This document shows, in pieces, positions 1 through 64,000 of a stretch of DNA of 64,000 nt. The notes under the pieces are model-generated. The model was not told the DNA's origin. It did no database searches and saw nothing but the letters and a program-made list of their open reading frames with translations. The number at the start of each line of letters is the position of its first letter. Position 1 is the first letter of the stretch. Location of the stretch: the NCBI GenBank assembly GCA_000320545.1, contig ADNK01000542.1, positions 62,001 through 126,000 of the forward strand, written 5' to 3'. The position numbers and the translations under genes are program-made. This stretch comes from Bigelowiella natans CCMP2755 (taxonomy: Eukaryota > Protista > Cercozoa).

Positions 1-132
1 AAAAAACCAGCAGGAACACGCTTAAATACCCCAGTGATCGATTATCAGCTTTGTATCTGGAGAATGCTCCAAGAGATTCTGCAAACATCAAAAAAAGCAA
101 ATGCTACTATATTGAATATATATGATATAGTG

Positions 133-167
<35 letters not shown>

Positions 168-1459
168 TGCATATATTCAGATCATAAACCTTGATGTCGG
201 GCATGTGTTGGGGCAGCCCCTTGAAGCACATGACACCAACGGCCATTCCCTATGGCAGAGTATCATCAAACAATGGAAGAAGGCATCATGTAAGTTCGTT
301 AAGAGCGTCGTATTCCTCCTTTTAGGAGGAGGCGGAAGCTGTTTTCCCTCCTTATTTAAATATCATTCAAGTTTTCTTTTAGATTAATTTCTTGAGTGAT
401 GACCATTTCTCCAGCTTTAGCGTAAATTGCTTTCCCATTCTCATCTGACGGGTGGTTGTTATAGGCTCAGAATCAAGACCGAAGAATAGCTGCTGCTGCT
501 GCATCATGCATTCATACGGGGGCATTTCATATCGCCCCCATCCATTATTAGATGAATCACTACACTGTGCTTGTCTCACCTGCCATACTGCCCTTCCATA
601 GGTACGGATTGAACCTGTTGTACGTCAATCATCAAGCTATTTCTCCAACACCATCATCATCATAATCTTCGTTTCCACTCCCTCCTACTGCTTTCCTCCT
701 TCTAATTCTGATTTTTCAGTCACCTGAGAGCTACGAATCCATCCTTTTTTAGGCCTCTCAGGTAGCCCTCTGCTTCCACCTGGGGTTGTGAACGAACACA
801 CACAATAACGATAAAAGAAGAAGAAGAAGAAAAAGAATAAGACCAGATATCGAATATTATCGTTATTATTTGGAGTTGACAGCCGGTATCAATACTCTTA
901 TTGTTGCGCTTGAGAGCAAGCAGCAAGAATCTTAAGAAGAGGAAGAGGGAAGAGGGAGGGGACAGAAAATGCTAGGTAGCAGCAGTAATAGACGAAGAAG
1001 AAGAAGAAGAAGAAGAAGAAGAAGAAGAAGGAGAATAGCGTTGATAAGAGCATCATTAATTGATGTACTCATTCAGTTGCAAGTACCGGATCAACGGAAG
1101 GATTTGCAAGAGCCATACCCGTGAAGAACTTGGGGTATCTGACATCGCAGCATCGATAAAATGCAAGGGGGGGTGGAGGAATGGAATGAGCTTCTCACTC
1201 CTCCATTGAATATCATCAATTTCACCGCTTGTTCACCACCTCGCGATCACAGAAGCGACGTACGAATGGTCGAATCTATAGTTTATCGGTTGGACAATAA
1301 GAGCTCCTGACACCTACAAAAAGGGGAAAGACGCAGCAAGTCATTTTCCATCCTCTACGTCGTTTCATCTGTGATGCACTCGTCATCAGTAGGCCTCTCA
1401 TGCTGGGAGATATGCGCCAACTTCTAAAGCCTTTCTGCTACTACCACTACTGCTGCTAC

Positions 1460-1493
<34 letters not shown>

Positions 1494-2870
1494 TCTACGC
1501 AATAACAATAACACAAGGCAACTGCATTGTTGATGGCTGCTTCATTGGGACCTGAGCGTTCTTCGCATTCGCAACGAACTTCTCAGCGTCGCAAATATTC
1601 CTCAGAGCATCAGGAGGCTCCTGATCACCAAGCGTCGTTTCTCAATCATGAGTCAAAGCAAATTCAAATCTGTGCCATTGCTGTTATTGATACGTGATTC
1701 TAGTAATGGTCCTTACGTTGTCATATGGATGCGGTTCTGTTCCATCGCCCCAAACGTGTATATGAGAGTCAAACGTGGCACTGACACCTGCTTTCCAACC
1801 CTTTTTCAACACCGCATACAAAGAAAAACAAGGCTGCATTAGCTCCTCTTTCCATACGCACATACCACCTCCTCCTCCCCCCCCTCCTCTTAGTTATGAC
1901 GATCATAATTCACCTTTTCCGCCCAAGCTCTAATTTCCTCCGCGCTCACGCCTTCGAATCTATTGTTATTCAAGCCCATGTCAGTAACCTATTGTGCGTG
2001 CTTTTCTAAGATAGTTGTTGAGGGGGGGAGGGGGGTCGATCTTACTCGTACCCTTCTTTGCAGCTAGCTTTCTTCTTCTGCGCACTAGCAATGCAGTAGG
2101 GACGCCCTCTGTTTCGAGAAAGCATATACATAAAGTCGAATGGTTACCTCACTGCAGGCGAGATACACAAGAATTAAGTTACGTCATTTTCATGTCTTGA
2201 GCATTCCCTGTCGCAACACCAACCCCTCCTAAGAATGTAGTCAACAGCTACTCGTGAGCTTTTACGGAGCAGCATGAACGTTGTTTATCGTTTTCTCTAC
2301 ACACCGAAAACCAGAGGGGGGATAAGCCATCCGAGGACCGATGCCATTCTCCTTCTTACCATCAAATTCAATATATTATTTTTATTCGAAAAAAAGAGGG
2401 GGGAAGACGGCTGTCAACACCTTCTGTGCAGACCCCCTGAGTTACGTGATGAGCGGTGACGGCGAGTGAAATGCGCCATTCTACTATTTGAATGCGTAGA
2501 TGATTACGAGGAAAACAATGACTAATGAACGCTCTTACGGAATACGGTTTAGCGGCCGAGAGCGGTGCCCGCCGCCACCGACGAATTCTTTTAAAAATAA
2601 GGATATGAAAGAGGTTTCAGAGCCTGTTGTATCTGTCTTCTTGCGTTCATGTGATTTACTGAATAATGGCGTGGGGGATTGCAGAATCTGCTTCGAAGAA
2701 AAGAGAGCGCGCTGCATTGGTAGCGAGGTGGAGGCACAGCGCCAGGGTGAGGACGACGAAGACGACGAGGACGGCAGGACGGCGAGGCGGGTGATAGAGA
2801 GAGAGAGAGAGCTTTGAGTAGCCGACGACCGATTAAAGAAACGCCGAGAAAGGAAAGATAAACGACGCAT
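1..2870 (-). CDS. Amidohydrolase_2 family metal-dependent hydrolase (plant/algal type), multi-exon; 3' end runs off the window and 5' end is uncertain
   Basis: Minus-strand exons between GT-AG introns read ATFDSHIHVWGDG (~1720-1810), VSGALIVQPINYRFDHSYVASVIAR (~1240-1313), YPKFFTGMALANPSVDP, GFVALR-FNPYLW, AVGVMCFKGL and KLIIDHWG (~30-80). These match the DxHxH, IVQP, RFNPYLW and IDH motifs of the family. Candidate start is MRRLSFLSRR at 2870. Confidence 0.85.
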
Positions 2871-3201
2871 GTTATACCGGTATCCCGTCTAATCACTGGC
2901 CCAATATCACAAAGAAAGTCGGTCTCACTCTGTGCACAGTCGCATGCCAACCAAGAGAAATAACCGTCCCAAATCCGCAACGAGAAGCCGTCGGTCTGCT
3001 CTCGTTTTCGCCCAAGATTTGCGGCGATTTCCCGTTTTTGTTCGGCGCGAATGAGTCATCAGTGGCCAGCTTACCGGGTGCAACCGGTCGGTGAAAAGCT
3101 TATCGGCAGCCTGACCTCAAACACAAGAAAAACTTAGTTCGTGCGCCAACAACCTCGGTTTTAGCAGACAACGATACGATATCGTTCCTTCGAAGTGAAA
3201 A

Positions 3202-4879
3202 ATGGCATGTGTCTCCAAGAGATTGGCCTGCTGCAAGAGAAGAGGTGCGTCTGAAGCCACGAGACAAACTACGAGAGACGAGACAAGTACGATCTTTTCA
3301 AGTTGAGACAAATAGCATGTAGTGTCGGATGGAAGAGCTTCCTGAATCAAAGGAGACCTTTCTTCTGCGACTTGACGACCATGCCAAATGGCGATAATTT
3401 TGGGTGGAAATCACCAGCGGAAGGAAGAGTCAAAGGTCTTGAACAGGGACGGCACATTCGGGCAGATTCTGATAGAATCACCTGAATTTTTCCTCAGGAC
3501 GGTCTGGTAAACAAATCAGCCAAGAAATGTCGAAACAAGCGAAGAAAGACCACATCCAATTCAAGTATGACACAACGATATACTTAAGTCGCATGGAAAA
3601 ATAGCCATATTTTATGTAATTTTGAGCGTTCCTAACGATCTGTGGTAGGATTACTAGGTATGTCTCCTTTTCCAACGCACTTCTTCTTCTTCGTCAACCC
3701 AAAAAAAGACGAGAGTCGTACATAGCCCATTCCTGCTTACCCCCCTCAGGCCATCGACCAATCTTGAGCCACATGAACAGTGGAGGACCAACAGGCCATT
3801 GCGGTCCTGTTTGTCGCGCGTAAGTTGGTCGCTGTTCTTTTTTTCTTTCGCGATTAATGTTGTTCGCCTTTTCAGGACTCTACCATTGATCTATGTGGCT
3901 ATTTTTTTGGTCTGCCTCGGGCAGGTGCTTCCTTCGATTCAAATTGAAATATTGTATCAACTGAAGAGCGAATGAAGTTTAGTTGACATTTTCCATATTG
4001 ACAATTAGTTCGTGGGGTTTTCAATTTGGCTAAAACGCAACCGGAGGAGGGCGGCTGTTTGGGCGGACAAAAACGCGGCAAGGAAGACCATTCTTCCTAT
4101 CTATGACTGGGTCGGCACGCCGCATGAAATCTTGGAGAGTTTGTACATTTGTTTGATAATTTGTTCTCATCCTATACTACTACAGGTCTTATATTGGGAA
4201 ATCCTCTACATTATTTGCCGAGCGGGGTACCATCATCATTCATTATTCATCATTCATCATCATCATCATCATCCTTTTTTGTCACTCCCATCATCACTTA
4301 TTTAAAACAAACCGTTCTGACGATATTATTCTCGTTTAGGTACATCTATTACATTCAGCAGCGATTCGCAGAACACATATGGGGCACCACGGTAGCTGGC
4401 TTAACCTAACCCTTTCAGCCTGGGAAGCAATAAATGGCGTGTATATGCTAACGTTAACAGTCGTAACAACAAATCCTAGGTTATTTTTTGCGCCAGCAAG
4501 ATATCCCAATACTTCGTATTGAGTTACCTCGTGCAGCATCGAATGGGGTGAGTTACGCGCTTCGTAGTAAGAATTCAAAAGGAGGTGCATGGTGGTGGTT
4601 TCTGAGCTTGTTTCCCTACATTAGGTATGCAGCCGTTGGCCGTGCAATATTCGTATCGCTGTGGCTTTTTTCGATAACGATTGTCCTGCACGTGAAGAAC
4701 AGGTTTGTTTTCGCACCGCCTCTCAAGTTGACCAGAAGCTCGTTTCATCGTATCTATTGTTTCCCCCCTCCTTCTATATTTCCCAAAAAGATTATGGGAG
4801 TATCTACTGGACTTGATAATATTCACTTCTGTCCTCTCATACGCTTACGGTCAACGAACGAGCAGGTTGCGTAGTGCCA

Positions 4880-4911
<32 letters not shown>

Positions 4912-5425
4912 AGTAGCGATGATTAGAACCGAACAAGAGAGTTTACCATAATCTCGAAATGCCTCACCAAATGACGATGTAAAACCTACATTGCGATGTA
5001 ATCATTACTGAAACGATAATTTGTTGTTGAAGCCAAAGTGTTCTGACAAGTATTCTTTATTGTTGTGCAGATATCGATACTTCGTGTGGTACTTGGGCTA
5101 CCTAATTACCCTCTCAGCAGTTGCGGCGTGCATGTTCGGAGGGTATTATTATTTCTATCAATCCATCACTACTCGTGACTACATAGAAGAGAAACAAATA
5201 TTAGTACGAGCCGTACAAATAGTTGGACACTAACGTGGTGGTAGGTTGGTGAGAGCTTCGGCGTGGACGAGATTAGTTCTCCTCATCTTCTCCGACTTCT
5301 GTCGCGTAGCGGTGAGTATTCGATCAATATCGTTGAAGAAAACTAAAAGACACAATAATGACATCTTTCTTCGTTCTCGCTATCTTAACGCGGCCAACTC
5401 AAGTCGCGCTCTTTATTTGTTACTC

Positions 5426-5462
<37 letters not shown>

Positions 5463-7221
5463 TCCCAAGCGCTGCATACTTCGCAAAACAATTCCGAGAG
5501 AGAGATCAACATTATATAAGACCGATGGAAATTTAAATTATTGCTACTATAACCACCACCACCACCACCACTACAACTAAAATTACTACTACCACCACAA
5601 CTACTACTACTACTACGAAGTTGTTAGAAATCCCCTCACACCGTTGAAGATCGCCGACTACGTTTTGACTTTGGTCTGTATGAATTTGAATAGATACATC
5701 CTGGGCTGCTCTTAATGGTGCTGCTTGCTGACTCGCAGTGGTGGCGAAGTCTCAGGTACTATGCAATGCTGCTGCTGCTGCTGTAATGGGTCAAATTGTT
5801 GACGAATTCGGATATATTCTCGCACCCTTCAAGACCCTTTCTTTGTGCGTAACAACTCCTCTGACACTGGTCTACCTGTTTGAATTACTCGTCGTCGATT
5901 TCTGCAGCGACTCCATCATTCGCATGGGCGTTCGGCCCTCGATGAGCTTTAAGAGACTAAAGAGGTTCAGAGAACATAATCCGAGTCTTTTTCATTAATT
6001 GGGTGATTGTGGTTGTTTTTCGATTGTCATCGTCCCTAAAACTCTTTCTTCTTCTTCCTTCAGTAAAGCAAGATCCAGATCCTCTCTAGAGCTAGGTGAA
6101 GACCTTCCCGTCACAACAGTCCAAGAAACCCTGCGAACGCATCTGCAGCTCATCGACTACTGCACGTTGGATTTTTACACGTTTGAGTACCTAGACAAGG
6201 GTTCAAAGGTAGGAACAAACGACGCATATTTTGCTTCTATCTCACATCACCATCATCATCATCATCACACCGTCTCCTCCCTCCTCCTCCTCCTCCTCTT
6301 CCTGATCGATCATCCATCCATCCTAGGGGGAGGTGAGAAGATGCAAGTGGAAGCCAAAGGGAGATATGAAAGGAATAGACGTAGCTCTCAAGTCCTTTGG
6401 AAAGGTAATTGCTTGCAGCACTACTGTCTGCTATTTTTCGTTGGAGAAGAGGGAGATTCCCATGATGGCTAAGAACACCTACACACATCACAAACACATC
6501 ATTTCCCTAGTGATATGATCTAAGGGCGTCGTCATCTAACAACTTGCGTCGTGTGCGTTGTGTATGTACCAACTAAAGAACGATATATCGTTGGAAGAAA
6601 TGCTGCAGATTGGAAAAGAGGTAACACTTACAAACGAAGAGAAGACGAGACTGATAATGTGTATTTGGCCTGTTTGCTGTACAATCCCAATCTTGCTCTT
6701 ATGCTATTCTTGCTTAGGCCTTTCTGTCAGCACGGCTAGAACACCCCAACATAGTCAAGTTCTTCGGTCTTTGCATATCACCACCGTCCGTGCATTTGGT
6801 AATATGACTACTACAATTTATGAGTCACCATCATCATTCGTGCATGCAAAGGTCCAGCAGCTCCTCGCAGTTGTTACAGTTGCGACTGAAGCTATTGCTC
6901 TGAAATTGATGTTGTATTGTATCGATGATGCAGGTCTATGAGTACTGCTCAGAGCGTAGTCTCAGACATGTACTCAGAAACGGCAAGTTAAAATTAAACT
7001 GGGCAATGAGAGTCAGCTTCGCACTGCACGCAGCTCGTGGCTTGAGCGCCCTCCACAAGCAAAATATGATTCATAGGTAAGGGGTATTTTGGGGGGGAAG
7101 GGGGAGGAGAGAGGAGAAACAGAGGAGAGGCGGGACTATGGCCGTAATTTTGTGTTTTTAAGATTAGAATATGTGAATCATACACGGACACTGAACGATA
7201 TTTTCCTTTCCGCCTCCTCCC

Positions 7222-7266
<45 letters not shown>

Positions 7267-8913
7267 CTCTCCCTCTCCCTCTCTCTTACACACACATACA
7301 CAAACTGCACTGCCCTCTTTGAGCTTGTCCCTTTTTACATACATGCACAGAGATATAAAGTCTCGGAATCTTTTGGTTCACTTTGATGGCCATAGGTGTG
7401 TGTCAGTATATTATCTCTACTACCAACTGCAAGATCATGTTGATAACGACTTGGCCATGCAAACATAGGCACACACACGCACACGCACACAGGCAAACCG
7501 TCAAATAAATCATACTACTTATCATTCCGGCAGACGACCATTACTGAAACATGTATTTATATTATTAAATATATATATAATTGGCACAAATTCACCGTTC
7601 AGATACGTGGTGAAGCTCTGCGATTTCGGCTCAGCCCGACTAATCGCCGAGGACCAGAATAATCGGTTTTCTTCTTCTTCTTCCTCCGGAGGGTACTACC
7701 AGAGCAAAAAGAATAGTAGGTCGGGTACCTCTCCTCCTTCGCAGGAGGGAGAGGGGAAGAGACTCAACTGTGTCAGGAGTATCTTTAGAACGATATGCTG
7801 TGCAACGAGCGATCATAGCCGACATCACGTCGGGATGAATGGGAGAAGGCACGAGGCGTCAGATGAGCGATATATGACCTACATGACCGCTGTAGTCGGT
7901 ACCTTAGCATATATGGCCCCGGAGCTCATGCCTCCTGATTTCCCCTTCACGTCAGAGGTATAGCATGTTTATATTATATTCTGAATTTTCTCTAGACTCA
8001 TGAAATAGCAGATCCCATGGCAAAATGACTAAAATTCAGCTTGGAGACAACACCACATACGCTAACTACCTAGCTACTAGTGCTGCTTTATTATTATCTT
8101 ATATTCTGTGATATTTACCACACTGGTTTCCTCCTCCTCCTCCTCCTCCTCCTCCTCCTCCACCACCAAAACCCCTTCTTTCATTCAGTCTGTGGAACAT
8201 GCTTCATACGGCCTTTCAGCAGATATATTCAGCTTCGGATACGTTATATGGGAACTGCTGACCAGACGGCTGCCTTACTATGCTCTCAAAGACGTACGAA
8301 CGCTTCTAAGGTCTGTTTTGAGGGGGGGGAGACCTCCTGTTCCCCTCTGCCCTTCGCATTACAGAGAAATCATGCTCGAATGCTGGCACCAAGATCCAAG
8401 CAAACGACCAACAATAGATAAACTCGTCAGACATCTTGAGGTATTGATTATGTTTAACGGTCATCATGAATTATACTAGAAACGACCACGACCACGACGA
8501 TGACACAAGACAAAATCTCCCGAGCAGCTTTGATTTAACCTCATACTGACAGCGGCTGATATCATGTTCTTTTCCACGCAACAACAGATGGCTCACGAAC
8601 AGGCCTTGAAAATGGACTTTGAATGCTTAGATGCAAATAGTGCTTCTTTTGAAGGGGTTGTAACAACTTACTTTCCCTCCACCAAAAAGACGGTGTTTAC
8701 CCTACATTACAGAGCCTTGTGTCATTTAAGATCTCCCCTCCTCCTCCCCCTCCTCCTCCTCCTGCTCCTCAGGTTGCATTTCCATGGGACAAACACCATA
8801 GAACCCCACCCCTACACCGCTTGGATCACAGTATGTACCAACGGGGATTGATGAGCCCTGCAGCTAGAGGCTTTGGGTTACCAAGGAATGTCCAAGACTT
8901 AGCCAGAGAAGCT

Positions 8914-8916
<3 letters not shown>
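3202..8916 (+). CDS. Multi-pass membrane (GPCR-like) domain fused to a tyrosine-kinase-like (TKL) protein kinase, many exons
   Basis: Kinase motifs are spread over exons: LDKGSK/GEVRRCKW, VALK (~6385), LEHPNIVKFFG (~6740), VYEYC, HR/DIKSRNLLV (7070/7350), KLCDFG (7615), GTLAYMAPE (~7900), ADIFSFGYVIWELLT and CWHQDPSKRPT. Upstream exons are hydrophobic: LIYVAIFLVCLGQ-FVGFSIWL, AARKTILPIY, AIFVSLWLFSITIVL, YLGYLITLSAVAA, LLLMVLLADSQWWRSL. There is a Pro-rich tail to 8916. Confidence 0.85.
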
Positions 8917-8952
<36 letters not shown>

Positions 8953-9842
8953 TAGTAGTAGGATATATACCTACATCGGTTTACGGGATCGGTCCCGAAT
9001 GCTACATATTGCGTTTATTAGAACCTGATATTTTGTCAATTAGACATAATCAATCCATATCCTATGCATCAATGAATGATAGGACTTCAATACTTTAATT
9101 CCCATTAAACTACCTTAGCCAGCTATGACTTACTTGGTTCGAATACGATCCTGCATGTATTGCAGAGCTCATCTAGCGCAGCATGTGCCGATACGCTTCA
9201 CAGTGCTTGTCGAAGTAGGACACTGCAAAGCGCGCCCACTAGCGACATGCAAATTAAAGCCTCCCTAAAATGTGATCCCATCTAGCCATGTGGCTTAGAA
9301 TGTTATACCTGCTGCATGAATTTGTGACTGCATCAAAACCTTCTAATCGATCTAGTAACGTACTGACAGCTTTACCATGCGCGCATGCGAGAAATACTAC
9401 GAATGTCTATCTATGTACACAGACGAACGGCCACCATGTAAAAACTAGTTCTTGACAGGTACATGGGCTCTGCTAGCAGTGGCCTAGCTAGCTAGGGGCC
9501 TCGCTGTGTCTAGCTAGGCGTGTTGAGTTTATCTAGCAGAAATCCGCAGTGGTGGTTGATGCATATCTAGATATGCTCTAGATACCATGCTAGAGTGCGC
9601 GATGGCAGTGATGCCATGCTGGCATTATTATATTCATTAGAGTTTATTGCCAATGAACTCATGCAGGCAGCGAACAAGCAGAAGCTCATACATATATTAA
9701 TATTATTTTAGGTTCTACTACAGTGGCATATCGCAAAATTGAATAGGCACCTACGTGTGCCATAGTCGAGCGTAATGAGCGTTGGTTTGAGCAGTGTTGT
9801 TAGAGGAACACCTACAGCAAACTTCATATACTAGTCGCATCA

Positions 9843-11191
9843 CTAACATTTGTGTTGGTGAGCTACGATGATCTCATTCCGACACTTCTCATCACATTGA
9901 CCTGCGCAAAACTCGTACGATGATATCTTCCCATCCCTAGATTGCTGACATGCTTCCTTTGCGTTGCCACTGTGGTTCGATCGCATGCCTAGTGCAGCTG
10001 CATCAGGATCTCGAGCTAAAAGTGGATGACATAAGGCCCCATGAACAATTTGTCCATTCCTTGAAAGAGTCTGGAGATTATAGGAAAGCAAGCATTCGGG
10101 ATATATTGCATTTATCCGCAAGGCTGGAGGACATATACTCTTGAGTAAGCTCTTTTGGAGACATTTTGGAGTTGCAGAAAAGTTTAATGCGAGGTGTGCG
10201 AAGGAACGAGGCATCAAGAAGGCCATATCATTAAAACCGTTGTCATTTTGGGGTGTGACAAAGAACCCCCTCTGATTCTGCTGCTGCTTTACTGTCATGC
10301 TTCCCATTGGATGTACTTGAGCAAGGATGTTAGCATCTAAAGCATCATGAACAAAGAGCGAGTCTGGACGATGCTTAAAAACCCAGCTATATTTCTTCAA
10401 GCATTTTATTTCTTCGTCCACAACTTGTTCATAGCATGAAGTGAATCTCTGCTGGAGTATGTGCGCGGCTTTGTCCCATATCAGCATCTGACCGATTACC
10501 AACATTGCTTTACATTGAGGTGAAATAACTGGAGCTTTCACATTTGCTTCGAATGCCCTCGCTGTACGTCGGCAAGAAGGCCATAGGTACTCTAAATCTT
10601 GAAAATCCTTTGAAGACATGCCTTTCTTGTCCGTGTTCACAAATATGTCCACATTTGCGATTCCTCCCTGAATGCGTTCATAGTACATCGTCACTTTCAT
10701 CAATATAGATAACTATTTGTAGAGTTATCATCGATTTCAAAATTAATTCCTGCTCTCTTCTAGATAAATGTGAGTTATATTATTACGACAACCAGAGGCG
10801 CAACGACGTACTTCAAGAAGTTATCTATGAATCCAATCTTCCCCATTTTCTCCAATCGGTTCCCTATGAGACAAACTGCAACTTTGGCATCAGTGCAATT
10901 TGCATCGGCTCTAGCGTCTCGATGGCCTTTCTTCGACATAGAAACCACCTTGTTGACGTGTGGTTTGATGCTGTTATACGTGGCCTTATTGATGCTATAG
11001 AAATCCTCACCCATTAAAAGAACTGCATTTGCTACGATGAGTAATCCACATACAAACAACATTGCGAGCAAACCATGAAAGCACAAGCGTCTCTTGCTCT
11101 GCAAGTTTGGTAGACAAGTGATCGTTCTCCGTACTCCGAAACTACTGCATCTCTTCCACCTGCCGCTGCCTTCTTTTCTTGACCCAGGCAT
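9843..11191 (-). CDS. Type II membrane protein, possibly glycosyltransferase-like, two exons
   Basis: ORFs 10775-11191 (N-terminal TM LLAMLFVCGLLIVANAVLL, then VAVCLIGNRL) and 9843-10703 (WVFKHRPD, GFNDMAF) are separated by a short gap consistent with an intron. Confidence 0.6.
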
Positions 11192-11771
11192 CGAATCATA
11201 TATCTTGGAGAGGCATTACTCTGATGACGCTACTTCTGCATGCCATCAGATTGGCGTCGACAACAGTTGCACTACTACCAAGGAGCTATGAGCGATCTTT
11301 CGGTCGGAGAGAGGGGATAGGGTTCTTTCTTCGAGTTGATTCGAGGTTCGAAAAGTACTGCATTTCCACCTGAAATCCAGGCCATTTTATGAATCGCGAC
11401 AACTGAGAAACACGTTGAGCACAGTTGCCATTAGATTATGACAGTGCGACATCATTACATTCGTGTCGCATTAAAGAAATTTCTGGCATTTTTCCACCGG
11501 AAAACGCGGACACATATCGCCCCCCCCCCCCCTCCCCTGATCCAGCTACAGCTAATCACCGAAGTGAAGACGGACAATAATTCCAGAAGAAAACTGCGTG
11601 ATTTGCCTAAAAGACGTCCCTATTAAAGCCAAATTTCTACTCTCGTTCGTGCACAGGGCTCAACTGTGCACGGCGCGGGTGTCTCGTTCAAAGAACGTTT
11701 TGTCTTTCACAAAGCTCCCCTTTCAGCAACTATCATACTCCTAATTGAGTGTTGACGTGCATAAATCTGTG

Positions 11772-13168
11772 ATGATGCTCAGCCAAGAACGTCATCAATT
11801 GCCTTCGTTGAAAGTAGCTATCACAACCCGCCAACGAGCATTTTGTGCTTATGTCTGGCTCGCAGTTTTCCTCCTGATAGTCAATTCAGCTCTTCTGAGG
11901 ATCCCCCTGGGTGATGTAGACGCAAGCTTCAGCTCTAAACTAAAGATGTGGCCCACCAGGATGGGAGAACTCAGTAGAGGCGTTAGAGGGCGCAGCGGCA
12001 GCAGCACAGTTGTACATGGGCTTAACAAACCATTTCGGTACAATCATCATCGAGGAGGCAGCACCAGCAGCATAAGCAATAGTTTCACACTACAGCCATC
12101 ATTACCGTTGTTTTCGTCACCACCAAAGTCACGGTCGTCGTTCTCCTCAATCGTAGCGGGGCTGCTGATTCCTGGAGAATCTCAACATCTAGCAAATTCT
12201 AGAAGCAAGCTCCGATCTTCATCATCACCACAAAACAGCAGGTCACTGTGGATGATGATGACGACGACAACGATGATGATAATAATAATAACCGTTTACT
12301 TGCTTCTGTTTATACCCGGTTTACTGATTAATCTGCTCCATTTGACAAAATTAAACAACAGGATCGGAGATAGCAGTGCTTGGACCAGACGTCCGCAAGT
12401 TATAATTAGCACGCGAGCATCTGCGAACAACGAGGATAATGAAGATGTGCGTCGCTATTGCGTAGTAGAGAGCACTCTAATCAGCAACGTTGCCTTCAAC
12501 TTAGTTCCCTTTGAGCAATAATGATGGATGCTTTCAGGTGAATGAGTTCGGAATGGAGATAGATTTGGGCGATCTGGAGCCAGAGGACCTAGCCGAAGAA
12601 GAAGGTCGTCAACATCTCTTTGCATCTATCTTGAACAAACGCTGAATGAACATGGGCCGATGTTTGTTTTATGCTTTTCGCAGAAGAGGAAGAAGAGGAG
12701 GAGGAAGATGATATGCAAGATGATTCAATCGAGGATATTGACAATCAGGTAGCGGCAGTGGTGAGAGTAGAGGAGCACATAGAGATGTTGCGGCTTCATA
12801 CTGATATATTTAGTGTAATAATACGAACGCGAGCCAGTGAGGTATTGTATCCATACTGCTGGCTTTAGCTACCCTACCTCTTGTCTCTTGGCCTGGAAGA
12901 ATTCTTTCCTGAAAGCAGAATTGATGGTGTTGTTAGGTGTTATCTTCGGATGATATTGACCAGCTCCAAGACATGGTTTGTACTTTAGCAGCAGCAGCAG
13001 CAGCAACAACTAGTTTAATAAGGAGAAGGAAAGGAGGGGGAGGTGGAGGAGGAGGAGGAGGAGGAGGAGGAGGAGGAGGAAGGCGGGTTGAGGGAGTAGA
13101 TGTTGTTAGATAAACTATGTAGTACTTAAAAATGATTATTTGTATCCTAACTTATATTATTTTCCGTT

Positions 13169-13221
<53 letters not shown>

Positions 13222-13668
13222 GTGTGTGCGCCGCGTGTGTGTATGTGTGTTTGTTTTCAATGTTGCATCAGAACACCGAGGAGGAAGATGACCCATCTCT
13301 AGTAAGTACAAATCTTTATATCTCTGAGTATCATCATTTGCCAGTCAGCATAAACGTATCTTGTTGGCATTACTTGTTCATCTTCATCATCTTCATCATT
13401 GTTCATCAATCTTTTAGTTTGAGGAGGATGAGTACGAGGAGGAAGAAGAAAATGAAGAGAGATCGTCATCGAAATCTGGGAGAAAGAGTGCAACATCAAC
13501 AACAGCAGCGGCAGCAAAAGGAGTCTCTTTGAACTCACAATTTGGTATAGTAATAGTAGCAGCAGCAGCATCAGTAATATGAGGGTTGGAAAGGGTTACT
13601 TTACTTTGTTTGTTGTTTGCTTTCTGGCACTACTTCACATCCATTGATTCATTGGCTGCTGGATAAGT

Positions 13669-13713
<45 letters not shown>

Positions 13714-14361
13714 GTAAATATCAGCAGCAGAGGAGGAGGAGGAGGATGAGGACGATAACTCTGTTTTTGAAGGAATAGAAGGTGAAGAGGATGTGGAAGA
13801 AGAAGAAGAAGAAGAAGGCGAAGGAGGAGATATTGAAGATGATAGCTCACTTGAGGTACTAGTCTTGTATTTGACGTTGATGTTGTTGGTGATGCTTTAT
13901 CTATCGATTGGTGGTAAGAGTAGCGAACAATGAGAATAAACGAGATGTTTCATTTGTGTTGCCCGGCTGTGCTGTGGTTGCCATCAGGCTGCGCTTCTGG
14001 GTTTGGATGAAGATGATCAAGGTGCAGATGCTGTCGGCATGGAAGGCGACGAGGGCAAGGACGATGACGAGGAGAATGGCGATTCATCGTCAAGCTCTAA
14101 AGCAGCATCCTCCGCCTCCTCCTCAAAGTCTCCCAAGCCAAAACCGAAAATCAAACCGAAGAAGGTACTACTACATGTGACATAATTTTATGAAAAAGTA
14201 CACGAAAGAACATCATTTGTTGGAATTGTTCCGCCAACGTTGAGTCAGCATCCGCTCCTCCTCCTCATCGATCGTCTTTTTTCTCCTCCTCCTCCTCCTC
14301 CTCCTTCTCCTCCCTTCCATAGTCATGGGACAAACGCGATGTTATGCGGGATGCAGATAAT

Positions 14362-14395
<34 letters not shown>

Positions 14396-14991
14396 TTCTA
14401 GCTTACCACATTGCTAGCAAGGGTCTGCCTTTATTCCTACAAAAACAACAAAAACAACAAAAACAACAAAAACAACCAACAACCCACTGATCATCACTCC
14501 ATCCTGCTTTCCACACCTTGTTTTTCTCCAATCTATCAAATCATTAGCTATTCAGTACTTAGTTATATAACATTCATATAACGATGATAACATAATAATA
14601 ATAATAATAATAATAATAATGTTAATAGTCCCTGGAACGATTATATTCCAAATAACCATCTTTGGAGGCTGCCAGACCCAACAACAACGAAGGTCAGTTC
14701 ATTATTATATGCTAAGAAGATCGTGATGACGCTAAAATTTCGTCATATCATCATCACAGCAGCAGCAGTAGCAGTAGTAGTAGTAGGAACGAGGAGGAGG
14801 GGGAGGAAGAGGAGGAGCATGAGAACGAAACCAGTTTGACAGATGATAAGAGAGAAGAGAGACTCATAAATACTTGTGCTTGTTCACCGTATTATATGTT
14901 TTTTATTGTCCCTGTAGCTGGAGATGTCATCATCTGCGATTTGTACAATATATAGTATTCCTCCTCCTCTTTCTCCTCCCTTAATTTCCTT

Positions 14992-15025
<34 letters not shown>

Positions 15026-15208
15026 CATAGGAATATAACCGCGTCATCCAAGTGTGGGCGGACCCTCCTCATAACAATCTCAGACGTTGCATCCAGGTTG
15101 GTTTTGTGTGTGTGTGTGTTTGTGTGTTAGATCAGCACCATCCATCATCATCCATCATCATCCCTTCATTAGCAATTGCTGCACGGTGAGGATAAAACAC
15201 ATACACAC

Positions 15209-15242
<34 letters not shown>

Positions 15243-15586
15243 TAATAATCGATTCGTCAGGTCTACAATTACATGCTGGAGGAAGGTGTGCGGCCTGATA
15301 TTGTGACGTACAACGAGCTGATGATCCTAGCTCTGAAGGTGCTACTGTTGATGCACACGTTTGTAGTAGGAAAGAGGAGAGGGGGGGAAGGAAGTGTCGA
15401 GGAGTAGACAAATCTATTTTGTAAGTTATCACTGATTTATTTACATTCTGCCTTATCCTCCACCTCTCCTTCGTCTCCCCCCCTACCAGCTCGGACGCAT
15501 GGATGTTACCCTGGACTACTACTTTAAGATGCTGGATGCTGGCATTGAGCCTGACGATACGACAGAGTGGGGAAGCTTGAAGATAC

Positions 15587-15651
<65 letters not shown>

Positions 15652-15685
15652 GTTGCAACCCACGTGGTAATTTGCGCATCATCAG

Positions 15686-15718
<33 letters not shown>

Positions 15719-15814
15719 GTCTCGTAATAATCCGTTATAGGATCGCTACGACGTACATCGAGAGATATGTCAATACATTCCCTGGTCAATTCAAAGCAAA
15801 GCATAAAGAGACTG

Positions 15815-15845
<31 letters not shown>

Positions 15846-16979
15846 GAAGAGTAACGATGGTGTGTGTTTGATGATGAAAATCATAGATATTATTCCTATT
15901 ATCGATGATGCACACAGATGTGCATCATCGTCATCATCATCATCATACTCATAATTACTATAAATTTTAGGCGAGATTGTACCTCTTAGTCAAGTCTTTG
16001 ATGAACTGGTAGTAGTAGGACAAAATCAGTAGTATTAGTAAAAGTAGTGCTAGTAATAGCAGGATTTCGCTTTGAAATATGTCTTATGATGACTTTCATC
16101 ACTCCGATGGCATGTATTGATTGTTATTGTATCTTGCATTATGTGCTTATTGAGAGTTGGGAGAATAGAGAATCGATTGCGTGCTTGGTAGTCAAAGTGA
16201 GATCATGATGATGTGTTTGTATGTTGTTATTGACGTGAAGGTGGTGAAGATGATGGTGATGGTAAAAATAATGATGATGATGATGATTTAGAACCAAACG
16301 TATTTGGAGGATACGGCTCCTTTTGCTCCAAGCAGGGTAGTAGGAAAAATATGCTGTTACTAGTCTCTTTCTTTCTTTCTTTCTTTCTTCGGTCTCTCGA
16401 TTCCTTTGTTTGTATCGATCATCTGCTGAAGAGAACCAACACACATCAGTCGCTACTCACTATGCTTCTCTCATTCTTTTTTTTCTTCTTCTTCTTCTTC
16501 TTCTTCTTCTTCTTCTTCCGTCCTTCTCTCCGATTGTTTGCTGCTTTTACATTACGACATAACCATCGTCATTATCATCATGATCATCATCATTCTTCTC
16601 ATCGTTATCATTCAGGGACCTTATTCGAGGGCGGAGAACCCACTCTTATGGCCTCCTTTACCGGATCTTCAGGATTCCTACGATGACTCTCCCGATGTCA
16701 GTCACGACGATGATGATGATGGTGGTGGTGGTGGTGGTAGCAATTGTAAAGGCAATGGGGGGGGAGGAGGAAAATCCTGATGTGTTGCGCTTCTTCTCCT
16801 TGGTGTTGTTCATTTTATTATTGTTATCATATGCAGTTGATGGAGTATTACGACCTTGATGAGGAAGAAGAAGATTTAGATGAGAATCCAGAGTATAGAC
16901 CCTTGAAGATTGCGAATGAAGGGCTTGAAGGTGCTGCTGCTGCTCTTATTTTGTCACCTTCGTTCTATATGTATATATG

Positions 16980-17026
<47 letters not shown>

Positions 17027-17711
17027 AGTATATTATGCTGCATCATCATCGTCTTCCATGTATTTCCTACTTGCAAATGGTGTTATTTAACTAAAGTTTC
17101 TTCTCTAAATTCTCCCCTCCCTCCCCCCTCCCCTCTCCCCCTTCTTCAGAAACGCCCAAGTACCCACAACCCGTTCCAAATGTAGAAGCTCTGGAGCCCT
17201 TAATTTATGACGTGCCAGTCGTCTCAAAGTGAGTGTGTGTGTGTGTGTGTGTGTGGTGGTATCACAAAGAAGAAGAATGAATGAATAAACAAAGAAGAAG
17301 AAGAAGAAGAAGAAGAAGAAGCCCGAAACATTGATAGAAAACATTAATTTTTGAAAAGAATGGCTGATAGTCTTGATGTCGTTTTATGATACTAACTGCT
17401 GCTGCTCCTGGCACTGCTGCAACTGACTATATAGGAAAGGCAGCCCAAACGCCGTAGACGACTGGGAGGTAGTAGTAGTAGTAGTAGTAGTAGTAGCTGC
17501 AGTTGTTGTAGTTGTGAAATTATGGAAGAATGTATTCACGTGACTGCATTGGAACAATAGCAGAATAACAATATCATCATCATCGTCATCATCATCATCA
17601 TCATCATAAATATAGGACTGGGACTCATGGCTTGAGAATAGCGACTTCCCATTGCAAGCTCCGTACAAGGAGATTGAAACCGAGGGAGAGAACGACGATG
17701 GGTACCTCTAG
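11772..17711 (+). CDS. Pentatricopeptide-repeat (PPR) protein with a bipartite-like leader and long acidic region
   Basis: Exons EYNRVIQVWA (~15030), VYNYMLEEGVRPDIVTYNELMILALK (15261-15340) and LGRMDVTLDYYFKMLDAGIEPDDTT (~15490) are PPR motifs. The N-terminal hydrophobic stretch is followed by an R/S-rich transit-like segment. Exons at 12.5-14.2 kb are D/E-rich. The last exon ends ENDDGYL* at 17711. Confidence 0.8.
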
Positions 17712-17941
17712 TTTCCTGTCCAGAATAAACAACCCAACGAATCGCTTTTCAAAGCACGTGCTAAGCAAGTGTTTTAGTCATCAATGAAAATAATGCAGCT
17801 GCGACGACGCAAAAGTAGATCGTATCACCGTCGTCAGTCTGTTTAAGGTGAAAAATATGACGATGATATAATTGATCAATAAAGACCCAAATGATCAGCT
17901 AAGTTGTTCTGCGTGATGGGGGCAATGATGTGTTGTGGTTG

Positions 17942-17977
<36 letters not shown>

Positions 17978-18603
17978 GCGTTGTTGCATGGGGTGTACAG
18001 GGCGTAAATACATGTGGTGCGTGTGGTGTGTATGTTGACCAATTCGCATGTCATATAAGCACGCATTTCTTGAGCGTCATCAGCAGCTATAAGTAGCTCA
18101 ACTTCTAGCTATGCTTGCAAGCTTACATGTCATCATGTTTATTACTTGTGATCGCATCAAGGCAGCTACGCATTATATACTCATAATCAGATAGTTTGTG
18201 CTAGTGGCACTTTGTATCATCTAGACTGTGCATCTTCTAGCGTTGCAATGGTGTCACTGACAACCTGTTGATTAATGAGATGAGTGCTGATGAATCATAG
18301 CATGCGAAAAGCAGACGCGACGGAGCATGACTAGATATGTATCTACGCGACAGTGGTATCGTGAGCGAGAGCCCTGCTTGAGCGACGGCGTAGCTACATC
18401 GTATCCACTCTAACAGCGGCGGGCATTGAATCATGCATCAGCACAATGATGCAAGCAGCTGTGAGCACGCTATTATGCCTCCTTTAGTAGTCATGCATTG
18501 TTGCCTGTCTTTACTTAGATATACTGAGGTGAATAGTCATAATTGCAGTCGTACATGTTGTGAAATGTCACAAGGCCTCTATGAGATATTCGGATTCAGT
18601 ATC

Positions 18604-19388
18604 CTATTGGTTGTTGCTTCTTGCATTCGATCGTCGGGTCAGCGTGCTCGGAACAAGTTTTCGCAGTCTCTCGATAGAGTCAAACTGACGCCGAATCAAA
18701 CTCTGATCTTTCTCCAACTTTTCCTTCAATCTTAATCTTATCATATCAATTGACGAGTCATCGAAGCTCTCCCCGCCACCAGCTATTCCATCATCATTAG
18801 CAGAAGTAGCAGCAGCAGCAGCCGAGCGAGTATCCAATAGGGATAAGAGGGATTCTCGAGTTTGATCCATTTGTGATGACTGCTGTGCGATTATCTGTCG
18901 CGCCCTGTCCAGCGAGCCAAGCACTTTATGCATTTCTAGTTGATGTTTCTCATTCACTACTTCTCCTCTAACGCGCGCGGCGTTATCTTTCTCCCTAGCC
19001 AACAGCGACATTTCCCTATTTTCCGAGGCCAGTCGTTCCAGCTTCATATTTGCGTCACGTAGTTGATGACGTGAGTGGGAGAGGCGCGATTGAATATGAT
19101 GCAGATGTGAGATGAGGTGAGTGTGGCTCTTTTCCTGCTCCTCCTGAAGTTGATTCAGCTCTTTCTTGTTCGATGCAAGGCGGAGACGAAGCTGCGACAT
19201 AGCCTGCAGTAGTTGTGTAGATAACAGATAATGGAGGTATTCATTAGCAACGAAGTAGGAAGTAAGGAGGAACAGAAATTGGCCAAGATCATCATCATCC
19301 TCCTGCTGCTGCTGCTGCTGCTATGTGATGGTTGGAGGTGTTATCATCATCATCGTCGTCATCATTGTCGTTGTTTTCAGCACCACCA

Positions 19389-19419
<31 letters not shown>

Positions 19420-20654
19420 TTTAGTTATCACCTGGTGCTCTCTAATTAGCTTCTTGGAAGCTGCTGCTGCCATTTCTTTCGCATGTCTCAATTTCGTCGT
19501 CAAAAGAGCAATCCTAGCAGCTGCTGCTGAAGTCCCCGCACCACCCTAGAAGTTTGAACAAAAGAGAAGAAGATCAAAGACAGTGCTCCAATGGGGGGGG
19601 ATTCTCATAACCGATGATTACGTTTTAGTTCGTTAGTTGTTACCTCCTCCTGCTGCTGCTGATGGTGGTGGTAGTGAGTTTCCTTCTCTTTAAGCTTTGC
19701 AGAGAGTATTTCCAGAGCCAGTGACTTGTTTGCGAGTTGGTGCTGTGCATGCTTGAGCCCTTCATGTGCTGTTTGTAGCGCTGAGGAAGCAAAACGATAC
19801 AACTTGTCCCGTTGAGACTGATAGGGGGGGGAAGGGGTGGGGGATTGCGATGAATTATTGAAAATATGTGTTAGTAGTAGTACAAGCAGAGGGTGATGCT
19901 GGGCGTCGTAATAATAAGAGAATAATAAGAATAATGATATGTTTTGATTGCTGGCGACATCGTTCGTTGTCATCGTCATGTAGTCCTTCTCTTTCTTCTC
20001 ACCAATTACCTTCCACTTCTGAGCTTGGTCTCGAAGCGTATGTGCGAGCGTGTAAGATGAGCTTAGATTTTGCTTCAACCTGGAGATTTGGCCTTCATAA
20101 TCTTGGTTGAGGTGCGTGAAGGCTTGCAGCAATTTCTGAGAGCAAGTAGCAAGAAGAAGACACATCAAGGTTTGCACTACTACTGTTGTTGTTGAATGCG
20201 GCGTAGTCCTATTTCGTATAAGGTCTCTCTGTTCTTTGTGTTGTGTGGAAAAGTAAGGGGAGGAGGAGGAGGGGGGGGGGGGGGGGAGGAAGGCAGAGGA
20301 GTTGTCACACGACGTTTCTTTGTTTGGAATAGTCTTGGCGTAGGTTATGGAGCATGTATTTGGCTTGCATGAGTGTTGATTCAGCAGTTGAAAGAGCTGC
20401 CCCTCCCCTTCCTTCTCCTCCATTGCGTTGATGCTCCTCCCCCTGATGACGGAAAAAGCATGATGAGGTGCTCCATGATGAATTAGCAAGCAGCCTCTTA
20501 AAATTATTTTCGAAATATACGTCTGATTTCTATTGCCCTGCTGCTGCTGCTGCTGCTACTGCTACTGCTACTACATTTCCACTGACGAAAATTGGTGAAG
20601 GCATATGCATCTTATTTCTATCATGTCTCTCTCGTACACGCACGTACACACACA

Positions 20655-20708
<54 letters not shown>

Positions 20709-20807
20709 TTGTAAAATGTGGGCTGTTCTTCAACATACGACGATTCTATTGAGTAGCAACCGACCTTATGATGAATGATATCCGTTTGGTTCTCCCTGCG
20801 TTGTTGT

Positions 20808-20840
<33 letters not shown>

Positions 20841-22493
20841 GTACGCTTATGGAGCGGCTGTTGTTGTTTCAATCTGGGGAGCAGCTTGATCGATACAGCA
20901 TCATCAGGAGAACTGCTACCAGCGGTTGAAGATCGTCCTTCAACCTTTTGCATTATTCTTGCGACACTACTATGCCCCCCCCCTTCGTTCAGGGTAGCTC
21001 TTACAACTGAGATTGGATGATTATGATGAGCTGTAGCAATCAAAGTAGTAGCTGGCGACAGCTTCTCCTTATTCTGCGGATGATGATGCTCCTCCGTAAT
21101 AACGACAGTCCTTCCCTTTCTGTTTGGACGTTCTTCCTGCTTTTGCAGTGTAGTTGTAGTAGTAGTAGAAGCAGCAGCAGTGGCAGGTGCTCTTTGTGTC
21201 AAGCTTGCACGTTTTGCTGTCATCGTTGTCATTGATTTCCTTCCTTCACTGCTGTTCAGATCTTCAAGGTAATGCATCAACAAATCTGCCGTGGTGCTGC
21301 TACGCTCGTAATCATGGTGAGTACCCAATCTGTGAGGGGTAGTAGCCCTTGTGCTTGTGTTTGGTGAAAGTAATGATGATGACGACGATATAATAGTTGG
21401 CGATTTATCATCCGAATTTACAACATGATGATCATTATTATTATGACGACGATGGTCTTCTCCTCCTCTTCCTCCTCCTCCTCCTACAACATGAAACTGC
21501 CTTTGTTGCTCTTTCATTTGGCCTTGAATATCGGCCCACCATCTCTCCACATCCCAATGACCATCATCATCGCGGTGCAACTTCTCCTTGTCCTCCTCTC
21601 TTTCCTCCTTCTCAGCTTCCTGCAGTAGTGAGAGTGTGGTAAAAATTTCTTTGGCATCATCGGCCAACGCCTGGCTATACCCTTCATCAGCAACCAGGTG
21701 GTGCTGATTGTAAGCAGCATTCAATTCAAGAAAAGAAGCTGACGTTTCGCCGGTTAGATTTCCTTTTGATGCCTCCATAGCGCTACTGTTTGTCTTACTA
21801 TGAAGATGTTGTTGACCAGTGCTATTAACGCTTCCACGTGATTCCTTCACATTATTATCAATCCCTTCTTCTCTCCCCCCCCCTTTCGTGTTCTGGCTGG
21901 TTCTACTTATATTCGCAACAACAGCTGCGGTAGTAGCAGCTGATGATGACAATGAAGAAGATGAGGAAGAAGAAGAGTAGTTATTGTTGGAAAAGGAGGA
22001 GAAATGATTAGGTCGTTTCTTCAGTGAATGCTGCAGCTGTTCGTGGAGAATCTGGGATATCTTTCTTCTCCTGTCCTCCAACTCACTCTGCTCTTGATTT
22101 CGCTGCTTGCTAAGGTTCTCCTCGTCATTACTACCCTCCTTCTCAATATTATCATCCTGACGATGGAGGGATTTAAACCTAAGTTCTGCATCTACAACTT
22201 GATGCTTGGCGTGTTGTGCTCTTTCTTCCTCCTCTCGCCTCTTTTCAGCAAAATCAGCTATTAATTCAGCGCTCACCATCTCGCCCATATGACCGGGGGG
22301 GGAGGGGGAGGAGGATGATGAGGATGATGAGAAGCGGTGATGAGAATGATGCGGTCTATGTGTTGCTTCATCGTTTTCGTTGAAGTGGTCATCATTATCA
22401 TCATCATCATCATCATCAAGTATCTGCCCGTTGGAGTTGCGTAGCTTGGCCTTTGTTCCAGGAATCTTGACCATGTGCTTTTTTGGAGAAGAA

Positions 22494-22526
<33 letters not shown>

Positions 22527-24136
22527 ATAGATGAAGACGAGTCATCATCATCATTGCTTGTGCTTCGATTGCTTTGTTCTTTTTGTTGTTGTTCTTCGTC
22601 TTGAATGCTACTGGTACTGGTCTCTCTTGATTCTTCTGTTCCTTGATCATCACCATCATTTTCTGTATCCATTTCTTCCTCTCCTCCTCCTCCTCCTCCT
22701 CTTTGCCTTTCGTTGTGGTGGCTCTTGGTGTTCTTCTTCTTATTATTATTGTTATTGTCCACCTCCTCCTCTTCCTTTCCTTCCTCTTCATCTTCTCCCC
22801 CCTCTTGACCATCTTCCTGGTTCTCGTCTTGATCTTTACTGCTATTCGTTGTGTGAGTATGGTGCATATCCTTGATTCTACTATTGGTGGTAGTGGTGGT
22901 GGTAGCAGTAGTATTCTTGGAATTGTTTTCAACTCCTTCCTCCCTGTTATCGTCATCATCATCATCATCATCATCATCGATTAAGTTTCTGTTTCTTTCG
23001 CGCTGATGATGAGAGCCATTGCTAGACGGTTGGTGATGATGAGTGAGATGGGTAGAAGAGCTCCGGATTGCGGTTGGACCTCCTCCTAAAGCAAACAGAC
23101 ACAACAACAACGACAACAACAGCATTAGGGTGATTGTCAAGGGAATGAAATAATTTTAATATCATTGCTGCTGCTCTTAATATCATCATCATATCACCCA
23201 CTCTCATCACTTTTGAGTTGTTGTTGTTGCTGCTACTATTCGTTGATCTGGTATTCGTTCGTTAGCTGCTGCTAAGGATTTATTTGTTTGTTTGATGATG
23301 CTAGTGTAGTGGTGTGTGTGCTGCTTTGACCTTGGTTCTTCTCAGCCTTCTCCCCATTATCTTCATTACTAATATCATTGCTGCTTTCTTCGTCAATTCC
23401 GTTGGTATGATTGGTGCCCTCCTCCTCCTCCTCCTCCTCTTCCTCATCATCATCTTCTCTTTTACCATCATCTTGAGCCTGGAGGTGCTCCTTCTTTCTC
23501 TCCTTTGCTTTTTCCTTCTCATTCAGTTGCAGCGTCGATCCCTCCCCATCGTTATCTTCGTCAGCAGCACGGCTACCGCTTACTTTGCTACCTCTGGGAT
23601 CTCCCCCTCGGTGTAGCGAAGGAGAAGAAGAAGAAGAAGATGATGATGATGTAGGAGCTGGTAGAGCTGACTTGGCATAGTTACCTTGTTCTTCTTCATC
23701 TTGATCTTCATCTTCGTTTTCTTCCTTCTCGGCTGCAGCTGCTTTGAGTGTCCCCCTCCTCCTCCTCTTACTATTGCTACTGCTGCTGGTACTACTACTA
23801 CTTTTAGTACTCCTCACAAGTTTATCACTGGCATCCTCTTCCTTACCTTCCTTATTCCCTTGTTGTACTTGTCGATGTGGTCGTTGTCTCAATTGCTGCT
23901 TATTGTGTCGGCTGTGAGCTCTTGTGCTTGTTGGCATGTCATTCTCTTCTTCATCAGGAACTTCATGGGTATCATCACCATCTTCTTTGCTCATTTCCTC
24001 ATGATTGTCATCATCTCCTTCAGCACTGCCGCTTTCACTCTTTTTACTACTATGATGCGGCTGTGAATGATGATGACGCAGAAGTTGCTGCTGCTGCTGC
24101 CTTACCATCAATGGTAATTGCCTAGAGAGGAAAGAC

Positions 24137-24186
<50 letters not shown>

Positions 24187-25982
24187 AATCGAAGCAGAGC
24201 TTCTTGATTCCATGAATGCATGTTTAGTTGTAACCTTGCACGACGGTAGTTAAATAAATAATGTATATAATTACAACAGAGCAGTGAGTTGCGAGCCTCT
24301 CTCTCTTTTTCTCATGCCCCTCTTTTCTTCTCCCCTCCTCCCTCCCTCCCCCCCTCCTCATCATTAATACCCAGCCGCTGCTGCTTCTGCTGGAACTGGG
24401 AGGACAATATGAGTGTCCAGCACGTGGGGATGCAACGAGGATATGGGAGGAGCATGATCAACATCCATCATTTGAGGAGGAGGAGGAGAAGGTGGTAATA
24501 ATAATCGGTGGATTGGCACTGCAGCAGGGGGGGTAGGTGTAACAGATGCATGGAGAGGCGTTGGGAGAGGAGGATGAGGAAGAGGCAGCGCCACAGGCGG
24601 TGTATGTTCTTCCACGTGCTCCTCCTCTTTAACCAACGTAGTAGGAGGTAGAAGTTTTGGGTGAATAAAGGTTGCAAGGAGCGAGTTGCGCACTGATGCG
24701 ATACGTTGATCGAGCAGGTTGGAGAACTAATGACAACCATAATAGCATTTATGAGACACACAGGAAGTGGTGGTGGTGGTGGTGGTGGTGGTGGTGGTCA
24801 CAGTAATAACACCCATGATAATATCACAGTTGGAGGAGGAGGAGGAGGAGGAGGAGGAATACAGCAGCAGCAGCATGTTTCCGAAACGAACACAGGTAGT
24901 GGAAGATAGATAGATATGACCTTGTGCAAAATGAGGGTTTTCTCCTTAATCTCAAGTATCTCTTTGGTCGCATCTTCAATTGCATCTTCGATTTGATGGG
25001 CCTTTTCCTCTGCTGCCTCTCGCGCACTTTCCCTCTCAGAAGCAGTATCTTCTTTGCTTTTGGCTAGCAGCTTCTTCGCATTTTCTGCAGCTGCTCGAGC
25101 TTCTCTGAAAGAACAAGAGAGAGAGAGAGAGAGAGTGAAGATCAATTCGTGTTATGAGCTGTCCAGATATTAAAACCAATCTTTCTTAGACGATTCTCTC
25201 ATTTTCTAACAATGTAACAAAACATTATTGAGAGCACAACATACTTCGCCGCTCCATCGTTTTGCTTTGTCAACTTAGCGAGGTTATGAAGCTTCTCTGA
25301 TAGCAACTTAGCATCATCTTTTGCTCTTTGTTTTTGATGTAAGGCTGCTTTGATGAGATCAGGTGGACTTGTGAGGTCCGGCAGTGGCGTTACATGAATA
25401 GGATTTTCCTGATAAAAGAGAACAAAATACATGGAAGACACGTAAATGTCCCATGAAATGGTCATGTTACAAATATTTGCTGAGGAGCAACACGAAAGTT
25501 GAACATTTCCGGTTGAATCGCACCCAAGCAGCTACTATACTGGATAGACACTTATCATCATCATCATCATCATCATCCTCATAACAAGTGAATCTTGAGA
25601 TAACAGGAAAGAGAACAGACCCTATTGAGTACTCCGAGAGACTTTACTGCATCCATAGCACCAGAAAGAATTGCTTTTGCATTAGGGTCGATGGGGAGGC
25701 TTTTATCCGATGAAGACATTTCACGGGATACTGAGTATACGATTGAGAAAGAATTATTTTATAGATAGAATACGTGCTCATCAGATTCCATGCCCTGCCC
25801 AATTAATTACCAGTCCTTTGTAGCGCATTAAGCTGTTCATCCATTTGACCGATATGCATACTTAAATCATCACCAAGCGAGTACTTGGCACGCAAAGGAA
25901 CCATTTGCCGAGATGCTGCAACTTGAACCCCCATAGAAACAGGGATGGTCAAGAAAAGCACGGTAATCATCTGTGTCATCAT
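18604..25982 (-). CDS. Large, probably secreted, low-complexity/coiled-coil protein (may be two genes)
   Basis: Signal-peptide-like start MMTQMITVLFLTIPVSMGVQVAA at 25982. Long minus-strand ORFs at 24798-25145, 23272-24213, 20621-23140, 19605-20489 and 18604-19200 carry coiled-coil-like and poly-S/D/E/Q tracts. Confidence 0.55.
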
Positions 25983-26375
25983 GGCCTTGGAAACTTAGAC
26001 TAGCTGACTTTTATGCAGCAAGGGAACATCCAAATTTTCATGTTTTAAGATCCCTCAATCCTCAAACACATTCTGCTGTGGTCACTAAAAAGGTCCCCTC
26101 CCTCTCTTCCGATCGATCGAGAGGGGGCACGATTTAAGTTTGAATTCAGAGAGTTCAATCGCCTCAACAGCCGAAAAGATAAATATTAATATTTGTCTGT
26201 TATTTCTTCTATTTCTGCCAATCTTTGTCGCAGGGTATACAATGCCACTGCTTTCAGGTTTGAAAATATATCGAAAAATTAAAAAATAAAATAAAATATC
26301 GGACCTCTTGGTTGTCGCAGATCACAAATAGCATGGAATTGACAGAAGGACATTACCCGAACGTCTACGCCATCG

Positions 26376-26521
26376 ATGGCACGGACCCGAAGAGCCACCG
26401 GAATAGCTAAGCAACGGCGGCCTTTCCTCCATTGGTTAGTATTTCTCTGCCCTCATTCGTACAAATCTTCTGTTTCTGTTCGTCATATTTCCCAGTTTGA
26501 CTTCTTCATTAATGCTCTGCA

Positions 26522-26562
<41 letters not shown>

Positions 26563-27399
26563 AGCGCAGCAGCATTTTGATTCCGCTTTATGAACTAGTA
26601 TTTGTAATTCACCTTTCTCATAAATCCTTTCCCATCCTCCTTTTATTCGAAGGAATTTTGCCTTTCCCGTTAAGTATTCATTCTGAGTAATATAGTGTTC
26701 GTCGTGTGTTTTATCCGTAGATGAGCGGTGTTCTGATCATTACCACTGTCCTCTCGCTGCTAATCACTGAAATCCCAACTGTCCATGGTGGAGTTGGATG
26801 GGAGATGGACGGGATACCGAGCTCTGAGGGGGAGGAGGAGGGGAGAGGATGCCCAGTTTCTACTACTGTGGGCGCCGACGAGGAAGATCATGTAGCTCTA
26901 CTACTACACTTATTATTGATGAAACCACCAACACGATGAAGCAGTAACACTGTTGTTGAAGGAGTAGTCTCTTGGATCTGTGTATTTATTGTCATTGCAT
27001 TTGGAATGTTAGTAGATAAGCCGTCATTTTCTTCTTAGCATGTCGTAGTCATTCCTTTCAACACATTGTATCTGCTATCAGGGGAAAATAATGCTTTTGG
27101 ACGATCCTTTAACGTATGCATTAACTATAGTTGATATGTGTTATATTAATGGGAAGAATTCTTAAACAATTATACTATGATAACGTTTCTATCGTTAAGA
27201 GTGAGGCATCGAGTAATCTGCTTGCAAAAAACAACTTCAGCAGCTGTACTATTATGCAGATTTGAGTTTGGAGAGAATACGCTCCTTTGTGACGACGAAC
27301 ATATCGAAGAAGAACAAGTAAGTTGAAGGCGTCTCTCGATGTTGCGGTCGCAAACTAATATAGTAGGTTTTAGTGTGGTTGGTTCATTCGTTGACTGAT

Positions 27400-27439
<40 letters not shown>

Positions 27440-27507
27440 TCTCTTATCTGTCTGCTAGGGTATTCCAGCTCCAAGGATATCAATTTCAAACTATCACGGA
27501 AAGGTGT

Positions 27508-27541
<34 letters not shown>

Positions 27542-27644
27542 TAGGATGATCATGGAGAGGAGGAGGAGGAGGAGGAGGGTGGCGAATTATTACGAATTGA
27601 AAACAACTGGGAAATGAAGTTGATTGTACGCTGCTACACTACAC

Positions 27645-27681
<37 letters not shown>

Positions 27682-27986
27682 CACTACTACCAATTTGTGA
27701 TATTGTCAAATTAAGAACCATAAATTGGAGATGTGTTACGTTTATGATATCCTACTTATTTATTGGTATTAACGTCGCGATAACTCTCTTGCTCCTTCCT
27801 TCCTTCCTTCCTTCCTTCGCACTACACAGCTCGTAGACTTCACCATTGGCGTTCGAATAAGAAGGAAAAGGAATGACCCCAACGCAACGAGACCAGCTAC
27901 AGAGCCATTGACAAGCATTCATCAAGGGGTAAGAAGAGAAAGAAGGGAATAAAACCATAAGTAGAAGCTAGCTAATTGTATATGTT

Positions 27987-28025
<39 letters not shown>

Positions 28026-28169
28026 CACACACATATACATGTATATATTATATTTATTTATAATAATTATTATGCATATTTTGCACAAATGGAATGGAAA
28101 GAGCGTTGGATGGATGACGATAGGATGGGGTAGTAATATATCTACTTCTTGATGATGATTATGTGATGT

Positions 28170-28201
<32 letters not shown>

Positions 28202-28626
28202 AATGATGATGAATATGATGATCACTATGCACTCTTCCATTCCTACTATACTCTTATCCTGCTTACTCTATCATCGTAGCACGTAACAATGACATCTGCT
28301 TGTTATCTTACCCTTTGACTCTCTCTCTTTTTCTCTTTCTCTCTCTCTTAGATTATTGTCCAGCTGTGTTCCACATGAAGGTGGCCATTGTTTCTTTGTT
28401 GAGTTGGCTGCTTACTTTAGCCTTTTCTTCCCTCCCTACTCTCATACCTGTCTCGACGCTTGGTTGAGTATATCATTTGCTACTCTCAATATCGTTGTTG
28501 TTGGCACAAAGCATTTATAAAACGATCTATCTTCATCATTATCATCATCATCATCATCTACAGGGTTCATCGGACCACAGATATGGGAAATGCGCTGAGT
28601 TTCGATATGACTTAGATGCAACTTCG

Positions 28627-28662
<36 letters not shown>

Positions 28663-29374
28663 ATGATGATCCCATCCGTCAGTGAACAACATCAACAAGA
28701 AATGATTACTGCTACTAATAGAGCCGAATAATTCCATTGATACTTTTCCACAACTGCTTCTTTCTGTCGTTAGCTTACCACCACTGAGCAATACTCTAAG
28801 ATGCTCTTTTCACCTCTTTCTCCTTTAGGAGTACATTTCTCGTCCAGTGGCTAGTGTATCTGTAAGTAGTGAATCCATTCAATCAATCATTCATCCAAGT
28901 GTTGTCTGTCTGTCCTCTACACATTCTCTCAATATTTCGAGGAGGCAGCATAGTTGTATATAAGATGATCCTTCTTCTCTGCAACCTTTCTCATAATTAC
29001 TAGATGTGCTTCTCTTTGGGAGGAGAGGAAGGAGTCTCTAATACTACTACTACTACTACTACTACCAACGCACGCCCCTCCCCGGTCTTTTGGGGGCCAG
29101 GTTGAGATATGATAAAAGAGTTTATTATTTTACGAAATGGGGGAATGGAGCCGGGGGGGGGGGGCATCGAATTTCGAGGGAAAAACTGACATAGTGCTTA
29201 CTTGCATCAATGTAGCGGGTATTCCTGCATTTGGCCAAGACTGGAATGAGGAGGAAGGCCTTCCTCATCATCATGATAGAAGATTCTCCGACATTCTCAA
29301 GGAACAGTAATCACAATGGATGGAAATGGGGAGGGGGGGGGGGAGGAGGGAAAGATCGTTGGTAGTAATTGATA

Positions 29375-29408
<34 letters not shown>

Positions 29409-29565
29409 GATTAATATGTTGCGTGTTCTTTCTGCTGGTTATTATCATATCATCACCATCAGCGGTATCGATAGATATGGAAAGTGCTATGATCAATCTA
29501 GAACCAGCTATAATTCAGGATTTAGTTTCTTCACTTCGACTGGAGCTTATATTCATGTAGCACAT

Positions 29566-29596
<31 letters not shown>

Positions 29597-31156
29597 CTTA
29601 TTATATATTATATAAATTTCTTACCGAAGTGATTTATATTCTGTGTAGTTTGAGTAAATTGGATGTAGCTATATCAGTAACTGTATTGGTAGTCTACGAG
29701 GCACTTCCTCTCCGTCATCCAATCAAACTGCCAACAGCACGATAATCACTCGATTCTATCAACCTAGTACCCGCAATGTTGATGGACTTTGCCCACTATT
29801 ACCCATGATGATGAATAATCATACTTTGGTTTGTTGTGCGTGCAACGTATGATCAGATCCAAAAAGGTGCTGATGAGGTTTGGACTCATCTCAATTCAGA
29901 TAAGTTTTGCATCTCCTCAAAATATCCAAATGATCGTCGCCATTTGTATGGTGATGATAAGGAGGGGAAAGAGGAGGAGGATGATGATGATGACGCTAAA
30001 GCTCATCGAGAGAAGATAAGGCCAAGTCTATTAAAATGGTGCGTGCTGCTGCTTAGAGACTAGAGACTCGTAGCAAATTTAAATATATAAGTACAACACA
30101 CATATGTGATCATATTCGGTGTGTAGTTGTGCGTGTGTGTGTGTTGTCTAAGTAGCAAATAGGCAGCAACTGTTGGTTTTGAAGCGCAAGTGAGACAACG
30201 AGAATCATGATGATGATGATGGTGATGATGATGATGATGATGAAATAGTTGATTTGTCTTGGGCTTCCTTTCTTAAGGTACGTGTGCGGAGCTCATAACC
30301 TTCGTAGTGCTATAATGTCATCTTGGAAACTTGAAGAAGAACAACAACAAAAAGGAAAATTCAACGATAATAGAGATAACGACAAAGAATGTGAAGATAG
30401 GGTGAATGCTTCTCCTTCCTCCTCTTCTAAAAAGATAGAAGGAGAAGAAGATGATGATGAGAATAGCCTTCTCGAATCAGAAGAAGATGATAATAATAAT
30501 AATAGTTATGACGAGAGGAGGAGGAGAAGGAGGAGGAGGATGAAGGAGGAGACTGATAGTCTCACCTCTAGGTTCTCTCAGCTACTCTCTAAGAGTGGCT
30601 TGTATCATCGTTATCATCATCATAAAAGTAGTAGTAGTGGCATTAACAGTAACTGGGGATTGGTGATTACGATAAGAACAAGACCCCATTTAATAAGTCC
30701 AAATGAATACGTGGATTATGTGCGTAAGCTCATCGATGCAACAACAACGACAAGTAGTAGCAGTAGAAGCACAGCTCACAGAAATAGCTGCGAACGGAAA
30801 TGGCTTTTGGTAGTCTCGAAGGATGCACATGGCATGATGAAGATGATGGATACCAATGTTATTCATGATGATGATGGTGATGATGATGACGATAAAAAGA
30901 AGAAGGCCACAGCAGCAGCAGCACTCGAAGCAAGGAAAAACATTGATTGGAAGAAAATTCGTAAGTCTCTCCTGGAAATGGGCGTGGCGTTGGCGTTTGA
31001 ATTCAGATACGATGATGATGAAAAACTGCTGCTCTCCAAAAAAGAACAGAGAAATCTCTCTTCTTGTCCACAGCAGCAGCAGCAGCAGAGGAAAATAATG
31101 AAGAATTCTATATTAGAGAACTTAAAGCTGTACATTAGACAACAAAACAGCCCATT

Positions 31157-31191
<35 letters not shown>

Positions 31192-31564
31192 CTCCGCCAC
31201 CATCACCACGAATTCCAATAATAGTTTCAACATCATCATCATCATCGTCGTCATCATCATCATTCACAAGAGATGATAAAAAGTATGACACAAATGATGC
31301 CGAAATTCCACCGTCATCATCGTCATCATCATCATCATCAGCAGCAGCAGCAGCAGACCCTCTGGGAGAGGTCATAGAATGGGTAGTAGACTTACGTACA
31401 CTACTACTATCACTACCACTAATGATGAAAGAAAGCAGCAATGGTGATGAATAATGATAATAATAGCTACTGTGAGTGAAAGAGCATTCTCAACCATGCA
31501 AGATTGCCCCCCCCCTCCCCCCATTTATATCTCTCATCTTTATCAAATAGAAACACACGCGCAC

Positions 31565-31604
<40 letters not shown>

Positions 31605-31605
31605 A

Positions 31606-31645
<40 letters not shown>

Positions 31646-32991
31646 GTTTCTTCTATCAACTAGGTGGCTCGATCATCATTTCCAACATCATTCCCAGCAG
31701 AGCATAAATCGATAAACCTGCCTGCACTTCTAGTTAAAGTTCCTCCCCCACCCCCCCCTCCAACATCATCACCATCATCATCATCATCATCATCATCATC
31801 GGTTATTGATGGGTCGTCGTTGAAATCTCTTGTGACAGTATTCCTCTCATTTTCCATGCGAGGAAGAGGTGCTGGTCCTGCTATTGCTTTCCCAGGCCTC
31901 CCTCCCTCACCGTTAGAAGAAGAAGAAGAACAACAACAACAACACCTTCATTCATCGGAAAATAACAATAATAATAGCCATGGCGTTGGCAGCCCTTCTA
32001 CCATATCCTTGGAGATTTTCATCAGATATCTGCAGGTTATTGCTAGTTGTTACTAGAAGTGCTACTGACGAATAATGTCATATTGTTCATTTTTCTCCTA
32101 CTAGAAATGAGTGATGTAAGATGATGGATGGTATTATCACTACTACAACTACTACTACCACTACTCAGGCTGCTTCCCTTCTCTCTCCCTGGTTTGAGGT
32201 CTGTATGAAAGATAACAAATACTAATAACTGCATTTATTTCGAGGAGGAGGAGTATACCGAGAAGTATAAAAAGAGGCCATTCGTCAACCCCAGTATAGC
32301 AGTCGATTAGAAGTTTCTCACTTTCTCCCTCTCTCTCTCTTTCTCTCTATAAAGCATTCACCGCAGCAGGTTGTTGTATGTAGCACCAATCAACTAACCA
32401 CACGTTGTTTTTTGATGGGAAACAATACCTTATTAGGTGCCACTTGGACAACGAAGCCTCTCGAATATGTACTACTAACTATTACTACTACTACTAGTAG
32501 TAAATGTAGTGAGTTGTAGTAGAAGCCGTAGCAGTAGTAGCAGCAGTTTTGTTGTTGTAGAGAAGTAGTCATAGTTCCATGCAACTACATCAGATAGTGA
32601 TTAGGAAAGGAAAAAGAGGCGAGATCATTCATTCATTCGTCATCTTGACATTTCCACTGCTGCTGCTGGTGCTAATGCTTATATCTGTGTTGTTGGTGTT
32701 GGTATGGTGATATGTTATAATTAGAATGATTCAAAAAGTGCTAAGACGCATCATCATTTTACGCGAGAAAATGAGCAAATACTTTAGGTTATTATTCATT
32801 TACAAAATAGAGAGAGGAAGGGGAGGGGTGAGAGAGAGGGATATGTCAGCTAATCATCTTTAGCATTTGGCGAAGGAATCATCCGTCATATGTAGCACAC
32901 AAGAGAAATATATTTCATTATCATCACCATCATCATTATCATCCTCATCACCACCATCAATCATCAATAGTACAACGTACGTCGTTGTGAG

Positions 32992-33024
<33 letters not shown>

Positions 33025-33483
33025 GCGATTGTTATCTTCGTTTGCCCCTCTTTTCATATTCAGAATTTTTGGAAAGGAGGAGGAGGAGGGGCCTAGTATA
33101 TGGCCTATGCATTTAGAGCAGGTAGGTTCATTATAGTGGTTCTTGGAAATCATCATCATCATCATCGTGCCATGGTTTATCATCAAACATTGCTCATGAG
33201 AATGAGTGAATCACCATTGCCTACTACTACTACTCCTACTACTCGCTAAATATCGGTACTATGATGATATTACTACTTCCTACTACTGCTTATGCTGCTG
33301 CTACTACTACTACAACTACCACCACCACTTCAGGGTGATGGACGATTAATAGGAATGAAGAAATGCGGGGTAGTTAGTAGTAAATGATGACCAGTGAAAC
33401 AAATACAGTGAGATGTTGATTCGCTTAGAGAATAATAATAGGTAGCATGCATTTATATTTGTAGTATGATGGCAATCCAGTAA

Positions 33484-33516
<33 letters not shown>

Positions 33517-33831
33517 CAGTGGTAGTATTCTCATCATCATTTGTCCTTTTGTCCTTTTGTTACAGGTATCCCCTTACTCACAATGGACGATCAGGGGCGA
33601 AGTGGTCGTTTCTAGTTGTTTCTGTATCGGCCTAAGCACGAATAATGATCGATATCTTCCAACATTGTTGGAACAGTCAACCGTTTATATGAGTTCTTAC
33701 TCGTGTGCATCTTATCACGTGTATATACTGTGAATATAATTTATAAAATTTTCAGATAGTCGCCCCCATTTTTAATGCAACAACTTACCGGAACATATAT
33801 CTTCCAAGCGGAGAATGGGTAGTACATAGCG

Positions 33832-33869
<38 letters not shown>

Positions 33870-34233
33870 TGCAGCACCAGAAACAAACAGCATGAACGTA
33901 GATTCCTTGCTCCTCCTCCTGATATATCGTTGTTCAACTCTTTTCCACCACCATCATTATGTTACTTGCTGCTGCTAGTTGATGCTGCTGATGTTCTAAA
34001 GTAGTGAGTGAGTTGGCTTGTAGTCTGGTTTTGATGAATGGTGACAATTTAGGTAGATCTCATGGCAAAGAAATTCACCCGACACGTCGGTCCCAAATGC
34101 TTGAGGCGATATTCTGCGGATATTTATTCGGTGTGTGGTTATTATATTTGCTGCTGCATGATACCATGGCGAGATATGGGGCGGAGTGAAATAAGGAAAC
34201 CCTTATATTACATGCTGTGTTGTGGTTATGCTG

Positions 34234-34271
<38 letters not shown>

Positions 34272-34346
34272 CATATTAATGTATATATCCAGATTCCAGT
34301 TTTCGAGCGACCTCTTGACCAAGTTCCACTTCACTTAGAATTATAA
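26376..34346 (+). CDS. Divergent glycoside hydrolase family 31-like protein with large low-complexity insertions
   Basis: C-terminal exons PSIWPMHLEQ (~33100), IVAPIFNATTYRNIYLPSGEW (33757-33820), VDLMAKKF..GPKCLRRYSADIYS and IPVFERP (34293) match the GH31 C-terminal pattern (LVAPV..VYLP.G.W.D..IPVFVR). The large central exon 30279-31470 is low-complexity. Confidence 0.6.
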
Positions 34347-35175
34347 TGAACCAGCTCACCGCCGTATATTTGTCTCTTTCATCGCAACAAAATCAGTCTT
34401 TGCTAACAGAGAATAACGGAGTGCCTACGTCTACACTACCCTTATCTTATATAAATATATGTGTAAACATTATGTGTGTATAATATATTGCCCAAGACAA
34501 CGAGCTCCTATGTTCGTGCTGTGAAGGCGTGGTTTAGCTACCACGATACACGTACGATGTCAACTTGAATAGTAGTTGCTATAGTCGCGAATAGTAATTA
34601 TTAGAAACTTACTGCTACTTTATAAACGATTCTGCAAGCTATGCAATAATTGCATGACCCCTCTCGTGCTTCCTTTTTCATAGACTAAAAAGTCCTGTGG
34701 TCAGGCAAGCGCAGCTAGCAGATCTACAGCATTGTACGATTGTACAAAATGCAGATCTTGTGGGCAAGTGCAACGGCGCACAGTCGCATCAAGGCATGAG
34801 TAGCAATATAATTCTGTGTGTGTGCAGCTCTACGTCATCCTACTAAATGTCATAATACCTTATCATTTTTCTGCGCGAGCGTATCATCTAGGTATGCATC
34901 ATGTCCATGTGTACACACGTGCATAGCTACATAGTATTCGCACACATAGTTACATGCATATAGCAATAATAATATCTATATTATGCTTACACATAGTAGC
35001 TATGCTGTGTTGAATTGTGATGCTCTAGTGCCTCCTTGCACACACAACGCTTGAGCGCAGATGATGCAGCTTCCATTTGGGCCTATTACTCTAATAACAT
35101 CTCGAAATGGCGAATGAGGATATAATGTTTACAGAGCTCTCAGAATCGTGAACGAATCATGACGACGATTTCCCT

Positions 35176-35727
35176 TTACTCCTTCCCCTTTAGTTCGTCC
35201 ACCTGTCCATACCAGTGTTACTTTGAGATGTACTCTTGCTACATAGTGTGTTCGATCACATGATCTCACGTTGACGCCTCAATAATACATTTGTACGAAA
35301 CATGGCGGCTGTAACCCAAAAAAGTAATGATAATATGATCGCAACACATGTGAAAAAAGAGCTGTCGCATCTAATCGTTCGTCCTGTAGCAGCACAAAAT
35401 GAAGGTACACAACTTCTACCCTCAGAGGTGTACATGTTCAGAAAAATCCAGCAACAAACAAAAACAGTGATGAGGAGGAGAAATGGAACTACGACAAATA
35501 TAAAGGGTGAGAGAAGTAAATCTCCTACATGGATATGGCAAGGAAAACATCATCATTACGTTGAATAGTCTATTTCTTCTCCATGGAGCAGTGAAGAATC
35601 TCCAAATTACACCAGGAGGGGTAAGATAACTGCATTGTTACGAATAAGATACAATCAATCTCGCATCATTTCAGTAGTATTTATTAGGGTCAGTTACGAC
35701 AAACACATTCATCACACACACACACAT

Positions 35728-35776
<49 letters not shown>

Positions 35777-37352
35777 GTAAACATTGTATAGAGAACCGGA
35801 TATACGCACTGTTACTGCTCATCTTGTCCGTTGATGCAGCAACCACGCCTCTCATTCGTGGTACAACCCAATCCGCAGCCGTCTCCGGTTTCTCAGCTAA
35901 AATGTTAAAGATTTTTAGCGCTTGAAGATCTTGTGCTTTATTCCCTTTCTTCTTCTTCTCGTTAAACTTATTTCCTAGGAGCAGGTCTGTTGTCACCATT
36001 CCTGGAGAGATGACGTGTACCCCCACCTTTACCTGATGAGCAATGCTTTCAACAACATCTAGAGAAGCTCGTAGCTATAGTAGCATGTTTGTATGTTATC
36101 GACACAGCAGGAGGCTTTTGAGAGACTTGGAATGATATGCTTGAACACTCCTCTACGATGCTCTCTCTCACACACATTCTTCCCTTTCACCCCCCCCCTC
36201 TCGTTCATTCGTTGTTATCCATCTGTCTTACGTACATCGCTCTTTTGGCCCTCAGCTGAAAGTGAAGAAGTGAGCTGTGGGATGGCTGCTTTAGACGCTC
36301 CGTATGCTGCGGATCCTGGCGTACGATTTCCCCTAGATCCGCTACCATCAACGTTGAATATGTGTCCATTCATGCCTCTTTTACCCTCCTTACTATTTGT
36401 CTTCATCACCGACATAGCCGCACGACTGGAGGAGTAGGAGTAGGGCTTAAATCATCGTTCTTACTCAAACAAATAGGTGACAAATAATAGACTTAGTCAA
36501 TGTAAAGGCCTCTGCATTTACCTTCCATAGAATGTCCCAAGTAAGTTTGTCTCCACGATTGAGCGGATATCTTCAACCTGACAACGATATTGTTCTATTG
36601 TTGTCATATTATCCGCACACACAGCAGATCAGGATGTGATGCATGCATGCATGCCACATTGCCATCATCATCGACGGCATCGTCATCATCCTTCTCCTTT
36701 ACATTCGCCTCCTCCTACCGGGGTCTCGAAGATTGCAGCTTTTGGTGATTGCGACACACCGGCATTGTTAACCCAAACATCGATGTGGCCTAAGTGCCTG
36801 GAAGACTCCTGTGCGAGAAACTCCACTGAGTCAGGGTCTCGTACGTCGCACGAACATCCAAACACTCGCGGTGGATCCGAGGCAAATTTGCTTCTCAGCT
36901 CTGCAACGACACGTTTGACGTCATCGGTCTTCCTTCCCGAAACAACAACTCGGTCTCCATATTCGAGGAAGCTGTTTGCCATTGCATACCCAAAGCCTCG
37001 GGTCGAGCCGCTTATCACGACACCCTTTTTTTGTTCAAGATTAGAGAAAGAAGGCATGCATCATCGTGGGGATCGAATTTGCATGTAACATAAAAACAGG
37101 CATTTTAAATTGCAATTATACGAGAATGGTACGTGTTCCCGTTCGCCCTCTCGACGATAATGCGACAACAACAAGAAGAAGAAGAACAACACATACTAGG
37201 TTCCGAGAGCGACTGAAGCACACTTTCGCAAAGTAACCAGCCGAGCGAAGGATGAGAACGGTGGCACCAGCGCTCAAGACGGCGCCACCAGCCACGAACT
37301 TGATGAAGCCTCCACCGGTAGCAGCACCGCTGTCGGCTGATGATGAAGGCAT
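35176..37352 (-). CDS. NOL: Short-chain dehydrogenase/reductase, chlorophyll(ide) b reductase NOL/NYC1-like
   Basis: GVVISGSTRGFGYAMA..GDRVVVSGR, IDVWVNNAG, HIFNVDGSGSRGNRTPGSAAYGASKAA (YxxxK), VGVHVISPGMVTTDLLL, IFNILAEKPETAADWVVPRMR and YLTPPGVIWRF are characteristic NOL-family segments. Confidence 0.8.
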
Positions 37353-37414
37353 GATGGATGGATGGGTGGGTGGGTGGGTTAGTTGGGGATTTGAGTGATG
37401 AGTGGCTGCTGGCA

Positions 37415-37557
37415 AAGCATCGTGGTGGTCTAATCCATCATCATCATCATCGTCACTCACTCACAACAACCGGTACAACAACTACTATTTACAAGCATCG
37501 TGGTGGTCTAATCCATCATCATCATCATCACTCACAACAACCGGTACAACAACTATT
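37415..37557. repeat. Imperfect tandem duplication of a ~70-78 bp unit
   Basis: aagcatcgtggtggtctaatcc(atc)n..cactcacaacaaccggtacaacaacta occurs at 37415 and again at 37493. Confidence 0.9.
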
Positions 37558-37771
37558 GCATTGTGTCAACACCTATTAATATTCCCAGTGTTGTCATGTG
37601 TTGTTTTATTTGAGGTCCAGTTAGTTCAAAAATTGTACCGTTTTAAACTAAGATGGATGTACAATACTATTTCAACACCCACCCACCTTTGGCAACATCA
37701 ACTGTGACGACACATGTTCTCTCCCACCCCACCCCCCTCGTGGTTTGGATGTAGAACGTAGTATCCCCAGC

Positions 37772-40196
37772 ATGATGGTCGTCGTAACAGAGCTACTACT
37801 CTTGTGCACACGTGTTTCCTTCGTCGCTCCTGCCGAATCCAGCATCTCTAATATTTTACCACCTTTGCTTCGACTCGAGAATGGAAGTACTGTGGCATCG
37901 AAGGAGGAATGGTGGGGGAGAAGAAGTGAGGTGCAAGGACTATTGGACGACCACATCCTTGGGTCTTGGCCAACGGATCCGATTGTATTGGAGCAGGCTG
38001 TGAAGATTAACTCATCAACACTGGGTGGGATGTGTGTTGTGTTATGTGCATTTTATGTGTGCGTGAGCGAGTGTGTGTTTGTGTGTGTGTGTGTCGTATA
38101 CACCTTTCCAAGTGTATACACATATCTATTTACGCCTGCTAACCGCATTTTATGGTACATCTAAAGCAGGGCCACGCAACAATGGCGCAACGTCGACATT
38201 CTATACGCTAACCTTCAACACTTCCAACGGCTGTGCAGGCATACCCAATGTCAGCTTTGACATCGAGCTTTTAAGCCCCGGCCCCTCCCCAGGACGATCA
38301 TACCCTCTCTTCCTCACACAATGGAATCACAGAGAGTGGGCCTTGTTGGGTCTTTCGCGTGGATATGTGTCTATCGTGTACCCAGGTGGAGACACACTAG
38401 ATGCTGCACCTGATTTCCAAAAAGCATATCCAAAAGCTACCATGATGTTGATCATGGCAAGGGCGTTGGTAGCATCCAAGACATTAGATCTCGTTTTCGT
38501 TGATAAATTTCAAGCTAAGCTTCCTAACATTACACGTTCTCACATATCCATCACTGGACACTCGCGCAATGGAAAACAAAGCCTGTTAGCCGCTGCGTAT
38601 GATGAGCGTATCACTGCGGTTGTTGGGTCAAGCCCAGGTGCTCCGATTGCATCGCCGTATCATTTATCATCCCATAACTTCTATGGAGAGGGACCAGATG
38701 CTGGCCAAGCTGGACATTGGTGGCTTGATAGAGTAGTAGACTACACGGCCCATCCTGAGACTTTACCAATGGATGGACACGGTGTTTTAGCATCCATTGC
38801 ACCGCGTCATTGTGCTGTATTCACAGGACTAACAGACCATGAAGGAGACATGCTGTTCGCCAACGAATACGCTTTTAAAGCTGCAATGACTGTTTACGAG
38901 TTATTCAATGCCACATCACATCTTCGTTTGTTCCACAGACCAGGGGATCATCATGGATTTATCGATGTTAACATGTATTTTGATTTTTTTGACTTCGCGT
39001 TTGGGCGTCAATACAGCTCATTCAGACCTTCTTGGCCTGGATTCAACGGCAAGCAAATGTACCTTAGTGCTGCTGGGTTTGATTTCGATCTTTGGGTCAA
39101 GACATATGGTGATTCTATTCCATCACCACCACCTTCAAGTGCCCCAATAAGTGACCGAATTGAATGGCTCGTCCAACATGACGACGCAAGTGCTGCTGCA
39201 TATGTCAGATCTGTGGGTACTAGTTATGCAGAGGAGGGTAGTGGTAGGTTTTCCTACAGAAGCGTGATGATGGCAGTTGATTACGATCGATTTGGTGATC
39301 TAAATAGACAGAGCCTATCGTTTGGTGGATACGTCACTGGTAATATGTATTGGCAAAAAAACAGAACGGCTGACGCTGCTACCCCCCTGCCCACAGTGTT
39401 ATGGCTTCATCCCTATGCGTACTCTACAGGATACCAACCTTCATATACAGAAAACGTTATCGAAAACATTGCAAGGGCAGGATTTGCCGTGTTTGCGTAC
39501 GATCAGATTGGATTTGCAACACGGTTGCGCGAAGGAGGTTCTAATTTCTATGCAAGGCATGAATCTGAGGCTTCCATATTTGGAAACATGATTCGAGATG
39601 CCCGTGCGGCATTAGATATGCTGGAATGCTTAACATCAGATATTCGCAACAACCTAACGCTATGTGGGACTGGAGAAGGCCACACATCAACTTATCCAGA
39701 TCTTCGCTCTCGCATCCCTAACTTGGATCCGTCTAACTTTATCGTTGCGGGCTATTCACTTGGCGGAAACATCGCATTGCACACTGCAGCACTTGATAAG
39801 AGAGTCAGTGCTGTGGCCTCATTTTCTGGTTTTACACCTTTCAGGAGTGACAGCAACGATCGCCCTACGGGTGGCATCAAACGTTTATACGATTTTCATG
39901 CTCTAATTCCTCGTTTGGGAATGTTTCGTGAGGATATGGTGAAGATTCCATATGATTATGATGAGGTACTCATTGCTATAGCACCAAGACCTACACTCTT
40001 GTGGACGCCCAGACACGATAGAGATGCGACGTATGCAGATGTACTTTCATGCATTCTCAAAGCAAAAACGGAGTGGCAAAAATCTAGTAAGGAAAAATGG
40101 GATGTGAACCATACAGCCCCTGATGCATACACCGACATGGGTCACAATGAGCTCTTTGGATTCACAGAATGGGCAAAGAAAATCCAACGATCGTGA
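37772..40196 (+). CDS. Two-domain esterase: CE15/glucuronoyl-esterase-like domain plus a second alpha/beta hydrolase domain; one intron (38025-38169)
   Basis: N-terminal LPPLLRLENGSTVASKEEWWGRRSEV, nucleophile motif ITGHSRNGKQSLLAAAYDERI and LASIAPR..HRPGDH define the first domain. The second has VLWLHPY, VFAYDQIGFATR, VAGYSLGG and LIAIAPRPTLL. The GT-AG intron restores frame (G|GG CCA). Confidence 0.85.
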
Positions 40197-40840
40197 TTGT
40201 TTGTGTAAGTAGCTATACGTCACGCTCAAAATAGACATCATCTACTGCAACGCAGCTCCATATCGATATTATGATGCATGCGCGTGTTGAAATGTCTTGT
40301 TGATGTAGTCTTCGTGTGTTTTTCACGATGAATCAGTGCGAATGCTACATTGTTTGTGATTTCACGCTGTGTCGCAAGATGTGCAATGCTAGAATAAAAG
40401 GCGTGTATAACTACTGCGGTGCTAGCTAGCTAGCGACGAAGAGGAGGCGATGTTAGCATGTGCACTGCACTACAATGCAAATGGGGCTGACATGTGCTAC
40501 TCTAGTGCTGATGCTGATTCGAGCATACGCGTGCTTGCGAACGTGCCACACATGAACCCCAATTTCAGCGAAATAATTGATGCGCTGCACATGTGCTAAA
40601 ATGAACAATGTGTGGCCCTGTCGTATGTTTGTTCCCTAGAGACCTAAGTCCTACACATAGTTCACATTCACAATGCGCTGCTGCAAAGCTCTAGAGTTGC
40701 GTGTTGCGTGCATGACTGGCATGTTGTGGTTGAGAAAATCACATTTAATATTCTCATACAACAGAAACGGAGCTGCAGTGTTGTGAATCGATGTGGAAAA
40801 ATATGAATACAACGTATTCACCGAGCTAGCGAGGGCTTTA

Positions 40841-41412
40841 TTAAATACTACGTCGAAATTTCAACTTCTGCGCATAAACGACGACTGGGTCTCTTGTGGT
40901 AATATCTAAAAAAACATCGATTATGTTAGTCAGCAACATAATGAGTATTTGGAGAACGTAATCACCATATTCTTGAAGAAGGGGACTATCACTAGGAAGG
41001 TATCCTATAGTGTACACAGCAGCTTCAAGCTTATCGTAATCATCCTTATCCTAAAATGATGACAAAGACAACTCAGAATATTAGACTTTGCAGAAGAACA
41101 TCGACTGATACCTTCTTCTCTCCATCAAAATAACGATCAAAGTATGACTCCTGTCCCACCCTGTGAAATGCAATGTCACCAAGAACAAAATAAATAAGAT
41201 TTATAAGAAATATGACCTTCTTAATCCCATAATTCGTTGATGAACGGACACAAGCTTTCTTGGAGCTTCCCCTGAATAATCACGAAGGAGCTCGATCTCA
41301 GTGGTGGTTGGTGAGCGTTGGCGATATAACTCATTAGGTAATCAGGGAGGAGATATTTCTACTACTACTACTACTACTACTACTAATCACTATCATCATT
41401 ATCTTCTTCTCC

Positions 41413-41444
<32 letters not shown>

Positions 41445-42083
41445 ATGGTCGCTATAATCTATCACCCTCGTCCATAGGCCCAAGCCAGAATTGACGATAT
41501 GTTTGAGCTGACCAGAACGTGTTGCTGTCATCATCATCCCCTCCCTTCATTTCACATCATTCATCAAACGAAGAACCACCACAGCAAGTAAGGAAGTAGG
41601 AATCAGAGTAATATTGTTTAAAGAAAGGAGTAGCACGTATTGCGTTAATGATGATGACGATGATAATGACGATGACGATGATGGACCTTTTCGTTGCTGT
41701 CATCTATCTCACTTTGAAGCGCATAGAGAGATACGAAAGCATGATGAACTAAAACAACAGTAGTAGCAGGTTGTAAGTAAGTGAGTAGCAGGACAGATGA
41801 GCAGAAGATAGATGAGATGACAGCAGCACAAACAAGATATCCATGCTTATAGATCAACGATCGAACATCGAAAAAAGTAACAACAATACTATTGTAGCAT
41901 GCAAGCACCAGATGGGGATTTGAGCATAAGGATCTCATAGTAATTTGCTTGCTCCTCTGCTTTTTTCACAGAAGCTACTGCAGGATAATCCTGATGATCA
42001 CATGTGTTAGTAGTAGTAGTAGCAGTACGACTACTGATGATGATGATGATGATAACACAGAAAGAGGTATTCTTCATGGAATA

Positions 42084-42119
<36 letters not shown>

Positions 42120-42189
42120 TATATACAAGCCACTCACTCACTACCAAGCTCACGCTCAGCCTACTTACTAGTAGCACTACTACTACTAT

Positions 42190-42222
<33 letters not shown>

Positions 42223-43271
42223 CAGTACCAGATTTGCATTGATGCATGCTTCTAGATTATGTTCCACGTCCTCCTTAACTTTACCATCGTTTGGATCATA
42301 TACAAATCTCATCTAGTAATTATGAATAAATGCAGCAAAATGACGATGACGAATTAGTGGATAAAGTGATAATGGAATAATGGATCAATCAATGATTCAT
42401 CGGGAGAAGGAGGAGGATGGATAATACATAGTACTAGTACATTATATGTAGCAGGTTCTCCAAAATCTGGTTGATGAATGATTGAGCAGGTACTGAAACC
42501 GGGAATACGAAGATCTCTTTGAAGCTCGACTGCGGGCTGGTGAGGTGAGGGATGATGATGATGAGGATGATGATGAGGATGAGGATGATGATGATGAGGA
42601 TGATGATGAGGATGAGGATGATCATCATCATAATGAGGACATCAGAATAACATCGGTGTGTGTGGGGTATTGTGTGCGTGCGTGTGCGTGTAATACAACA
42701 TTATCTGATATTTAAGAAATTTATCCTCCAACTATATACATGCACATACAATTTTGTGATCAAACGGGAATTCAGCTTTTGCAGCACTGATCTGCACCTA
42801 AATGAATAGAAAAGGATGTTGATGATGACCGTTGGTGCAGCATTCCTTTTTATTATAGTGCCTCTATTACTACTGTTGTACTATTATTGGTGTTATATAA
42901 TCGAAAATCATCCCAAAAATCTATTGTTATTGTTGTTGCTAATGATGAATACCTCCCAATCGCCCTCAAGATAGCTGGGATACCTGAAATAACCGACGGA
43001 TCAGGTCTTTTATTTATTCATCATGCAGTATCCAAAAATTCCTATTTAAATTCTCTGTGACTAGACTCTCATAACATCGACTATCTTTCCTTCATACCCC
43101 CCCCCCTTTTATTCCCTCTTATTCAATATGTACTGGAGAGGAATGTAGGGTATTTTTTATATGACCCAATATCGGTTGGAGGCTCTGAGAAATTGAGAAA
43201 TCTTCTTCTTAAGTTTCCAGGATTTTGCACACGAATGCTGATAATAACAATAGAATAAGAAGAACAAAATA

Positions 43272-43302
<31 letters not shown>

Positions 43303-45254
43303 CAACACCAATAAAGTAGCTGCGGCAGCAGTAGCAGCAGCAGCAGGTGAGGGGAGAATAGTAAATACCCAATTCTTGGCAATTTGGACTCAGAAATAGG
43401 ATTAGCAGTATTGGTAGTTCTTGAGTCTGAGGATTGACCAATTCCACTACTACTACTAGAAGTGATATCAGGATCACAGCTTTCGCCTTCATCAAACTGT
43501 GAGGCACCAGAAACCTTTAACAATCTAGGTGTAGCAGTTATGTTGATATTATTATTATTATTATTATTATTATTAGTAGTAGTAGTAGTAGTAACAGTAT
43601 ATATAGGGGCACTAACTACTACTACTACCTGGCAATAGCTCTATACGTTTCTCTTATATCATCTTCAGACATATTTGAAGTTACGGGAATTCCAAACTGC
43701 ATGATCTCTTGAGCAAGAACTGAATCATATATATTTTGTAAAATATATAAACACATAATACGTGTCACAGATGATTGGTTACTCTTTATAAGTATATGCT
43801 ACTAAGTGCACTGTCTGAAGGAAATTTGTGTTGTAGTGGTAGTAGAAATAATAGTAATAATCACACAGATGCAAGCACATAGATGTTACATATATGCTGA
43901 TAATTAAAGCAGCTGTAACAATTGCATAGCTGCTACAGAGTTATGGTGTGAGCAGACAAAATGTCACCACTACCATCTTCGCTCCTATAAGGAAATACCA
44001 AGCAGGCAAACGGATACATCATCGTAATCATCATTGTCATCATCGTTGTCATCATCATCATCATTTTGTGAATATGACCGGAAGGATGCGTTGATTGTAA
44101 AGTCTTCTCCTCTTCTACTGACCTAAAACACAACAACAGCAACAACAACAACAATATGCAATAAGAGGCTGATTAATGCAGCACAAGGCGACATCATCAT
44201 TAACACCCCCCCCCCTTTCCAGTCTATTAATTTAGGTTGAGAAAGGAGCTACTCGCGCCCATGGCAGAAATTTTTTTCAATGAATGTAGAAGAATATACG
44301 ATATCATGAGTGTGTGAAAGAGAAGCAGTGGTAGTAGTAGTAGTAGAAGTAGAAGAAGAAGTTGTTTTAGTGCCAACAGTAGTACCAAATATAAAGCTCC
44401 TCTGGATTAGCTACTGGTGAGATAAATTGACCCGGTAAAGGTTTCTCTCCTCCTGACTGTTGTTGAAGTGGAGAGACGCCTATTCATAATAGCGTGGCAG
44501 ACATACACATCTATCATCAACACCAGCTCTGTTTGTCTGCTTATATTGCGACGAACCAAAATGATGACTCTGACAACGCTAATCATCGATGATTCATCAT
44601 GATTGTTACTTCAGAGCAATAATACTACTTGAAATCTTCGGATATCAATGCAGATAACAAGGAAAACGCTTATAGATAGGTGCACACTACTACATTTATT
44701 ATGGATGAGAACGACCAAGTTTAGCCTTTTCGTAATCTCCCCTGGAAATTCCTCTTGGGGTAGGCGGTGGGAGAGCGTGCATAAATAATTTCCTGCTTGG
44801 TACCGCAGACGATGACAAACATCGAAGCCTGATCAGTTGGAACAAGTTTAATTTTTGAATCATGATGAAGACTAAAATCCTTCATAGAACACACGCATCA
44901 CGTCCACAACGTCACAACGTTCCCTTTTTCCAGTATTTTATTAGTTAACACATATCAATATATTTGTTGTTCAAACCTGCTGCATCTGCCGGTTCGTCGG
45001 TGCATAATTCTCTCAGAAACAGCATTAATACTACTAGCAGTACCAGTAGATCGCTTTATTGGGTGCATCATCAGGTGAGTTGATGGAATAATAGTAGACT
45101 TGCAGCAGTAGCAGTAGCAGTATCCAACTAGTACCAATGTTGTTATCAGAGCCCGCGGCAGCATCCTAAATGAATGATTCATCATCATGTAAAAGAAACA
45201 ACGTCTGCTGCTGGGTTGCTGCCAAGGAACAACTAACTCTTCTGCTACTACCAT
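40841..45254 (-). CDS. DUF6816-like (cyanobacterial/plastid-type) protein with a bipartite-like leader, multi-exon
   Basis: Exons YPSYLEGDWE-VQISAAKAEFP (~42950-42760), MRFVYD..VKEDVEHNL, FWSAQTYRQ and C-terminal TIGYLPSDSPL..DPVVVYAQKLKFRR* resemble this family (YP.WFEG.W.V; YL.P.DP..PVA.Y.Y.L). The family assignment is from memory of the motifs. Confidence 0.6.
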
Positions 45255-45687
45255 CGTGACTTTTCTTTCTAGAAACGATGAAGCAGTAAGAATGTAGTAC
45301 GTACTGCTACCACCTTGTGCTCGCTCTTCTGTTCCACTGCCACCACATAATCAATCACACTACAAGCGAAAAAGCTCTCTTCAGATTACTTGGCACATGA
45401 AAGCACAGCAGCCTGATAACCATTTCACGAATAAGACGGAGGATCACAAGTAGTCTCACAAGTCAGTTCTCGAGAGTTGTTCTTTTACCCGCTGCAATTT
45501 CCACTACTACTTACAATTGCTACTACAATTACTTCTGTGATACTGACTAAGCTCTTTCTCCTCTCCGTGATCCGCTTATCAACAGAGATTCTTCCTTCTT
45601 CAGGTGGGTCGGAGGAGAGAAGGATGAGAAGCAGGAAGACGAATATCGGAGGAATATCTGAGAAAATAACAACGCAATGCCTCCAAC

Positions 45688-45723
<36 letters not shown>

Positions 45724-46008
45724 CTGCAAAGAATAATAGCTGTAAAAAAATCCAAGTAGAAACATCGAAAGTCTTTGTCGAGAGAAATGGTGAGTATACT
45801 AATGATATTGGTATAATATATGTGCATATATGTCGTTGTTGTTGTTTTCCATGAAATAACAACAAAAAGAACAATACCTCGAGAGATACCCCCTCCCTCC
45901 TGGTGCTCTCATCGTCGTCGTCGTCGTTGTCGTCGTCGTCAGCGCGTGTACCCCACTTGCTTGTGTAATCGATCGATCGATAATAAAAATATCGACATAA
46001 TTCACGGC

Positions 46009-46785
46009 ATGGCGGCCTCGCTCGGTCGGTTCATCGCCTCTGCTATCAAACGCTCCCCCTTCGTCATCTATGCGAAATCCACCCCGTCAACCCTTCCCAT
46101 GTACAATGAAGATACAGATTTTTGCTACTTTTTCTTCTCGGACTCGATGAAGGATATTTATGGGGTTAGTCCCCACATACTGACATCATCGGGCCGAAAT
46201 GCGAAGACTGAGCACCCGGAAGATTATAAGGAGTATTTTAAAGATGATGTAGGGGTTTGCCAGCGATTTCGGCATCCTAAGGTCAAGCGCATAGCTGTGA
46301 ATTGGCAAATGCCTGCGATGCATACCACGCTATTAATGCGAAAGACTGCCATGGATTTTGGCACTGATCGGTACATGCTAGGCTGTTTCTCTCCATTTGA
46401 CGACTTGGAGCTAGGTGTAACAAGCTTTCGTGCATGTAGATTGCCACAACAACAACAAGAGTTGGAACACTTACCTGAGGGATGGTATGAGTCGGTGTGG
46501 AAACATTTACCAAACGCCGCCTTGATCGTGGATTTCTCCGGGAATTTGCTCGCCGAGAACAGTCTCGTTGGCCTATATAAAAAAGAGGTTCCAACAATAA
46601 TTGATGCTTGCCTTGAACGAGTGGAAGAGACACTCGAAAGGGACCCTGAGATTAATTGTTGGAAATTTGCCAACGTACAACTAGAAGAAGGTAAAGTCCG
46701 CGCCTGGGTGTGGCGTCCAGACGAAAATTCTCCAAATTTCGCGGTTAGTATTAGACCAAAGCATGAAATAATAGTCCCTAGATAG
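46009..46785 (+). CDS. Intronless protein with two PAS-like domains and no output domain
   Basis: AIKRSPFVIYAKS..CYFFFSDSMKDIYGVSP..GRNAKTEHPEDYKEYFKDD..LLMRKTAM..RYMLGC follows a PAS_4-like pattern. A second unit begins WYESVWKHLPNAALIVDFSGNLLAEN. Confidence 0.6.
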   Translation: MAASLGRFIASAIKRSPFVIYAKSTPSTLPMYNEDTDFCYFFFSDSMKDIYGVSPHILTSSGRNAKTEHPEDYKEYFKDDVGVCQRFRHPKVKRIAVNWQMPAMHTTLLMRKTAMDFGTDRYMLGCFSPFDDLELGVTSFRACRLPQQQQELEHLPEGWYESVWKHLPNAALIVDFSGNLLAENSLVGLYKKEVPTIIDACLERVEETLERDPEINCWKFANVQLEEGKVRAWVWRPDENSPNFAVSIRPKHEIIVPR

Positions 46786-47499
46786 CTAGATTAATGATTC
46801 AGTAGATTCTGACAGAACTGGTACTAATAATGAAAGACTTTGCCTTTGCATTCGAAAATGAGGACATGCACGAGCTCTTGCAAAACATACGCCTGTTGTG
46901 TAGTGGGCATCATTAGTGCATCATTAGCGACGCTATCGCACACGAGCCAGCTTGGCATGGCCATGTTGTCTCCTTCGACTAGTTTACTAGCTTCGTGGCA
47001 AGCGCCGGCACATTGTTTCACACTGCGTCATGGCAACCATGCGACGTGTGCTTCCTCACATGCCTTGTACACACTGTCAAATGGGTGGGGGCACTTTTAA
47101 AATGAAATGGGTTCTGGCAGACTTGGGAAAGAGAATAAGATCATTTTCATCATCATCTCCTTCAGTCACATTAAATCCTTAAATTGATGTAGAATCTGGA
47201 ATCTGGAACACAGCCCATGAGGTAGACTCCAGGCTCCATTCAAGTGATGTGAATGGGTCGAATGAAGGATAATTGTTATTTCCTACCTGTGATCTCATCA
47301 TTGTTGAGCGTAGAAACTTTCATGAGTGCCACTTAATGATGGTTGTACAATCCATCACCTTCTCTGGTAAATTTTCGATCAGCATTATGGTTCTCTTTTC
47401 CCCATTTCAATGGAAGCTTGTTGCTATCAAGCGTTGAGTGACGGCATCGTACTCGTTTTATGTAGCTGAGGGTAGTTGGCGGGATGGAGATGTTTGCGA

Positions 47500-47552
<53 letters not shown>

Positions 47553-47855
47553 TGTAGCCGCTGCATTGCACAGCTACATTAAGATGACAATTGAAAAAAT
47601 TTAAACATTTCATTACATCCGTCTTATATATATGCGATGTCACTGATCTTCTTACGTACATGTATTATTTAGAGAATAACATAACAGTATACACTTGTAG
47701 AAAAGATGCGTACGTAGTTCGCAGTGAAACAAATCTGTACTTTAAAATTGTTGACGTGTATGCAGCAACAAGTTATTCTTCTCGAAGAATTTACAAGATA
47801 TAATAGGTCGTGGCAATTGTTTTCATCTAGCATGTTAGTCGCTGGAGTTTACTGA

Positions 47856-49642
47856 TCAGCATGTGTTGATTGCCACAAGCTTGAATTTGTTTTCTGAAGC
47901 TCCAGCGTATTCAAAAATCAAAACGTGGGTGCTATGGGGCTCGATGTTCCAGCCTGGCCCAGTTCCTGCAACATCGAAGCCTTCGTCGACTTGTCGAAAC
48001 GGGTTTGCGAGGTAGAACCATTCTGTATAGGTCTGGGAATACCTTATTTCTGGATTCCTCCAGAGACCCTCAAGAAGCCACGGCTTGTCTTCCATTCCCT
48101 CTAATAGAACACTTGCATTTCCAAGGCCCTCGTAAGATCTGAGATATTCAATGGACAGCGAAGGAGTCTCACCAAACTTGATTGGGAAACGTATCTGGGC
48201 TCCAGGTTTGGATGTAATCCAACCAGGTTTGCCAGCGCGATCCTCAAAGATGTCCCAGGCTTTGGAACCATCCTTCGTTCGAGAATGAATTGCGAGATTA
48301 TTATGTGCGTCATGGCTTGACACTGGGTGCAGACAAACAGGGAGAGCGGGGCGTCGTCTGCCCAACCATACTGAAGTATCATTTGTTCCCGAGGAGGAAG
48401 GTGGCGTTCTACTCCCGCAACGCAGACTATCAATGGCCTGTTTCAAAGCTGCTGCAACAAAGTCTGCGTAGATTTGATGTATATGATACGGGGGATGGAC
48501 ATTGCGATTATGATCCGAACATTGCTTCAAAAGGCAGACCCCACCGACATTGCAGAGGGTGTAGAAATCGAGGACTTGTACCTGGTGGAATGAATACGTT
48601 GCGCGCACCATGTTGTAAAGTTCCGGTTTTTCCAGGCAGTCATCGGTCATTGGAATCATCGACATCAGCAACGTATTTGGATGGGTTTTCTTCAGCAAAA
48701 GCACCAGCTGATCGATAGCTTGTGAAATATCCTCTGGTGGTTTCTCGTCGAAAGCACAATCATTAACACCAAAGTCAATAAATATAAGGTCAGGCTCAGA
48801 TGGAGACTTCATAAGGTTGCTGATGCTTCCCAGAGCAGCTTCGGTGCCAGTTCCGCCCCTTGCCCTGTTGATAAGGCTGATATTTGTCTTAGGGAATGCC
48901 CGTTCGAGCCATTTGTACACCCGGTAGGGCCAGCTACACTGCTTTTGTGAGAATATCAGTATTTCGTCTTGGCCTAAATTGAAAAGGTGCGTTCAGTGGA
49001 TACTACGAAGGGTTTATTATCAGCAAATGCGTTCAGTGGATACGACGAGGAGTTTATCAGCAAATTCACCTCTTCCTGGGAATTCCTGGGAGCAAAGGGC
49101 CCCAGCTGTAAAAGAACCTCCCAAGGCCAGGATGGTTGTTCGAGTTCCAACAGAATTGAGCTTATGGAAGAACTTGTAAAATTTGGGGTCCTTTGGATCG
49201 AAGGAGCCGGTTAAGAGCAGCTTATGAACTTCGGGCATGAATACCTGGGTGTTGTTGGACGTAGTCTCTGATGAGAAGATCACTGACAAGGATGCGGAAA
49301 TTTTACCTGATACTTGCCGCACTCTGTCGCTCCTGATGGCATAGATCCAAAAGTGTAGAGACCAGGGTCAATCATTCCACGGCTAAAGTCGATACACTCA
49401 CCCGACGGAAAGCTCATTCTATCGATTTCAACGCCGCTTGAGTTGTAAGGTGGTGCATTCGACTTGGTAGAGGCACAGAGGCTCCCACTGAGCCCCTCCA
49501 AAGACGTGGCATTGCCGTACAGTAATATGAGCACCACGTTCAAACTGACAAGGAGAGCTGGCGCTCTCCACGAGACAATCGATGCGGATAGTGATGGCTC
49601 CCCATCGCCGCCGAACGACGTCACTCTCGCCGACGATGTCAT
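47856..49642 (-). CDS. SGNH/GDSL-type hydrolase with an N-terminal membrane anchor, three exons
   Basis: Block I ILALGGSFTAG, block II INRARGGTGT, block III PDLIFIDFGVND and block V VHP are present. N-terminal TM is ALLVSLNVVLILLY. Confidence 0.8.
48988..49064. repeat. Short tandem duplication (~37-40 bp x2) in an SGNH intron
   Basis: tgcgttcagtggatac..gtttat(tat)cagcaaa occurs at 48988 and 49028. Confidence 0.85.
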
Positions 49643-49989
49643 ATCGCCCCCCTCACTATCATTGCAAGATTTCTACAAGTAGGTGGGGGAGAATTGCATG
49701 GCCCCGTCGCCGAAACGCGAAGTCGAGTGGGGGCGAGCGGTGTTTGGGGAAGGGGGTTAGTAAGAATTTTCAAGTAGATATTTCTAGTCAAAAACATCAT
49801 GGATCCGATCCTGTCGGTTTTTTTGGGCTTGTTTTTTGCGCTACAACACAATGATTATTATCGATATTCTTTTCGATGTTCTTTGCAGTTCTTTTACAGT
49901 GAATGCGTACTTCTTCAATGGACGCCTCAACGGCTTGTTCCTGCCTCCTGAGGGCATTGACTACGAGCACTTCGAGCATGCCCATCATA

Positions 49990-50830
49990 GTGGAATCTCC
50001 GCCGGTCCTGCTCTGAACGTCAAGTGTGGTTCCAGTGAAACTAGCGTCGCAGTGGCTTCCGTTCAAAACAACTTGCGCATGTCTGAAGATGCAGCCCTTT
50101 TGCAGCCCGAAGCCTGAACGTGCACTTTTCCGTTGGGCTGCAAATCCTGCACGTGAGACAGTCACTTGAATCACATTGATGTTTGACATTCACACGTCGC
50201 ATGTGGATTCATCTGTGTGTTGCACAGCCACTCAAACACTCAAACAAGTGAACACCATGACTGTGACGCTGCGCGCGACGAGCAGGCGACGTCGCCACTG
50301 GAAGAGAGCCGCATGACAGCTGAGCAAAACCCCAAGTCTCACACAGCACACACACAGGAGCTGCACATGCACGCAGCGCAAGAGGCACTGCATGCGTGCG
50401 ATGTGAGCTAGCAAGGCTTCTTGGCAACTCTGGAACTGTCATCTGACGCACCCCGTCGACTCTGAGACTGGATCGACATGTTTGACGTGTGTGTCCCCAG
50501 CGGCAAAACTTGAACCAAGACGCAGACGTCCATCTCAGGAGTCAACATGAAAACTCCCGTCCAGAGCAGGGACAAACTCGATCTGCAAATCGTTCAGCTG
50601 GTGTGACCTTGTTTGGATGTGGCCCAGAGCAGACAGGACCGCGACACATCAGCTGGAGGAGGTGGTGAGCAACCAGGCTCAAATTCGAACGAAAGACACG
50701 TGATGTGATGCATGGGTGAATGGCATCATTGTGTCAGAAGTGGACAACGTTGGAGATAGATGAACAAACGAGGAGAACGAAGTTGGGACCAGGAGCAAGG
50801 CTGCACCAACAGGGACAACAAGCATTTGAA
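49990..50830. other. TpA-depleted island 1 (decayed repeat or pseudogene)
   Basis: Only 2 TpA in 49991-50755, both in CTAGC. CpG is retained. No intact recognisable ORF. Confidence 0.8.
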
Positions 50831-51019
50831 GGTACGGTGTTGGGCTTGACAGGTCCGCAGGATCAAGGGTGGGTATGCACATGGATGTGTGGAACGATAG
50901 AACGCTAACTCTTGCAGATGCATGGAAAGGCGGATGCGCAACATAACTACATTCGCAAAGCCTGCACTAGCAACTCGAGACATCATTGCGACTGCGAGGT
51001 AAGGGAGTGCACAATGCTA

Positions 51020-52211
51020 GCTAGACATCAAGTAAATGTAGCAGAGCGATCATGCGCGTAGTCTGCCATGCACCTTCACGTCGGATCGCACTATCGAGTG
51101 ATGGTTCATAACCCAATTTACTACGGGCATCGTACTTTAAAATCAAGTCGAGATGGTTACGAAGAGTACGAAGTAATGCATACTATGATTGTGTAGATGC
51201 ATCTGTTTACAGTAATTATTGTACTCCATACCAGTATGGAGTGCGCGGATCATCCTTAAGGTCTTCGAATGCCTTTAGATCCATTCGTTCGTCCTTGCCT
51301 TGATAGATTTCTGGGTCTTCCTTCAGAATCTTGGACTAATTCACAAATAACAAAAGGAAATATTGAAATGTCTCTCTTATCAAATTTTATCGATGATTTA
51401 CTTTCCGGAAGGCATCTTCAAGTTTCACTTTATCACGAATCCCATCAATATTCATTAACTGCCGGTCGTCAATTTCTGTAGAAAGACACGTATACTCAAC
51501 TAGTCACCAAATATACTTGATGTGTTGTGCAAGTTTAGCCAATGATATATGGGGTTTGAAAAGGAAGCACTCAGATGGTGCACAGACACAACATAAACAT
51601 AATATGTGTAATCTTATGAGAGGGCAAGCTAAGATGCGTGTAGTCTTTTCCAGTTTATGAGAACTCATGACAGCACATGCTCTACCTTTCCAGATATTCT
51701 CAGGGCAGCCTTGTTGCATGGACCCTTTGGCGGCGGTGATTTGATCTTCACAGCATCCATATACTGTGTCAAAGCAACTCCTTGAGTTGCGCTTTAAGAT
51801 TCCACATCCCTTATATCCGGGACCCATCGCGGGAGTCAATTCATCTTCGCAGCACCCAAATAGTGAGGAATGACAATCTAAAAATAACAACACAAAATTA
51901 GTGGAATAGATAAATGAAAAATTATACATTTGCTGGAAGGGACAACCGTGTGGAAATCTTGGCAGTGTTCTTGGCGGCTGAAATAATATCTGTTGAGACT
52001 GGGGACGTAATGCTGCAGGAGGCAACTCGCGAATCTCGCGGATAATTTTAGAAGGATCAATAGAAGTTAAGTTGAGTGAAGCATTCTTGGAATCATAGTT
52101 ATTGTTGATATTGTCAACGCCTTTCATTTCTTCCGTTTCCCCTAGTTGTGAGGCTATCAAATGAGAGATTAGACAAAAGCATATCGCTAATGTGGGACAT
52201 CTGTGACCCAT
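51020..52211 (-). CDS. Secreted protein with two papilin/lacunin-type Cys repeats; 3' end approximate
   Basis: Signal peptide MGHRCPTLAICFCLISHLIAS, followed by repeats CHSSLFGCCEDELTPAMGPGYKGC and CFDTVYGCCEDQITAAKGSMQQGC (C..S.FGCC.D..T.A.G....GC). Confidence 0.65.
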
Positions 52212-52600
52212 GTCTATGATCTCTCAGGTCATACAGCCTTCTTCATCCATTAATTTAATTCAAAATTTCAAACGACAGCTCCTCATAAATAGCGATTATT
52301 GTATGTAACAAACAGGGCATATTTACTGTGCGACATAGACATATATCACAAAAATCATTGTTAATTGGAGGAGTAGTCGTAATACTTTATTGGCACAATT
52401 CTAGGATGAACGACCAAAATGCGAAAAGTCGTACTTGACATTCCAGCCACAAATTTTTAAGCGGAAAATTGCATCGCAGCAGTTTTCATCACCTTGTGAA
52501 GAAATTCAGTTCATTTATTGGGAAAACGTCCTTAATTCTATATAATCTTAAGTAATCGAAAATCGTCTTACGCCTCAAAAATAGACCGTCAGTCTACTGT

Positions 52601-54903
52601 ATGATGTCTGCCAGGCCTCTCGGTTCTAATTTTCGCTCTCGCTGCTTAACTTCATCTCGTATCCTCCCTCTACTTTTCTTCATGACTTCGCATGTGAGCG
52701 CCAAAATTGCAGCTAGGTCCACGCTGAGCAGGTAGTTGCTGACGACATATGTTATCGATTTTACTCTTTTATCGGGAGGAGCCTACGACGACGATGCGGT
52801 CCATGATGAGTTATGTTTCTGGAGATATAGTGTGCCTTTGATTGAGGATTTCACCGTGAACCGATTCAATCAAGCTGTGTTTCAACACCAATAAACGAAT
52901 CACGAACGCTAGATTAGCTGTGAAATCGAAAGAGAGCAAATTAGGGCCACTAGCATGAACGCAAAATTCATGATTATTTGTGTTTTTCTGTTTCCATTAA
53001 GATTCTTCGGCAGCAGGCCAGTTACTTCCTTTGAACGCAGAATGGGACCTCGTAATAGATATTTTCGGAGATTCTCTTCTGCAGGTTTATTCGCAATTTG
53101 ATGTGAGAGCAGAAACACTGAGCTCACTACATTGAACGTTTCGATTAGAGAACGCAGGTAATAGCAGAAAGTACAAATTTGCGCCGAGCACCACAATTCT
53201 TTCTTCTCCTCGTCATTCAATTGGCTTATTCCGAGGCAAAAGACTAGTCCATGCAAAGGTAGAAACAGTGTTAAGTATTAGCCTATTGTCTGTCCATCTC
53301 CTCTCTTGTCCTTAAGAAATACTCTAATACGATCACAATGATAGGGATTCGGAGCTGCGGATGATGATCAGGATGAACACTCTCGCAACGTTAGAACTAT
53401 GACCACAGGGGAGCTGAGAGCAGAGATCGAGTCGTTCGGGCTGGGCTCTGAAGATTGTGAAGATCGGCTGGATCTTGAGAGAAAGTACATGTTACTAATG
53501 TGTTCTCCTTTATTTGAATTATCGGCACTTTTATCACCCTGACGATAACTGCCTAATGTATTCTCCTTTGTTTGAATCATCGTCGGCACTTTTATCACCC
53601 TGGCGATGATTGATAACTGTAGACTGAAAGCTGTTCGACGAGGCACATACAAAGAGGGCAAGATGTAATTAACTCTCCATTTCTCCTCACAGCTGTGCCC
53701 ATTCTGTGACCATTGTTGCATATAATCTCACCACTCATTTGAAATGTTCCATTATTTCCCTTAGTAAAACTGCAGAGGATGCCGGTGGATACCTCAAATC
53801 CCAACGAACGTGAGAAAGCTCCTGATGGCATGCATGTGAACAAATTGGATGGTATTAATCGATCGCTATATTGTGGTTTCTAGAAGCTCCTCCGGACCAG
53901 CAATTGAAGATATATCTGGAATCTCATCGCAAGAGAATAAAGCAGCAGCTTTTGACCAGGCACTTCAACAAACAAGTGTCCAGAGCCAACAAGTATTAGA
54001 ATTAACAGCCAAATGATGGATGGATTAATTCAGCTTACTCAATAGATAATTTAGTATGGATGACGACTATGATTCTTACTTATTTGACAACTCACAACAG
54101 GCCCAAGCAGAATCATTTGATGCAGCAATCCAAGATCGTCTTGACTCTGTAACAAGCATTTCAAGCGTAAAGAGGGCAAAAACCCTTCGCTTAACAGACC
54201 TTACTCTGAGCGCTGCTGTTCATATTATTCTTATTCTTATTATTATTATTATTATTGTTATTATTTACTTTTATATTTTATAAACACAGATGGCGAAGAA
54301 AGGTCAGAAAGTTTTTGATCTGCTGGAGTACGTGAATCATATTGCATCAAGAAAGGTGTTTGTTTGTTCATTGACATATTCTTTTTCTTTTTTATGTCAG
54401 GTATCCGTGCGAACATGAAATCAAGATTGTAGGAGCCAAAGCATCGGAGATTGGTGATCCTATTTGCAACACCATGTTTTCGGATATTCATTATTAAAGC
54501 ATGATTTGCATAAAATTTTTATATCAGAGATGCGAGTCAGGTCTATTGTTGGTGATACGACTGGTACAGACCCGGAGGTTCTCAAAACATCGTCTCGTGA
54601 AAAGGTTGGTAGTAGTTCATTTTGCTATCAACTAGAGCGCGTACTGGCGGTAAGGGGTAGGGATTGAAATACATCTACAAGAGCACTGAAAAGTAGTTTA
54701 TTTGTGCGATGATCAAACCACCTTAAACGCGACGCATAGGCTATTGTCGTAAATAATACTGATTTCCAATAATCTGCGTTCTTATCTGGCCGTAGGGTAA
54801 ATGGATCTCAATCTCAGTGATGGCTCCTGTCAGTAGTTCAGAAATGCTCTATGATATCTATGCTAGACTGAACAGCGAAGAAAGATTTCGTTATGTGATG
54901 TAG
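52601..54903 (+). CDS. Multi-exon protein with a C-terminal DUF493 (YbeD/HP0495-like) domain, probably organelle-targeted
   Basis: Last exons YPCEHEIKIVG (54401), ..KTSSREK and GKWISISVMAPVSSSEMLYDIYARLNSEERFRYVM* (54797-54903) match the YbeD pattern. Start is MMSARPLGSNFRSRCLTSSRILPLLFF. Confidence 0.75.
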
Positions 54904-55279
54904 GGAGATAAAATATAGGCGACAATGAAAAATCTGTCTAATGCAACAGTCGCCTAGTTGCTACCGATGTAAATACCCCTTCAAACTAATGGAAACGTGA
55001 AAAATATCTCAGTCTGCAACCATTTTGTGTGTTTTAAGTTACTGCTTACATATCCCCAACTGATCGCATTTGATGAAAATATTGTCAGCAATTAATTATG
55101 TGAAAACAACCTAGTAAGCACTTTTTGTCCATATTTTAAAAAACGAATCGGGAAAGGTAGTACAGTGCGTTTAATGGATCGCAAAAATTTTGTACACCGA
55201 AGGTCCTTGCAGTTGATTCGACGAAACTCAAGAATTATGTGTAGTGTAGTTAATTTGATGTTTCAATGTGATTGGTAAA

Positions 55280-56940
55280 TGGCGAATCGATGTTGGTGTG
55301 AACATGGAATCTTTTTCGTTGAGTTGCATTTTTCCTGAGCATCGTGTGGTGCAGATGAAATGAACTTGATCACGTGACATCGCTGCGGTTTGACAACGAT
55401 TTGGACGCATGTTGCAACGCCGCACAGTCAATTGTGACAGATGGACAATGACGCTTGTTGTGCCAGCATGACCACTTGTGCACGATCGCACTCGTGCTGT
55501 CACCATCAAGAGTTTCATTTGGATGCCATCGATCCAGTTTGAATGAGGCAATCCACCTGCGTCACTGGTTGTGTCTGCAGCCTGCTAGCTCGACAGTGGC
55601 GGGGCCACAATTCTCAAGTTCAAACACAATGCACACGTGTCAACGAAACGTGTGAAACAAAGGTCGCATTGTGATGAAAATTTCAGCACAGCCAGGCAGC
55701 ACGTGCCTCCATGAAGTGAAGGCGGGAAAGGTGTGACCCGCTGACCTCTTCTTTGTTGCGTGGGAAGGTCGCAGGTGTTTCTCCAATTGTGCAATGCAAG
55801 ACTGTTTCCAGACTCAGAGCCCTCTTGCCAGACAAGAGAATCTGACGAATTTTCAGATCGTTGGATCGAGCCCTGAAGGCCATTGCCTTGTCTGATGACA
55901 GTGAGAGCTTCAGTGCCAAAGAGACCGCGCATCGTTTTTCAACCGTGGAATCACAAGCAATGAAGATCACTTTTTTGGCCCTTTTCGACAAGATTTTTCG
56001 GAGTTGAGTTTTCATCGTGACGATGATGAGGCACCCATTGCAATTGCTGCCCTCTAGCGACCAGTCTGAGTGGCGCACCAACGATGCACACAACGAGACT
56101 CAGCACACCACACGATGCGCATGAGAACAGCGAGGGACTGTCGAGATGGTTCAAACCTTCCTTCCGTGCTAGCGTGCTAGCGTGGCTGGGTGGGTCGATC
56201 GTTCAAGGAAGAGCGTGCATGTTGCATTGAAACTCTCAATTTTGTGGGCAGTTGCCGCGACCCACTGGACCAAATGATCAACCCACTTGACTGGGAAGCA
56301 AGTGAACGAACGAACGAGTGCACGAATGAGAGTGCTGGAGTGCACGAGTGAAGCGCACTTCAAAGGTGTGACCAGAAAGATCATCTGCAGATGTGTCAAC
56401 TCATTCACTTCCTCTCCAATGGAAGAACGAATGAACGAGTGATTGAAGTGATCCAAATAGCAAGCCAGGAAGAAAGAACGAAGAGTTTGTTTGAACGATG
56501 CGAGCAAATTGAACGAGCAAGTGAACGAAAGGAGTGATTCCGGTTGAGTGAGTGAACGAATGAGTGAATGAACGAACGAAGTGATTCCAAGGGAGATCTG
56601 AAAGGATCATTGGACGTGCCAACTCATCCACATCCTCCTCAACTTGCCAACCAAGAAAAGTTGAGGGTTCGTTCATTCACGCGAGGTTCACCGCAGTTCA
56701 AAGTTCGCAAGAAAAAGAACTGCTCAAAGGGAAATAAGAAACAAGAAACAATGTTGATTGACTGCATTTCCAAAGCGTTGCGTGACACTTGCAAAGTGCG
56801 AAACGCAGTGCCTCGAGCTGAAAACAACGAGGAGGCTGGCGAAGACTGGGAGACAGCAGGGGGCTCGTCACCTTGAATGGAACCGCACATCACTGATGGC
56901 TCGAGAATCTGAGGTGTGCGACAATGAAAAAAAAGACAGC
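55280..56940 (-). mobile_element. Degenerate Ty1/copia-like retroelement relic inside TpA-depleted island 2
   Basis: ORF 55683-56093 contains NGCLIIVTMKTQLRKILSKRAKKVIFIACDSTVEKRCAV. This aligns to the copia post-integrase SH3-like motif FGCLAYVHVPKEKRKKLDPRAKKCIFVGY....KGYRV. Only 6 TpA occur in ~1.66 kb. Confidence 0.6.
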
Positions 56941-57218
56941 TAAACACAAAAAAATGTGGGTAAGACGGCCCATATTTAGGATGAAAAGGGCCTCCATTTT
57001 GAACCATTATCTGCCAAAAACACTCCACAAATAAGAATTAAGAACCAAATTCAAAATTTCAAAAAAATGGGGAAAGCTCCAAAGCAACCATCGATGCCGA
57101 AGGACTAGTATTTGAGGGCGCTTGGCTCACGTTGAGGCTCATCAGAAACATAGTTGATTCCTCGCTATCCCATTCATGGGTTTTCCAGATCAAGTAGGTG
57201 TTGTAGTGGGCAAGTAAG

Positions 57219-59194
57219 ATGGTGAGCAGGCCGCAGCTCACCTTCATCTATTTGGAGGCAATTGGCATTCTCCTAACTTTAGCTCGGTGCTCTGCTGAGA
57301 GTAACATCCGCAAAGATGTAAATAGTAATGGTTGCAATAATTGCACTGCATCATTATCGTCTTGGGTATTGCCTTCAGCAGCACAACCACCACCACCATC
57401 AACAACATATTCTTCTGCCGCTCCTCTCTACTTGGAGCTGGTGTCCTCCGTTCATCAGCATTCAAATTCATATCCGGGGGGAATTTTGACTGATGATCTA
57501 GTATTCGACACTGACATGGTAGTACAGCGAAATCTTTCTACAAATGGGAAATCCAACGAGAGCCCTCCTCTTTCCAAGAATAGCAGCTCCTATTTACGTA
57601 GCCGCGAGACACTCAATGCCATTACCAGTACATCCAAGGTGAAACAGGGTAGAAATACAAAAGAGGTGAAATCATCGGAAGCGACTGGATCGTCAAAAAT
57701 GCACCATTACCCTGGGTTCGTTCAAAACGCACAAGCAGCAGCTAAAAATAGTAAAGTTGCTGTTTTCGACCAGAACAAGGAGCTCCTTCGAGAGTCGCCA
57801 GAAAAAGAAGGGTTGAGCAATAACTTTGCATCAGAGAACGAAAGTGCACAGAAAAAGGGAACGGACAGCGAGCTAAACAAAAAATACTTAACTCAGAATC
57901 TGTTTGGCGAAAAAAGTGCAGCATCAAGCAATATTATCTCTGAGGTGCCATCACCACAACACGAAAAGGATAATAATCGTTTTGAACAGAAAACAGTTTC
58001 TAGAAAATTTAGTGGCCCAGCAAATCGGAAAAGAATGGAAAAGACAAAGATAAAGTCGAATGTTACTCCTATACATCCAAGAGATGTTAATAAGAAGAAA
58101 GGTTCCAAGAATGACATTCATCGTCGTAGCCTTCCCAACAGTGGTGATGGTGGCATGCTAACAGTCGAAGAGGCTCAAAGTTGTCGGGAAAAGCTCCGAA
58201 ATCTCTGCCCAAATGCAAAGGTGAGTATGAATGCTATTTGAGGATCTAAATTGCAGGATAGCAAATTGCCATATATAGGCGGCCAATCATACCCGTCTTC
58301 TTTCTGTATATACATGTACGGAGAAGTGCGTTTTTTGGCTTTTATTTATATGTTCTTTCTTTCTAATCTTCTCCAAACTCCCAAACCTCCTTCAGACTCC
58401 AAAAGCAATTTTGTCCTGTGTGGCCTTACACAAGGAAGTATTGGAGAAAGAAAACTGTCCTACCGAGCCACCTCGACAACATAGAAGAGGGGGGGGAGGA
58501 ATAAGGCATCGCAGCAACCGAAAACGTCAACAATACAACCGCAACTCTGGGGGAAGAGAGCAGGAGAAACAACAGCTGACGTCGACGAGACCTTTATCTC
58601 CTCATCCTCCTACCCATCATTCTTCGTCTTCATCAGGCAGAGGCAGTCCATGGTGGTTGGACCCTCTACCATGGTGGATGCCACCGGTAAATTAGAAGAG
58701 AAAGCAAAGCTACTATTTCATATTAACTTTTTTACGATGCTGCTGCTATTGCTGCGCTGCTGCTACTGCTGAGATCATCAATGATTTTTTTTCATGCGAT
58801 TCGTGCACATTTTGTACACAGCCACCAGAATGGGGTCCACTGCCTCCAACGATGTATGTATCGTATTTTCATCAGCCGAAGGCGGGTACGTAAAATGATT
58901 AAAATTTGAAAATCATAACATTACTTATCTTTGACACTGATTCCTTCTTTCTTCTTCTACCCTTTCCTCACACAAAACACTTCATCATCATAAATCTAGC
59001 CATAATTCAGACATAACTTTGCAAAAGAATACGATACCCTAATTTCGATCTCTTATCTACTACATCTTTCATATAAATTATTCTATCCAGCCCCGACAAC
59101 AACGCAAAACTATGCACCATTATATAATCCCGGCGGATTTAACCCTGTATCTCCGTATCGGATAACGACGCGAACCTCAGTTATTGAACCTTGA
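57219..59194 (+). CDS. Secreted low-complexity protein with a small Cys motif and Pro-rich tail
   Basis: Signal-peptide-like LEAIGILLTLARCSA, a 340-aa first ORF, CREKLRNLCP..ILSCVALHKE..C, and short terminal exons ending RTSVIEP*. Confidence 0.6.
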
Positions 59195-60184
59195 GAAAGA
59201 TTGTTGATCGTTTAAATTAGTGGCAATGCTCGTTATCTCAAAGGTGCCGAGCACTTGGCTGTAAGGTGCCGCGAATGCGCTTTTTGCGTGACGTGCATAG
59301 TTTATGCTGAGATGTATACAGCCGGCATACTTATGCACATGCAACGACAATGATAGCAAATGCAAACGGAAGACAAGCAGTTAAAAGTTTTTGTTATTAA
59401 TCCAATAATTGCACGTGTATGTACACATCTAGACATAGCCGCCGTAGACTGAGCTCGCTCACTACTTTATACGATCGACAAATGGCTATAGGCAGGAATA
59501 CTCCTCTTCATCATGCCATCTAGCCATGCTTGCATGCCATGCACACACATGCCTTGACAGCGACGCGAATTATCGATCTGACTCGCAATTTCATAGGTCT
59601 AAAAGTGCGTTAAAACGATTGCGTGAGGCATATAACAATGCACGTTGTGCATGCATGTGCATAATGTGCTGACTAATAATTCGCTGCGCACCATTTGCTT
59701 CGCGCTGCATGCTCATGCACGCAATCTATAGTATATCGCAATGCATTAGTCGTTTACATCTAGGCGCATACATCGATCATCGTGTCGCGCACAAATGTTG
59801 ATTGTGGCGGCCGCAATGCAAGTTGCAGCGGTGGGCTTCGCGCACGCACACGCGCATTTGTAGCACCTGGCGAAATCAATAGCCGATGTGCTGGGGTTTG
59901 CATTAGCGGCAAGTATCCTCTACGTGCGCGCGACATGCTCAGCTTGGGCATGCGTCGCGATGCAGAAGAAATGAACATCGCAGATATGTATCCATGCAGC
60001 TCGGCTCAGAAGGAGAAATAAGAAGGTTAGGACACACATTAATGAGATGGTATACTTTCCGAGAAGTATATCATATCTGCGATGCTAATAAAACATGAAT
60101 ATTATTTATACAATTTCTTAAAAATGTAACTTAAATCTCTACCACAGCCGCAACTCGAGCAACAACTCTTAAAACTTGATGATC

Positions 60185-61913
60185 TCATAATGAATCATGC
60201 TTTTGAGCAGCAAGATGGCTAATTGCCGATCTGACGGCCTCCCACGCTCTCTCAACCACTGTGTTGTGTCCAGCTCCGTCTACGCTAAGGAATTCAGTGT
60301 ATATCTTTTCACTCTTACACGTTTTGTTAGGGTTGGAATGAAGCGAAGAAGAGGGCGACGATGATAACTCTGACTGGCCGACATCAAAACTAGAGCATGA
60401 CGGGTCATTCCATGCAGGGCCCCGCTGATTCGCTGCAGCGTCAGCTAGAGCTGCTCCGTGAGTGTGAGGAATAATACCATCTTCCTTTCCATGAAGAATC
60501 AGCATAGGGGACCGGGTAGACTTTATCTGTTTTAGACTCCGAAAGCGGTGCTTGAGAAGCTGTTCTAAGGACTTTGGAGAAAGAAAAACCTCAAACGGTA
60601 GGGGTATGTACTTTTGCCATATTAGGTCAGGCAACGACGTAAATGTGGATTCAAGGACTATTGAGTGAGGTTGTTGATGATGACTTCTTGGCGAGGAAGG
60701 TGATGACGGTGACGGTGATAGTGATAGTGATGGTGATGGTGATGGTGATGATGATGATGGATACCGCTGCACATCATCTTTTCCGTTGTTATTATCAATA
60801 CCAACAGCTTGCTCTACGCCTGACGCGTAAGTAGTGGATATTTTAGAAGCCAACTGTATAGCTACAGCACCACCGAGTGAATGTCCCCAAAACATTGTCT
60901 CATTGAGGTGGAAGCCTTGCCCTAACGATGATAAACACATGTTAGCTACATCAAGTCGTTTCGCCAATCGAAGAATGAATCACTACGAATCCACGAATCC
61001 ACTGCTGTTTTTACTGCTACTGCTACTATAATGAATACAATTATTTTCACTATTACTACTCCTACTCCTCCTTCTCTCCGTTCTGTTACTACTACTACTA
61101 CCTGTGACAAATTGTAACATGGTTTCAGCATCTTCTAGCAGTCCCTCCTTAACAGGAATTTTCTCAGCATTCCGAACGAATAAACGCCGATAAGGTTAAT
61201 TATCCTCGTTACCTCGTCAGGCCATCCCTCAGAGTCTCCAAATCCTCGATAATCGAACGCAAAGACCTTGGGAAAATGTGTATAGACTAAGTTGGTAAGG
61301 AACGATACAAGCACATGCAAGCACAAACACATAGAGATCCAATGTAACTAGGGCGTACGTGAAATCCCATGGAGGCCAGGAGTCTATACTTTTCCACATG
61401 ATGATAACTAGCTCTGTTGCATCTGATGTGGATAATGAAGAATAGTCAAGATGATAACCTGGCAACAGCAACCAACAAGTAGTGTCCAAACTACCCATTT
61501 CCATGAAAGTAGAGAACAGCCTTTGCTGCTGGCGAAAGCAGCGGCGCGTTACTTGTTGAAGTTGCAGGAGGGTATGATGCTGATTCAATGTCTGAAGAAC
61601 CAGGTGAAATAATCCACCCGTTTAATGCGCCCGCATGGCCATCTAATGAAACGAAGCGAGCGTTCGGAAGGCCCGGAAATGTCTTCGCTTGATACGGAAG
61701 GATGCTATCCAGTTGAGGAAAAATGTAGGGCTGGTTTGGGTTTTGAAAGTCACATTGAGGCCAAACCACCGAGAGAAGCTGAAGATAAACGAAAAGTCCT
61801 TGTACAGACTTTTGAGTGAGTAGGAAGGCCGATAACGTCGTTACGACGAAGACGAATAGGAGAACTTCAGAAGCTTTAAGCACGCGAATGCATAGCGAGC
61901 GGGAAATGCACAT
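60185..61913 (-). CDS. ABHD12/ABHD13-like alpha/beta hydrolase with an N-terminal TM segment
   Basis: AVLYFHGNG, VFAFDYRGFGDSEGWPDE, FWGHSLGGAVA, IVLESTFTSL, LILHGKEDGII and GAGHN supply the Ser-Asp-His triad motifs. Confidence 0.9.
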
Positions 61914-62198
61914 GCTTATGAATTTATTATTAGTCGTTGGATTTCTTTTCCGGAGCCATGATCCTTAACCTGTTTGGTTCTGCTCCACAGTACCTCTGTC
62001 TCTTCTAAATGGCAAGGCAGCGGTGGCTTCGCATCCTCGTCCTTGGGAACAAAAACCAATCTCCTCTATTGTAAAGGAAAAACATAGGATTTATCATGTA
62101 CGACATCCACAATAATGCTAAATTCTACGGTAATCCACGCCATTACATTGACTGCATCATCATCAAATGGTCTCTTCATTCAGTGCAATTATTGTTCG

Positions 62199-62582
62199 TT
62201 AGTTAGTTAGTTAGTTAATCTTTTCGCGCCCTTGACTTCCCAGCTATGTTGTTACACCGAAGTGATTTTCATAGTGGATGTTGTCTCATAACGGACATTG
62301 CGAAAGTCAAAATCGTATTGTTGTTATGATGTTAATTTTTATTTGGCAACAACAAAAACAGCAACAATAAAAACAGCAACAATAACAACAACAATAACAA
62401 CAAAAATAAAAAGAAAAAAGTTTATTAGTCCTATAAGTCACAAATTTTGCTATGTTTTGCCATGCAAGTTTTGACTTTCGCAATGTCCGTTATAAGAGAA
62501 CATCCACTATGAAAATCACTTCGGTGTAACAACATAGCTGGGAAGTCAAGGGCGCGAAAAGAATAACTAACTAACTAACTAA
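62199..62582. repeat. Long inverted repeat (MITE/foldback-like), arms 62199-62312 and 62469-62582
   Basis: The arms are reverse complements with 3 mismatches seen by eye. The spacer is ~156 bp and AT/CAA-rich. The outer ends are (TTAG)n and (CTAA)n. Confidence 0.92.
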
Positions 62583-62818
62583 TAACAACAATAACAACAA
62601 CATTATCATCATCATTACATGTAGGAACGAGTAGATCTAGAAGTGAACGACGATAACAACAACCCTCAAGAAGAATGAGGGGGAGGGGGAGGAGGAAGAT
62701 GATCAATCAATAGGGGGAGGAAATCCCATTTATTACAATTACAATCAGCTTGTGTGCAACGGATATAAAGTCTTTCCTCCACATGTTTAATGAGTCGCGC
62801 AGCAGCATTCATTATTGA

Positions 62819-63954
62819 ATGTTGATCTCATTCTTGCTGTTATGGACGGCGGCTGCTCTATGCACCACGCTCAGAGGTAATCGAGCTGTTGGGGGAAGGT
62901 GGCTTTCTCATCACCGCTGGCATGGTATTCCGGTTTCATGGAAAGTGCAGAAAAAAAGATCACGACGAGACAATACACATATCGCGAGAGTCTCCAGCAT
63001 CACATTATCACGGCTAAACTTTGCCCGGGGCATTCTTGCTCTTTCCCTGGAAGCTACGTGCATAGATGTGGAATTACCAACAAATGGAGGATATGTCAGC
63101 GAATGCATGAAAAATTCGACACAGAAATTCAAACTGAATGGGGGGGAGACGCTCACCCTTAAACAAGGATGGGACGGTCGTCCAGGTTTATACTGCTGCA
63201 GCGTGTGTTGTGCATGTGAGTGAGTGAGTGAGTGTGTGTCCTTACATGTATTTCAAAATATTTCTTAGATACTGCTAATAAGGTTAGCACTCCAATCTAC
63301 TTAGTGATCATGTGACTTCTCTCTACTTCTTCTCCTCCTTCTTCTCCTCATACGAATAATAACAATGATGATACCAAAGGTCACACAGGAACTTCAGTAT
63401 GGCAATCTGGAAAAGCACTTGCGGCATATATGGAAGATCTTGGCCCAGAGTTCTGGTCGGATAAAAAGGTAATTGAGCTTGGATGTGGGACTGGATTGGG
63501 TTCTTTGACAGCGCATTGGCTGGGAGCTGCAGAAGTTTTAGCCACGGATGGAAACGTGGATGTACTTGACCTTGCGGAAGAAAACATCAAGAGCAACAGA
63601 TGCCACAACAGAAGCCAATCATCAACAATCCGAACAGTGAACTTGAAGTGGGGAGGGTCGCTACCCTTGGAGCTACAAAAGGAATGGGATATCGTAATTG
63701 GAAGCGATTTAACATACAATGGGCAGGTTTGGATCCAACTAGCAGAAACTGTGGCTCAGCTTCTAGACTCAAATCCAGCATGTAAGTTTCTCTATTGCTC
63801 AGCCAAACATGCACAATTTTCGGCGGAATTGTCAGGTTTTCAAACTGTCATAGAATCTAAAGGGCTGAGATGGACAAACGAGACAACTTTAGTGCTTCCA
63901 GGGACTAAACAAAGTGCCTCCATAGCATGGATTGTACGATCAGACGTCATCTAA
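62819..63954 (+). CDS. Methyltransf_16 / METTL21-like protein lysine methyltransferase with a bipartite-like leader, one intron
   Basis: HTGTSVWQSGKALAAYM, KKVIELGCGTGLGSL, VLATDG, LKWG and WDIVIGSDLTY. The leader MLISFLLLWTAAALC is followed by an R-rich segment. Confidence 0.88.
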
Positions 63955-64000
63955 CCTAAGTAAACAATGGAATGATGGTTATACGAAGGTTTGTCAAGCT

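Follow-up and report, generated by a model that had tools for sequence, protein, structure and literature searches.

TpA erasure in short intergenic tracts of Bigelowiella natans, and the origin of a tyrosine-free 136-codon open frame

In Bigelowiella natans, foreign DNA that has integrated into the genome undergoes a hypermutation specific for TpA (Mettrop et al., bioRxiv 2026, 10.64898/2026.01.13.699255). During mutation accumulation, integrated NCLDV and virophage DNA received 231 of the 302 new nuclear point mutations, and 230 of these 231 were A>G or T>C changes, all of them on TpA and yielding TpG or CpA. Genome-wide, 124 clusters of 1-kb windows depleted in TpA and enriched in CpA+TpG were reported, along with 324 predicted coding sequences of low TpA content. 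The NCLDV region had a TA observed/expected ratio (o/e) of 0.45 and a TA frequency of 3.3% against a background of 6.0%, and an adenine deaminase, for example an ADAT2 homologue, was proposed as the hypothetical enzyme (10.64898/2026.01.13.699255). The assembly has one NCLDV major capsid gene, at G000:C3187:124672-125196, and the 23.5 kb sampled around it yielded TA o/e values of 0.46-0.50 and TA frequencies of 3.4-3.6% (6.4% for the background of the window described below), the same TpA statistics as in the preprint.

Here we examined a stretch of 64,000 nucleotides of the B. natans genome, hereafter the window. The mean distance from one TA to the next in the window was 15.5 bp, and 7 of the 8 longest gaps, 206-469 bp in size, were located within two places, here called islands A and B. 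The features that define the setting are:

55277..56940, no strand: island B, a TpA-erased tract of 1664 bp, delimited by TA-gap and dinucleotide statistics
50043..50756, no strand: island A, a second TpA-erased tract of 714 bp, delimited by TA statistics
53430..55330, plus strand: a spliced gene supported by RNA contigs and reads, with GT..AG joints at 53484/53623, 53664/53765, 53992/54101 and 54602/54794

Island B contained 6 TA, compared with 110.8 expected from the rate in the rest of the window, and its rho values were 0.056 for TA, 1.64 for TG and 1.37 for CA. Four of the six surviving TA were in the context CTAG. The borders of the tract were sharp and its G+C content was 0.49, versus 0.40-0.43 in the flanks. 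RNA from the upstream spliced gene stopped at about 55327-55363, which is the left edge of the island, and the next plus-strand open reading frame (57219) started about 280 bp beyond the right edge. DNA and protein comparisons with the 91.4-Mb assembly returned only self matches, indicating that island B is present in a single copy, and no long direct repeats or LTRs were found across 49-58 kb of the window. Island A contained 1 TA versus 47.5 expected, again within CTAG, and had a rho TA of 0.027 and a rho(CA+TG) of 1.73. The two islands had no sequence in common, and no protein-family signal was detected in any frame of island A.

The published cluster definition demands a rho TpA of <= 0.43, a rho CpA+TpG of >= 1.52 and a run of >= 3 consecutive 1-kb windows (10.64898/2026.01.13.699255). 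Both islands were far below the TpA limit (0.056 and 0.027 for B and A, respectively), and their rho CpA+TpG values were 1.50 in island B and 1.73 in island A, as calculated by a whole-tract formula while the published limit of 1.52 refers to 1-kb windows. At 1.66 kb and 0.71 kb, the tracts are shorter than three such windows and would therefore escape the published cluster list.

Several other observations were made in the window. Positions 56300-56600, inside island B, contained a degenerate short tandem motif with GAACGAATGA-like units, read as SFxHS repeats in one frame. At 56787-56833 the Logan DNA contigs of run X4 broke and the word depth jumped to about 630, pointing to a short repeat, present in many copies, at the island's right end. 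Island A began right after an apparent coding exon that ended near 50.1 kb. Further upstream, a 707-aa open frame at 38073-40196 (plus strand) contained two esterase-type regions, one matching PF22244, the fungal-type glucuronyl esterase family (2e-23), and one a further alpha/beta hydrolase part, and a GDSL lipase-like open reading frame was located at 47856-48920 (minus strand).

The direction of the mutational process was best seen in copia retrotransposons elsewhere in the genome, of which both TpA-erased and intact copies were present:

G000:C3733:10500-18500: L022, an intact, TA-normal copia element of family B
G000:C1239:59500-67500: L023, an intact, TA-normal copia element of family A
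G000 contigs C1213, C485, C873, C1756 and C2995: L024-L028, erased copia copies

The erased copies had TA o/e values of 0.01-0.09 and tyrosine contents of 0.1-0.2%, as compared to 0.84-1.09 and 3.8-4.9% for L022, L023 and a further copy, L029. Within family A, the 292 TA of the intact L023 corresponded to 132 CA, 125 TG and 25 TA in the erased L025, with only 2.3% of the sites outside TA differing between the two. The same behaviour was observed for L023 and L026 and for the family B pair L022 and L027. At 102 sites one of the two erased copies L025 and L026 had TG and the other CA, and the intact copy had TA at 94 of these. Since TA is the only state one step away from both TG and CA, this sets the polarity of the change with no assumption about which copy is older. 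The mutation direction in this genome is thus from TA to TG or CA.

The outcomes TG and CA were about equally frequent (125 versus 132, 151 versus 118 and 209 versus 180), and no strand-coordinated runs of either were found along the elements (runs test, z -1.2, 0.8 and 0.1). The equal numbers and random order indicate that both strands of duplex DNA were hit site by site, and the lack of coordinated runs argues against one-pass editing of single-stranded RNA or cDNA before integration. The random two-strand pattern is consistent with the in situ mutation described in the preprint.

The consequences for the encoded proteins were drastic. Of the 73 tyrosines of the intact family A element, 41 had become His and 30 Cys in L025, with 2 retained, and 41 had become Cys and 32 His in L026; the 76 tyrosines of the family B pair corresponded to 38 Cys, 33 His, 4 Tyr and 1 Arg in L027. 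Overall, 215 of 222 tyrosines were replaced by Cys or His in erased copia relative to intact kin, and pure TA>TG/CA changes accounted for 79-86% of all amino-acid differences. In the SH3 domain of erased copia, LGYD had changed to LGCD or LGHD and GTY to GTC. Nevertheless the frames remained open. Enumeration of all sense-codon pairs showed that TA>TG or TA>CA never makes a stop codon, and that existing stops are altered or lost (TAA to TGA or CAA, TAG to TGG or CAG). Because no stop is created, the frames of the erased copia copies stay open over 1158-1751 codons, as ghost ORFs, and junk frames also run long in the islands.

The surroundings of these elements were also informative. Erased blocks around the dead copies L024-L028 were at least 8 kb in size, with edges as sharp as a drop from 25 to 1 TA per 250 bp. 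The intact elements L022 and L023 were nested in already erased DNA, with 0-6 TA per 250 bp in the flanks versus 10-44 inside, so the erasure is either older than these insertions or did not spread into them. Retention of the tetranucleotide CTAG was not absolute: all 10 sites were retained in L025, 6 of 10 in L026 and only 1 of 7 in L027. CTA or TAG alone, with a single flank, gave no protection.

We then turn to the open reading frame in island B from which a sequence-only reading of the window had argued for the loss of TpA by mutation:

55683..56093, minus strand: 136-aa open reading frame with a TTG start, within a stop-to-stop frame of 138 aa at 55686-56099
55953..55955, minus strand: TGT, Cys49 of the open frame (first Cys), on the conserved GY tyrosine column in the alignments that can be inspected
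55929..55931, minus strand: TGC, Cys57 of the open frame (second Cys), outside all computed alignments
55938..56036, minus strand: copia-like stretch, residues 22-54 of the open frame, the sole part that aligns, weakly, to the SH3-like domain at the C terminus of Ty1/copia integrase

The ORF includes the stretch RAKKVIFIACDSTVEKRCAV and contains 0 Tyr, 7 Cys and 4 His; that reading had described it, and the positions of its two codons, accurately. Tyrosine codons require TA, and each of the six frames of island B had 0-1 Tyr, 17-32 Cys and 17-32 His. The lack of tyrosine and the richness in Cys and His are thus independent of frame and are no mark of former coding in the 136-aa frame; like the long open frames, they are found in any frame because TA is absent from the island. 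The 111 stops in island B comprised 101 TGA, 9 TAG and 1 TAA, their density was 3.3 per 100 codons versus 5.1 in the window, and the mean open run was 27.5 codons versus 18.7, i.e. about 1.5 times longer. Together with the codon enumeration, this bears out the earlier proposal that the loss of TAA stops keeps junk ORFs open.

The mechanism that we propose is that TA would be changed to TG on one strand or to CA on the other (A:T to G:C), near saturation in island B, which would leave no tyrosine in any frame and enrich TGY (Cys) and CAY (His) codons, and that, with TAA and TAG stops lost, the length of accidental frames would increase about 1.5-fold. In our view the 136-aa ORF is most likely such a frame, accidental or a ghost, held open by the absence of TAA and TAG. 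We consider it probable, with good confidence, that island B was driven near saturation by the TpA-specific hypermutation of B. natans and that the ORF is an accidental frame and not a gene.

The strongest alternative, to which we give clearly less than an even chance, is that the ORF is a genuine and very ancient piece of a Ty1/copia pol gene, erased after insertion, in which both cysteine codons were formerly conserved tyrosines. The only match of the ORF among 24,736 Pfam families was to PF25597 (SH3_retrovirus), the SH3-like domain located behind the integrase core of Ty1/copia elements. Residues 22-52 aligned to profile positions 14-44 with no gaps over 31 residues, with G22 and C23 at the FGC motif and Cys49 at column 41, where the tyrosines of the copia elements of this genome are also located if their one deletion lies further on. 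A comparison with 8 copia polyproteins of the genome using hhalign chose the same SH3 region out of 1570 columns, with Cys49 opposite the Tyr of LGYD and an identity at QLRK (P 0.066, probability 0.8%). Moreover, the erased copy L027 reads GCD....TC.VS, resembling ACD.....RC.VS in the ORF, and TpA-erased DNA in this genome is often derived from transposons. Given such a transposon prior, we estimate the chance that the sole match would be copia-specific and that hhalign would select the same region and put the first Cys on the GY tyrosine at about 0.02-0.1. This would be an unlikely coincidence, and for that reason a real relic keeps an appreciable probability.

However, the PF25597 score was 14.7-14.8 bits (E 0.028), about half of the curated cut-off of 27 bits, and island pieces yielded unrelated matches that were at least as strong (DUF6233, 0.017; Bromo_TP, 0.023; Hypoth_Ymh, 0.014). 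Neither half of the ORF motif scored against PF25597 at E values up to 10, whereas half-domains of genuine copia copies scored 14.6-30.8 bits. Using 1000 dinucleotide-preserving shuffles of island B as the null, a local HMM of the SH3 domain (51 columns) gave the ORF 6.0 bits with an empirical P of 0.061, and an HMM of the whole polyprotein gave a P of 0.22. The sequence-only reading had predicted that the score should rise if tyrosines were restored. For this analysis, Y, C and H were merged to one letter in the SH3 profile, queries and shuffles alike, which credits the ORF with all tyrosines that it could have lost; the ORF went from 6.0 to 7.0 bits while the 95th percentile of the null went from 6.3 to 7.7 (P 0.071), so the ORF stayed within the range of chance. 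Chains of frameshift-tolerant tblastn HSPs against the copia elements of the genome gave a P of 0.65 (160 dinucleotide shuffles). By this chain test (P 0.65) we rejected an apparent colinearity of three HSPs with L025, at residues 800-830, 863-905 and the SH3 domain (~829-862).

The placement of the motif was also ambiguous. A phmmer search of the ORF against the copia polyproteins produced only noise, with three mutually exclusive placements in the zinc-finger region, the SH3 domain and RNase H. The noise-level alignments to the RNase H motif CDS..A.S.A.K and to the integrase zinc-finger region (AACD in L007 and L009, KACD in L025) would both make the first Cys ancestral. As for the second Cys, it lies beyond the alignments, since the Pfam match ends at residue 52 and those of hhalign and HMMER at residue 54. 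Cys57 meets the tyrosine of GTY only via an insertion of one residue placed by hand, the spacing of the two cysteines being 8 residues in the ORF and that of the corresponding copia tyrosines 7. Of the two sites proposed to match conserved copia tyrosines, only the first Cys falls, in these weak alignments, on such a column (GY). Among the related elements, the first site was Tyr in intact kin and not Cys, the second was Tyr in L022 and L029 and Phe in L023, and both were Cys or His in erased kin.

No other part of a copia element was recovered. The integrase core, the conservation of which normally exceeds that of the SH3-like domain by far, would be expected at about 56.1-56.6 kb, just upstream of the ORF within island B, and it was absent in every frame. 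More broadly, no integrase core, reverse transcriptase (RT), gag or LTR was detectable in any frame, and tblastn of the ORFs of 20 copia loci against the whole window gave no match in island B. Retroelement families besides PF25597 were found neither in 18 minus-strand open pieces nor in 38 further ones (56 pieces over islands A and B), and hhalign of the pieces that flank the ORF gave P values of 0.67-0.83. In genuine copia, Pfam scores changed from 41 bits in intact to 29-32 bits in erased copies for SH3 and from 198 to 125-139 bits for RVT_2; erasure costs only about one fourth to one third of the score and cannot account for the missing domains.

We conclude that a Ty1/copia integrase SH3-like domain may have left its last trace in the ORF motif, an assignment that we find somewhat less probable than its opposite. 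If it is a relic, the first Cys would descend from the GY tyrosine, although the locus itself cannot show this, and we would infer TAT and TAC as the former states of TGT and TGC. The two Cys codons are not sufficient to reveal the direction of mutation, since the copia match is at the level of noise and has no other copia part beside it. What stands of that argument is the direction itself, which is given by the preprint, the paired copia copies and the mass balance described below; that the two codons of the ORF were formerly tyrosine is unproven.

A second alternative is that TA was never present in island B or that it was excluded by selection, through a TA-cutting nuclease, TA-targeting transposons or UA-dependent RNA decay in a spacer or UTR. 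Island B starts at the point where transcripts of the upstream gene stop, making a role as a 3' end or spacer conceivable, and the survival of TA in CTAG hints at sequence-specific rules. Relative to the rest of the window, however, 105 TA are missing from island B and the G+C content is raised by 104 bases; this equality is as predicted by conversion and fits TA conversion as the origin of the tract. In the paired copia elements conversion is seen directly, the ancestral state being TA at 94 of the 102 discordant sites, and new TpA mutations arose in culture (10.64898/2026.01.13.699255). Nor would selection clear dead transposons of TA to the same degree in every frame and on both strands, and we regard this alternative as highly improbable.

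Least credible of all is a genuine, lineage-specific gene encoding a small Cys-rich protein: the 136 codons of the ORF rank among the longest open frames of island B, but overlapping frames of similar length are present around it on both strands, a protein search of the assembly found no relatives, none of the 24,736 Pfam families scored over threshold, a protein-atlas search returned no usable match and a low recognition score, and the RNA depth was zero over 55561-56151, with a few reads at 56152-56939, in the approximately 6% that was read of X21, the sole RNA run from the organism, a depth too shallow to prove silence.

With regard to what these results mean, the direction of mutation and its corollary for open frames are already known or better shown elsewhere than at this locus. 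Taken alone, island B is a further tract of saturated TpA erasure and of little import, and the codon-level argument cannot stand by itself. The copia comparison, on the other hand, provides a check, from sequence only, of the published mutational signature on retrotransposons, and shows that the hypermutation wipes out tyrosines wholesale. Since no stop codons are made, the annotation of this genome will hold long ghost ORFs, and short intergenic tracts under the 3-kb cluster threshold of the preprint show the same footprint. We lean towards a broader proposal, with some reserve, namely that nonsense-free TpA hypermutation keeps dead retroelements and spacers as kilobase-sized ghost ORFs and that much of the predicted gene set with low TpA content consists of such ghosts. 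If this is true, ghost ORFs would be a standing pool of Cys/His-rich frames that are open to translation or recruitment, and the ratio of Tyr to Cys/His together with the TG/CA discordance between copies would serve as a clock and a polarity test.

Compared with known systems, the ORF shares with the PF25597 domain a best alignment in which FGC...LR...hh[GA][Y/C]D is in register, and differs from it in a score of half the cut-off and in the absence of a neighbouring integrase core, RT, gag and LTR. A process with some likeness to TpA erasure is RIP in fungi, which converts CpA to TpA in duplicated DNA and leaves an excess of TpA and many stop codons. Both are dinucleotide-specific transition hypermutations that inactivate transposons in place. 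The chemistry and footprint are opposite, however, in that TpA is destroyed here and no stop can be created, and whereas duplicated DNA is the target of RIP, island B occurs only once in the genome. Editing of the ADAR/APOBEC type is similar in its deaminase-like transition spectrum with a preference for the 5' neighbour; ADAR prefers U or T 5' of the edited A, and UAG is favoured. In B. natans, by contrast, both strands are hit equally with no strand-coordinated runs, and CTAG, which holds the favoured UAG, is mostly spared, to an extent that varies by copy.

The main text of the preprint contains none of the terms tyrosine, stop codon, CTAG, copia, retrotranspos and open reading, and its live regions are inserts of 186 kb (NCLDV) and 25 kb (virophage) that are only partly depleted (10.64898/2026.01.13.699255). 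Island B is unlike these regions in being 1.66 kb in size, saturated, intergenic and of unproven origin. Like the islands, the B. natans system of the preprint combines low TA with high TG and CA, an A:T to G:C change, and sharply bounded local tracts.
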